Shown piece by piece: positions 1 through 64,000 of a stretch of DNA of 64,000 nt. Source of the stretch: Fimbriosthenelais zetlandica. Taxonomy: Eukaryota. Where the stretch lies: positions 31,372,001 through 31,436,000 of the forward strand of contig OZ365115.1 of NCBI GenBank assembly GCA_977030845.1, in the 5' to 3' direction. The translations under genes were made by a program, and so were the position numbers. Position 1 is the first letter of the stretch; every line of letters begins with the position of its first letter. The notes below the pieces were generated by a model. The model had not been told where the DNA came from. It made no database searches and was given only the letters and a program-made list of their open reading frames with translations.

Positions 1-235
1 ATCCCGGGTTGTTCCCCTTTATTTCCCTAATTTTTACTGGAATAAGTAAACATCAAATAACTTAGTTTAAGTCTGAATTTCATAAACCCTCGTGCCCATG
101 ATAACTACAGTTTCCTTTAATAATTTTCCCCTCTCCCCACATAAAATCTGATGTTAGGTCTTGGGGGATACTGTTCTTTGAAAGCTTAATGACAATGATG
201 TAAAGATGGTATATATTTATTTTTTTCTCACCTAG

Positions 236-384
236 GGAGGAGGGTATGATACCATACATACCGGAGTTACCTCGACCATATGAAGCCATCATCAACTATA
301 ACCAGAGTGTTTATAATGTACGAGGCCTGGCTACAGCTCCTGCCGGCCTCGAGTCCACCTCACTCATAGTCTGCTACGGCTTAG
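236..384 (+). CDS. EMC1: ER membrane protein complex subunit 1, penultimate coding exon (5' part of gene lies outside the window)
   Basis: Acceptor ttttttctcacctag|G (AG 234-235) and donor ttag|gtacga (GT 385-386). Translates to (R)EEGMIPYIPELPRPYEAIINYNQSVYNVRGLATAPAGLESTSLIVCYGL, matching the remembered EMC1 C-terminus (..[35 protein letters not shown]). Confidence 0.95.
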
Positions 385-584
385 GTACGAGTCATTTACC
401 ACTAAAATATCTAATATATCTTTCTGCAGCTATCTCCCTCCCTCTCTCCTCTCTTGCACACCCTGCTCTTTAATTCGCCCCTTTTTACAATTATCTCCCT
501 GCCTCCTCTCTTCCTCACCCCTGGAAATTTTCCCTTTCCCTCCCCCCCCCCCCCCCCGTAACTTCCACTCTAATTTTCCCCTTT

Positions 585-852
585 CTACAGCTATCTCCCT
601 CCCTCTATTCCTCTTTCCCACATCCTTCCTCTCTAATTTGCCCCTTTCTACAGCTATCTCCCTCCCTCGATTCCTCTTTCCCACACCCTTCATCTCTAAT
701 TTGCCCCTTTCTAGAGCTATCTCCCTCCCTCGATTCCTCTTTCCCACATCCTTCCTCTCTAATTTGCCCCTTTCTAGAGCTATCTCCCTCCCTCTATTCC
801 CCTTTCCCACATCCTTCCTCTCTAATTTGCCCATTTCTACAACTATCTCCCT
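585..852. repeat. 63-bp pyrimidine-rich minisatellite (~4.3 copies) in the last EMC1 intron
   Basis: Unit cta(c/g)agctatctccctccctc.attcctctttcccacatccttcctctctaatttgccccttt starts at 585, 648, 711, 774 and 837; a partial copy lies near 425-445. Confidence 0.95.
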
Positions 853-920
853 ATGATCAATCGCTACTATGACAAATGTAGAATAGTTTAATTTTCATAT
901 TGATATTGTCTACATTTCAG

Positions 921-1081
921 ACATGTTCGGCACACGTGTGATGCCGTCTAAGATGTTTGATGTTTTGAAGGAGGACTTTGACTATCTCTTCATCGCTCTC
1001 GTTCTTGTTGGTATGATTCTAGTCTCCATCATCACACAGAAACTTGCCACGAGGAAAGCTCTCAACCGCGCCTGGAAATAA
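921..1081 (+). CDS. EMC1: EMC1 last coding exon (C-terminal TM helix), stop TAA 1079-1081
   Basis: Acceptor tacatttcag|ac; phase 1 matches the previous exon (G+AC=Asp). Translates to DMFGTRVMPSKMFDVLKEDFDYLFIALVLVGMILVSIITQKLATRKALNRAWK*, recognisable as the EMC1 end ([28 protein letters not shown]). Missing from the ORF track because it is short and spliced. Confidence 0.95.
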
Positions 1082-2294
1082 TCGTTTATTCTGAATTTCC
1101 GTACAAATTTAGTCAATTGTAAATTGCTATGAGTGTGTTTGGTTTGGTGAATGTGTCGCTGTGTGGTACTTCCCTTAGTAACATTGTATGCAGAACCAGG
1201 ACCGGAGGCTAACTTATTTCACTTGAGAAAAAAATTAATGTTAATACCTAAAAGAATATAAATAGATGATAGGTAATTTTGATTAACATTTTAAATTTAA
1301 TTAAAACCTGCTCCTTTCCTTGTCATGTCAGTGAAATGAATCATGCCTTAGTGATGTTTCGCACTCTCGACTCATGATGGTTAATTGGTTGACGTTTTTA
1401 GCCGTCTAACGTGTGTTACAGTGTAAAAGGCGAATGACTCTGTGGGAGAGCATCCGATTGAAACAGATTTATATATCTTGAACTGTTGTGCCAGTAGATT
1501 TTATTATGTATATACGAAAACACATCATGTAATATTATCTTCAGTGGATTATATTTATGATATAATTTCCAGCATTGGGCGTGTATTTCCCATACGCTCT
1601 GAATTGAGGGATATTCCTATGTCTGTATAAACTTGCTCGCCTATGTAGATATATGGCGCTGGGATATAACTCAAGGTTCAGGGTATTTATTGACTACCAT
1701 GTGAAACTCAACTTGCATGTAAATAATTTCAACCCATCTACAAAATACGGTAAATGTCAAGGAATCTTAATTTTTTTTTTTAAATGAAATATGTATAATG
1801 CGGAACAAATATATTAGGAAGAATGGACTTTATTGAGAACTGTGTGCTGGGTCATTCCGCAACCTCAGGGAGTATTGAATTCTGAATATTTCTTTGTTGT
1901 AGAATAATATTGCTAGGGGCCCACCGTATTATTTAATTTCGGTAAGGGTGACGTCAGTGGTTCTGTTCTTCTCATGTGTATAAAAGTCTGGGGAAATCAT
2001 TTGAATCACATGTTTCTAATCCTCTTATGAATTGAGCGTTAGGTTAAGGCAGTTTAGGTTTTGTGAATCCAGGTTTCATCCTTTGTTTTCTGTTGTAAAT
2101 GTATAATTGAAAATTGTATAGGGCCTAATCGATGGTGTAGTGTATGGACCAACATTATGCTCTCCTCGTCATTTATTGCCAAAATCGTTGTGTTGATAAT
2201 AGTCTGAGGATATTTAATCACTGAGTGTGTGAATGACTGAAGTTTGTCAAGTGTAACAAGTAAGGAAGAATTACCAAGGAATAGAAAATGAATG

Positions 2295-2300
2295 AATAAA
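2295..2300 (+). terminator. Likely EMC1 polyadenylation signal
   Basis: AATAAA followed about 10-40 nt later by a U/GU-rich tract (ttttgtcttaaatgttttgttttgtttt). Inferred, not proven. Confidence 0.5.
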
Positions 2301-2824
2301 ATCGGTCAAATTTTGTCTTAAATGTTTTGTTTTGTTTTATGACTTGTCCCTGTTTTTTGAGTTGTCCAACGTTCTCGTTTTCGACTCATTGGATGGGCCC
2401 GCTATAGTGTAGAGAAGGAGGAGCACCGACTTCCGGTGTCACCAAAGCAACGTTCTTACCTCCAGTACCGGAGAGTTCGCATCCCCGATTGGGAGAATTG
2501 GCTAGTTCAATACTCAGCCTCCAGATACCCTAATAGACTGCCTAAATTTAGTAGAAACATACATTATTAATCTTTAAGGAATTTATGGACCCATTCCGAA
2601 GATATAGGCCTACAGCTCGGTCCCCAGTGTTCTCCATACCCATCCCAAACTTCCCAGCACCAATCAATAGGCCTACTACTGATTCGTTTATATGCATCAG
2701 ATTTGCCTTCCGATCAATGTTGAAAAAATATTGAGCCCCTCGCCCACTCCCCTCCCCTCGGCAACTCAAACGAAAAAAAAAGCCCAAATCAACATGGGCG
2801 ACCCATGGAGCAGAAAAGTGTTCT

Positions 2825-2894
2825 GCAAGACAGGGGAAGTGAACCCCGGTCTCTGACGTTGAAGGCTAGTGTCTTACCTCTAGACTACCTGGCT
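2825..2894 (-). ncRNA. tRNA-like cassette 1 (loop CTTCAAC), degenerate B-box
   Basis: AGCCAGG TA GTCT AGAGGTA AGAC A CTAGC CTTCAAC GTCAG AGAC CGGGG TTCACTT CCCCT GTCTTGC, then TTTT at 2817-2814. Confidence 0.6.
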
Positions 2895-2970
2895 CTCAGG
2901 TCAACTGACTACACACCTTCAAATTTAGCCTGAACAGCCCATGACAAGGAGGAATCACAATGTGTATAAT

Positions 2971-3869
2971 CAGGGCTGTATTTAGGGGGGGTTACAGGGG
3001 TTACGTAACCCCCCCTGCTGATCAAAAAAAAAAATTCAAGTGTGGGAATAAGTTAAATGACTAGAAGATATGTCATCTGCCTGGTTTGTGTGTATCGAAC
3101 GCATTTCAATATGGCCTAAAGTCTAAGTGAGTCCATACAAGTCCATAGGCTACAAGTCAAAGCAAGTGTCAAAAGTTTCCTGTATTTTATTATAACTTCT
3201 CTGGTCACCTCAATCAACGTTGTATATAGGCTGCAATAGGTGTTCATGCCCTGCCTCTGTTCATTGTCAAGCTGAGTAATAAAACATGCATTTGAATTTA
3301 GCCTACGAAAGGCTTGTCCATTAGCCTACAGATGTAGCCTAAATTTCCTATAGGGCTATCGGTAGGTTACCATGGTTATTGGTAGGCCCTTAGAAGGGTT
3401 AAAAAGGATCATCATGATTCATCGGCTAAAGCTGTAAAATTAGGCCTACCTGAATTATGCTTTAGGCCTTGTAGCCTATATATAGGCCTACACCAAGATA
3501 GGGCCTACTAGCTTATTAGGCTAGTAGCCTTAGGGCTATTACTTTAGGCCCATCTTTACCGTACAATAAATGTTTCAGGGTCGTAGGCCTAAACCGTAGG
3601 CTATCGGTAGGCCCTATACAGGCCCAGACTTTAAAAAAATCCCTACTGGGATTGTTCTTTGAGAGCCTTATTCTTTGTTCCAAAATGCATCAAAATGCAC
3701 CAAATACCACCTTAAATTCCAAAATTTTCCGGGGGGGCTTGCCCCCGGACCCCCCTAGTTTTGCGTCACGCCTACGGCGCTCGCTTGTGAGTGCCTTCGG
3801 CACTCACCTTGATAATCAGTAATTGCCTAAACTGTAACCCCCCCTGAAAAATTCCTGCATACAGCCCTG
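2971..3869. mobile_element. MITE / non-autonomous DNA transposon with 11-bp TIR CAGGGCTGTAT and 6-bp TSD TATAAT
   Basis: Left end cagggctgtat (2971), right end atacagccctg (3869), subterminal GGGGGGGTTAC at both ends. TSD tataat at 2965-2970 and 3870-3875. The empty site is visible in A4 (reverse complement aatcacaatgtttaaaattattttgcccc). Confidence 0.9.
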
Positions 3870-5076
3870 TATAATTATTTTGCCCCCGGGCCCCTCCCCG
3901 GCCCCCAACCTCCACTCCAATCCCCATGTCTACCCCCAGGACTACCATCAACTCCCTCCGAAAACACCAGCCCGATTTGAAACGGCTAACATGTCAAAAT
4001 CCCTTAGAATAGCCCACTCTGTACGTACTGCCCATAGGCTCCAATGTTAAAAATTATTTAGCCCCCCGGACCCCTCCCCGGCCCCCAATCTCCACCCCAA
4101 CCCACATGTCTACGCCCAGCAGCCACCCGAACCCGCTCCCAAAAATTCAGCCCGATTCTTAGCTTCTAACCTGTCTAAATCCCTTCGATTCATCAAAAGT
4201 GTCCCGCCCATAGGCGCAATGTTAAAAGTCACTCACGATTACAGGAATGTGTGCCACAGAGCCGGTTTGCCAGTCCACTCAAATCGGCTTTTCTCTACTT
4301 GATATGTATTATTTTCACTCGAAATGACGGTTCTATATGACTTATGATCTCTACTGATAAATATTAAAAGAGCAGAGACGTAAAACGAGGACAACACCGA
4401 TTTCTGCGATATTGACAAATCGGCCTTGCGTATACCGGCCTATAATTTGGCCTTTTAAAAACCTTAACAGCGCCCTCTCACTAAAAGTCGAAAAAGTTGA
4501 ATAACTTCGTAAATAATGGGTCTAAAATTACAATTCAAACAGATTATTCTTAGTTGGGAGACCCCTCAGATGTCTATGTGGTTTTAGTTCCAATAACATT
4601 GATTTAAAATTTCGGATTTTCGAAATGGACTGAATTTCTTCATTTAGCATTGGAGTCAATGGAAGGAGGCGGCCGAGCGCCAGTGGCGACCCGAGCAGCG
4701 GCAAAAAGGTGAACTACCTTATAAGATTGGGTATTATACTTGGGATTCGGGGTATGGGGAGTGGGTCAGAATGGTACAATATTAATGGGATTTAGGGATG
4801 GGGCGGGGACTAGGCTAAATGACATTGAGCAAAATTAAAATATAGGAGGCCTACTCCTGCCGCTATCACCCGATGGATTTTTGTTTTATCTTTTTATCTT
4901 CTCTCTCTACCTTCCTCTCTCTCTCACTCTGTCTCCCTTCCACATGCCCTCTCTCTCCAGATGTGGCGCCACGCCCTCTCTCTCCAGCATTGGCAAGATC
5001 ATATACATGTACGGAGGTCTATCTGGTGAGGCGAGGAGGCGAGGCTTTTCATTCAGGTTATGCTGGCTTGCGCATA

Positions 5077-6145
5077 GTAGTTCACGTTTTCGCCGCTAGG
5101 GCATCTCGGGTCTCCACAGGCGCTTGGCCGCCTCCTTCCATTGACTCCAATGCTAAATGAAGAAATTCAGTCCATTTCGAAAATCCGAAATTTTAAATCA
5201 ATGTTATTGGAACTAAAACCACATAGACATCTGAGGGGTCTCCCAACTAAGAATAATCCGTTTGAATTGTAATTTTAGACCCATTATTTACGAAGTTATT
5301 CAACTTTTTCGACTTTTAGTGAGAGGGCGCTGTTAAGGTTTTTAAAAGGCCAAATTATAGGCCGGTATACGCAAGGCCGATTAGTCAATATCGCAGAAAT
5401 CGGTGTTGTCCTCGTTTTACGTCTCTGCTATTTTAATATTTATCAGAAGAGATCATAAGTCATATAGAACCGTCATTTCGAGTGAAAATAATACATATCA
5501 AGTAGAGAAAGGGCCGATTGGAGTGGACTGACAAACCGGCTCTGTGGAACACATTCCTGTAATCGTGAGTGATTTTTAACATTGAGCCTATGGGCGGGAC
5601 ACTTTTGATGAATTCAAGGGATTTAGATGGGTTAAAAGCATAGGATCGGGCTGAATTTTTAGGAGGGTGTTGGGATGGGTGCTGGGAGTAGACATGGGGG
5701 TTGGGGTGGAGGTTGGGACCCGGGGAGGGGTCCGGGGGGCTAAATATGTTTTAACATTGGAGCCTATAGAGTGGGCTATTCCAAAGAATTTTAACAGGTT
5801 AGCCGTTTCAAATCGGGCTGGTAGTTTTGGAGGGAGTTGTGCGGATAGACATGGTGATTGGGCTGGAGGTTGGGGCCAGGGAGGGGTCCCGGGGGCAAAA
5901 TAATTACAAATATTGTGATTAAGCCTTGTTCTGGGTGGTTCAGGCTAAATGTGTGGGGATGTAGGTCAGTCAACTGTGAGCCTGGTGGTCTAGCGGTAAG
6001 ACTCTGGCCCGGAGCGCGACAGACCGGGGTTCAATTCCCCGTCTTGTAAAACACTTTTCCTGTTCCCTGGTTCGTTGGTTGGGGGTGGGTGCTGGATATT
6101 CTTTTTCAACATTGATCGAAAGGCAGATACGATGCATTTAAGCGA
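5077..6145 (-). repeat. Arm A2 (inverted copy)
   Basis: Starts gtagttcac (5077-5085); near-identical reverse complement of A1 4300-4717 across 5110-5500, and more diverged further out. Confidence 0.9.
5979..6048 (+). ncRNA. tRNA-like cassette 2 (loop CCGGAGC)
   Basis: AGCCTGG TG GTCT AGCGGTA AGAC T CTGGC CCGGAGC GCGAC AGAC CGGGG TTCAATT CCCCG TCTTGTA; A-box TGGTCTAGCGG, B-box GGTTCAATTCC, TTTT at 6055-6058. Confidence 0.65.
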
Positions 6146-6165
6146 GTGTAACCGACAGACCTGTG

Positions 6166-6235
6166 AGCCAGGTAGTCTAGAGGTAAGACACTGGACTTGC
6201 AACACGAGAGACGGGGGTTCGATCCCCTGTCTAGT
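6166..6235 (+). ncRNA. tRNA-like cassette 3 (loop CTTGCAAC), tandem extra copy beyond A2
   Basis: AGCCAGGTAGTCTAGAGGTAAGACACTGGACTTGCAACACGAGAGACGGGGGTTCGATCCCCTGTCTAGT; B-box GGTTCGATCC, TTTTT at 6242-6246. Confidence 0.65.
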
Positions 6236-6423
6236 AAATTCTTTTTCGCTGCTGGATCACTACATATATATACGGCTTGTTAGTGTTCATTTGGGAGGGG
6301 ATCTTTTAGATAGCTGAGGCAAACGGAGCTTGGTTCCCGCCTGGTCGTACAGCTGGCGCTGTGGTGCACGGTGAGGTCGCTGAAGAAGGCTCGCAGTCTT
6401 CCTGTAAATATGTATGCCTAGTC

Positions 6424-7249
6424 ATCCATGGAGCAGAAAAATGGTTGGATCGAGTGAGGATTGAACCCTCGTCACTCGCTTGGCGGGCCAGTGTCTTACC
6501 TCTAGACTACCTGGCCGACAGGTCACTACACTGGTAGCTACGATTTAACCTTTGTAGGTACTGCCCATAGGTTCCAATGTTAAAAATTGTTTAGCCCCCC
6601 GGACCCCTCCCCGGGCCCCAACCTCCACCCCAAGCTCGATGTCTACCCCCAGGACCCATCCCAACTCACTCCCAAAAATCCAGCCCAATCCTTTGCTTCT
6701 AACCTGTCTAAATCCCTAAGATTCATTAAAAGTGTCCCGCCCATAGGCTCAATGTTAAAAATCACTCACGATTACAGGAGTGTGTGCCACAGAGCCGGTT
6801 TGCCAGTTCACTCAAATCGGCTCTTTCTATACTAATATGTGTTATTTTCACTCGAAACCACGGCAATGTATGACTTATGGCCTCTACTGATAAATACCAA
6901 AACAGCAGAGACGTAAAACGAGGATAACACCGATTTCTGCGAAGTTGACAAATCGGCCGAGCGTATACCGCCCTATAATTTGGCCTTTTAAAAACCTTAA
7001 CAGCGCCCTCTCACTAAATGTCGAAAAAGTTGAATAACTTAGTAAATAATGGGTCTAAAAATACAAACTAAACGGATTATTCTTAGTTGGGAAGTATTCT
7101 AAACAGTGGCCAGGTTTTTGAAGTGAGAAAATTGATTTAAAATTTCGGATTTTGAAAATGAACTGAATTTCTTCAATTAGCATTGGAGTCAATGGAAGGA
7201 GGCGCCTGAGCGCCAGTGGCGACCCGAGAGCGGCGGAAACGTGAACTAC
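6424..7249 (+). repeat. Arm A3 (direct copy of A1 with only one C-rich sub-repeat)
   Basis: Begins atccatggagcagaaaa (cf. A1 acccatggagcagaaaa) and ends gtgaactac at 7241-7249. Confidence 0.9.
6447..6516 (-). ncRNA. tRNA-like cassette 4 (loop CCGCCAA)
   Basis: GGCCAGG TA GTCT AGAGGTA AGAC A CTGGC CCGCCAA GCGAG TGAC GAGGG TTCAATC CTCAC TCGATCC, followed by AACCA and TTTTT (6441-6437). Confidence 0.65.
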
Positions 7250-7363
7250 TATGCGCCAGCCAGCATAGACCGAGTATCTGTCCCGGTGAGGCTATGTCGC
7301 TGGGAGGACGAGGCTTGTCATACAGGCTACAGCCAGCATAGCCTTCAGTCCTCGATGAAAGTT

Positions 7364-7554
7364 AAGGAACGCCCAGCAATGGTATAGGCCTTGTGATATG
7401 TATGGGAAATAGTGAAGGAATGTGAATAAGGGTATAAAGGCCTTGTGATATGTATGGGAAATAGTGAAGGAACGCCTAGCAACGGTATAGGCCTGATGAT
7501 ATGTATGGGAAATAGTGAAGGAACGCCCAGGCCGGGTATAGGCCTTGTGATATA
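7364..7554. repeat. 51-52 bp tandem repeat (3.7 copies) in spacer 2
   Basis: Units start at 7364, 7415, 7467 and 7518. Constant part ggtataggccttgtgatatgtatgggaaatagtgaaggaa; variable 10-11 nt segment. Confidence 0.95.
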
Positions 7555-7556
7555 CA

Positions 7557-7659
7557 GCGGCGGAACGGTGAACTACAGTACTATGATCTAGCCAAAGCTC
7601 TCTACTCCTTTCTCGGTGGGTTGGGTAGATCATAGTACCATAGTTCACCGTTCTGCCGC
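7557..7659. repeat. 34-bp-stem hairpin made from two copies of the arm inner-end motif
   Basis: gcggcggaacggtgaactacagtactatgatcta (7557-7590) pairs with tagatcatagtaccatagttcaccgttctgccgc (7626-7659) with 3 differences; 35-nt loop. Confidence 0.9.
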
Positions 7660-8741
7660 CGCAAATCTCGGGTCGCCAAAGTCGCGCTGGATTGCTCCTT
7701 CCATAGAGACCAATGCTATAGACCTCAAATTCCCTCCATTTTCAAAAATCGAAATTTTAAATTAATTTCAGTTGCACACGAAACCGATAGATACCTGGAG
7801 GTGCTTCCAACTAAGAATAATCCGTTTGAATTGTAATTTTAGACCCATTATTTACTAAGTTATTCAACTTTTTCGACATTTAGTGAGAGGGCGCTGTTAA
7901 GGTTTTTAAAAGGCCAAATTATAGGCCGGTATACGCAAGGCCGATTTGTCAACTTCGCAGAAATCAGTGTTAACTTCGCTTTACGTCTCTGTTCTTTTGG
8001 TATTTATCAGTAGAGGTCATAAGACATATATATCCGTAGTTTCGAGTGAAAATAACGCATATTAAGTAGAGAAAGAGCCGATTTGAGTGGACTGACAAAC
8101 CGGCTCTGTGGCACACATTCCTGTAATCGTGAGTGACTTTTAACATTGCGCCTATGGGCGGGACACTTTTGATGAATCGAAGGGATTTAGACAGGTTAGA
8201 AGCATAGAATCGGGCTGAATTTTTGGGAGCGGGTTCGGGTGGTTGCTGGGCGTAGACATGTGGGTTGGGGTGGAGATTGGGGGCCGGGGAGGGGTCCGGG
8301 GGGCTAAATAATTTTTAACATTGGAGCCTATGGGCAGTACGTACAGAGTGGGCTATTCTAAGGGATTTTGACATGTTAGCCGTTTCAAATCGGGCTGGTG
8401 TTTTCGGAGAGAATTGATGGTAGTCCTGGGGGTAGACATGGGGATTGGAGTGGAGGTTGGGGGCCGGGGAGGGGTCCTGGGGCAAAATAATTTTAAACAT
8501 TGTGATTTAGCCTTTGCACACGAAGGTGTGCCTTGTCCTGGGCGGTTCAGGCTAAATTTGAAAGGATGTTGTGTTCGTACCAGAGAGCCAGCTAGTCTAG
8601 AGGTAAGACACTGGCTTGGAACGTCAGAGACCGGGGTTCGTTTCCCCGTCTTGCTGGTGGGCGCTAATTTTTTTTTATCCAACTTTTATCGGAGTGAAAA
8701 TACGATGCATTTAGACGGATAGGTAGTATGGATTGGTGCTG
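7641..8741 (-). repeat. Arm A4 (inverted copy)
   Basis: Starts tagttcacc (7641); 8100-8500 is an almost exact reverse complement of A1 3876-4270; homology ends at gattggtgctg (8741). Confidence 0.9.
8586..8655 (+). ncRNA. tRNA-like cassette 5 (loop TTGGAAC), best-folding copy
   Basis: AGCCAGC TA GTCT AGAGGTA AGAC A CTGGC TTGGAAC GTCAG AGAC CGGGG TTCGTTT CCCCG TCTTGCT; D, anticodon and T stems pair fully, acceptor stem 5/7; T9 at 8668-8676. Confidence 0.65.
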
Positions 8742-8935
8742 AAGAGTGCTGTTTTGATAAATATCCACCCGTGAGTGTGATTCTCTGCATACATGTCTAC
8801 TTTATAAACGCCGCCACACCTCCCACACTCACATTACCACGACAGGGAGAGAGGGGCCTTAGTAGCGAACGAACACATTCCATTACGTCAATTCTTCAAT
8901 AACTATAACATAAAAGAATGGATTTTTTTTCTTCA

Positions 8936-8941
8936 TTTATT
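8936..8941 (-). terminator. Candidate GLCE polyadenylation signal (implies a ~2.4 kb 3' UTR)
   Basis: AATAAA on the minus strand close to the outer end of arm A4; other sites are possible. Confidence 0.35.
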
Positions 8942-11325
8942 TATAGAAATAGTCATTTATACAGCACCACATCATATTAGATACCATGGCAACAGGAATC
9001 AACACATGAGTTAATCGACGATGTGGTCCACGCATTTTTCTTTTACATTACACTGAAAATCAACGACTCAGAGACAGGAGCTCATTAACCATAAACTCCC
9101 CAAATACTGCTTAACCCAGACTTGGCATTCTCTATAATAATCTCCTGATAGTATAATATATACACATGTGGGAGAGGTATACATATATACATGAATATAT
9201 TATATATACACCTATATGAAATAATTCATCAGTATGATTGGTTAAACATTAACCATAGAACTCAGATGGTTTTAGACTAATTTGGATGTAACCATCATAA
9301 CACCATGGTTATCATGAATAACCATAGTAATATTATTAACTGTGTAAGATTATTAACTGTGTAACTAGACATTTGTCTGGGTTACCCAACAATAACCTCC
9401 TTAGCAGACGATAATAAAGATGTATTGTATTGAACATTAATATAACATAATATATTTGGTTGGTTTTCATAGATTGGAGTTTCACAACTATTGGACGTTA
9501 GCTTGGCATACAAATCTGCCTAATTAAAGATGACATATTAACTGTTCTGACGAAAAGATTCATTCTATATTAATTAACAGTCCTTTGATGGGATTCAGAC
9601 CCCATCCTTAGTATTCTCTTTCAGGAATTCCTTGCATTTCCAGAGTTGAGGTATTTTTTAAAAATATTTTGTAGGGAATGATAAAGTCTTTACTTCGTAC
9701 AGTTTAAATCCCAGAGAAATAAATATAATATTTCATCATAACTGACAGTAAAATTAGTTGTGAAATTAGTATTATCAATGGTGACTATTTAGAAGCTCAA
9801 ATGTTTTTTTCATTCAGTGTAACATCTTAGGAATTATTGCTGAATCGAAAAAAAGAATTTCAAATTAAAATTCAAGGGCAGATAATCTGTCTATATGGAC
9901 GAATTTGAACTTGTTTAAAATATCAGCAGAAATAGCTATGGAATCACATAGATCTACAACTCATAGAGCCGTACACTGACATCATACCTTATACACTACA
10001 AATATTGCTTCTCATTCTTCATGCGAAATACAACTCAAAAATATAATAAATGTTAACAAGTGAACTGAAGTGCTTTGATGGAGAAAACAACTCTCAGATC
10101 TTCAATACTAAACCTCCTTTCGATAACTCCTTTTAAAATAATTAATTTAGGGCTAGCATTGAAATAATCAAATAATGAAACTAAGTACACTTGATCCTAA
10201 TAATTCAAAATCTAGATGAAATAATACTAAGAACCGTAGAAATGGTTTCCCATTGAGAAATATATATATATGTACATTTTCAAATAATAAATGAAGTCAA
10301 GTGAAGATAAAAATTACAAAATTATAAATACTTCGATTATTTAAAGCTAGAATCAATCAGGAAACTTCAATTGTATAATAACTCAAACATATCCCATATG
10401 ACAAGTGGCTGTTAAATCTGTAATAATGTTAATTTTATACTTAAGAACAGTTGCACGAAACTGATCAAATTTCTGACAAAAACTGACTTAGTATCTACAT
10501 GCAGCGATTCGTCTCGAAGGAGCAATGAGAAATGAAAAATAAATACAATCCATTTCACACACATGAAATCGCTCACATGATCAGAGCAAAACATCACAAT
10601 TTCCCATTTCCAATATAAATTAGATCTTCTAATCCATAACGAACATTCAATTTCATCATGAATCAAATCACACCAGCCACCTGCACACATAATTTATATA
10701 TTTTAATTTCTGTAACATTCGAGTGACGAAACTGTAGCCGATCTTATAAATTATAAACAAGTATGGATCTATTTAGTAAGCGGACTGTTGGATATCACTA
10801 TTTGTCAGCCACATCTTTTATATCCATGATAAACTGGTCACTGGTGAACAACATTACAATATCTGTTAGTACCTCATCATGAGTCATACAACTGTAGACA
10901 CACACCTCCTCCTCCCTTGAACAACAATACCCCTTCATAGATGATAATATAAATCAGTAGCAGTACCAAATATTGTATTTCTTCAGAATAACAGAAGCTA
11001 TTCCCAGCTTAAAGTATTTTTACAACAAACCCGAACAATCAATTTCTCATACAATGATCAAGAATATTACCGCTGCACATTTATATCTATATATTCCCAG
11101 CGCATCGTTCAAATCTTTTTGAAAATTAACACGCACTTTTAACAGGTCACTGAGAAAGAATTCAAATATAAATTAATAAATCAGAAAAGCAGTCATATAA
11201 ACCGTTGAACGTTGACGCAGATATACCATGCTAGAACACCTGCTAGAACAATATGTGGAAAAAATCTCTGGCTTTTTCTCTTTTTTTTTATACAAAAATT
11301 AGTTTCATTTAATACCTATCCAATG

Positions 11326-12359
11326 CTAGTTGTGTGGCGCTCTCTTGCCTTTCATATATCCTATCCACCTCTTGGCTGTTTCTTCAAACACAGGGTCCTC
11401 CTCTACCGTGCTGATTAGGAGTAACTGGTTGATGTGTGTGGCGTGGTAGTCCCACCGTGCCAGGTTAGGAGCCACCCCTAGCGTCACATGACGTAAATCA
11501 TAGATGGACCCAGAACCGGTATCAAAGAGAGGTAGAAGAGCTTTGAGTGACTGGATACCAGTTTGATAGAGCTTCTCCGCGTGCTCCCTCTCCTCCACGG
11601 GAGCTATTGTCTTTAAATCATACAAACCGATGAGTGAATATATGAATCCGTTTAAAACAAAACAACTGGGTGTCGTTGGGTACTCTTCGTACCACTGGTA
11701 TTTGTCCATGAACCGTGCCTGCACACCACCGCTAGTACTCAATACATCAAATAAATGCGTGGCTTTTAAAGCTGACGTTAAATATTTTTTGTTTCTAGTC
11801 CTTAAGTAAGCTCTGACTAAGAGAGACATGGCTTGTCCTTGGGCCATGGCCGAGTACCAGCCAGGGGGTAATTGAAGCACCCCGTTGGCCAGTTTACGAG
11901 TCACCTGTATGGGCCAGCCACCCTGGCTATCCTGGTTCAACACCAGCCAGTTGGCGGCGTAATAAAACTGTGGAAGATGGGCGCTAGAGCAGAGGGTGAT
12001 GTTATCCACCCAGCCCCGGCCACGAAAGTTCACACTGATTAACCGGTTCAATACAAGCTTCTTGGATTTCTTGGGCTTGTTAGATTTGAGCATGATGCCC
12101 TTGTGGAAGTCTATATTGATGTCCCGGGTGATGTGGGTCCATCGATGGCGGTCACCAATACCGTAATAAATGTCATAGCCGGACACCTCCAACAGAGTCT
12201 GGCTGCACACATAGTGAATGTAGTACAAGGGAGCTCCCTTCCCTTTGGGTTCTATCACAACTGTTATGGAACCGTTGGTAACAAACTTGAAGTCAAATGA
12301 GAGGAAAAAACTTTTGCTAGAGTCTATCCGCAATCCCACTCCAGGGTTAGATAAAGTGT
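11326..12359 (-). CDS. GLCE: GLCE last coding exon (beta-sandwich plus catalytic alpha/alpha barrel)
   Basis: Acceptor ctttttccttttcag|ac; ends KGKRAPHN*. The first ~62 residues of the 406-aa ORF-track entry are intron. Confidence 0.97.
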
Positions 12360-15300
12360 CTGAAAAGGAAAAAGAAAGAATTCTAAGTAATGAGGCAACA
12401 GAGCTATTTCTTTGAGAATCTTCCGCATTATTAATGGAAAATAGTTTCAAATTACACACAAATGATTGTTGAAAGAGAATATTAACCAAAACCAGAAGCA
12501 CCAACTTTATGTGAATATTTTCAAATAATAAGTAGTTTTTGTTCACAATTTTCTACAGACATTAGATGTTTTAATGATTGATATGTAGGTAACCCACCTC
12601 TAGTGTTGAACTCAATGACCCGCGTGCCCCGTATAGGGTCTATATCATTATCTAGTGACGTCTCATCGTCGGGGAGGATCCAGCGACTCGTCAAGTCATC
12701 CTCAGCGTCCTCTAGCACCTTCCTGGTAGGAGGCTTGGTGGCCAGGTACTTACTGTAGTGACTCAGCCCATACTGAGCTATCTGTATAGGGTAGAAGTAA
12801 CCCTGAGGTCCCCACTGAGTAGAGATGGGTACTCCTAGAAGACATGAGCAAAATCAGAGGGTTAATATGCAACTCAATGAGGGCTGAAGTGAGTACCTGA
12901 AGTTGTGTGCCTCGAGAAGTGCATCTTGGGCACGAGTGACACTCACATAAGGCAAATGCAAATGATGGCACACAAATCAAATTGGTTCGTTATTGGTATG
13001 ATCAAATTTCTGATCAGAAGTTTCCATTGTAAGCAATTTCAAGGCTTTGCAATTGTCAATTTCCAGCAATCCCTTGTCCCTTGCGACAATCACACATGGT
13101 GGAGAACCCATATAAATAACTGAGAACCCATACAAATAAATGCAACATTACTGAACGCTAGTGCAATCCGCATCAGCCTGTTCCATGCCAAAACTGCACA
13201 GATTTTGTAGAATAGTATGTGCTCATGCCATGGTAAAATAGACGTATTAGAAGGAGGATATTGATATTTAGATGGACGCTGGACTCACCTTCTATACCAC
13301 TGATACATTTCACTCGATCCCTCACTTCCACATTATAATGCTCAAATGACATGAAGATACCCTCTGGAGTGTAGCGCCCCTGGGGGTTGTACACCTGAGA
13401 GTAGCTATGTTTCCACTCAAACCGTTCATAGCCATCATACTCTGTAAACTTGCCATACACCTGCAATCAAAAACACTCCATTTTAACGAGATTCACATTA
13501 CATTTTTAATATTAAAACGACAGGTTGATAAATTTTGAACCTCTTCTTTGAAATGTTGTTGTAATCAGACTAATTACTATAAATGACGTTATATTAATAT
13601 TTTTCTCATTAATTTAGTTGTTATTTTGGAAATCGCAATGACACACATAATAACCTATCCATAAATGTTACATATTCTGAACCTGTAATAAACAACTCGG
13701 ACCAAATCTATTCCACAACGGAATAAATAATACAGCTGAAGAGATATTTTTGGCGCTCGGGAGCCACAGTATCGTTTCAGTGACAATGCAATCATGGTGG
13801 GCGAAAGCATTCATGGACAGACAGAGATTTGATTTGTACATGGCCAATGGTGGGGAAGCATTTCTAATTCATGCCCTATCTAGGATTACTACTATGTATA
13901 TATATGCACCTGGGGCAAATGGCTCATCTAATGCTTACATAGACCGCTTCTCATTTGTCACACAGACATACAGAGTAATGTGATATGGATGCTATATGGA
14001 TGCCTGCCAGCAAACCAACCTTACAACAGAAGGCGGAAGTGTCCGCACCTCATATTCTCACAATTGTTTTATGATGGACTTCCACTTAACGACCACTTAA
14101 TTCACTTATACGACCATATCATACCAAATGGTGGTCAGAACCATTTTCGTCTAGCGATTTCATTCTCTAGAGCTGCAAGCATTGAAATCCCAAACTGAAT
14201 TGGCCTATAATAGGTTCTACTACAAGTGCAGCAAGAAAATTTCAATGAAACATTGTAAGTATCATTGTATTTAACTAAATGTCAGTTCAATGGCGGATAA
14301 TAAATCAACTAAAATCAATTCCAGAAGCTAATTCGGTCAACGAGGGTTAAGTACCGAGCTGATAAGAACAGTTAAGCTAACTCCTATGTTCTAAAAGGTA
14401 CAGAGAGGCCTGTCGCCCCTGTCGGTTGAACTTTGGTCCAGACAATCCCAGCAGCACACCCCAGTCCTGAGATAAGACTTGTCTGTTAGAGATAAGCAGG
14501 CTCAAACCTCTCCCGTGCGACCACTGCTAACACTATGCCTGTCAATGTAGCGGGCAGGCCAGCATTAGACTGGGCGACAGCTGGCACTATTTTTTTACCG
14601 CCCCAAAACATCCAGTCAACTTCCCTTCCAGCTGCTCTGGCGTAATGATTTGAATCCACTGTGGATTGATTCTGAAAGGCAGTATTTTCCTACCGACAGG
14701 AAAGAGATTTGACATTTGATAAGAGCCTCAATTTTTCAGACATCCTTTCATACCCTCTTCTAATGGTGGTTGATTTCCCTGAAAGCATTGGTGGGCTCGT
14801 GGCATTCAGCATGCACAGAGGGAATCTCTAAACTGATCGGTAAAAAATCTTTCCTACAACGAATCAGCCCTTCAACCACAACTACAACATTTTTGCTACA
14901 ACTTTCAACATTTTTGCTATTTTGCAATTCAATGAAATATAAATAAAGGGAACCTTTCACTCTTGAAATCTTTCAGTTCTGTTACTACCTAAACTAGCAA
15001 CAACCGAAGGGAGAACGAACGTTCATATTCAAAACCATGAACCTTTGGATTTTATTTCATATCTGCCCTAAAAAGATTTCAAAATTGATTTACTACTCTT
15101 TGTGAGCGGGAACAGGGCTATAGCCATGGAGAACGGGATTTCATTCTCCATGGGTATGGAGAATGATGGCAATATCAGATATCAAATAAATCACCGTATA
15201 TATTGTAATATACTCACCTCAAAATACTTGTTAATGAAGGTGAATGGGACGTAGACCTCATTGCCCTCGCGTCTACAGGTGACGGTATATTCACCATTGA

Positions 15301-18300
15301 TGGCACAGTCGATCTCACGGTAGGAGACAGGATCCGCGTCATCGTTCACCTGGTTCAGATTCAGATGGGCGGACTTGGCCACCAATGGTACAGCGTTTGC
15401 CTCAGGCAACACGGATTTTTCTCTGAAAAGAAACAATTGATAAGATTCTGAACAAGAGAAAAGTAAACGCCATTGTGAATAAGACGAATATTTTACAGAT
15501 ATACTCATTTGTCTTTTAAGGTTTTTTGCTAGGTTTGTAAATATATAGAAGGCCATTGGCCAAAAACTCAGGACCACATTAGTTAATTCGTATACAAAAG
15601 TTACTTCCTGAATAATATTTCTTTTAAAATGTGACCAACTGATTTTTGTCTGAAAAAAAGAGCTCTGAACAAGAGAAAAGTATAAGCCTTTGTCAATAGA
15701 AAACGGCAGTGTTACTTTAGAGATACATATCTGGCCAAATGTAAGACTGCTCAGCAAATCCCTGGACTATTTTTTCATTGAATTTTATTCTTATCGCTCA
15801 GAGAAAATGCTTTTCACTCCGACAAGGCTTGGGACAGTCGGGTCACACCATATATTCCCTGAAGGTTTAATTCTGACAAATAATCTAATTCATTATTTAC
15901 AGTGGCTCAAGAAAAAGAGGGGGAGAAAAAAGTCCACAGTTGATTAAAGTTGGATAAGTGCCTTATGAAAAGCTCCACCAGGCCCAGATCATCTGGGAGG
16001 CATCATCATATTAATGGCCTTTTCTTTTATAAGAATCTTGCAAGTTTCATTGGAGTTTTAAGCACGTTGCCCTCAGGAGAAGACCTTCTCGCATGGGGGC
16101 AGTCCTTAATGGAAAATCTATTCTGGCCACCTTTGGCACTCAGGATTTTCAAGATCTGAATGTCATTGTGGAAGTTAAACTTAATTTAAATTCTACACAA
16201 ATGTTGAGTACTTAAAGTGTGAATTTTCTCAGCTCTCGCTCCCTCGCTTTGCTCCCCTTGTCCCCCTCTCTTTGCTCTCCATCTCTAGTCTTCTAGAGCT
16301 GCTTTCTTCCCTGTTGTTCCCTCTTCTCTCTCTACCTCTCTCAGCTCTCCCTATCTCTGCTCTGGTTCCTCTCTCCCCCACCTGGGTGGGCAGTGTGAAT
16401 CAACAGAGAATAATTAAAGTGAAAAGTATGAGATAGTTGTCTACATAAACCGGGAGATGAGCCAGAGGTTACAAGGGATGCGCACCACATTCACCAGGCC
16501 CTGCTTAATATGCATCTGAATTATTGACTTTACAAATGGGACAAGGAGGCAAATTGAATCATTAAAGTCATGACTGGGGATTCAATTCAGTGGGATTTCA
16601 TTTTCACAGAGCAGTGTTTGTCTCTGGTCAATATGAAGATCTGTCCAGACCCGTGCCGATTGCTAGAGGGGAATGGAACCAAGACAAATACAGCCCATTT
16701 AGCGATACGCCCCTGGCGCTCACCATCCCATCCCTCCAGGCATTTCAACCATTCTACAAGGGTTAAGACCTTTTCTGGGGAACCTCAGACAAAAAACCAG
16801 CATAAATTTCCATAAGTGTTGAAATTCTGTTTAATTCTTATTTAATTGTTTCGAGGAAATTCTAAGGGTTGCTATGTAACATACTAAGGGTTATTTGGGA
16901 AATAATATGGCTTCAAATTGAGGAGCAAGATAAGAAGCGAGACTGGCTCAGAAACGCTTTGGTGGAATTCACAAATTGAATTTGGCGGAAATATATGTAG
17001 AATAGATCAAATTAAGAGAGATCTTATTCATTGAGTTATTCCAGTGCTATTCCCTGAGGGCTTGTTCTAAGGGCAAGACTTGAGTCCAGGGCAAAGTCAG
17101 GCATAGGGGCAGTTCTAGTGTACCCTTTCCTTAAAATGGGTCAAATAGGGAAATGGAGGTGCAAATGGCCCTTCCTTTACAAGCGAAATCAGAGTTACTT
17201 CATATAATGCTGCAGTAATCAATATACGCAATAATTTCCTCCACTTTCCCAGCCTGACCATGCATGCCAACATATAGAATATTAAAGACTTTTTTAACAC
17301 TCCAGCATGGCTGGGAGTGGCGTAGACAGTTGCATGGTAAAGATGACAATAATTACTTTTGGAGACTCAGTATTACTTCGCATGGGTGATGGCCTCCACA
17401 GTCGTGATATACTGACATTCTTATATCAATTAATATTTAAATATGTGGGACGACTGCCACATCTCTCATTGTACAATATTCATGCTGCAGACAGACCATT
17501 CTATGGTTTTCCACCACAAATGCTTTATTAAATTCAAAGACATACATATCTTGATCTTTAATGTAATAAGCATGCTCCTTCAAATTTACCTGTCTGCAGT
17601 ACATGTATATCATAGCAATTATTTCAATAATATGCCCTAAACTGGATTAAAACATCCAAAAGAATGTTTCTGGATCACTAAACACAATATTTCCAACTGA
17701 TGTCCAAAGGAAAGCAGGAGCTTGAACCCATTATCTATAAATACATTTGATATAGCATTTCCAATTGCTTGCTAAACATACTTTCAATTATCTGCACCCA
17801 CATCCAATGTCAAAGACCACGAACACAACTGTTTTCTCTCCAGCTGAGTACGATCAGATTGTTATCTGCTGATTTTATCAGGAGAAGGTAATAGAGAAAG
17901 ACATGGCAATATGACCGCTAAATGGCGGGTATCATGTCAAAGTACAATACTCAGCCTAACCGCCCTTAAACCGCGCACTGCAATCACTCCACAGATCTCA
18001 CCAAGACTATCTGCATGAAAATCGTTCTCCAATAGTCAGAACAACCAATTTCACGATTTTATGTAGAATCTGTCATTTTTCTAGACGCAAAAAGATTTTT
18101 AATCCAATTTATTTCTCAAAGAATGACTAAAGAGTTAGACTTTTATAAAGTTACATTTTGGCATGACATATTCAGGCAAAAGTTGGTTTGCTTTTTCAAT
18201 TTTTCAAAAAACATTTATAGTCAGTTCCTTCCTTCTTTCCACGAGAATAAGAAGAGAAAAGAAGAGAAGACATACACTCGTACAATAGCTTTGTGAAAGC

Positions 18301-31200: not shown

Positions 31201-34200
31201 AGAGAGTGGGTGGACCTTATTGCAAATTAAGATGAGTATAGTTTTATATACATAGCCTGACTACTCATGAAAATATAGCGTGAGTTTGATCCTACCTCCA
31301 GTAAAATGATCCAGATAAAATCTAATGAAAACATAATGGACCTTAGGGCTGGCCATACATATGTACAACTCAATCACTGGGCCGTGCCCAAAGGAAGAGG
31401 TGCAGCACGAATAGTGGGGAATACAACTCTCATAGCAAATTAAGGTCCTAACACTGTTACATATGAAGTTCTGAATATCTACAGGAGGGCAACAAGAAAT
31501 CAAATTGCAGGCGGAGGCAAAGAATTCAACAGCTTGTCTTTAGAGTCTTAAAAGGTCTTTTTGAAGAATAGAGCTTATGGGATTTAAACACATAATTTTG
31601 GGGTGACATTAGAAGATTAAATAGAGGTTACCTACTTATGAGGTCATACCAGAGTGCAATAGAAGGAAAAGAAACAAAAAAAACCATGAGAGGAGTCTTA
31701 AGATTTTGTCTGAACCACGATTGGTTGTCAGTGAAACCCCTGAGGGCATGGGTGTCCTGGAAGATAAGCCGAGATAGTTGGTAGTAGAGCTGAGATAGGA
31801 CCTCAATGCTTATCACTGATAAATCACATACAAGTACCTTGATACTCTTTACCAGAGGAGGCAAAAAAAACCTCTACCCTGTACAGAGCAACCTTATCCA
31901 ACCCATCTCCTATAGGCTAGACGCAATACTAGTCAGGGTGATGGAGGGGTGGGGGATCAATGGGACAGGGGTGTATATATACGATCACCCATATCACTCA
32001 CTCCCCCTGGAGGGATGCATGTGGGGAGGAGGATGGGGGAATGGGATATAGGGGTGCATGGGCAAATGGGAGTAAGGGATCATATAGAGTAAATGCCAAG
32101 CGATCAAATGAGAAGGGAAGAAGAGAATGGTATGAAAGCCGAGAATGAGAAGAGGAGAATAGAAGTGATGTATTCCCTTTCACTTTCTTCTTCCCTCCTC
32201 GCCTTTCGATATTCTGTCAAGTCGTTCATGACAAAATCGCCATTATTCATTAGCATTAGAGCCATGTTTCCCAATACTAATTAGGAATGTGAAGTTATAA
32301 AATAATGTCAGGAAAGGCCCTTCAAAGGATAATTCACCTGCCTTCTCCCTTATCATAGCAAGCCCACACAATGGTGCAAATCAATAACTTTCAATTAGAT
32401 CCTCCCATAGTTAGAACACTCGCATTTCAGGCCATAATTCATAATAGAGCAAAAGGAAAGTCACAACCCATTTCATAAAACCAATCAGGCTGTTAGAAAG
32501 TTGGAAATAATCTCGGAGCCACAGCATTGTGAACTGTAATTTGCAGTCGTATCAACTTCCAACTTTTAACTTCTTTTTGCTCTTTTAAAAATTGCCCCTT
32601 TCCATTTTCAAGATCAGATACATTTGAATGGGAATTAGCAGCGGGGCTTCTATAATAGACAAATGCAGTATCAGCAGTGCAATTACAGGAGCAATAGCAG
32701 CAAGGCAATCCCTATGTGGATTAAACTCTGCCAATTCAATTACCATTGTCACAAAATCTGGCTGGCAATATTCAACAACACCGGCACCTTCTGCCTTCCT
32801 CCTTCTTCATTCTTCAACAGAATCAGGGCCAGTTCAATTTTTCCCCATTCCAATTTCCATTTTCTCCATTAGACCTAATCAATTTACAATTTACATTAAG
32901 GGAGCATATTATTTTTCACCGGTCGGTGGGAGGGGAGTACACTGTGATTTCATTGCGTTTGGCTGTAGGGGTGTGAGTAATGACACTAGATTGGCATAAC
33001 GTAGAGTTATTTTCTACTGTAGCCTGACATCAGTAATTAGAGTGTTGTGGTGGTGATTGCTTGTATTGGATTAGACAAGGCTGATATGTCAGTTACACAA
33101 AGCCCACAAGGATATACTGAGAGATAAGTGTTACGCTCAACAACCAGCAACCCGAATCACCAAGTTAAGGTCATGACAAACATCTCACTGATATCACTGC
33201 ATGCACATTGAAAATTAATTTGTATGCAACTAATATAATTTTAGAATGGGTCTCGTACTTTGTGAGGGGCTATCGTGGGGTGCTTCCATGACAGTTGCAT
33301 TGCACAATCCTTTCAGGAGGCCCATATAGAGTGCAATTTCAATGTGAGGCGATCGTAGAAGGTAATATTTTGCTATCATTATTGAGGTGTACAAGTGCTT
33401 AAGATTGCCTTTCCCACAGGACCTGTATTGTCTAATATAAAAAGTGCTCGTCAGAATTGTAAAACAGAGGCAATATTAATAATTCCTGCAGGGAGGATAA
33501 ATTCAGGACAGATAAAATGTTCACAGGTGTTATAATGGTTTGGAGTGCGTTCTGAAACCAATCATGAATTGCAGCGCAAAACATCGAATCAGTATCAACC
33601 ATCACCTGTACTGTAGTTGTTACCAAAGTGTGAACGCTAACGTTAAATGAATGTCATGGCCTTAAGAGGAGAGGACCTGATGGGGAGTGAGGCTCAGTGT
33701 TAATCCATACAGAAGACAAGGTTAGACAGATGTGAAATTAATGTGTGAGTGATGTAATAAGCCCCTGCTCCACCCACCAGATCCTAGACATGAGCTGCTC
33801 ACAATGGCTCACTGTCCCAGCCTAATAGCACAAGATCCAAGGGGTGGTTGGTATAGGGCATGGCCATACCTCCCCTCCCTGTCTTATTCCATTTATCAGC
33901 ATCATTTATTCATTTGCCAGGAGATGCACCCTGTCTTTTTTAACCGCTGGAAACAGCCATCATTCCGCAATGATTTCCGCAAATATTTTTCTCCATCGGA
34001 TGAGCAAATCATCATCCAATCGTACAAATGACATTTTGAATATAGTAATCTTTCAATTAAGTAGATTACAAGGCCAATCTCAATTCATGTAAGCGTCGCT
34101 TTGGCATTACAGACCAAACTACAAAACAATTTACTCCAATGGAGTTTTATCACCGGCCATGAAAGAAATGCAAACAAAGCTGGGGATTACAATCTCGTTC

Positions 34201-35777
34201 ATACATGAGTTGGCCAATGTCCCTTGCATTAGGACCAACTCCAATCCAACGGTATCCACACGTGTACAAGTCCATGGCCATGGAAAGTAAATACAAATGG
34301 GAGTATTTCATTGCCACATATAAAGCTGAGTAAACAGGCATCTCCTCATGTCATAGACAAGGCGCGGATGAAGGCTGAGATAATCTGCCACATGTGCAAT
34401 CATCTTCATCGCTTAGACTGGCCCGCCATGCAAACATCGCCAGTAGAGGGATAGGGGAGGGCTTTAATTGTGTGCGCCGGATGTGGGGATTTGGTGCATA
34501 ATTAATGGCATATCCAGTGATACATGAGCATGAAGGGGACTGCTTAGATTGCACTTCATTATCAGCAAGGAGGCTTTCACTAGGAAGTTTGTGGATAGAG
34601 ATTTCAAATTAGGATGTTTTATTATGGAAATGAAGGCAACATTTGAGACTGTCTTGACTTCAACTTTTGCCTTTTATTTGCACAATGGGGACTTACACCA
34701 TTGTGTGCTGGTTAATTCTCTTTCTCAACATAACAGAGGTATACCTTATACCTATTACCCCCCCCCCCCTATATCCTCGAGGTTCACTAATAGAAATACA
34801 AATGACAATATTAACCAAAGTAGAATATTTACAGGGAATACTTACAAGGAAATTGTCAATGCTTTGAGAGTGATTTCTAAAGAGAACATAAGTCATCTGA
34901 ATATGCGTCGAAACAATTGATATATAACAATTGTCACAATGGCCTTTGCATTCACAAAAAGGAGTCTCAGACGTCCCAGCTTCTGACATGGCAAGTCCTT
35001 ATTGAAAACTTGTTCCATAAATGTATAGAGCAAAGGTTTTTATAGAAAGGTGAGCGGATTATTCCTAAAATGAACCACAGTGTAAGCTTCTTTTTCTCTT
35101 TCACCCTAAAGCGCCAGGGGCGACATTTCCACATACATATATATGGAAAGAGCACAGGGATCACAGTGGAAATCCCACTTGCTTGATATTTGGCACAGAA
35201 TGTACAAGCGAAATAACAAGCAGTGTCAATGATATATGACAGCTCCTCCCCTAGCCCTGCAGCCAGCTCTCCTCGCAAAATCTCCTGATTATTTCTGGAT
35301 ATGAAGATTTACTGGTGACCCTCATTTTTGCTAGGCAAGTCCCTTGCATAACAAAGTGACACCGGATTCAAAGGGGGCGCCTGAATAATATATCTACTTG
35401 GCAGCATCAGGCTGGAAGAGGCAATCTTTGCGGGGAATTGGCAATGACACTAAGCTGGCTTCTTCAATATTCAAGTAATGAGTCTAATGATTTGGGAATC
35501 AGGTGTTTATATCTCATGTATACAAAATCTAACTGAATGGAAGAATCCTGAGGGGCATGTCATGAAAGGCCCTTCTCTGTGTCATAGAGCTTTTAAATAT
35601 TTCAATTGTTAGCGATGGATGGGAAGGGGAGGGCGACACCCAAACATGAAATATCATCAAAGACAGCATCAAAGATGGATGAGTGGCAATGTAGGGCCTG
35701 CCACAGTCTCTACTGCTCACTTGTATAATGTGTGGAAGCGTCATGTTTGGTTTGATATCGTCTGCCATGCCACTCAC

Positions 35778-35798
35778 CGCTCGACGGTGATGGATGAT
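35778..35798 (-). other. Candidate 21-nt microexon
   Basis: tatgtatgtttgcag|ATCATCCATCACCGTCGAGCG|gtgagt; open in all three frames. Confidence 0.35.
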
Positions 35799-38055
35799 CT
35801 GCAAACATACATAACCGAGTCTTCTAATGCTTTGCTCCATGAAAGATGGACCTAAAGGATTAGGCAATGGCCGAGGCTCTTGGGAAAACACGAGCAATGG
35901 ACATATATCCAGAAGACAATGAATGTACTGAATCATGTCCCAAATGGACCAATTTCCGTGATACTGGTCCAGAGTATTATCTGAATAGTACATATCTAAA
36001 AGGGAATGTCATCAATAAGAAAATGTCTAAAAGGGACTGTATTTAATTATTTCCCAAAAGGACTCATTTACTGTCAAAGTACATTTCTGAAAAGAGAGCC
36101 TTTCCAGGAAAGTCTCAGAAGAAAATAGATCAGCATAATTTAATGACAACGACGATAGTACATTTGTCTCAATACATTTGTCAAAATACAAATTTCACAC
36201 TTAGATCTTCAAGAATACTTTTCTGAAAAGAAAGCATTTCAAAAAAGTGTGCGAAGAAAATCTGCTAAATTTACAAACAACGAGGCAATTTGTGATTTCT
36301 GAAAATATTTTACATGAACTGTCGGTAGTATAACATGGAGGCTTTCCTGCTGCAGCGAAGAATAATATTATGATAAAATAGCTTAGAAGTACAAGATAAT
36401 AGAGCAGCCATATTCCCATCACCTAGAACTTGTATGTGTTATAATGAGCACATCATTCCTGTCTCAAGTCTACAGGCCCGCTCCTCTATATCGCTGCCAA
36501 CTATTTAACACGCTGTCACCTCAATGCCTCTCTTCTCTCCAGGAATTTGTCACGTCTGCTCCATAGTTTGTCCCCCAGAAAGTAGGGGGTATAGAAGGAG
36601 GAGCATGGAGGAGAGGAAAAAGGTGCAGAGGGAGGGAACTAGGGAAAGCAGGGGGTGAGAGCACCTTATTATAAAAGCAGATTTCCGGGAACTCATCTGC
36701 CATATAATTGCTGCATGGAATATACAAGTCTTAGATAATATGGTTGCCGTTCATTTTTCACGTCTTTTTTTTTAGGTTTTTCATTTAATACAGCACAAGA
36801 AAGGCTTGTAAAGGACTCATAGGGATCACAGACAACAAAATGGAGTTGGTACTAATTGCTGCTAAAAGATATCAAAGAAATTTACAGCATGATAAGACAT
36901 TGTACCACGATTTATCCTCTGTATTTAAATACATCATAAAGAAAAGATCTATGAAATGAATATAATGAGTGGAATCAGTGATAAAAGCCTGTCTATTCTG
37001 TGCTTGGAAATCACAACAAGGTTTCCTATTTAGGCTTAAATCATGGCAAGCCTATATTTCCAACACACAACCTTTAACAGCACTGACCAAAAGGCCAGTG
37101 GAGAAATTAAATTTATCAACCTGTGAAGACAACCGAGTTTAGGAGAGTAATTCACAGAGATTAAATTGGAGAGGCAGCTGGGTTGCCTTGGTGACTTGAG
37201 GCCTGAGTGTGTGGGTTGGAGGCACACCTGGGTCCCGTACCATCCAATCCTCGTCCTACAGTCTACATATAGGACCCCAGCTTAAACACGGAATAGACGA
37301 TCGCCTCCAGGTCGCCCTGCTTAAGTGGGCATATCAGGAGCTGTGAATGGCTTCTGGCTGAGTCTCTGGTAGGAATTATTCCCAATGCTTTCTTGGTGGT
37401 TCAAAGCTGACCCAGGGGATTGACACTTCAAAGGCTGGATCCCAAACCAGCTAAAGGTCAAAACAGTGAATAAGGTTTAGTCCTCTCTGGGTCAGACCGG
37501 TCAAGTTAGGCTTAATGGGAATGCTTGACCTCAGGCAAAGTGGGCAGAAAAAGGGGGCTTTTACTTAATGTGGGATTAACCTAAAACCTCCTTAACTTCA
37601 CTCTGTGTTTCGTAATTGAAGAAAGACCAAGAGAATATCTGGTCAAAAGTACAAGCTAGGATACCATACTAAATCATGAACTAAGATTTACGCAATGAGA
37701 TTAAATCTGGGGCTATGAGCTTAATTGCCCCTCCTCATGCATGGCAGCAATGTGGGTTTTCAAAAAGATCATGCAATTTAACTGTGTAAGCATTTAACAA
37801 CATCTAGGCCTGGCAATGACTAGTCAGCACGCGGTATGACTCAGTGGTTAGCCCAGTCATAAGCCATAGATCATCGCCACAGTTAACCCTCATCATTACA
37901 AATGCAACAATTACTTTTCTACCCTGCCTTCCCCATTTATCACTTACCCCTATAGGCACTGTTGCATACATTTGGTTACAATCGTATATTCCAGCCTACA
38001 GTTGAACTGTTATATAGAGTATGCATGCAAATCTAAGTTAACTATAGAGATTTTT

Positions 38056-38219
38056 GGCTTGCGATTATTGCTCTTTCATTGCAATTTTCTTCTAGCAACA
38101 TGTGATTGCAGTCCCTGCCTTCTTGCTGCGGCAGTGGAGCTTGATACAGGTCTGCAACAACCAGACGAGTTGCTGCAAGAAAATGATAATTTGCTGCCAA
38201 AAATGTCTTCCGCAAGGGC
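38056..38219. mobile_element. Degenerate short inverted-repeat element (old MITE-like)
   Basis: attttcttctagcaac versus the reverse complement of gttgctgcaagaaaat; cttgcg/cgcaag near the ends. A weakly similar segment (catgtgat, ctgccgaaaaat) lies at about 48790-48900. Confidence 0.35.
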
Positions 38220-39652
38220 TGGCTGCAACATGCGTTGCAAGAAGTTAAAATTCAATCGGAGTTACCCCATTACTGCTGTAGGCAACATCTAACCATATTA
38301 CCAGTCATGTTCAAAGCTTCATTTAAAGAGAATTGTAAAAAATAATAACTCCCCCACTACATTTGCATGATAGGAGAAGGCCAGCCATGAATAGAGTGGA
38401 AATTGTTCCAGTCATAAGGAAGACATCAGGATTTTTAGGCCGGGCAGGAAATTGATTTAATGTCAGAGCTATTCTGGGGCTCCGGGCCGAGGTCTGATGA
38501 ATTCCTATTATGTGTGGCTGGTTGGCCAGAGTCATTTAACCAAAAGATCTCGGTGTTGCATGTAGAGTGGCATCCATTAACTGTGTAACGATATGGCTGA
38601 ACCCCCCAGTGATACTTCTAAGCCATTACCATGTAGCAATTGGACACAGAGAAATGCAATGCTTCCAAATTGAGTGAATCGATGTGCTCAATAAAAATCC
38701 AGATATAGCTTTTATAACTTGGGCCACACTGGCACATGGTAGTTCGGATTTAATATTGAGGATTGATTTTGAATTTTGTTCTGAAATTCACTTTAAAATG
38801 TTTTGGAAAGGACATTTTGTTGAATTCAAGCAATGGGACCCAAAACAGACATACCACAGAAAAGAACAAAACATCATTGATTGTTCAAAGTGACTTTCTT
38901 ATCAATTACAAATGGGAGAACATTAATGCACATCCATGCATGTCAGGCCAACTATGTATGGAGATTTCAATATGTATTAGATTAATGGTCTCTTGAGGCA
39001 AAATACAAAAAAGACACTAGTAGTAGTATTAAAGCTTTTTTCAGATCCCTTTCGGGAATGGCGTGTAAGCTTTCAATGAATAAAGGCTTATTTATACAAG
39101 GAAAGCGCTATGGGCTTGTTTTCAGGGAGCTCAGGGGCTATAGAATCTTACTTCCAGTAAAAAGATTCCTATAAAGAGAAAAAATCAACCAAACATGTCA
39201 CAAAAGCCATTTGTATTTGGATTGTATCGAATGTCTTTAATTTAATGCATTAAAATGCAAACCCAAGCCAACCAAGCTTTCCCCCGGAAGGCTATGTAAT
39301 TATCAGCTCTGTTTCACTGCGTAATTTATAGAATATTTAATGCTTTAATTTATAGATTATGTATTCATGCTGTGCCAGAATTATCACACAGACATCTCTT
39401 ATAGGTGGATTATTCTCTAACGGGTTTTAATCCCATTAGATCACATCAATGGATGCAATAAAACGAGAAGAGCTTACTCACCCCCTGGATCAAACGATAA
39501 TCCATGGCCTGATCAGGCTACATGTATCAACTCCGAGTGTCACCATAGATCCCGCTACTAATCTGTTCGTGTGCCTCCAGTCCATGCTCTCCAGTATACT
39601 CCCTCTATATAATGATCTGATACACTTGCTAAAGTGAACGGGTTATTTAGAG

Positions 39653-39822
39653 AATGGGCTTTTCTTCAGTCAAGGAGTCTTTCTTCAGTCAATGAGCCTT
39701 TCTTCAGAAAAGGGACGTTTCTTCAGAAAAGGGACTTTACTTCAGATAATGGGCTTTTCCTCAGTCAAAATGACTTCTTCAGTGGATCGGCATTAATTAA
39801 ATGTAATGGGCTTTTCTTCAAG
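39653..39822. repeat. Degenerate ~19-bp tandem repeat with TTTCTTCAG core
   Basis: aatgggcttttcttcagt, caaggagtctttcttcagt, caatgagcctttcttcaga, aaagggacgtttcttcaga, aaagggactttacttcaga, taatgggcttttcctcagt... Confidence 0.85.
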
Positions 39823-41805
39823 TGCAAGGAATTATATTCATTGAGTGAGCCATTCGTGGGTCACCAAGAAGTGTTCAACAGTGAATGAACTTCACTTGGG
39901 TCTTTCATTAGTGAATGAGTTTTCTTCAAGAAACCCCAATCCTCCTGCATATCAGTAAATAACCTTACTCCAGTGAAATGAATTGACTTCCTTTGACTCC
40001 AGTGAGTCAGTTTTCCTTACAGCTATCTTGTTCTTGGTTTGGGTGTTCAAGAGATGTTGACCTATTGACAGTTTTGATTATACACTGGTAGGAGATGAGA
40101 CCAGTAGGATGGGTATATATAGGGTATCTATAGTGGATGACCATGCGTACTGTCAAGGTATGTTAGGTACTCCTGCACCTCCTGTCTCCTCCAGCTCCCT
40201 CCTCCTCCAGTAGCTCCACTGTCATCCCACCTCGCGGCCTTCCACCCTACCCACCCACCACCTCCTGTCAACAACACTGCTTTTCCAGTACCCTCCTGGA
40301 GGACCAGCGCAGCTCTCAATATATGCAATGGTCCTTACACAATGTGCCTTCAGTAGTGGTGGGTAGAGGGGCTGTGGTCAGATGAGGCAGGTACTTGACC
40401 CTTCTATGGTACCCATGCAGTACACACCTGGGGATGTTAATGCTCAGGCAGTTAACACATGGCTCCCAGTGCCTGCTGCAAAGCCAGCTTGTCTATACTA
40501 CTACCACCACCAGCAATGCCACTACTACAAGTGACAGTGAGGGGAGAGTGAACTGAAATGATCTCCCCTTTCCACGGACTAACTCACGCACACCGCGCGA
40601 GTCTGTGCCGTGATGACTGAGTGAGTAAATGAGTGAGTGAGACCCACACACCCATACAGAAGGATCCAGCCTGGCTATCTTTAGTACACGCACCCATGGT
40701 GGTGTGTGAGTGACTGAGAGTGAATGAGTAGGTAGATGTGTGAGCCATGCGGCATTAGTGAGCCTACTGGTGTGAGAGAATGGAACTAGGGGAGGGAGAG
40801 AGTATGGGAGAGAGGGGGAAGCATTCATGGCCGCATTCCAAGTGAGCCACAAAGCTATCAATCAGGGACAGATGGGCGGGGCATGGCTGTGATTCCTTCA
40901 CAATTCCTTCACTAGATCTCAACCATTGACAGTAAGTCAGTGGGTCTGGCTGGCACAGTTCTCATTCACTTTCCTCCTGCACGGTTCCATGCAGAGAATT
41001 CTCTTTTCCTTCTGAATTTCAATTCAGGACGAAGCCATTACAGTTAGCCCTGAGCCTGTCCCCAATTACAGGACATGATTTTTTCTCAAGAACAACTGCT
41101 CTTCAAATGCCTTTTTGAAGCCTCTGTGAAAAACGACAAATCAGAAATGGTTGAGGGCATGTCAGCCATCAGAAGAAAGGCTGGCCCCTTCCACCCCTGC
41201 CTAACACCCAGGCCCTCACAAACATGTCACCTGCACTTGTGATTGGTCAATCAATGCACTTTTTGTCCTCTTAATCAGGCTGCGTCTTCATAATCGATTG
41301 CCTGCCAATAAACAGGGTGATGACAGGAAGGCACCTTGTGAGGGTTTTGTGAGGGACTGAGGTCCCTGCCTGCACGCTACCACACAATACGATGACCCTT
41401 CATACAAAGGTTCAGTACTAAACATTTTTGGTTGGGCAGTTGGGTCACCCCTATACCTAACGTTTAATGGAAAACACATAGCAGAAACACGCAATGGTAT
41501 GCTCGTCTCGAATGCATGGCAGCCATGATATTGCAGTTAGCAGCACTGGGCGGTTGTGAATTGTGTAATAAATATATAGGACTATTTGCAAGATTGCCAA
41601 ACATAGCTTGTATCATTGAGTAGGTGGATGAGGGGGACTTAAATATGCCATACTGCAACAATTACTGCTTGATTCAGCATAACTGGAGCCATGTGGGATG
41701 CAGGATGTATTCCCAGTTGATTTATGACATAAGAGTTTACACTGCTTAATTAATTAATAGATGAATGATTGCTTGGAGGCCGGGGAGATATTAAATTCGC
41801 CTTAC

Positions 41806-41844
41806 CTTGGCCGCTCCGTAGTTATACATGTGGCCGGGTATTGT
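41806..41844 (-). other. Candidate 39-nt microexon of an unidentified minus-strand transcript
   Basis: cttctgtctcttccag|ACAATACCCGGCCACATGTATAACTACGGAGCGGCCAAG|gtaagg; frame-preserving, open as TIPGHMYNYGAAK or QYPATCITTERP. Confidence 0.45.
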
Positions 41845-44800
41845 CTGGAAGAGACAGAAGATTTATAATTATAAACATGTATGTATAGAATACAGTTCAA
41901 AAATCATATTAGATATCATCGATAACAATTAATACAGTTTAAGATTCAGATCTACTGGCACATAGCATTCCCCGACCCGCAGGAATGAAAGAAGGAGTTG
42001 ATTATAAAGACTTTCAAGGAAGTAATCGCCAATTCACATAATTTCTCACAATACATAGGGACCTTTCAAACATGGGTTGAACTAAATGTGTTTCTTGAAA
42101 AAAAAATCATTAAGTCCTGATACAAGGACATGTACAAGGTTTTTTCCTTTAAAGGACGTCGGTTCACATCTGAAGGGAGAAAAACAAATGTAGGGCAAGC
42201 AGCTCTATAGGATTCAGTGCTAAGACATTCAATCAATAGCTATCTATCCCCTCTATAAGATATGGCTGACTAATGGGGTATCTAGAGGCTGTATGTAATG
42301 TAGGGGCTTCAGCACTCATCTCCGCCTTTTGTCAAGTTTTAAGACCAGCTTACATTCTCTGGAATGCCTCAAAATACGTTTAAATACACAAGTTGTAATC
42401 AAGAGAATTCAGGGAATTTCAAGTCGAGGTCGCTGGGGGAAAAGTCTATTCTTTTGGGGCCAAGTAAGTAACCAAGACCCCCGCCCCATCTGCATTTTTC
42501 TTTTGGACAAGTTTTGGTCTAAATGATTTCTTTTTCGGCTTTTCAACAGGCGATATTAAATTCCAAAGGTATTTACTAGATTCTGGCAAAACGTCATTGT
42601 ATTTCAAGTCAGCCAGTGCAGCCCTAAAAGCCTTCCCTTTACATTATTAAGAGGAATGTCTCTCTTCTGGGAAACCTGATTCGTCCTTGCAATATTCGAG
42701 AAAGAAAAACGAGTGGAGTAATTTTAGTACAGTACAAAAATGATTATGAAATCCAAAGTAGAAATTCTGTATCAAAGTAGAGAGTCGGTGTCAAAACTTT
42801 ATTCCCAGAGTAAATTTTCACTCAGATGTCACATGCTTCACTTAATATTTCTCAGATTGAACATCTTTTCATTTACAAGGAATAAACTTGCTACAGCAGT
42901 TCCTCAAAGAGGAAGTAAAATATTTCAGCAGGAGCTACATTTGCACAAGAGGAATGAGGAGGGAGTCCTCTTTAAAGAAGACACGCGTTTCCCTGCATGT
43001 ACTCAATGCTGGCCTCTGAAATGGCAGGCTTTAAATTACAACAGGCTCAAGAAAACCATGCTCTTCCGAGCAGCACTTCACTCGCCTTTCAAAGCTCTGG
43101 TCCGGTGAAGCAGTTAATTTGAACATGACGAGAGCTTGATCAAATTCATTCTTCGCCCAAGATCAAGTCGGGATTATTTTCTTCTTTTTAAAAAATGGCT
43201 TGAGGCCATACTTTATTTCGACTAAGTACTCTATGATTGGTCAGGTGTGTATAATGTATACTGAAGATAGTGCTGGGATGAAAAGTGCACAGTTTTGAGA
43301 GGCAGTGAACGTGGGTTGTATGAATTGATAAACTTTGATTTACAAACATAGAGATGGATGTTTGTGAAGTTATGGATAAGAAGCACTTTGAGGTGACAGA
43401 AGTTGTCAGTTCCTGCTTTGGTTCATACTTTGAGCTTGAAAGCAGTGAAGTCTCAACAGATGTATTTTTAATGTCTAACGTTCATAGCTCAAAATAAATG
43501 TCTCTAACAACTTTGGTAATTTCACTTTGAACACTTTCAGTTTTCACCAAATAGGGCCATGGAATTAAACATCCGTGATTATTTTTTTCAATAGTGTCCT
43601 TTGTGCGCATAGACAACACATTAGCTTAACAACGCGGTAAGCTAGCCCCAAATAGACACAATCAAAATGTCTTAGAAGGTTCCAGCAAAATAACATAATT
43701 CATTTTTAGAATGGAAATAATGACAATTAGAGAGGAGCATGAGTTTAAACTGAGGCATTGTGAAGCACGTGGAGAGCTACTCTGAGCAGTTGTTTGCATT
43801 ATTAATCCATGAACTCGTTTATATGCTCGCACCAGCCTGCCCCATCCACTTGCTCATCTAGCCCCTCCTCCTCCTTCTCTGCCTCTCTCTCCCCTCATAA
43901 ATCCATAATATCAGTCTCAGTAACGGCTCCTTAATGACATAACGGCTCAGCCAGCATGTAATGAAGCTATTCTGCTTCTGCAGCATTAACACTGTGCCCA
44001 TAGTAAATATGATTAGACCCGGCCAGTTCACACCTTTTAATACCAGATTGGTCCCGGCTTATCACCAAGCACAATCTCGCCCAGAGGTTGTTTGTCATCT
44101 AAATCATCCTACCTGGATAAGGCAGAGTGCACTGATTAAGTGTGACTGGGGTGTACTCGAGGCCATGAAAATAACAGCATGTATAGGATGAGGTGGTTAG
44201 GTCAAAGGTTAAAGGGTAGATAAGAGATGGTTGGTTACTCAATTGAGTTTTCTGGTCAAGGACATGATAATATTTGGGGCAACAACAGCGGCTTTATTCA
44301 ATATTTGAACTGTAATCTTAATGCTCTAACCTTGTTTTAGACCAAGGTGCTCTAATGGGGGAGATACAGTTACAGCCCAAGGCCACAAGCAGTGGATAAC
44401 ATGGTATGCATTTATTCACTATCCCGATGAGGTAAGGAAAACAAGGCGAACGAAGGAGCAAGAGCAGGGAGCTTGAGCGGGGAAATCAAAGGCCAGAGCC
44501 AATCTCTACCGAGGCCAGCATCCAAGTACATAGAGAGATGAAAGGGGGGGGGGGAGAATCACATTGATGAGAAAAGACACAATTAGTCTACCGGCAGATG
44601 CCAATGTTCAAAAGACATGCAGGCAATGGCGGAAAAACTTACCCAATTAGCTTGCCATCAATGCTTATAGCTGTACTCATCTTTGTTATATATAAATATA
44701 TTAGACATCAAGATAGGGTAAACTTAATATGATACTTAATGATACATTTTATGTATCAAAAACCACAAAATAAAACTATGCCAATTATAGAATTGATCGC

Positions 44801-47800
44801 GGAATTACAATAGTGTATTTCATTGCAATTTCTCTGTGACATTTTGTGCCCCAGCAGTTGATAATATAATAGATCAATTCCAATAGGGCTTGCAACTATT
44901 CTGGACAGTTGTTGCGAGTGTGTAGGTCCACTCTTGGAAGGAACGTATCCCGTGCTACAAGGAGAAAATTGCGATTAAAGTGTCGCGAGACATAAATCGC
45001 TATAGTGGAGTGATATAGTGATTCATTGCAATGCAGTTTTGCATTTCATTATTTCGCATTGGTCAATGTTTTTTACACTGAACTGAGCAAGGTAGAATGA
45101 CCTTTAAGAGAGGGTCCAGCAATCTTATAATCCGCGTCCATATATCAAGCACCTTTTCCTCAACTCTCACTTCCTCCTCCAGCCAGGGTGGGGACGACAA
45201 AACAAGGAATACCCTATTCTCACAGACCTTCACTTCCGGTTCCGGTTAATAAGGTCAGAGGTGAGACTGGAGAGACTGTTTGAGGTGAGGGGTGAGGGGG
45301 AGGGACTGGTTTAGATCTCAGATCTCAATCTGTCTTGCCAACGACTGCTTCCTCCCATCTAAAAGCTTGATGTGATAAAAGTGGAAGTTGTTTCACTAAC
45401 AGATGAAGATACATGCATGTATCCTCACTTTGAACCTTGTCCATACCATTTAATACTGAATCAAGTGACGTGCGCTAGCTATGGAGAAGAAGTGGGTTTA
45501 CTGAGGAGAAGTAAGTTTTCTCATGACAATTAAGTGCGCTCATGAGGTTTGTCACAGGAACTAAGGTTGGTTCAGGAGAAGTGGGTTTGCTGACAGGAAG
45601 TAGTCCTGTTTGCTCCAGGCTTGGAGAAACAGTAAGTGAAACAGGAGATACAAGATGTAGGAGCCATCGCACATGTCTTCTTAAGCTCAACTGATCTCAT
45701 GTGATGTCAGTATAGTCTGCCATCATTGATTTGATGTCTTAAATTCCGCAACAACTCTGAACTCTCCTAATCTTCGCCGTTGACAACAGTTTCAACTGAA
45801 TTTTCTTTTCAGAGTTCTCACAGAGATGCCTCAGAATTACTGTCCATTATTTTGATCCTTAAGGTGGTATATAGTTAAAAATGGATTCAAAATGGAAAGT
45901 TAGTTGTCGAGGACAAAGTGGAATGTTGGTTGTCGAGGAGAAATGTTTGGGAAGAGAGTGAGAAAGAGTGGGAGAGAGCAGGGGGGGGGGGAGAGAGTAA
46001 GGAAAGATAATATGGAGTCTATCTCTGTGCGTCCATCTCAAACACAATCATGGTGAGTAAACGTGGCCCGGCATCATTCTACTGACACTCGGGGATTGCT
46101 ACACCCCGATTTCCTGGGGGATCATTATACAGTGCCACCTGTTGACACAGCTGTCTGTGGACAGAATGTTCCCCACCATCCATACCCCCAGATTCAACAT
46201 GGACCTTCTCCCACTGCCAAACACCTATATCCTCCATCATGTTCAAATAATGCTGCGATTTTGCTTGTTACAATACTTTGACAAAGGTTAGGGGTTTGAC
46301 TTTCAAATGTGAAATTTTCAAGGTTCAATTTTCAAATTCAGTTTTTTTTTCTATTCAGGTTCAGTTAGTGGTGTCCAACCTTAAGACGTCCACTAGTTTT
46401 TTCTGTGTATAACCTTAGGATGGTTTGGTTTTAGTGATGTCCAAACTTAAGCAAAAACACAGGATATCTTGTAACTTGTAATCCTCGTTAGATCCTGCCT
46501 GCACCCCATGTAAACTACCAGCCCGTCCATCCTGGCCTCAGTCAGGTCATCCAGTATCTATTTATCTCCCGTCTGCTCTGTGATAGATCCCCCGATTAAT
46601 ACTGGTGTCGGCAGAGTCTGCCGCTGCCTGCTTGATAAACGCCCACAACTAATGGCCTACCACCGAAAAGGATCCTGTCCTTGTCTTATTGTTTTGGTGC
46701 AAATAGTTATCAGTCGGATTCCTGCCCATCTCCGGCTGGAGAGAGATGGATACACAGATGGACCAGGAGAAAATGGACAGGAAAAATGAGAGGAAAGGTT
46801 GGTGGAAAAAAACCAAGGGAGAACAAGGAAAGTAATGGAAGGACAAGCGAGGAGCAGAGGGGCTATTTGTAGAGATAAGACAGACTGACTGTCAGATGTT
46901 GGTAGATAGCACTGCCTGCCACAACTCTGCTACCAATCCAAGCCCGATCAGTCATTAATGATTACTGATAATAATCAGTGTCCTAATTAAAATAAATTAA
47001 TTTATCGCAAATACGTTAACTGTGGATCGATACTCGACAGAAATTGACAATTACTGGACAGTGATAACTCGCTGAGATAAATGCCGTATATTGGTGAGGC
47101 ATGAAGAAATGAACACATTTTTCATGAAATTTATCGAAGACCGAATTTCAGATATAAATATGGCAGACTAAATTCCATCCTGATTCATTTCAAGAATCCA
47201 CCTTTAAATTCGGGATCCAGTGAATCATGAAATTAGAGGAGGCAACAGCCTTGCAAAATCATAACTGCATTATGAAAATTGGGTTATTTCTTAGGTAGGA
47301 ATCCGATTTCACTTAATCTAAAACGATGGTGCCATTCAATATCTGTCAGCATTGTCATCATTAGGTTAAAAACATGGGTCGACTAAACAGAATAAAACCC
47401 AGAAGACAATAGATTAATCAAGCGATAGGGATCCGGTAGTATTTGACCAAGAGCGATGTGGGCTTTAAAAACATCTAAGCAAAGACAGGCCTGAGAGGTA
47501 TAGGTATATTTAGTCTCCACAGAGAATGCTTACTTGGTTGAGGCTCAATTTCCTGTCATTCCAACATCATGAAACACCAAGTGACTATACAATAGGAGGT
47601 GTAAAACGCGGCAGCTACCACCCCCATCACAACTACACCCTGGTGGTTTGACTGCTGGGGTTAGAGTGTTGCACAAAACACGGTGAGACCGCCTCACAAA
47701 GAACTTGTAAATTTACCATTTCCTCCCAGGCTCCTCCAATAATCACTCCTATCTCATTTGTCAAGGAGCGTACCACGTGGGCCAGTTTGCTTCAATTAGA

Positions 47801-50800
47801 TTGGTTCAAAGCCATCACGTGACCTGCATGGAAATACTGCAGGTGGCGCTGGTGTGGCATTGTTAAGGAGTCGCATCAGGAAGTGGGAACAAAGTGGCCG
47901 TATCAAGGATCGATGAACACTCCAAAGTCAGTCCTGAAATGTTCACTTCAAATCGCGTTCTTCAACTGCGACTGTTCATGCATAACACAAGGGATGATGC
48001 CCTATCTGGGCGAGGGAACGGAGGGTGCATAGCAATGCTTCAAGTCCATGCCTATAGGAGCATGCACAGAGAACAGACACTGCATGCATGATCAAGTTGT
48101 TCTCAGTGTTTCTAGGTCAACCCACCATCTAGGTAGATGGAAAAGGGCAACCCAAATAGAAACCCATAGTTTACCTTCCAGACCTATACAAATTCATTCG
48201 AACCAGATAACAGTAAGTGGAAGACAAGAACCATGGAAGTGTTTTCTGTGCCAGACATCCACCAGATCCTGCCAGTGATTTCCATCACCAACTCCCCATA
48301 AAAGAAGCATCTGCGAGGTCCAAAAACAGCAGATGCATACAGCAGATGACCTCACATTGGGGGTTCTTTATAAGATCTATATTGAAAGAAGCATGTTGGC
48401 AAATCCGAGGCCAGGCCTCCCAACGACACTCCGGGGATGGTGCAAATGACCACTAGAATGTGTCGTGGTGTCCTTGTAAAAAGGTGTGACAGAGGGAAGT
48501 GGGTGTCAGCCGTGGCCAATGGCCTTGTTACCCCTGGGTTAATGGCAGGGTCAGGTGGACATGGTGGCGTTTAAGGTCTATTTTCATAGGACCTGCTTCA
48601 CAAATCAATCTAATTTAGCGGCGATATGCTGTAAATGCTACCTGAATGGCACTGCTGGCCAAAATGGCTTTTATATGGTTTCAAGGTCCGGTATTGTGGA
48701 CAAATTGTTTTAAGGCCAAACAATGTAGAGGAATGTTTATTTCTAATATAAGATGGATCAACCAAGACCTAACGGGAGTTTTCCCTGGCGATTCTTGCAA
48801 TTTCTCATTTCACAACCTTTTTTATGTAGCATGTGATGGGCAGTTGGCAGTTGCACCATTTGCAGAAAAATCTGCCGAAAAATCTGACGCAAGATCTGGC
48901 CGCAACTCAATTGGCAAGACTCTCAAACAGTGAAAACCCAAGTGGAACTGGCAATCTTGTTTAAATCACAATTCTGAAATAAGCCAATGCATATCAGAAC
49001 TGCTTCTAAGCAATGGTGAAAGGAAAACTAAGAAGTCAGTGGAAACTTTCCTTGCCTACTTATGAAAACTTGTCACAAGTGTGAGCATATGTGGGTGTCA
49101 GGAACAGTGAGTGGCTGTTAATTGCCTGCTCTGTGGTCTCCATGACAACTTGTGTGGAGAATTAAGGGCTTACTTTACCCTCCACCGCCACTTATGGCAA
49201 CTTCTTGTTTGACTTGTTGCGGCTGTTTAACATCGGCTCTCCAGTTGTAATTGCCTTAAGACTTGACCATACAGACCACTAATCATCAGGACTAGAGTTT
49301 TTGGGCTCCTTTTCTTTGGTACTGTATATTTTATGGTGTCTAGTATGGTGTCAGAACATTCCCTCAATCTCCCTCAAATTTGTTCTAGGATTGATCAATT
49401 TTAATACCTGAATATACCTAGCAATGGAGACCTATATTTCAAAAATGAGGGGACATTTGATCATCACATCATCAGTAGCAGAAATGTGCTGCAGATGCAA
49501 TGTGCGATAAAAGTTGGAACAAATTAACTTAGAACCAAAGAAATATTCTATCAGGCTACAAGACTTCTGTACAGCCATATGTTGATAACAGGATTATTCC
49601 GACCTGTTTCTCACTGCCTGGCATTGAAGCCTCAGCTGCAGCATACTATATTCCAAAGTGCTTGGACCTCTTAGCTTTAAGAGGCGAGTTAATACAGTGT
49701 GATGCTGCCCTGTGCCTGCTAGCAACCACCAATGCATAGACTAATAACAGGTGAAGCACAAAACAGTATAAGCAATGCAGACATGCACATATAACAGGCT
49801 CCTTAAGCAGAAAGCAGCTGATAGAAGCAGGCCTGGTCCTATCTGCCTCCACTATAGACCGGGCTGAGGAGCGTCAGGCATGTGTCCCGATCTGTTCATC
49901 GAGTGTAAATGATGTGAGCGAACGGATAATACAATAGAACTCCCTCCGGGGAATTAGCAAGCAGACCATTCTACCCAAACAGACTGGTCTGTGAGATAAA
50001 GACTGTGATAGGCAGTGAAAGCTGAGGGCTTCGGTTACTCATAGCCAATAGGTACATCGCTCCTTATAGATGAGCAGAATGCCTTGTTTTTCCTCATCCA
50101 CCTTCAGACGGCAGATGTGAAGTGGCAAGTTAAATACCTCCCGCCTCTCCTCAATTTACATCGACACACAATTGGCTTTTAATATTATTCATGAGTAATA
50201 GTCTATCGCGGCCAGGCTGAAGGTTCGGCCCCCATAAGATATGAATCCCTAATTACAGCTATGATATGGACTTTCTCAATTTAGCCGAGGGCTGCGCTTT
50301 TTTAAACCGCAAAATGTTAGCGTATTGATAGGGAATGCATAATGGGTACACACACCTCATCAAATGGAAATTACAATATTCAATAAAGCCTGAGGGGAGG
50401 GCTGCAAGAACAAGCTTATCCATTTATCATGAGGGGAAGAAAATGTTTGTGGTTTCATAAAAGCATAATGTTGTTTCCTTAAGAAACCGAAGGAATGATA
50501 GGCTATACTTGGAGCTCATTACTGCTTCAAAAGAAACAGGTTATACAAGCTTACTCTCTTTATGATGCTAATAATACAAGTTCATGTACAAAAGGCACAT
50601 ACTCGGCACAAACATACTTCAGAGGGTAACAAGTGAATACCTTCACTATTGATCTATGACCGACCTGAGGCAATTCATTTAATCAATAAAATAGCCATGA
50701 GCACTATCCTTAGATGACGCAGGAAAATTTGCCATTTTCGACTTGCAAGTTCTTATTCAAAAGCAAATTTTATTGGAATTATAAAAACCACATTAGTATG

Positions 50801-53029
50801 CTTAAAGCGAATGAAAATGTGGCAACATATCAATGATCAATGAATTGCAATGAATAAATGATGTAGATTGTCGGAAACTACAAGCACCAATTTCTCATCC
50901 ATTTGCATCATCAATGATGCAATCAATAGTAATCAATCACATATGTGGAGGTGTAGCATTAATTGATGCCCGGCATTGATATCTCATGAACACTTTTTAC
51001 CATCAAATGAAATGAAGCAGAGCAAATCACACAACACATGGAAGAACTGCCAGTGGTCTGGCATCTGGGAAAATTAATCAAGCCAGTCGAGGCCTGAACA
51101 GGCTTTTGGAATTTGTATTAACTCTTGCGAATTTCCCACATTAGACTTTATTTGTGTAAAAAAAGATTCATCAGGCTTTGCTTATGAAATCTACAAATGT
51201 TTAGATAGCTGTTGAGTTTGAAAGTTTTGATTGGCAAAGTTTAAATTCTTTAAAATTGAGCCATAACTTCAAGTCGACTCCATGCAAGTTCATCTGTTTG
51301 AGTTGACTTTTTTCGCAAAAATCCAATTCAACTAATTCAATCTAAGCTAGCTTTGGAAATAGGTCAGTGTTTGATCTTTTAATCTAGCCTGCCATTATTC
51401 CCACAGCCTTTGATTAGGAGACCAACAAGTGTCCTCTTCCGACAAACAGGGCTGGATTCTTCACAGGTCATCAAGTCCAATCCAGTACAAAGCGACTCAA
51501 ACCAGTCTAAACCGGATGGAAGCAGTCAGCCATTCTATTCATCTTGTTAGACAAACGAGGCCAAATTTTTCAGAAGCTTTATCACAGCCATCCATGAAGC
51601 TGGACTAATATTTTTTCAAGAATCGAGCGGATATTTCAAGTGCATGATGCTGACATGAATTATATATACCGTGTAATCAATGAAAAGTGACGTATAGTAT
51701 CCAGATAGAAAACCTCGATACTTTGCCTCAATACCATATAGAGCAAATGACAATGCTGACATCATTCCACAAATGAAAGATGACATTGATCTAGTTGCTA
51801 CACTAACTATCAAGTTCCCATTCTATAGAAACATAGCAAAGACCAGAAGAAGAATGGAAGAAGTACCAGAATAGGAAGGCATCTTGAACACATATTACAC
51901 AATAAAACATGGCACAATAGTCTGTCCTTTTCTAGGACCCAAATTATCTACTGGGGAAACCAAAGTAGCTTAAACAGAGAAGCCTGTCAGGGAGACTTTG
52001 TATCCTAACTCGGGGTGGTCTTTAGTTAAAATCAACGATAATACATCTTCCTCTATTTGGACAAGAACATTTCCTCTACTGCTCATTTCCGTAACCGATG
52101 GAAAGAAATTGCTCCGGAAAGCAGTAATCGTGCAGTTCCCATCCCAACCTAATAGCTCAGACTCTAGGAAAGTAATGTCTTCGCTTGTTTGGGTATTTGT
52201 GGACCAGTGTTTGGATCCATCAAAGATAAAGACTGGGCGAGTCAAAGACTAATGGAACATGCGGCCAAATCAAACATGGCAACAACAAGCGAGTCCACCT
52301 TGATGACACTAGAGGCACACTTCCAGGTCTCAATACATAGATTCCAAAGCCAGTTTGTCATGAGCGAGGTACCAGAGCAGGTCCTCTCATTTCCTGCGGC
52401 GACACTCTGCCCAGGTCTAGACCAAACACGCCGCCAACACAGGACCACTCTCCAGCATGTCCCACCTCGTTATACGGCGAGCATGGCATCTTCTGTGTCG
52501 TCTCCGTCACAATTTAGTCCCGCCTGGGTAAATCTGGCGACATAGAGAGCACTTCTACAACCATGATTTATGGTGTTTACTGAAAAGTACAATTCTGACA
52601 ATGATTCGTGATGGCGTCATAGCCATGCTGCAGGACTTTTAATACATGCAGCAAAACTTTTCTCTGGCACAGGAGAACATATACTGTGCTAGATTGATTA
52701 CATTCAGCAATGTTAACTCCACAAATACCAGACAAAGAGTCTATAATTGAAATCTTAATCAAACCACATCAAGCTTTTTCAATCCAACGTAGACATTTTT
52801 ATTCATGTAGCACATGATCGACTTTCGTCCATACCATCAGAGGTAAATGACGTTATAACCTGTATAGCAATAGACTTCAGTAAGATGACCAGCTCTCCCA
52901 ACTAAGATAAAAACAGAGAATTTCCAAATAAAGCCAAACGTATGTGGGTATTGGAGCCTGGGGAGGATTTGGTGACTAGATCAGCAGGGTCACGTGTAGG
53001 CTAGAGAGACCCCTGGGGCTGACACTTAC

Positions 53030-53220
53030 CGACAACTTCCATTCATCTCTAAGAAGACCGCAATCCCGGCATTCCACCCTCTCTGCTCGCCACTGACCGC
53101 ACCGGATGTGCATCTGTCAGAGCCTGCTGGTCTCCTGCCCACTTCCGGTCACTAACAAGGTCACAATCATGCGGCCCCCTTCCCTGACCAATGACAGACT
53201 GGGGTGGATGGCACGTGACT
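53030..53220 (-). promoter_or_regulatory. Promoter-like cluster and candidate first exon on the minus strand
   Basis: Donor gttgtcg|gtaagtg (GT 53029-53028); ETS acttccgg 53141-53148, CCAAT 53188-53192, E-boxes CACGTG 53212-53217 and 52991-52996. Confidence 0.35.
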
Positions 53221-56200
53221 GGGATGACTTAAGGAAGGCGAGCCCGGACTATTAGGGATAATCACGATAATAAGGATGTTTTCAGTACTGGTTGGGATTC
53301 ACAAACGAGTAAATGGGGAGGTGGTGTCCCTGACCGGGAAACATGATTATCACCCGGTTCACCGACAGTTATTTGTTTACAATGGTCTCTATGAGAGGTT
53401 ACTGGACGTACACTGGAATTAGCAGGAGCACGTGGGTCTATCAGGGAGGGTTTATGTGAAAACGGTCATTAAAGTAAATAGGATATGTGGTGTATTATCT
53501 CATAGATTTAATCAGGGTAAAGATAAAAACGTTGGTGCTATAATTGTGGTCAAAAGGTCAGATCATTTGGACCCATTAGGTTCATACAAATTAGGCTCAT
53601 AAAGGTTATGTCTAAAGTGTGTGATCGACATTCACAATTCCTTCTGGGCTTGTCTGTAAAAGCATCATGGCACGGAAAACTTCTGCATGGTGGCGAACCG
53701 AGTGCATAAGCAGATTTAGTCAATTATGGGGTCAATCAATTTCACGATCAGGAAATAGCAATTTTTGGAAGAACCTCGTCTTTTCATGCAGGATATTGTA
53801 GGCCTACTACATATCTTTATTACAACAGGTGTACAACTGCCATTGAACAGCACTGAGTCTGGAAAGCCAGTTCTTTTTTGTTACACGTTGATTTTGAAAA
53901 AAAAACAACGATACAAACCAAAACGTTGCATTGATATTTTTATCTCCAATCCATCATGCTTCCATGAGCAAGATTTACAATTGACTCAATGGCAATTTCA
54001 GCAAAGCTCTGCGAGCAAATGCACTGAGCAACAAGGCATTCTCATGGACAAATAAAATCAGCAGTCAGGTGGAAAGGGAAATCATTTTTACAGCGACATA
54101 AATCCGAAAGGCCAAGCAATTCCCACCAACTGTTTTGTCACAATTTCATTTCAGATGGTACCACAAAGCATTAAGTGCTTTTGTTCGGCACACAATTTAT
54201 TGAACCGATTCACAGGGAGAACTGCCTGTTCACAGTGCCATAACTGCCACAAGATGAAATATCTATAATGTATAGCTACAGTTAATAGGCAAAATGCCGT
54301 ACTGCTTCCAGGTAGTACTATGGCATTACATACTACACCAGCTATATAGACTAATACAGCAGCTTTATAGATTCGCTAGTGTATCAGTATCTCTGCAGCA
54401 TAGAGCAGAGCCTTTGACAGAACACTTTCCTGGGTAGTTTTTCCCCTCATTGTCACTTGACATTGTCCTGATTGGGATGAGTCATAGTAGGCTATGGGTG
54501 GGTATAATGGGTGTGTCAGAGGTGACACATTTCTGTGTGTAAGTGTATGTCACCCCCTGCCTGTATTGTAGCAGACCATGGTCAAGGGCTGGTCAGGCTC
54601 CATATACCTATAATTAGGTTACCTTTAATAGCCTGGTCCTCGGTTCTTGCTTTGGAAGTTTCAGGTTCCATAGTGAGTTTATAGCACTTGGAAGGGTAAC
54701 AGTATAGACCGGGAACTCATCTAACTTTGGCAAATAAAAACTAAATAGTGGGTGTAACTAATTATCCATGATCTTAAAAGGCTCAGGCTAAATGGAGTGT
54801 CAGGTTTACTTGGCCCACTGAGAATCTACTTCACAATGTACGACTAAAACTAAGGGAACAGAACCTCTGTTTTTTGTTCAATTATTCTTTCCCGAGGGAA
54901 GCTGAGATCAAACAACCTGCTTTCAGATCATGTTGGAATGGGATGACAGCACTGTAGCTAGTTTCATATAGCCTGTCACCACCAGTTGACAGTTATCTAG
55001 CGCCTGATACTTCTTATGCACTCTCGTCAAATGCCACCTTTTTCAAATGCTTTGATTCGACGACAATGACAGGCAATAGCGCTAGAACGATTTTCATTAA
55101 TAACGAAATATCTCGGTAAAAAGCTACTAAGGAAACCATTCATTTCACTTAGCTATTGCTTGCAAGTTCCAAAATGAGGTCTTCCAAAATGAGTGAAGAT
55201 GGCTTAAAGTGACTCTACTCTTAAAGGATTGCATTGCAATTATGCATACACATCACTGCAATAAATTATAAGACGAAGTTTCCTCCAGTTTATACATTAA
55301 CTTGAAAGTATACGAAGACTCTCACTTGATATTTCCAGAGCAATGTCACATTCAGAGCAATGAGTTTCAAGTGTTCAATGACATGTTGCAATTAGGAAAT
55401 GAACAGGCGAAATAATCAATATGTACTCTATACTTTAAAAGGACTGTATCTCAGCGGAATGAAATGGAAAGGAAGAAAGCTTTCACCAGGCAGTTCAATG
55501 CAATGGAAGTTTCATTAGTGATATGAACGTAGGTATACAGGCTAGAACTGCCATTAAGATATAGGACAAGAGAATTACTCTATGGAGCCAGCCTTTCATA
55601 TCGCTGGCTTATTTAAAATGCCAGTTCAGGCTGAAGGCGCCATAGTGTCTGTCAAGTTTGAATCTGAATCTCAGTAAATCTCTTCTGACAGGGATGGTCA
55701 GGGCTGTTCCTCTCTCACGCCAAGTCTGCTAAAGATTCGAGATCGGTGATTTATCACTGCTCTATGCATTTCCATTCTTCGGCAGACTGTTAATTCAGAT
55801 CAGAACTGAAATTCTGGGTCTGAATTGACAATATCCCGACCAGGATTCCCTGAGAATTATTACTCTCTGACCATCTATTTGGACATCGATTTTTATATTG
55901 GGACACCACCAAATGAGTCCACGTGGTTTCTGTAGAATATGGTCGTATTAAGATATTACAAGTACTGTTAGTTTTACCATATGGGTAATGGCTCTTTCCA
56001 CTATAGGCATGTGGTCACTTTAGGATCCTAGCATCACGAAACTATTAGAACAAGTATTTAATATTTCCCAATATGTCCCTGCACATTCTAGTACCTACTG
56101 AATCCCTAAGTGCCGGTAAACACTGCATAACCCATTCTGACAACTATGCTGAAATTGCCTTCAATTCATCAGCAATGCAAGCTGAGGCTATTGTCAATGC

Positions 56201-57666
56201 ATACCAGTGAGGCCCATAACACCATCAATGACGCCCTCATACTAGTCAAAAGCCAAAGGTGAGGTATATAACACGCCTATGGCATGCCCATCATGGCCCT
56301 ACTGCTCTCATCTAAATTAAAGCCAGGGATAGGCATGTATATAGCCAAACTTTAATCATGGACTTGTATTATCTAACATTATATACCTGGTTCATCTATG
56401 CTTCAACCAATGTATATGAATAGCATTTAACATTGTAGTGTGGGTATTCCCCCCCGGGGATCGATGTGAGTACTGGAATGGTTGAATATATAGGGGCACG
56501 TATCAGTATTTCTATAGGAGTCTGGTTATATGTGTAATGGCTTAGTGTCTGGGTATGACATTACGCTTTTTACATCAAAGCAGGCAGGTCTTCAGTATAC
56601 TATTCCCACTTATACATGTATTTATCCCGAAGCTATCCATATTTCTGTAATGGAAAGCTGCATGTCGTATAAAGGCTCCCTACAGGCTATTTGCACCTTT
56701 GACATATTTGCGGATTCTATCCTCAAAGTAAACCGACCATTTCCATGTATAAACACACAAAACTTTTCAGGCCTGAAGTGAGTTCACTTTGGGATTTAAA
56801 GGCATAACATTGTCGTATTAGAAGGCATGATTAGTCACACCCATATTGGTCCAAAACCTCCATAAGACCGGCAATGGGGCAGCCTATGAAATGCAGTATC
56901 AGTACTATGATAAGGGAATTATTCAGGGTTATATGGCAAACTGAATCATACCCGATCATAGCAACTGTCAGGCTGGAGGGGATTTATGGCCTTCACATCT
57001 ACTACATTGGCCAGCACCAAGGACGGGCAATAGGGCTACAGGGCAACGGGCAATTCACCTCGTATTTCATGGAATTTCGTCGTCAAACAAGGCTAGATTT
57101 CACAAGAAGCTGTTCATGTAATACCTAATTCTTTTCCATACAGACGAGCTAGTTGATTATAGGTAAGATTCGGTTTAAATTCTTCATTGAAAATTCAGCT
57201 CTGTATTAACCAATATAGTTGAAAAGGCTGAAGAGGAAGCATTTGCTTTTCATGTTGGAAATGCACCTAGGAGACAAGAGCAGACCACAAGGCCCGATCC
57301 TCTTTCAATTGCCACAGTTGGCAGCTTATGGACTGCAGGAGCAAAACTCATTAGCAAAGCTGCAAACCTTGGGGGCAATTGCCACTCTTTCCAATGTCAG
57401 ATGAACATGAAGGTCCAATTCGCAGACCGCGACCTGCCCCTGCACGTTGAAGTATTAGAGGACATTGCCGGGAATCAATAAACTGGACACAAAACAAAGG
57501 CGAGTTAGTATGAGCGGGGACGGGAGGCAGTAGATCATTCCCTCACTGTGACCCTCTCCACACCAACCTTCTATACTCCTCCATACACCCTTATCTCGTC
57601 TCTTCATCCCATGGGCTGGATTCACAGGCAAGGCTCAGTACACCAATGGGCTGGGATTGGGGGCGA

Positions 57667-57800
57667 AGAGAGAGAGAGAGGGGGGGGGGGAGGGAGAGAA
57701 AGAGAGAGAGAGAGAGAGATGGGGGGGGGGGGAGGGAGAGAAAGAGCGCATGAGAGGCAGAGAGAGAGAGAGAGAGAGAGATGGGGGGGGGGGGGGGGAG
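57667..57800. repeat. Compound (GA)n / poly-G purine tract with ~60-bp higher-order periodicity
   Basis: (ga)n + G10-16 + agggagagaaagag repeated; no pyrimidine runs on the + strand. Confidence 0.9.
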
Positions 57801-59080
57801 CAAGCACTAGGGACTAGATGATACCACAGCATAAAGTAGTCCCTGGCCACCCTGATAAGGACCTCCCTATTCTCTGATTTTTTCTCCGCTTCTTTGGATT
57901 GGGAAGAAGATCAATGCTTTCCCCGTGAATGTGACTCTGTATTGGGGATCATATCTCATGGGAGAATGGAGTCCGGTATAGAGCTGGCTCTTTATTGCTT
58001 TCATTCTGAAGTATATACATCAAATGGTTTTGAGGAAAATGAACTTCGTGCGGGGCCATCAATGACAAAGGAGGGGTCTTCACCTGTCACAGTAGATTTT
58101 CTGTGATTTCTTCACCTTTAGGAAACCCTTTCAGAAACTTCTCAGTTCATCTTCATATTCTTTTTTTTAAGTTCATTTATAGGCTTTGAACAAACCTTTT
58201 CATCACTCATATATATATAATTATGAGGTTATCCGGCTGAACCTATAAGGCAATAGATTATATATCATCGTAGATATACCCATAAACCTACATACACAGA
58301 TGTAAATGTATCTTTCCTGACTCTGCCTCATTTGCTCATCTCCTGTCATCAGAGAGAAAATGACATTTATGTATTTAAGCTCTTCTCGGCTTTGCTACCC
58401 ATGCAATTTGCCCGGCCTCCACTCAACCACAAGCAAAGTAGTCGCAAATTGAATTTGTAGTCTCGGCCAGATCGTTGTAAGATTCTGCCAGAATTTAGTG
58501 ACTAATTAACCACCGCCAGAAGGAGGAAGCAGTGAGCGATAAAGGGGGAAGTTAGGGGATAAATCATTGGGGCAGATAAACCGCTACCATTACTCATACA
58601 CTCGGGTGGTCGGGAGCACGCTGGCCCAGCCCTCGTGTCACTTATCAAAGATTTTGAATGATGGGAGGCGACTAACGTGGGCAGGACATAAATGATAAGG
58701 TTGCCGGTCCGATGTGAAATGACTAAACCAGCAAAAAAGGCAAATGGGAGAGAAGTCATATTTTAGGCTCAAAATGGTGGAAAATGTCACCAAATCAGCT
58801 GGAATACAGCACAGGAAATTGTGTTAGATTGAATTTGATGGGACTTTCTCATGAACCTCATTTCCCGTTTTCGGAATAGTACATAGAGCTTCATTCACAG
58901 TAAAAGTACAGATTTATTGATATCTGCACTTATCCTGATCTCCTGCCTAATCTAGAGATTGTCTTGGCTTGTTTCCTGCACCTACAACCTGAGCTCAACT
59001 CACACGCCTAGGTTGGATTCATGCCAGCAATACAGCAGATACATTCTAACAGAGCAGAGTTAGCCTTGAATCCGATATCA

Positions 59081-59136
59081 CATCCATCCATGATTCATTC
59101 ATCTATCCATCCAACCATCCATCTATCCATCCATCA
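59081..59136. repeat. Degenerate (CATC)n microsatellite
   Basis: catccatccatgattcattcatctatccatccaaccatccatctatccatccatc. Confidence 0.85.
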
Positions 59137-60081
59137 TAAACAATTCATTCTACACTTTACCATTATATTTCTCCATATATTTGGCTTCAATAAAATTCAA
59201 ATTTATATACGATTGCTTTGCGGGATTGTCTGACTTCTCAGGCCAATAACAGCGTTGTCATTTGCTTAAAAACAAGCAAGTGTCAGTTGACGATATCATA
59301 TGAACTTCAATATGAAATATCAAAGCAATATCAAACATTACACACTAAGTGAACCTGGCAGGCAATAATGATAATGGTGTCAATCACTTTGAGATATTGA
59401 TTTGACACCTTTTTCATTAGGAGCGAGCCTGCTCCTCCTATTGTTCTATTATCGTTAAAACAAAGAGGACAGCAATCAACTCCTACTCACCAAGTTATTA
59501 TCAATATTTCCCTGATGAATAACACCATTTAAAATTGGAAATATTATCCTGTTTGTTGATGTTCTCAAATAAATTTGTCAATTTACATTAAGACTGCAAT
59601 GGCACTGGCTAAGAGTTAGCATGTTTGCCCATCATTAACCTAGTTCAGTGTTGAGGAAGTACCACTGAAGGTGCTATATATAATGCCAGTCCACCCTTAA
59701 TGGTTCTTGTATACAAACATCCTTTGATCTTTATTGGATCTGGTCAGAGTCAGGCCTACATGAGAGAGTGGGCGTTGATCAGCCAGCTTTAAGAAGGTTA
59801 ACTATTAACCCTCAGTCAAGGTGGGGAATATCATTACTGAGGACAGTGAGTAACTATAGAGTAACTCAGCTGAGCTGCTCCTCCACGTGTCTGACCTTTA
59901 GTCCTCTCAGGCTAATGAATCAGGAAGAATGGGTACAACCTGGATTTGCTGGTGCGAGGTTACATGTTTCTCTATTATGACAAACAGGAATTCATTAAGG
60001 TCACCATAGCAAACTATAACCCAGACACATGTTCTATTCTGTGTACTATGTGTAAGCATCCTTGGTTGGTGCACAGCCTCA

Positions 60082-60350
60082 AAGCACTCGTTCATTTCAC
60101 TTACCTACCTACATGAATTGATAAGGTCAACCTTCATAGGTTCAGTGTAGCCAGGGACATCGGTTCATTTCTCTATACTACTCACAAGCATTCATAGGAC
60201 GAACCTTGGTCACTATGTAGCCAGGGACGCTCCTTCATTTCCCTATACTACTTTCATTCAGTCATATGGTCAAAACTTGTCAGTCCATATCCAAGGACAT
60301 TCATGACATAAGTTCAACCCCTCGGTCAGTCTATAACCAGGGTATTACCT
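60082..60350. repeat. Degenerate ~70-bp tandem repeat (3-4 units)
   Basis: gtagccagggac..ttcattt.cctatactact recurs about 70 bp apart (near 60148 and 60218); weaker atccaaggac and aaccaggg copies follow. Confidence 0.7.
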
Positions 60351-62932
60351 CTTTTTCCCACAGAACCCACAGTGATTAATTCCGAGGTATTGAGGGTAGA
60401 AAATTAGCAATGATCTAAGACAGACAGTGGGCGAGATGTGGAGGGAGATTTGATCATGGAGGCCTACTGGGCCATCATATACAGACAATAGGCGATGATG
60501 GACAGCCATGAGGAGCTTATCACTGATCGTCGTGACAAGCAGCCACCCTGACCCCGCCCAACACATTAAAAGATAGCCCCACTCCGCCTGCCAACAATCC
60601 CATTATCACAGCTTCTCCACCTGAGACAAGGGTTTCTATGGCAACCGAGCAAGCTTGGTGGATTTAGAGAATGTGGTTAACAGATGTGACCAGCCAGGAG
60701 TGACAAGGAGGGAGAGAGGGGGGTGGGAGGTGAGGCGACACCAGTCCTAGATTACCTACAGATTGTCACTGATTCAAACATATGCAGGGCCCACACTGCT
60801 GTATGCCCAGGAACTATGAAGTTTCACTCCAATTTTATTTTAGAAATATAATGCCTGTAAGAATATATCAGACACACAGTGGTCAGTAAACAGTGGGCTT
60901 TTACTTGGTAGCAGTTTTTAGAGGGAACACCTGTTGTGGGAGAGAGCTGGGAGAGGTTCATTGTGAAGATTGAGTTTATATTCCGGTCACGTGTTGCAAA
61001 GGCCCAACTTGACAATACCCATCCTACTTCACTCATACATAGACATGCCCTCGTCTTATTACGAAAAAACTCAACCTAGACTATAGTGGTACAAGCCAAT
61101 CAATCTTACCATTTTCAGGCAGCTTTCAATAGAGAATGTCCAATACTTTAGCCTTCCTTTAATCATTCAATTTGTTCCTTGGAAATTTGTTCACGAAAGA
61201 GAAAACATCATCATCCGAGGATTCACAAAAGTTTTTTTTTACGCGCCAATCAACATTAATTTGATATGAGGTGAAACAGTATCCAGGTTTTGACAAGAGG
61301 ACAATTGCAAGTCAACACGTTTTTAAGCTTCTCGACTGGATGAGTTTCAGCTGTGTTGAATGCTTGCTCAACAAAAACACCCACTTGTCCCCAGACTTGT
61401 TTGAATGGCGAATATTCTAATCGTGTTCCAAATTCGTATAAAAGCAGTTGGCTGCGATAATGGAATACAAAGCCTGAAGAAGTGAGCTGGGTTTAAAACG
61501 ACCCTCAGATGTAACTCTTCCAAACCAGATCCATTCATAATGAAGAAAGTTTTATACATTTCCCCTTTTTCACTGCATATAATCTATATTTGATATGCAG
61601 TCAGCACTGGAATGGATCCTGGTTAAGAGCACTGGCTTCATAGCCAGAATACATTTCTGGTCCATCTCCTATCGCAGAAGAGAGTTATAAGGGAGGGCTA
61701 TTAGCATCTAGTGCCTGGAGAAGAGCCTGCGGATAATCATCGATATCCACTAATCCATACGACTAGAGAGACCGGCAAGGCACACCAAGAAATGCTACTG
61801 TAGCATATGAACATAGCAATACACCTTGTTTAAGTCTAGATATGACCTGCAAAAGTGAATGTGATGAGCATTATGCATTCCAAATACATTCTCTCAAGAT
61901 TTAGCGAACCATTTGCTTGAAAATCAGGATTCGCGAGTACTTGGATTATACATCTATCTACAGTCCAAAGCATAGGACCTTGCAGGTGTATATTTTGTCC
62001 TGCACCAATGCCACCAAAATCAAATTTCATGAGAAAAGCAATATATTGTAGAGGTGCTGCAGCACCAACGTAAAACAAATTAAGGCTACACAATAATAGG
62101 TATCACTCAATGTCAGATGCGAATGGAAAGTTTTGATGGGTTGAGAACAGGAGTAATGGGATGGGGACAGGAGAAGAGTTGATGATGAGCTATAGACAAA
62201 ATGAAAAGTACATTTATACAATCATGCACCTGCCGTCCTATAATTATAACATTCTTAACTACATCCCGCCCTATACGAGAGTGACAATTAGCGATTGATG
62301 AAGAACATATGAACAGCCATCAGCGAAAAAGAACCGCGGCAGAAGAAAACTGTCATTTCTTATATAGTAATTCAACAATTAGATGAGCTGGCCACAAGCC
62401 TGGTCCCATCAGCATACAGGGGGATGTCATAAAGCAGGTTTGGCGGCCAACAATAAATGGATTGAGTCTGGTGAGCCTTGTACGAGAGGACTGGGAATCA
62501 ATCAATTAATTGCATTAATCCGCCTTCCATGCCCCTCCCTCTGTGCCGTTGCTATGGCAACAAATCCCATGTAGACACTTAGGTAATTATCTATATCTTA
62601 GTTATATATATCAATGGGATCAGGCATGGAGAAGCATCCACATATATATGGTATGATGGAGGACTCCCGGTGCCCACCCTGACTGGGCACTCGTATTTCA
62701 TGCACACTAAGTGGTGGTTGTCGCTATGTGGCTAAAAACTGCATATATATATATGTTCTGTCTTTACCAAAGGGTTTACCAACAATATTTGCATCGATAT
62801 AGCACATGAATCTGTGCAAGCACAGAATATTTGACATAGCGTATATTTTTTATGTTCATACATATTCATGCAAGCATTTACCGTGCACCAACGTTGCAGG
62901 ATTCCATAGTCTAGTTGAAAGACGACGATTTT

Positions 62933-62962
62933 ACTCACCTAAAAAAATAGAAAAAAATAGAA
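62933..62962 (-). promoter_or_regulatory. Candidate recursive-splicing (ratchet) point: acceptor immediately followed by donor
   Basis: Minus strand ttctatttttttctatttttttag|gtgagt; AG at 62940-62939, GT at 62938-62937. Confidence 0.45.
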
Positions 62963-64000
62963 TCATGACTAAACCATAGGACACCAATGGCAAATAAGAG
63001 AACAGACTTATAGAATATATAAACGAATGTATGGCTCTACCAACAATGATGATTTTGAAACTTTTTGAAATCAGTTTTAGGAAAGTTACAAAAAGCAAAT
63101 AGTCCAAATTTATGAAAAATTCTCAAAATAAACATTATTCCTGTGTGTAGAACATGTGATATCCGTGTGACCTTTGAATCAAGGAACCCATTCCTCAGGA
63201 GGAATGTCCACTTGATGTGTTATTGATTGTCAAACCTATAAAGCTACTCCTCCAATATTGATCGTGCCAGCGCATTATCTACAAACCATAACCATAGGAC
63301 AACCCCCTACAAACATCCCAGACAAAAACATTATCCTTCCTAAAATATCCCATACGCATATCAAATTAGGAACATAGAAAACTTTTCCAAGCAATACACA
63401 AGAGGCATTTAAAAAGTTTTTCAAAGTTATTCAATGAATATTGACCTGTGCTTCTGCATACATCCCCTCGGGGAATGTAGCTTGTATGTCCAATAATCTG
63501 GTCGACATAAATGTAGTGACTCAAGCACACACTGACTTTATCGATCAACATATATGGAAAGAGGAAAAAATCTTCAAAGCTATTACAGCCCATTCAATTC
63601 TGGAGCCACATACTCAGAAACAATAGAGCAGAATACCAAGCTGGAAGGCAAACACAGAAATGAAACTGATCGTTCTCATTTGCTTCGCTCCGTCCAGTCT
63701 GACTAGATTTATTGGGATTCTTGGGGAGCATTTGTTGAAGCATCTTCAGAGTATTGGAGGAAGATGGAGATGGATTCATCACTAGTAGAGGCTCATCACG
63801 CGATGTCCAGGCAGTGGTGGGAGGTAAAACAGGACCGACATGTCATCTGTGGGAGGCATGCTTCAACTTCACAAAACACTCCTCTACTCTCATCTAACAT
63901 CATCTCATAGAATCGAAATTTAATCCACTGAATCCTCCCAGTCAAATCAACCCATTTTTTCAATATTTCAATTCCAAGATTGTCAGTTTGGATCCGAGAA

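What the first reader, a model, noticed from the sequence alone, without database searches (positions are those of the whole stretch)
2655..8741. tRNA-tipped compound foldback array between two convergent genes: candidate undescribed element system
Seen: four related 0.8-1.2 kb non-coding arms in > < > < order. Each has a tRNA-like cassette near the outer tip pointing outward, C/G-rich ~179-bp sub-repeats, repeated CCATAGGCTCCAATG / CCATTGACTCCAATG motifs and a shared inner terminus GTGAACTAC. The three loops between arms are unrelated sequences. No transposase and no outer TSD. Known: foldback elements and MITEs have long TIRs, and SINEs have tRNA heads but continue into a body and tail. I do not know a family combining long TIRs, self-terminating tRNA-like genes and variable internal cargo. 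Inference: a non-autonomous DNA element family or a hairpin-mediated amplification system. A MITE in only one arm and arm-specific variants argue against an assembly foldback artefact.
Basis: partly seen in the sequence, partly recalled or inferred. Interest (0 to 1): 0.85.

Follow-up and report, generated by a model that had tools for sequence, protein, structure and literature searches.

The report
Foldback repeat cluster with tRNA-like mini-genes
A real 6-kb block of four inverted, non-coding 1-kb repeat arms, each carrying a decayed tRNA-like mini-gene, sits between two animal genes; it looks like a rearranged cluster of a foldback-type repeat, interesting mainly for the tRNA-like units at the arm ends.

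Summary
Window 2655-8741 holds four copies (A-, B+, C-, D+) of one non-coding unit of about 1.1-1.2 kb, arranged as two head-to-head pairs side by side.

Each unit contains:
- an inner AT-rich domain ending at GTGAACTAC;
- one or two ~180-bp G-rich sub-repeats;
- a degenerate tRNA-derived Pol III mini-gene (A box, B box, its own T-run) reading away from the body;
- a conserved tail.

A fifth, solo cassette lies at 6166-6233.

Arms are 84-93% identical. Two tracts are 97-100% identical (A=B inner part, A=D outer part), which indicates recent gene conversion. An 898-bp TIR element with a 7-bp duplication sits in arm A only, so an assembly artefact is very unlikely.

The block lies between convergent EMC1 and GLCE genes. 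It is absent from the syntenic interval of a related (annelid-like) species.

The arm layout matches foldback transposons such as Tetris. However, there is no target-site duplication and no transposase, and I could not retrieve any other copy. Dispersal in the genome rests only on unverified first-stage notes of the same architecture on other chromosomes, so the scan has seen this pattern before on other DNA.

Verdict: a foldback-type repeat cluster, a new variant of a known kind (about 0.5). The main rival is in-situ fold-back amplification.

The parts
2655..2970 (-). Arm A, outer flanking domain: tail (2655-2826), tRNA-like cassette 1 (2827-2894) and its upstream leader
   Evidence: Rfam tRNA, 35 bits. 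Homologous to the outer parts of B and D. The tip CAGCACCAATC at 2655 is mirrored at 8741.
2971..3868 (.). 898-bp TIR element (MITE-like) inserted in arm A only, with a 7-bp TSD GTATAAT at 2964-2970 and 3869-3875
   Evidence: TIRs at 2971-2997 and 3832-3869. TSD read from the sequence. B and D are uninterrupted at this site.
3870..4227 (-). Arm A sub-repeats: A2 (3870-4047) and A1 (4048-4227)
   Evidence: A1 is 98% identical to D1 and A2 is 97% identical to D2. This is part of the A=D conversion tract, which ends at the insertion site.
4228..4717 (-). Arm A inner domain, ending in GTGAACTAC (4709-4717)
   Evidence: 97.5-100% identical to arm B over 4290-4665.
4718..5076 (.). Middle segment 1 (loop between A and B), non-coding and unrelated to the other loops
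   Evidence: The A-loop-B single strand folds to -531 kcal/mol.
5077..6150 (+). Arm B: inner domain (5077-5571), sub-repeats B1 (5572-5753) and B2 (5754-5910), cassette 2 (5978-6046), tail
   Evidence: The cassette has an A box, a B box and a T4 run, but only the T-arm scores in Rfam.
6138..6271 (+). Solo tRNA-like module 3 (cassette at 6166-6233), forming a convergent inverted pair with module 4
   Evidence: nhmmer E 2e-34. Rfam 25 bits. 76% inverted match to 6408-6524.
6408..7249 (-). Arm C: module 4 (cassette at 6446-6516), one sub-repeat C1 (6580-6762), inner domain ending in GTGAACTAC (7241-7249). It lacks the second sub-repeat and the tail.
7250..7640 (.). Middle segment 3: the 18-nt extension shared with B, a 51-bp tandem repeat x3.8 (7360-7553), a second copy of the 20-nt arm end (7558-7577), a mini-arm (7549-7595) inverted against the start of D, and a 25-nt spacer
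   Evidence: (I21).
7641..8741 (+). Arm D: inner domain (7641-8137), sub-repeats D1 (8138-8317) and D2 (8318-8500), cassette 5 (8586-8656), T9 run, and tail ending in GGTGCTG
   Evidence: ARAGORN and Rfam, 49 bits..

Best explanation
The block is a rearranged, probably no longer mobile, cluster of a non-autonomous foldback-type repeat specific to this (annelid-like) lineage.

The unit is about 1.1-1.2 kb and non-coding. It has the domain order of a foldback-transposon arm:
- an outer flanking domain that includes a tRNA-derived RNA polymerase III mini-gene reading outward and ending at its own T-run;
- one or two ~180-bp G-rich sub-repeats;
- an AT-rich inner domain ending at GTGAACTAC;
- a variable non-coding middle.

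Two head-to-head pairs (A|B and C|D) lie side by side, giving a roughly mirror-symmetric tetramer.

After the arms formed (about 10-15% divergence ago), arm-to-arm gene conversion overwrote arm A twice: its inner part from B and its outer part from D. A TIR element then landed in arm A, or did so before the second conversion and stopped that tract.

Shown here: the anatomy, the divergence pattern, the conversion tracts, the Pol III promoter and terminator signatures, the absence from the syntenic interval of a relative, and the absence of coding capacity and of a TSD.

Inferred: that the unit belongs to a dispersed family, that it arrived by transposition, that the cassettes are transcribed, and that read-through transcripts of the arms would fold into long hairpins.
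For: - Long inverted arms with internal tandem sub-repeats and unrelated non-coding middles. This is the layout described for Tetris and other foldback elements (PMC4079207, PMC4168063).
- The same inner breakpoint GTGAACTAC is followed by three different sequences (A; B and C; D and the mini-arm). This fits a defined domain boundary better than random duplication breakpoints.
- A ~40-nt block is fully replaced between arm lineages, next to a ~100-nt core that is 96-98% identical. This suggests input from more than one family variant.
- The syntenic EMC1-GLCE interval of a related species has no cassette, no arm homology and no inverted repeat, so this is a lineage-specific gain.
- All five cassettes keep an A box, a B box 31-32 nt later, and a T4-T9 run 16-23 nt after the B box. 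Identity peaks on the box-bearing parts: 89% and 74%, against 46-56% elsewhere.
- Leads only: more than 15 first-stage notes of ~2-kb palindromes capped by outward tRNA-like Pol III units on other chromosomes of this genome.
Against: - No TSD of 5 bp or more at the array ends, although such a scan finds one by chance 67% of the time. There is no convincing TSD for either pair.
- No transposase or any long ORF.
- No second copy of an arm, a module or an outer tip in the other 58 kb of the window.
- No copy found in protein-based or metagenome searches.
- The outer tips and tail are the least conserved part of the arms (66-83%). This is the opposite of what is expected for functional transposon ends.
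- Homology of the loci in the earlier notes to these arms was not checked.
Confidence: 0.5

Rival explanations
1. In-situ fold-back amplification, with no transposition. A single local segment carrying one or two tRNA pseudogenes was copied in inverted orientation by hairpin or template-switch replication errors. This happened first head-to-head and then again, giving the < > < > tetramer. The palindrome centres were later broken and filled with unrelated DNA.
For: - No TSD and no transposase, and the arms are unique within the window.
- The arrangement is mirror-like. A and D both carry complete tails. B and C share the same inner junction (27 nt at 96%) and truncated outer ends.
- The mini-hairpin at 7549-7667 (47-nt arms, 25-nt spacer) looks like a fold-back junction (I21).
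- 11 of the window's 21 G-quadruplex motifs lie in the array. Together with five Pol III units, these are plausible replication-fork obstacles (inference from general knowledge).
- Distances among arms are star-like.
Against: - The loops are unrelated, although copies of one junction should share their loop.
- One breakpoint has three different continuations.
- Block replacement inside the arms.
- Many notes of the same architecture elsewhere in the genome (unverified).
Confidence: 0.27
2. A locus kept for a function. Either it is a cluster of Pol III small-RNA genes or TFIIIC-bound boundary elements between two convergent genes, or it is a hairpin-RNA locus that yields small interfering RNAs from read-through transcripts of the inverted arms.
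For: - Promoter boxes and terminators are kept in 5 of 5 cassettes while neighbouring bases diverge.
- A ~100-nt core is 96-98% identical in the independent arm pairs (B-C, B-D, C-D), against a 10-15% background divergence.
- Very large hairpin potential.
- Position between the 3' ends of convergent genes.
Against: - Absent from the syntenic interval of the related species.
- The cassettes are degenerate and do not fold better than shuffles.
- Patchy identity can also come from gene conversion.
- No expression data could be obtained.
Confidence: 0.1
3. An assembly artefact: a chimeric fold-back read or a mis-join created a false palindrome.
For: Palindromic structures are a known artefact of some long-read libraries (general knowledge). 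No reads could be laid on the region.
Against: - Arms differ by 2-16%, with indels and different sub-repeat numbers.
- One arm alone carries a TIR insertion with a TSD.
- The loops are unique sequence.
Confidence: 0.03

Closest known systems
Tetris and other foldback (FB-like) DNA transposons: Drosophila FB, sea-urchin TU, Galileo
   Same: - Kilobase inverted arms built as an outer flanking domain, tandem sub-repeats (about 220 bp in Tetris, about 180 bp here) and an inner domain.
- A variable non-coding middle.
- Many rearranged forms, and non-autonomous copies without ORFs (PMC4079207, PMC4168063).
   Different: - Intact Tetris copies have 8-10 bp TSDs and Galileo 7-8 bp. None is present here.
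- No tRNA-derived Pol III unit is described in their arms.
- Here two pairs lie side by side, and the tips are the least conserved part.
tRNA-derived SINEs
   Same: The cassette is a degenerate tRNA copy with an A box and a B box at tRNA spacing.
   Different: - A SINE continues from the head into a body and a 3' tail. Here a T-run ends the unit 16-23 nt after the B box, and the conserved ~900 bp lies upstream, not downstream.
- No TSD, and no further copies in 64 kb.
Large genomic palindromes homogenised by arm-to-arm gene conversion, and fold-back inversion amplicons
   Same: Inverted arms with short spacers. Sharp tracts of 97-100% identity on a background of 84-93%. One tract stops at a heterology, the insertion in arm A.
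   Different: Those are usually tens of kilobases to megabases and carry genes. This one is 6 kb, non-coding, built of modular sub-repeats, and reportedly recurs elsewhere in the genome.
Tandem or clustered tRNA genes and pseudogenes
   Same: Several tRNA-related Pol III units within 6 kb.
   Different: - No cassette has an intact cloverleaf. Scores are 15-49 bits, and ARAGORN calls one of the five.
- The anticodon region differs in all five.
- Not conserved at the syntenic locus.

Membership tests
Foldback-type DNA transposon | Long terminal inverted repeats (hundreds of bp to over 1 kb) | tested here: met
   Arms of 0.85-1.2 kb, 84-98% complementary.
Foldback-type DNA transposon | Arms are modular, with internal tandem sub-repeats | tested here: met
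   ~180-bp sub-repeats of two types, one or two copies per arm.
Foldback-type DNA transposon | Variable, non-coding middle domain | tested here: met
   The loops at 4718-5076 and 7250-7640 are unrelated and have no meaningful ORFs.
Foldback-type DNA transposon | Target-site duplication flanking the element | tested here: not met
   No direct repeat of 5 bp or more at the array ends. The only match is a 7-bp one for pair C|D, next to non-matching tips and within chance expectation.
Foldback-type DNA transposon | Multiple dispersed copies sharing the same termini | not testable with these tools
   None in the 64-kb window. The source genome cannot be searched. Only unverified first-stage notes exist.
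Foldback-type DNA transposon | An autonomous partner encoding a transposase with the same ends | not testable with these tools
   No transposase-like ORF in the window.
tRNA-derived SINE | tRNA-derived head with internal Pol III A and B boxes | tested here: met
   A box TRGYNNARNGG and B box 31-32 nt apart in 5 of 5 cassettes. Rfam tRNA hits of 25-49 bits.
tRNA-derived SINE | Head at the 5' end, followed by a body and a 3' tail within the same transcript | tested here: not met
   A T4-T9 run lies 16-23 nt after the B box. The conserved sequence is upstream of the cassette.
Functional tRNA gene cluster | Intact cloverleaf with a paired acceptor stem and normal scores | tested here: not met
   ARAGORN of 5. 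Scores are 15-49 bits with unpaired acceptor positions. The minimum-energy folds are not cloverleaves, with z from -1.4 to +0.6.
Functional tRNA gene cluster | Conservation at the orthologous locus | tested here: not met
   The syntenic interval in L001 and L002 has no tRNA and no module.
Assembly fold-back artefact | Arms essentially identical, with no arm-specific events | tested here: not met
   2-16% divergence, indels, and an arm-specific TIR insertion with a TSD.

The most novel reading that the evidence does not exclude
A previously undescribed class of palindromic mobile element whose two ends are outward-reading, self-terminating tRNA-derived Pol III mini-genes. It would multiply as alternating head-to-head and tail-to-tail concatemers, by a rolling-hairpin-like or snap-back copying mechanism. 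It would pick up unrelated DNA at a fixed inner breakpoint (GTGAACTAC). This would explain the < > < > order, the three different continuations at one breakpoint, and the recurrent '2-kb palindromes capped by tRNA-like units' noted across this genome.
Probability: 0.1. Interest if true: 0.8.

Novelty: new variant of a known kind. Interest (0 to 1): 0.42.

Why it matters
If the family is confirmed genome-wide, it would be a foldback-type repeat that carries Pol III mini-genes at its ends.

This raises testable ideas:
- The units may recruit TFIIIC and act as boundaries for the element or its neighbours.
- They may stall replication forks and promote palindrome formation.
- They may mark the element for a partner enzyme.

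The locus is also a compact natural example of arm-to-arm gene conversion, with one tract halted at a heterologous insertion.

If it is only a local amplification, it is an ordinary structural curiosity.

Tried and rejected
Routes that gave nothing:
- Sequencing runs. Two look-ups (an arm, and the GLCE exon) listed none. Read laying could therefore not be used, and structure, copy depth and expression remain unchecked.
- External copies through chance ORFs. The 102-aa ORF of arm D found nothing in the word-indexed search. The 82-aa ORF of arm C found nothing in the exhaustive HMMER search.
- Two metagenome pattern scans, one with the invariant body block and one with the cassette head, gave 0 matches.
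- The earlier-findings look-up by sequence was blank.

Ideas checked and dropped:
- A by-eye resemblance between the left part of loop 1 and the flank outside arm A was not supported by a sensitive local alignment.
- The 7-bp TAAATAT match for pair C|D was judged to be chance, because the adjoining tips do not match and the null rate is high.
- The outer tips are not reused by other small elements in the window.
- A recalled likeness of GTAGTTCAC to rolling-circle nick-site nonamers was dropped. It came from memory only, and the motif does not fit that consensus.
- A retro-element reading found no support: there is no A-rich or simple-repeat tail and no TSD at the outer ends.
- SINE, working tRNA cluster and assembly artefact were rejected on the tests listed under membership.
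Full report
**What is there**

Window 2655-8741 is a compound inverted repeat. Repeat finding, self-BLAST and a MAFFT alignment of the arms oriented along their tRNA-like cassettes define four copies of one unit:
- A: 2655-4717, minus strand, interrupted at 2971-3868
- B: 5077 to about 6150, plus strand
- C: 6408-7249, minus strand
- D: 7641-8741, plus strand

Read in the cassette direction, the unit has these parts in order:
- An AT-rich inner domain of about 500 bp follows.
- Then come one or two G-rich sub-repeats of about 180 bp. There are two types, 70-74% alike, and each type is 85-98% alike between arms.
- About 70 bp of linker and a 20-nt leader follow.
- Then comes a ~70-nt tRNA-like cassette, a T-run, and a conserved tail of 90-170 bp ending in GGTGCTG.

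A and B are head-to-head around a 359-bp loop. C and D are head-to-head around a 391-bp loop. B and C are tail-to-tail around a ~300-bp segment that holds a fifth, solo module (6138-6271). That module is inverted against the module of arm C.

The 15-mer family has 10 matches in the window, 8 of them in the array, against 0.55 expected. GTGAACTAC has 4 exact matches, all inside the array (three arm inner ends plus the mini-arm), against 0.26 expected. No arm, module or outer tip recurs in the other 58 kb of the window.

**The cassettes**

ARAGORN calls only one of the five. Rfam's tRNA model gives 49, 35, 31 and 25 bits, and for cassette 2 only a T-arm match. Acceptor stems are broken. The minimum-energy folds are not cloverleaves and are no more stable than shuffles. 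These are tRNA-derived sequences, not working tRNAs.

All five nevertheless keep an A box fitting TRGYNNARNGG, a B box 31-32 nt downstream, and a run of 4-9 T starting 16-23 nt after the B box.

Mean pairwise identity by segment:
- 5' half with the A box: 89%
- T-arm and B-box part: 74%
- anticodon part: 56%
- leader: 48%
- trailer: 46%

This is the profile expected if the Pol III promoter is what has been kept. With five related sequences, that remains an inference. Because each unit terminates itself and the conserved kilobase lies upstream, these are not SINE heads.

**History written in the arms**

Most arm pairs are 84-93% identical with star-like distances. Arm A is a mosaic. It matches B at 97.5-100% over 4290-4665, and it matches D at 97-99% over 3878-4287. 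The switch lies near 4290, and the A=D tract ends exactly at the insertion that only A carries. This is the signature of two recent gene-conversion events between inverted arms. The reciprocal B=C tract is not elevated.

The insertion (2971-3868) has terminal inverted repeats and an exact 7-bp duplication GTATAAT. B and D are uninterrupted at that site.

Divergence within the arms is uneven:
- A ~100-nt core is 96-98% identical in B-C, B-D and C-D.
- The inner ~180 nt is much more diverged. It includes a ~40-nt block with no recognisable similarity between the A/B, C and D versions.
- The outer tail is the least conserved part, at 66-83%.

Beyond the shared inner end, three different sequences follow. 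A has one. B and C share another (27 nt at 96%). D has a third, and that one is repeated as a 47-nt inverted mini-arm 25 nt away (I21). A 20-nt copy of the arm end recurs at 7558-7577. Together with 7229-7248 it brackets 309 bp that hold a 51-bp tandem repeat.

**Context**

The left neighbour ends with an EMC1 C-terminal exon on the plus strand. The right neighbour is a glucuronyl C5-epimerase exon on the minus strand, so the genes converge.

The epimerase's best named relative is from Capitella teleta, at 65%, so the genome is probably annelid. An unnamed orthologue at 89% identity led to two long contigs of a related species, L001 and L002. These keep the EMC1-GLCE synteny, with an intergenic interval of 7.8-8.1 kb against 10.2 kb here. 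That interval has no tRNA, no module, no arm homology by profile search, and no inverted repeat of 60 nt or longer.

The array is therefore a gain in the lineage of the window, not a conserved tRNA locus. Because exons are only 77-82% identical at the DNA level, a nucleotide-exact empty site cannot be drawn.

**What it most likely is**

The arm layout matches the published anatomy of foldback transposons. Tetris has a flanking domain, ~220-bp tandem repeats, an inner domain, a variable non-coding middle, many rearranged copies and no ORFs. Galileo shows long, variable arms extended by tandem repeats and by other insertions.

Three observations fit members of a repeat family better than one local segment copied by accident: the fixed inner boundary with three continuations, the block replacement within the arms, and the lineage-specific presence.

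First-stage notes on other chromosomes of this genome repeatedly describe ~2-kb palindromes capped by outward tRNA-like Pol III units. Some are in tandem arrays, and one note reports tandem cassettes with conserved boxes and variable cores 2.7 Mb away. These notes raised my odds for a dispersed family. They are unchecked, and their homology to these arms is unknown.

Against membership:
- A defining feature failed. No target-site duplication flanks the array or either pair.
- No transposase is present.
- The tips are the least conserved part.

I therefore describe it as foldback-type in architecture, with membership unproven. I give this reading a confidence of about 0.5.

**Rivals**

In-situ fold-back amplification (0.27) explains the missing TSD, the mirror-like order, the shared B/C junction and the mini-hairpin. 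The 11 G-quadruplex motifs in the array (of 21 in the window) and the five Pol III units are plausible fork obstacles. This reading does not easily explain unrelated loops at one breakpoint, or recurrence elsewhere in the genome.

A selected function (0.1), as a Pol III gene cluster, a boundary element or a hairpin-RNA source, is suggested by the kept boxes, the conserved core and a -531 kcal/mol hairpin. Against it stand the absence from the relative and the lack of any expression data.

An assembly artefact (0.03) is contradicted by the divergence between arms and by the arm-specific insertion.

**Limits**

No sequencing runs were listed. No external copy was found through ORFs or through pattern scans. 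Dfam and Repbase are not available here.

Seven searches of the held literature found no foldback or TIR element with tRNA-derived Pol III units. That is weak evidence of novelty, because most subscription papers are not in the held library.

Noticed in passing
window 2971-3868: An 898-bp TIR element starting CAGGGCTGTATTTAGGGGGGGTTACAG, with an exact 7-bp TSD GTATAAT. Its interior is rich in TAGGCCTA-type short palindromes. A 7-8 bp TSD would fit a P-like or hAT-like family. No second copy in the window.
   Followed up: partly
window 7229-7577: A 20-nt direct repeat of the arm end, GCGGCGGAA(A)CG(G)TGAACTAC, brackets 309 bp that contain a 51-bp tandem repeat x3.8 (7360-7553). It looks like an insertion or duplication at the palindrome centre.
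   Followed up: partly
window about 4427-4526, 5274-5373, 6960-7059 and 7838-7937: A ~100-nt core of the arms is 96-98% identical in the independent arm pairs (B-C, B-D, C-D), although the background divergence is 10-15%. It includes TTTTTAAAAGG and AAATTATAGG. The cause is unknown: constraint or a conversion hotspot.
   Followed up: no
window 430-834: A strongly C-rich plus strand (GC skew -0.45 in the first kb), with a tandemly repeated unit that reads as a repetitive 134-aa ORF on the minus strand (GKLERKDVGKRNRGREIALER...). This is probably an intronic minisatellite of the EMC1 gene.
   Followed up: no
L001 7171-7886 and L002 7958-8649: In the related species, a 64-nt piece homologous to window 12591-12654 (next to the epimerase exon) is repeated about six times at 94-bp spacing in L001 but fewer times in L002. 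This is a structural difference between what look like two haplotigs of one assembly.
   Followed up: no
window 2655-8741: 11 of the 21 canonical G-quadruplex motifs in the 64-kb window fall within this 6-kb block. They are almost all on the cassette-sense strand of the sub-repeats.
   Followed up: partly

What the first reader, a model, noticed from the sequence alone, without database searches (positions are those of the whole stretch)
2825..8655. Five tRNA-like cassettes with conserved promoter, D and T arms and terminator but a hypervariable anticodon loop
Seen: the D-arm GTCT-AG(A/C)GGTA-AGAC is the same in all five copies, the T-arm/B-box is largely kept (copy 4 has GAGG/CCTC where others have GGGG/CCCC, a compensatory-looking change), and each is followed within ~20 nt by T4-T9. 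The anticodon-loop position differs in every copy: CTTCAAC (TCA), CCGGAGC (GGA), CTTGCAAC (TGC or GCA), CCGCCAA (GCC), TTGGAAC (GGA). Acceptor stems pair poorly (best 5/7). Known: A-box plus B-box plus oligo-T defines a type 2 Pol III unit; the head resembles tRNA-Glu/Asp (TGGTCTAGCGG.., GAGACCGGGGTTCGATTCCCCG). Inference: ~85-100 nt Pol III RNAs that are not charged tRNAs, with variation concentrated in one loop like a specificity or guide region. Alternatively they are TFIIIC-binding sites only.
Basis: partly seen in the sequence, partly recalled or inferred. Interest (0 to 1): 0.8.

Follow-up and report, generated by a model that had tools for sequence, protein, structure and literature searches.

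The report
tRNA-like tips of foldback repeats
The five tRNA-like cassettes are real, but they are the tRNA-derived end modules of a roughly 1,000-copy foldback repeat family in an annelid-like animal genome, and their "hypervariable" anticodon loop is ordinary drift of an unconstrained segment, not a guide region.

Summary
All five cassettes exist as described (Rfam tRNA 49, 35, 31, 25 bits; c2 not called). They are not a local gene family. A 17-mer of the D arm occurs 466 times in this 447-Mb genome (reversed control 0), which implies about 1,000 copies. About 80% of sampled copies sit in the same place, at the outer end of ~1-kb inverted arms of a foldback repeat with more than 1,400 arm candidates. 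The window holds two such elements side by side plus one extra module (c3).

Across 123 copies the consensus loop CTGGAAC is kept in 24, about what ~80% per-site conservation predicts. In independent sister pairs the loop changes at about the flank rate. The A box, and less clearly the B box and the T-run, change 2-3 times more slowly. The cloverleaf shows no covariation above shuffles, and the acceptor helix pairs in only 57% of cells. The matching interval of a related species has no cassette, arm or long inverted repeat.

Verdict: a tRNA-derived Pol III-type module carried by a transposable-element family. The guide-RNA reading is not supported. Whether the promoter is still used is open, because no RNA runs were listed. 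Other first-stage notes of this scan describe the same architecture elsewhere in this genome.

The parts
2827..2894 (-). c1: tRNA-like module at the left tip of foldback element A, facing outward; T4 at 2814-2817(-)
   Evidence: Rfam tRNA 35 bits; alignments A1 and A2
2546..2826 (-). Outward tail of c1: post sequence, T-run, G-rich tail and a further AACATTG-headed module. Homology to other copies stops at about 2546.
   Evidence: BLAST against fetched loci; three loci end at query position 281
2895..2970 (-). Conserved pre-head of the tRNA module of c1 (module head AACATTGTGATT...GGTTCAGGCTAAAT)
   Evidence: (I9, I11)
2971..3869 (.). Unrelated nested MITE inside A's left arm: TIR CAGGGCTGTAT, 6-bp TSD TATAAT at 2965-2970 and 3870-3875
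   Evidence: read directly; the arm consensus is uninterrupted here in other copies
3870..4695 (-). Element A left arm (subrepeat 2, subrepeat 1, inner segment)
   Evidence: inverted repeats I1, I2, I8; piece map
4696..5104 (.). Element A loop
5105..5977 (+). Element A right arm plus pre-head
5978..6046 (+). c2: tRNA-like module at the right tip of A; T4 at 6055-6058. No Rfam tRNA call, only an 18-nt T-arm match (6024-6041).
6166..6233 (+). c3: extra tRNA-like module behind an AACATTG-headed module instead of an arm; 8-nt loop; T5 at 6242-6246
   Evidence: Rfam 24.9 bits, below gathering score; context
6236..6445 (.). Conserved spacer between the converging pair c3/c4; recurs at 74-81% in L031, L045/L053 and L049
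6446..6516 (-). c4: tRNA-like module at the left tip of element B; T5 at 6437-6441(-)
   Evidence: Rfam 31.2 bits
6517..7229 (-). Element B left arm
   Evidence: I4, I5, I10
7230..7726 (.). Element B loop with a 51-nt minisatellite (7360-7574)
   Evidence: D6, I21
7727..8585 (+). Element B right arm plus pre-head
8586..8656 (+). c5: tRNA-like module at the right tip of B, the best-preserved copy; T9 at 8668-8676
   Evidence: Rfam 49 bits; ARAGORN tRNA-Ser(gga)

Best explanation
The five cassettes are copies of one tRNA-derived module. The module comprises about 70 nt of conserved pre-head, a 71-75-nt tRNA-like body, a T-run and a short tail. It forms the outer end of the ~1-kb arms of a high-copy, non-autonomous foldback (long inverted repeat) element family. 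The window holds two such elements side by side, A with c1/c2 and B with c4/c5, each with one outward-facing module per tip, plus one extra module (c3) in the junction. Shown: family membership, architecture, copy number, absence of a working acceptor stem, absence of covariation, and absence from the matching interval of a related species. Inferred: the module descends from a tRNA-derived Pol III unit whose A box, and probably B box and terminator, are still under some constraint, through Pol III transcription and/or TFIIIC binding that matters to the element or the host. The anticodon loop, acceptor arms and spacer are free to drift. Drift of a 7-nt unconstrained segment at about 20% per-site divergence makes every copy look different. 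How the element moves is not resolved.
For: Dispersed family: 931 first-look candidates for the module, 1412 and 1443 for the arms, and 466 exact D-arm 17-mers against 0 in the control. About 45% of unbiased copies carry that 17-mer, giving about 1,000 copies. Same order of parts in at least 15 loci on several chromosomes: tRNA-like(-), pre-head, sub2, sub1, inner, loop, inner, sub1, sub2, pre-head, tRNA-like(+). 106/129 copies have the module head upstream and at least 94/129 the arm. Loop: 50 variants in 123 copies, with the consensus in 24, where 0.8^7 predicts about 26. Sister-pair difference rates in two samples: A box 0.052 and 0.059, B box 0.069 and 0.108, T-run 0.084 and 0.075, loop 0.159 and 0.271, flanks about 0.12 and 0.17. 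A box against flanks gives OR 0.3-0.4, p about 1e-4. No covariation: 218/500 and 148/500 shuffles reach the observed values. Terminator present in 113/123 copies. Rfam scores are 25-44 bits in 20 arm-anchored loci, with 11 of 18 above the gathering score. The syntenic interval of a related species lacks it.
Against: No target-site duplication or sharp terminus was found; outward homology ends raggedly. No autonomous copy or transposase was seen; all ORFs in 80 loci are 202 aa or shorter. Mobility as a DNA transposon is therefore inferred only from dispersal. Slow change is not exclusive to Pol III parts: the pre-head (0.065-0.10) and the inner arms are equally or more conserved, so the box signal could reflect element-level sequence requirements unrelated to Pol III. 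The B-box signal is only marginal (p 0.02-0.16). Copy sets are small (10-18 independent pairs) and were found by similarity, which may slightly favour conserved ends. No RNA data exist to show transcription.
Confidence: 0.78

Rival explanations
1. Passive passenger. An old tRNA-derived SINE-like unit of about 120 nt (GACCTGTG + tRNA-like body + CATTTTTCTGCTCC..GATCGCTACA) was once captured near the arm tip and amplified with its carrier. It has no present function, and the apparent box conservation is mutational, ascertainment or alignment noise.
For: The same ~120-nt module with the same edges sits in a second repeat family with unrelated upstream sequence (L044, L046, L047, L049). Solo copies begin exactly at the tRNA-like 5' end. 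There is no covariation. The pre-head and inner arms are equally conserved without being Pol III parts.
Against: The A box is 2.5-3.5 times slower than the rest of the same well-aligned core in samples not chosen on the D arm (p 7e-4 and 3e-5). The T-run is kept in 92% of copies against 12-14% in controls. CpG sites are not faster here (0.097 against 0.104), so a mutational explanation is not obvious.
Confidence: 0.25
2. TFIIIC-binding sites only. The boxes recruit TFIIIC, with or without Pol III, and act as boundary or chromatin-organising sites at both tips of each element. No stable RNA matters.
For: Conservation is at the sequence level of the A box and partly the B box, not of RNA pairing. 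The units face outward at both tips of the element.
Against: The terminator T-run directly after the unit is also kept, which a binding site alone would not need. Only 64% of copies have a strict B box, which is the main TFIIIC contact. No occupancy data exist.
Confidence: 0.12
3. One reading: a family of about 85-100-nt Pol III RNAs that are not tRNAs and use a diversified anticodon loop as a guide or specificity region.
For: Pol III layout is kept in more than 90% of copies. Anticodon positions 34 and 35 are the most variable columns of the core: consensus kept in 0.79 and 0.58 of all copies, 0.67 and 0.50 of arm-anchored copies. The loop is mildly faster than the rest of the core (OR 1.8-2.3, p 0.008-0.04).
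Against: The loop is not faster than the flanks (p 0.05-0.27). Loop diversity equals what uniform ~20% divergence gives. The anticodon stem that would present the loop is itself decaying: pair 42-56 is unpaired in 83/127 copies, and there is no compensatory change. About 1,000 copies are tied to a repeat. It is absent from the syntenic site in a relative.
Confidence: 0.04
4. A cluster of true tRNA genes or recent tRNA pseudogenes made by local duplication.
For: ARAGORN and Rfam call c5 a tRNA.
Against: c5 would be a tRNA-Ser without the long variable arm and has a 5/7 acceptor stem. Even the family consensus lacks a proper acceptor stem. Identical flanks occur at hundreds of dispersed loci.
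Confidence: 0.02

Closest known systems
tRNA-derived SINEs (SINE2/tRNA class)
   Same: A tRNA-related segment with internal A and B boxes, hundreds to thousands of dispersed copies, a degenerate acceptor stem, and boxes better kept than the region between them.
   Different: The tRNA-like part is not the 5' head of the repeat: about 1 kb of conserved arm precedes it. A Pol III terminator follows within about 7 nt instead of a body and an A-rich or LINE-derived tail. Copies come as inverted pairs around a loop. Comparison with Repbase, Dfam or SINEBase was not possible with these tools.
Foldback / long-TIR elements (Drosophila FB, sea-urchin TU, Galileo-type; from my own knowledge)
   Same: About 1-kb inverted arms built of diverged ~180-230-nt tandem modules around a variable loop. 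Many non-autonomous copies, ragged arm ends, and clustering into arrays.
   Different: Each arm tip carries a complete outward-facing tRNA-like Pol III unit. No TSD, terminal motif or transposase was found here, so superfamily membership is open.
Pol III-type tRNA-derived satellite or dispersed repeats (Hy/Pol III of European salamanders, Xenopus satellite 1; listed in Table 1 of PMC6947457)
   Same: SINE-like, Pol III-promoter-bearing units that multiply as part of tandem or structured repeats rather than as classic SINEs. The second family here (L044, L047) is a 1336-nt tandem array.
   Different: A different lineage and sequence, an inverted rather than tandem main arrangement, and no transcription data.
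TFIIIC-only (ETC-like) sites and tRNA-gene or SINE insulators (from my own knowledge)
   Same: B-box-containing sites without a functional tRNA product, possibly acting at the DNA level.
   Different: Here the A box is the best conserved part and a terminator is kept. Copy number and repeat context point to a mobile element.

Membership tests
Functional tRNA gene | Cloverleaf with a 7-bp acceptor stem | tested here: not met
   The acceptor helix pairs in 56.7% of cells over 127 copies. The best window copy has 5/7. The family consensus has 5/7 including 2 wobbles.
Functional tRNA gene | Covariance-model score typical of tRNAs, and identity elements that fit the anticodon | tested here: not met
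   Window copies score 49, 35, 31 and 25 bits, with no tRNA hit for c2. In 20 other loci scores are 25-44 bits, 11 of 18 above the gathering score of 29. c5 reads as Ser(GGA) but has a 4-nt variable region.
Functional structured RNA of any kind | Compensatory changes that keep stems paired | tested here: not met
   Covariation score 0.127 against a shuffled mean of 0.124 (148/500 shuffles reach it). Paired cells 74.8% against 74.7%.
Type-2 Pol III transcription unit | A box, B box at tRNA spacing, and an oligo-T terminator downstream | tested here: met
   A-box-like motif in 109/123 copies, strict B box in 79/123, and T>=4 within 45 nt in 113/123 (median 7 nt) against 17 and 15 in controls. 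T4 occurs inside the body in only 8/123. This is a sequence-level test only.
Type-2 Pol III transcription unit | Actual transcription by Pol III, or TFIIIC occupancy | not testable with these tools
   No sequencing run was listed for this genome.
tRNA-derived SINE | tRNA-related head at the 5' end of the repeat unit | tested here: not met
   Conservation continues 150 nt to about 1 kb upstream in 82% of copies. A minority of solo copies do start at the tRNA-like 5' end.
tRNA-derived SINE | Body plus an A-rich, simple-repeat or LINE-derived 3' tail, flanked by TSDs | tested here: inconclusive
   A T-run follows within about 7 nt, then a ~35-60-nt shared tail and an AT-rich variable stretch. No TSD was found.
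Foldback / long-TIR DNA element | Long inverted arms with internal subrepeats around a loop, in many dispersed copies | tested here: met
   Arms of about 0.7-1 kb at 86-98% complementarity, 180-nt subrepeats, the same architecture in at least 15 loci, and more than 1,400 arm candidates.
Foldback / long-TIR DNA element | Defined termini with target-site duplications; a transposase in autonomous copies | tested here: inconclusive
   Ragged outer ends and no TSD. No ORF above 202 aa in 80 loci.

The most novel reading that the evidence does not exclude
A foldback-type mobile element family needs, or exploits, a working outward-facing Pol III/TFIIIC unit at each tip. Possible roles are a chromatin boundary, a targeting or replication aid, or a source of a tRNA-like RNA used in its propagation. 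This would explain why the tRNA-like tips and the loop's inner-end motif are the parts shared between two otherwise different repeat families, and why the A box (and more weakly the B box and terminator) evolves 2-3 times more slowly than neighbouring sites.
Probability: 0.2. Interest if true: 0.6.

Novelty: new variant of a known kind. Interest (0 to 1): 0.3.

Why it matters
For annotation, about 1,000 tRNA-like hits in this genome, some passing Rfam's threshold and one called tRNA-Ser by ARAGORN, are repeat modules and not tRNA genes. For biology, the guide-RNA idea can be set aside. What remains is a foldback repeat whose tips keep a Pol III-type promoter and terminator better than neighbouring sequence. 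If that constraint is real, it would be an unusual link between a DNA-level inverted-repeat element and the Pol III/TFIIIC machinery. It would be testable with small-RNA sequencing or ChIP in this lophotrochozoan.

Tried and rejected
- **Expression:** two run searches, on the array and on the neighbouring GLCE exon, listed no run.
- **Termini and TSDs:** left and right outward flanks of 21 complete elements share little beyond the tRNA-like end, and no TSD emerged. Pairwise post-region similarity breaks at about 35 and 65-75 nt, which are an AT-rich indel-prone stretch and a T-run rather than termini. Comparison with near-identical inner-arm relatives on the same chromosome did not help, because their outer arms are only 83% alike.
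- **Autonomous copy:** no ORF above 202 aa in any fetched locus, so no Pfam search was made on them.
- **More copies:** Statistics therefore rest on 123-127 copies.
- **Literature:** two full-text searches found no description of foldback elements with tRNA-like tips. This is not proof of absence.
- **Known-SINE identity:** no Repbase, Dfam or SINEBase is available, and Rfam returned only tRNA.
- **CpG decay as the cause of loop variation:** rejected, because CpG sites are not faster in sister pairs.
- **First semi-global alignment:** its gap settings were wrong, so it was discarded and redone.
Full report
**Observation.**
- Coordinates: c1 2827-2894(-), c2 5978-6046(+), c3 6166-6233(+), c4 6446-6516(-), c5 8586-8656(+).
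- Rfam's tRNA model scores c5 at 49 bits, c1 at 35, c4 at 31.2 (gathering score 29) and c3 at 24.9. c2 gets only a T-arm match. ARAGORN calls c5 alone, as tRNA-Ser(gga).
- The D arm, the T arm, the five loop sequences and the T4-T9 runs just downstream all read as described.
- The best acceptor stem is 5/7.

**What they belong to.**
- A 196-nt query around c5 found 931 first-look candidates in the window's own 447-Mb genome. The scored ones all cover the same 125 nt: 56 nt upstream plus the tRNA-like body.
- The D-arm 17-mer TAGTCTAGAGGTAAGAC occurs 466 times, against 0 for the reversed control. About 45% of copies not chosen on that word carry it, which implies about 1,000 copies.
- Conservation does not stop at the cassette. 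It runs at least 150 nt upstream into a G-rich 180-nt subrepeat and about 60-80 nt downstream.
- Mapping pieces of element B onto 20 further loci gave the same order again and again: tRNA-like(-), pre-head, subrepeat 2, subrepeat 1, inner segment, loop, then the mirror image ending in tRNA-like(+). The two tips are about 2 kb apart.
- The inner arm alone has 1412 and 1443 first-look candidates, with best hits at 90-98% identity.
- Of 129 copies with upstream context, 106 have the module head and at least 94 the arm. Eleven belong to a second family that carries the same module behind different sequence. A few are solo inverted partners.
- The window therefore holds two foldback elements side by side, A (c1...c2) and B (c4...c5), with an extra module c3 in the junction. 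An unrelated MITE is nested in A's left arm at 2971-3869, with TSD TATAAT.
- The host is a lophotrochozoan. The neighbouring heparan-sulfate C5-epimerase exon is closest, among named proteins, to those of the annelids Owenia and Capitella.

**Is the loop hypervariable?**
- In 123 non-redundant copies, conservation against the family consensus is:

| Segment | Fraction matching consensus |
|---|---|
| D arm | 0.97 |
| T loop | 0.92 |
| Anticodon stems | 0.84-0.88 |
| Anticodon loop | 0.80 |
| 3' acceptor strand | 0.66 |
| Upstream flank | 0.75 |
| Downstream flank | 0.67 |

- A set of 35 arm ends, taken by position and so not selected on the cassette, gives the same ranking: 0.87-0.92, 0.84, 0.82-0.86, 0.75, 0.65, 0.79 and 0.70.
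- There are 50 loop variants. The consensus CTGGAAC is kept in 24 of 123 copies, and 0.8^7 predicts about 26.
- I then compared independent nearest-neighbour pairs, chosen on flank similarity and excluding loci fetched through the D-arm word:

| Segment | Differences per site (two samples) |
|---|---|
| A box | 0.052, 0.059 |
| B box | 0.069, 0.108 |
| T-run | 0.084, 0.075 |
| Pre-head | 0.065, 0.102 |
| Anticodon loop | 0.159, 0.271 |
| Spacer before cassette | 0.159, 0.240 |
| Trailer | 0.157, 0.205 |

- The A box is slower than the flanks (OR 0.3-0.4, p about 1e-4). The B box is only marginally slower (p 0.02-0.07). The loop is not distinguishable from the flanks (OR 1.3-1.8, p 0.27 and 0.05).
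- CpG sites are not faster.
- The real signal is therefore slow boxes on a drifting background, not a fast loop. Anticodon positions 34 and 35 are the most variable columns of the core, but equally variable columns occur in the acceptor strand and the flanks.

**RNA structure.**
- The cloverleaf imposed on 127 copies pairs in 74.8% of cells, far above slid controls (36-50%). It equals the shuffled expectation of 74.7%, with 218/500 shuffles at least as high. The covariation score is 0.127 against 0.124.
- The acceptor helix pairs in 56.7% of cells. The middle anticodon-stem pair is unpaired in 83 of 127 copies.
- The fold is inherited from a tRNA ancestor and is eroding. What is kept is DNA sequence at the promoter boxes.

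**Pol III layout.** An A-box-like motif is present in 109/123 copies and a strict B box in 79/123. T>=4 lies within 45 nt, at a median of 7 nt, in 113/123 copies, against 17 and 15 in control windows. Only 8 copies have T4 inside the body.

**Conservation across species.** Two haplotigs of a related species carry the same epimerase exon (77% nt identity) and the same neighbouring exons. The interval between them is 7.8 kb there and 10.2 kb here. It contains no hit to any arm piece, no tRNA-like match at E<=1 and no long inverted repeat. The array is a lineage-specific insertion, not a conserved locus.

**Mechanism.**
- Shown: the cassettes are repeat modules, cannot be standard tRNAs, and show no sign of selection on RNA pairing or of loop diversification.
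- Inferred: they descend from a tRNA-derived Pol III unit, and its A box, probably with the B box and terminator, remains under some constraint. Either Pol III transcription or TFIIIC binding matters for the element's spread or for the host, or these bases double as element-level recognition sequences.
- Caution: the pre-head and inner arms are just as conserved without being Pol III parts.
- Not resolved: how the element moves. Outer ends are ragged, no TSD was found and no coding copy was seen.
- Elements cluster into alternating inverted arrays, and arm identity falls from the centre outwards (98%, 90%, 74% in A). This suggests gene conversion or palindrome-type amplification in addition to transposition.

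**Comparison and novelty.**
- It works like the tRNA-related head of a SINE but fails the SINE membership test, because it is not the 5' head of the unit and has no tail.
- It meets the structural definition of a foldback element, but TSD and transposase are untested.
- Pol III-type tRNA-derived satellites (Hy/Pol III, Xenopus satellite 1; PMC6947457) are the nearest functional analogues.
- Two literature searches found no foldback element with tRNA-like tips. No repeat database could be consulted.
- I rate it a new variant of known kinds, of modest interest.
- Other first-stage notes of this scan report the same architecture at other places in this genome.

Noticed in passing
window 2971-3869: An 899-nt MITE nested in element A's left arm: 11-nt perfect TIR CAGGGCTGTAT, G7TTACAG subterminal motif, 6-bp TSD TATAAT (2965-2970 and 3870-3875). 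It is rich in TAGGCCTA motifs.
   Followed up: partly
window 3870-4695 / 5105-5930 / 6550-7229 / 7727-8514: Left-right arm identity falls from the centre outwards within each element (A: 98%, 90%, 74%; B: 92%, 89%, 79%). A's left outer arm is 98% identical to B's right outer arm. This mosaic suggests gene conversion between and within palindromes.
   Followed up: partly
L044:791-2377, L047:791-2386, L046, L049, L013: A second repeat family carries the same ~120-nt tRNA-like module behind a different upstream sequence. It occurs as converging pairs about 115 nt apart in 1336-nt tandem arrays, and shares the foldback family's loop inner-end motif.
   Followed up: partly
L013:2307-2381, L077:704-779, L054:2583-2657, L052:2572-2646, L048:791-865: Solo inverted partner copies whose homology to the family begins exactly at the tRNA-like 5' end, with unrelated sequence upstream.
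   Followed up: no
L016:1485 vs L023:1485: L016 is a 95.8% duplicate of L023 over 1.6 kb that is cut off exactly at the module head (g)AACATT(a)TG. All arm modules start with a T-run plus AACATTG and end G-rich plus TAAATAA, so module heads may be breakpoints or recombination sites.
   Followed up: no
window 7360-7574: A 51-nt minisatellite (4 units) in the loop of element B. Similar units occur in loops at L036, L040 and L043.
   Followed up: no
window 11326-12546 (-): A large exon of a heparan-sulfate D-glucuronyl C5-epimerase (Pfam C5-epim_C, Glce_b_sandwich). The best named relatives are annelid (Owenia, Capitella, 63%).
   Followed up: yes
G000 C25 (4.1-4.6 Mb, 10.55 Mb, 32.1-32.9 Mb): Inner arms 92-98% identical to element A's cluster on the window's own chromosome, while their outer arms are only about 83% alike where read (L021, L024). 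This points to young local copies with mosaic tips.
   Followed up: partly

What the first reader, a model, noticed from the sequence alone, without database searches (positions are those of the whole stretch)
3876..8500. Reciprocal mosaic similarity between arms: the 6-kb array behaves like a giant four-way junction
Seen: in the outer part A1 and A4 share variants (taggcgcaatgttaaaagtc at 4211-4230 and 8135-8154; cccccaatct; ccacccgaac) while A2 and A3 share the alternatives (taggctcaatgttaaaaatc at 5571-5590 and 6744-6763; cccaacct; cccatcccaac). Inward of about 4290/5505/6830/8065 the grouping switches: A1=A2 (atattaaaa, gcgatattgac, aaaagtcg, cttcgtaaat) and A3=A4 (ataccaaaa, gcgaagttgac, aaatgtcg, cttagtaaat). 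Inference: a single inversion crossover between two elements would give A1=A3 and A2=A4, not this. The pattern fits gene conversion or synthesis on a folded intermediate with a closing stem (A1/A4 outer) and three arms (A1/A2 inner, A2/A3 outer, A3/A4 inner).
Basis: partly seen in the sequence, partly recalled or inferred. Interest (0 to 1): 0.75.

Follow-up and report, generated by a model that had tools for sequence, protein, structure and literature searches.

The report
Patchwork arm in foldback repeat array
Two neighbouring hairpin-shaped, non-coding repeat elements in an animal genome include one arm (A1) stitched together from copies of two other arms by ordinary DNA-repair copying. The "four-way junction" symmetry is an artefact of comparing only four sequences.

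Summary
- A1 outer (3891-4289) matches A4 at 98.5%, and A1 inner (4301-4597) matches A2 at 98.7%.
- There is one clean switch between 4289 and 4301 (MaxChi p<=1e-4).
- The complementary pairings are not real. Against 4,000+ family pairs, A2/A3 outer (88.5%) sits at the 69th percentile and A3/A4 inner (84.2%) at the 17th.
- AU tests reject both as clades (p 0.028 and 0.0085).

**What the arms are.** They belong to a non-coding, tRNA-tipped foldback family with more than 1,500 genomic hits. The scan has noted this family elsewhere in this genome. Two paralogous four-arm arrays on the same chromosome lack the mosaic.

**What happened.**
- A1 is a three-part patchwork: A4-type outer, arm-2-type inner and a native tip that is 100% identical to the paralogues' arm 1.
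- A2 and A4 keep their own lineage states, so the transfer was non-reciprocal. It was ectopic gene conversion or template-switch repair, not a crossover and not synthesis on a cruciform.
- Mosaics are common in the family: 43 of 91 arms, PHI-like p=0.0005. About 4290 is not a unique switch point.

**Limits and verdict.** No read-level check of the assembly was possible. This is an ordinary instance of a known process and of low interest.

The parts
2827..2894 (-). Outward-facing tRNA-like tip at the outer end of arm A1. It is separated from the arm by the inserted element.
   Evidence: Rfam tRNA, 35 bits. The region is 83% complementary to the A4 tip region (pair I11).
2971..3869 (.). Unrelated 899-bp element with terminal inverted repeats, inserted at the outer end of A1. 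Its ends read CAGGGCTGTAT and ATACAGCCCTG. The duplicated target TATAAT lies at 2965-2970 and 3870-3875.
   Evidence: Read directly from the sequence and compared with the uninterrupted A4 end. Dispersed full-length copies are 94-96% identical.
3870..4695 (+). Arm A1, the patchwork arm.
3891..4289 (+). A4-type tract of A1: 6 differences from A4 in 399 nt (98.5%).
   Evidence: This outer type is otherwise seen only in A4 and in C25:30267106 and C25:8344025 (95.6-96%).
4290..4300 (+). Switch interval between the two tracts. The 11 nt are identical in both donors. A1 lacks one C here.
   Evidence: The same 1-nt loss occurs in a few other family copies, so it is only weak evidence of a scar.
4301..4597 (+). 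Arm-2-type tract of A1: 4 differences from A2 in 297 nt (98.7%). It carries 4325T, 4335A and 4565C, which among the arms compared are found otherwise only in A2 and its paralogues Y2 and Z2.
4598..4695 (+). Native arm-1 tip of A1. It is 100% identical to arm 1 of the paralogous arrays Y and Z, and 96.9% identical to A2.
   Evidence: Only three sites separate it from arm-2 type: 4675, 4682 and 4687.
4696..5104 (.). Loop 1. It is collinear with, and about 94.5% identical to, the loops of arrays Y and Z.
5105..5930 (-). Arm A2. It is not a mosaic, and its closest relatives are Y2 and Z2 in every partition (96.5-100%).
5931..6549 (.). Spacer holding two convergent tRNA-like modules: 5978-6046 (+, below the Rfam threshold) and 6446-6516 (-).
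6550..7230 (+). Arm A3. It is itself chimeric relative to other loci: the outer part is like Y3 (96.3%) and the inner part is like C25:30267106 (94.6-99%). The switch is at the position equivalent to 4322-4328, about window 6855-6861.
7231..7666 (.). Loop 2, with 3.8 copies of a 51-bp tandem repeat at 7360-7553.
7667..8495 (-). Arm A4. Its tip is of the alternative 'beta' type, about 74% identical to the tips of the other three arms.
8586..8656 (+). Outward-facing tRNA-like tip of A4.
   Evidence: ARAGORN calls it tRNA-Ser(GGA). Rfam tRNA, 49 bits.

Best explanation
The 6-kb block is two adjacent copies of a non-coding, tRNA-tipped foldback repeat: long inverted arms around a loop. Members of this family often overwrite parts of one another by homology-driven, one-way copying, that is ectopic gene conversion or template-switch repair.

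Shown here:
- One arm, A1, is a three-part patchwork. Positions 3891-4289 were copied from, or homogenised with, A4.
- Positions 4301-4597 were copied from an arm of the A2/Y2/Z2 lineage. A2, 0.4 kb away across the hairpin, is the most likely donor.
- Positions 4598-4695 and loop 1 kept their original arm-1 sequence.
- The apparent A2=A3 and A3=A4 groupings are not relationships. They follow automatically when only four sequences are compared and two of them are near-identical.

Inferred:
- A break in A1 near 4290-4300 was repaired so that the left side copied A4 and the right side copied A2.
- This happened either in one event using two donors, or in two overlapping conversions. I rate these about equally likely.
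- No four-way folded intermediate is needed.
For: - The switch is sharp and significant: 4289-4301, chi2 84, p<=1e-4.
- A1/A4 outer and A1/A2 inner each rank 2nd among more than 4,000 family pairs. A2/A3 outer and A3/A4 inner are at the 69th and 17th percentiles.
- AU tests reject the A2+A3 clade (p 0.028) and the A3+A4 clade (p 0.0085). A1+A4 is a clade in the outer tree, with support 87.
- Polarity: the paralogous arrays Y (C25:4.64 Mb) and Z (C25:32.40 Mb) are collinear with the window from 3870/3896 to 7094/7268 (92.7-93.6%), and mostly 96-100% identical from about 4400 to 6800.
- Their arm 1, and that of a third locus, share the derived states 4336A, 4344T, 4567T, 4582A and 4595G. A1 lacks these.
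- A1 instead carries the arm-2-clade alleles 4325T, 4335A and 4565C, yet keeps the arm-1 allele 4682A at its tip.
- The transfer was non-reciprocal. A2 stays Y2/Z2-like in every partition. The outer type of A4 recurs on a related arm at C25:8344025.
- No inversion accompanied it, because order and orientation match Y and Z.
- Both tracts are a few hundred bp long and equally diverged (6/399 and 4/297), and each partner has private changes.
- The family context fits. 43 of 91 arms are fitted better by two parents, with a gain of at least 10 mismatches. Site incompatibility rises with distance from 0.229 to 0.327, with a PHI-like p of 0.0005 when A1 is excluded.
- Chimeric foldback-like elements made by ectopic recombination, and gene conversion between transposable-element copies, are documented (PMC2775673, PMC6598467, PMC8230782). 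Repair using two donors is shown in yeast (PMC10499017).
Against:
- A1 shares none of the three private changes of A2 (4353, 4370, 4417). It is marginally closer to Z2 (99.0%) than to A2 (98.7%). The donor could therefore be another arm-2 copy, or the event may date to about the time the arrays split.
- The inner end of the arm-2 tract rests on only three sites (MaxChi p 0.07-0.13).
- The left flank of A1 (2660-2969) is not of the Y/Z type: 81% to the Z1 flank, while Y and Z share theirs. So A1 outer may never have been Y1-like, and the earlier history is uncertain.
- Only 62 loci of more than 1,500 candidates could be fetched.
Confidence: 0.75

Rival explanations
1. Expansion history, a variant of the same process. 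The outermost pair (left flank + A1 outer, and A4 + right flank) are the two arms of one old element of the A3/A4 subfamily. Its original left arm was A1 outer joined to A3 inner. A break at about 4295-4325 in that arm was repaired one repeat period out of register from a Y/Z-type array. This copied in the 2.56-kb block 4301-6855. A1 outer and A4 outer were homogenised by arm-to-arm conversion.
For: - An uninterrupted arm with exactly this join exists at C25:30267106. It has A4-type outer (95.6%) and A3-type inner (94.6-99%), switching at 4295-4307.
- A3 switches from Y3-like to that type at 4322-4328, about 30 nt from the A1 switch in arm coordinates.
- High identity to Y and Z is confined to about 4400-6800.
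- The left flank of A1 is not Y/Z-type.
Against: - A separate step is still needed to make 4301-4597 arm-2-type rather than arm-1-type.
- A recent conversion is still needed to explain 98.5% identity in the outer domain next to about 83-85% in the flanks.
- The flanks are about equally distant from everything (81-85%), so they do not positively pair A1 with A4.
Confidence: 0.3
2. The four arms fold into a giant four-way junction with four stems: A1/A4 outer, A1/A2 inner, A2/A3 outer and A3/A4 inner. Conversion or synthesis on that structure homogenised all four stems.
For: - Two of the four predicted stems are near-identical.
- A single strand would favour this fold slightly, simply because A1 outer pairs best with A4.
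Against: - The other two stems are at 88.5% and 84.2%, which is ordinary or below the family background.
- Both are rejected as clades.
- A2 and A3 merely share the family's common states.
- The paralogous four-arm arrays Y and Z show no such pattern: arm 1 vs arm 4 outer 90.2%, arm 1 vs arm 2 inner 93.7-95.1%.
Confidence: 0.03
3. Reciprocal crossover, either an inversion between inverted arms as with Galileo in Drosophila or unequal exchange, produced the chimeric arm.
For: Chimeric foldback-like copies at inversion breakpoints are documented. There, the terminal repeats are more alike between copies than within a copy (PMC2775673).
Against: - A crossover shuffles sequence but cannot create new near-identity.
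- A2 inner and A4 outer are not the reciprocal products. They keep their own lineage states.
- Order and orientation from A1 to A3 match arrays Y and Z.
Confidence: 0.02
4. Assembly or polishing artefact. Reads from A4 and A2 were mis-assigned to A1 in a repeat-rich region.
For: - The region is a dense nest of 84-98% similar repeats.
- No read-level check could be made.
Against: - The tracts are not 100% identical to their donors.
- A1 has private changes inside both tracts (4160/4161, 4541). A4 and A2 have three private changes each.
- Donor and recipient differ by about 10% outside the tracts, which makes mis-mapping unlikely.
- The genome search found no second, unconverted copy of the locus.
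Confidence: 0.07
5. The switch reflects a genome-wide module boundary or recombination hotspot at about 4290-4330 in this family, where outer and inner domains reassort. On this view it is not an event peculiar to this array.
For: - All carriers of the A4-type outer cassette change partner within 4289-4328: A1, A4, C25:30267106 and C25:8344025. So does A3.
- The 4270-4309 bin holds 6.2 of 43 inferred breakpoints, against about 3.6 expected.
Against: - Breakpoints are spread over 4190-4550, and the peak at 4390-4429 is larger (8.1).
- The enrichment is about 1.7-fold and several of the cases are not independent.
- The left-right distance-matrix correlation dips only slightly at 4297.
Confidence: 0.12

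Closest known systems
Interlocus (ectopic) gene conversion between transposable-element copies, e.g. among Alu elements (PMC8230782, PMC6598467)
   Same: A tract of a few hundred bp is copied one way between dispersed or neighbouring repeat copies. This gives mosaic copies with sharp boundaries and leaves the donors unchanged.
   Different: Here the substrate is a long-armed foldback element. One recipient arm carries two abutting tracts from two different donors in inverted orientation.
Foldback-type elements: Drosophila FB, Galileo/Newton/Kepler, Tetris, sea-urchin TU (PMC2775673, PMC4079207)
   Same: - Long inverted arms built from a flanking part, an outer domain with tandem subrepeats (about 180 bp here, about 220 bp in Tetris), an inner domain and a variable middle.
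- No coding capacity.
- Many rearranged and chimeric copies.
   Different: - The arm ends here carry outward-facing tRNA-like modules.
- No transposase link or target-site duplication of the foldback element itself was established here.
- Galileo chimeras arose by reciprocal crossover with inversion, which is excluded here.
Arm-to-arm gene conversion in large palindromes, e.g. primate sex-chromosome palindromes (background knowledge; see also PMC11168930)
   Same: Inverted arms in cis copy from one another without inverting the spacer. The A2 to A1 tract and the A1/A4 tract are both of this kind.
   Different: - The arms here are about 0.8 kb rather than tens of kb.
- Conversion is patchy: the tip next to the loop is unconverted.
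- One tract comes from the arm of the neighbouring element.
Template switching and multi-invasion during break repair (PMC10499017 and the work it cites: Smith 2007, Anand 2014, Piazza 2017)
   Same: One broken molecule engages two homologous donors and ends up as a chimeric repeat. This is the nearest mechanistic match to a single-event origin of A1.
   Different: This was shown experimentally in yeast. Here it is inferred from sequence alone and cannot be told apart from two successive overlapping conversions.

Membership tests
Interlocus / ectopic gene conversion product | A statistically supported mosaic with a discrete breakpoint | tested here: met
   MaxChi places the breakpoint at 4289-4301, chi2 84, p<=1e-4.
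Interlocus / ectopic gene conversion product | Non-reciprocal: the donors are unchanged | tested here: met
   A2 remains Y2/Z2-like in all partitions. The outer type of A4 is shared with a related arm at C25:8344025.
Interlocus / ectopic gene conversion product | Polarity shown by outgroups or paralogues | tested here: met
   Three loci keep arm-1-specific alleles that A1 lacks between 4336 and 4595. A1 carries arm-2-clade-only alleles. For the outer tract the direction is less certain, because the flank is not Y/Z-type.
Interlocus / ectopic gene conversion product | No associated crossover or rearrangement | tested here: met
   Order and orientation from A1 to A3 are collinear with arrays Y and Z.
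Interlocus / ectopic gene conversion product | The mosaic exists in the organism, not only in the assembly | not testable with these tools
Foldback-type repeat element (structural class) | Long inverted arms around a middle segment, present in many dispersed copies | tested here: met
   Arms are about 0.8 kb and loops 0.14-0.65 kb. There are 1,527-1,574 first-look candidates, and most fetched copies occur as inverted pairs.
Foldback-type repeat element (structural class) | Arms internally repetitive (outer domain of tandem subrepeats) | tested here: met
   Subrepeats of 180-bp period at 3883-4008 and 4063-4188, and likewise in the other arms (families D4 and D5).
Foldback-type repeat element (structural class) | No coding capacity | tested here: met
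   No ORF of 130 aa or more between 835 and 11325.
Foldback-type repeat element (structural class) | Target-site duplications and a cognate transposase | not tested
   The ends of the foldback units were not mapped to empty sites, and no autonomous copy was sought.
   A2/A3 outer is at the 69th percentile and A3/A4 inner at the 17th percentile. AU tests reject both clades.
   Arrays Y and Z: arm 1 vs arm 4 outer 90.2%, and arm 1 vs arm 2 inner 93.7-95.1%.
Inversion by ectopic crossover between inverted copies (Galileo type) | Two reciprocal chimeric copies flanking an inverted segment | tested here: not met
   Only A1 is chimeric with respect to A2 and A4. The intervening segment is not inverted relative to Y and Z.

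The most novel reading that the evidence does not exclude
A position about 60-100 nt inside the inner domain (arm coordinates 4290-4330) may be a preferred break or switch site in this foldback family. The two sides of a break there would be repaired independently from different copies, so that outer cassettes (about 400 bp) and inner domains reassort as modules. This would explain two things: all four carriers of the A4-type outer cassette, and A3, change partner within about 40 nt of each other, and A1 took its two sides from two donors. It would point to a structure-specific cleavage site in extruded hairpins.
Probability: 0.12. Interest if true: 0.45.

Novelty: new member of a known kind. 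Interest (0 to 1): 0.17.

Why it matters
**Method.** Four-sequence site patterns cannot show reciprocal pairing. Adding family-wide outgroups removed the striking symmetry.

**Biology.**
- This is one clear, datable case of one-way copying between arms of neighbouring foldback elements.
- Nearly half of the sampled copies in the family are mosaics, so copy-to-copy identity in this family cannot be read as insertion age.
- Subfamily trees must be built per segment.
- The near-identical inverted tracts 3.8 kb apart (A1 and A4 outer) are also a potential substrate for local inversion.

None of this is new in kind.

Tried and rejected
- **More family copies.** The analysis therefore rests on 92 arms from 62 loci, out of more than 1,500 candidates.
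- **Left-versus-right distance-matrix correlation as a hotspot test.** Correlations are low everywhere (0-0.5) and dip only slightly at 4297. The test cannot separate recombination from a star-like phylogeny, so I replaced it with a two-parent breakpoint scan and a PHI-like test.
- **The 1-nt deletion at 4289/4290 as a junction scar.** I downgraded this because the same loss occurs in several other copies.
- **The end of the A1/A4 tract at the inserted element as proof of a heterology stop.** I weakened this because the A4-type cassette also loses similarity near the arm start at C25:30267106, which has no insertion.
- **Nested insertion of young elements.** Rejected because A1 tip, loop 1, A2, the spacer and A3 outer are collinear with arrays Y and Z.
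- **Reciprocal crossover or inversion.** Rejected (see rival explanations).
- **Organism identity.** Not pursued. The window has a D-glucuronyl C5-epimerase exon, so it is an animal. I ran no further search on it.

Full report
**Anatomy**

The window is C25:31,372,001-31,436,000 of a 447-Mb, 79-contig assembly. It is an animal genome, because a D-glucuronyl C5-epimerase exon lies at 11326-12546.

Positions 2827-8656 hold two adjacent hairpin-type repeats:
- First element: arm A1 (3870-4695, +), loop 1 (4696-5104), arm A2 (5105-5930, -).
- A 0.6-kb spacer with two convergent tRNA-like modules.
- Second element: arm A3 (6550-7230, +), loop 2 (7231-7666, containing a 51-bp tandem repeat), arm A4 (7667-8495, -).
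- Outward-facing tRNA-like tips at 2827-2894 and 8586-8656.

There is no ORF of 130 aa or more between 835 and 11325.

A1 is separated from its tip by an unrelated 899-bp insertion at 2971-3869.
- The insertion has terminal inverted repeats, and its TATAAT target duplication lies at 2965-2970 and 3870-3875.
- The inserted element has 94-96% identical full-length copies elsewhere.

**Checking the observation**

The repeat finder gives two outstanding pairs:
- A1/A4, 98% complementary over 3870-4292.
- A1/A2, 98% complementary over 4290-4695.

All other arm pairs are 86-92%.

In a four-arm alignment the informative sites are 14|23 up to 4289 and 12|34 from 4301. A maximum-chi-square test with A1 as child and A4 and A2 as parents gives:
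- 41 A4-like and 2 A2-like sites on the left.
- 5 A4-like and 63 A2-like sites on the right.
- A breakpoint between 4289 and 4301, chi2 84, permutation p<=1e-4.

The seven exceptions are private changes of A4 (3952, 3955) and A2 (4353, 4370, 4417), plus the sites at the A1 tip. So the switch is real and clean.

**The reciprocal half**

With four sequences there is one internal branch. If A1 and A4 are near-identical, every site where they differ from both others scores as 14|23, whether or not A2 and A3 are related.

I therefore brought in the rest of the family.
- The arm has 1,527-1,574 first-look candidates in this genome.
- I could fetch 62 loci and aligned 92 arms from them.

| Pair | Partition | Identity | Rank or percentile among family pairs |
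|---|---|---|---|
| A1/A4 | outer | 98.5% | rank 2 of 4,186 |
| A1/A2 | inner | 98.7% | rank 2 of 4,095 |
| A2/A3 | outer | 88.5% | 69th percentile (median 87.2%) |
| A3/A4 | inner | 84.2% | 17th percentile |

- In trees, A2 outer groups with arms at C25:4641896 and C25:32401961, and A3 outer with C25:4643354.
- A3 inner groups with C25:30267106, and A4 inner with other arms again.
- AU tests reject a forced A2+A3 clade in the outer partition (delta lnL 62.7, p 0.028).
- They also reject a forced A3+A4 clade in the inner partition (delta lnL 72.0, p 0.0085).
- A1+A4 is a clade in the outer tree. A1+A2 is not rejected in the inner tree.
- At the 14|23 sites, A2 and A3 carry the state found in nearly all other copies.
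- The A2/A3 20-mer occurs in 22 of the 62 fetched loci, and the A1/A4 20-mer in 17.

**Paralogous arrays give polarity**

Two other four-arm arrays lie on the same chromosome: Y at 4.64 Mb and Z at 32.40 Mb (reverse strand).
- Y is collinear with window 3870-7094 (93.6%) and Z with 3896-7268 (92.7%).
- Both are mostly 96-100% identical to the window from about 4400 to 6800.
- Neither shows the mosaic. Arm 1 vs arm 4 outer is 90.2% in Y. Arm 1 vs arm 2 inner is 93.7% in Y and 95.1% in Z.
- A2 is close to Y2 and Z2 throughout (96.5-100%), so it is not a mosaic.

A1 is made of three parts.
1. **Positions 3891-4289.** This outer type is otherwise seen only in A4 (98.5%), C25:8344025 (96.0%) and C25:30267106 (95.6%).
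2. **Positions 4301-4597.**
   - A1 carries 4325T, 4335A and 4565C. Among the arms compared, these are otherwise found only in A2, Y2 and Z2.
   - A1 lacks the arm-1 alleles 4336A, 4344T, 4567T, 4582A and 4595G, which Y1, Z1 and C25:32912497 share.
3. **Positions 4598-4695.**
   - A1 is 100% identical to Y1 and Z1 and 96.9% to A2.
   - It keeps the arm-1 allele 4682A.

The inner limit of the arm-2 tract rests on only three sites.

**Mechanism**

Because A2 and A4 keep the states of their own lineages, the transfers were one-way. Because order and orientation match Y and Z, no inversion accompanied them. This rules out a reciprocal crossover of the Galileo type (PMC2775673) and points to gene conversion.

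The two tracts have these properties:
- Lengths of about 400 and about 300-385 bp.
- Equal divergence (6/399 and 4/297).
- Private changes in both partners.
- They abut within 11 nt that are identical in both donors.

One break near 4290-4300, with each side repaired from a different donor, would give this. So would a template switch between donors, as in yeast multi-invasion and template-switch repair (PMC10499017). Two successive conversions, the second overwriting part of the first, would give the same pattern. I cannot separate these.

A1 shares none of the three private changes of A2 and is as close to Z2 as to A2. The inner tract therefore dates to about the time the three arrays diverged, or else came from another arm-2 copy.

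**An alternative history that the data allow**

- The left flank of A1 (2660-2969) is only 81% identical to the Z1 flank, whereas Y and Z share their flank within a 3.6-kb unit.
- A3 is itself chimeric: Y3-like outer and C25:30267106-like inner, switching at the equivalent of 4322-4328.
- The arm at C25:30267106 joins A4-type outer to A3-type inner, switching at 4295-4307.

So the locus may once have been a single element whose left arm was A1 outer + A3 inner. The 2.56-kb Y/Z-type block (4301-6855) would then have been copied into it one period out of register.

This history still needs two further steps:
- A recent homogenisation of A1 and A4 outer, because the flanks are only about 83-85% alike.
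- A step that made 4301-4597 arm-2-type.

It is therefore a variant of the same process, not a different one.

**Family context**

- The arm tips come in two types that are about 73% alike. Elements occur as alpha/alpha, alpha/beta and beta/beta.
- 43 of 91 arms are fitted better by two parents than by the best single relative, with a gain of at least 10 mismatches.
- The inferred breakpoints spread over 4190-4550, with modest peaks at 4270-4309 and 4390-4429.
- With A1 left out, four-gamete incompatibility rises with distance from 0.229 to 0.327, and a PHI-like permutation test gives p=0.0005.
- Exchange between copies is therefore routine in this family, and about 4290 is at most a mild preference.
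- Earlier notes of this scan describe the same tRNA-tipped foldback family at other places in this genome. One reports two inverted copies that had swapped sequence. I did not test those loci.

**Comparison with known systems**

- The architecture matches the foldback class as drawn for Tetris and Galileo: flank, outer domain with tandem subrepeats, inner domain, variable middle, no ORF (PMC4079207; PMC2775673).
- The tRNA-like tips are a difference. I did not map target-site duplications or look for a transposase.
- The process matches interlocus gene conversion between repeat copies (PMC6598467, PMC8230782).

**Limits**

The private substitutions in both tracts argue against a polishing artefact.
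- Only about 4% of family candidates were sampled.

**Verdict**

The four-way-junction reading is not supported, and gene conversion is supported. This is an ordinary instance of a known process in a foldback family already noted elsewhere in this genome.

Noticed in passing
window 2971-3869 (TSD 2965-2970 and 3870-3875): An 899-bp non-coding element with 11-bp terminal inverted repeats (CAGGGCTGTAT / ATACAGCCCTG) and a 6-bp TATAAT target duplication is inserted in the outer end of A1. Full-length relatives at C19:10286819 (96%) and C13:10341474 (94%), plus many partial hits, show a dispersed family.
   Followed up: partly
L031 4428-8980 (C25:4.64 Mb) and L032/L009 (C25:32.40 Mb, reverse strand): Two further four-arm arrays lie on the same chromosome. 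They share a 3.6-kb unit with each other (flank, arm 1, loop, arm 2, spacer, arm 3; 92.7%) and about 2.3-3.4 kb with the window. So the compound arrangement, not just the single hairpin, exists in several copies.
   Followed up: partly
arm coordinates 4598-4695 and equivalents (window 5105-5200, 7133-7230, 7667-7765): The roughly 100 nt of each arm next to the loop come in two types that are about 73% alike. Elements occur as alpha/alpha, alpha/beta and beta/beta pairs. In array Y the second element appears to have the two types in the opposite order to X and Z, which suggests a flipped middle segment.
   Followed up: partly
C25:8345593 (-), in L036: This is the strongest mosaic among the sampled arms. 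The best single relative leaves 55 mismatches, while two parents (C25:8944716 and C25:6190672) leave 14, with a breakpoint at arm position 4458-4461.
   Followed up: no
window 7360-7553: A 51-bp tandem repeat, 3.8 copies at 80% match, lies inside loop 2. A 47-nt inverted repeat follows at 7549-7667.
   Followed up: no
window 5978-6046 (+), 6446-6516 (-), 2827-2894 (-), 8586-8656 (+): There are four tRNA-like modules at the arm ends. Three pass the Rfam tRNA threshold (31-49 bits). Only 8586-8656 is called by ARAGORN, as Ser-GGA. The flank domain that carries them diverges faster than the arms: 94% between paralogues whose arms are 98-99% alike.
   Followed up: no
window 11326-12546 (-): A 406-aa open frame encodes the beta-sandwich and C-terminal domains of D-glucuronyl C5-epimerase (Pfam E 5e-70). 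It is the nearest recognisable gene on the right of the array.
   Followed up: no
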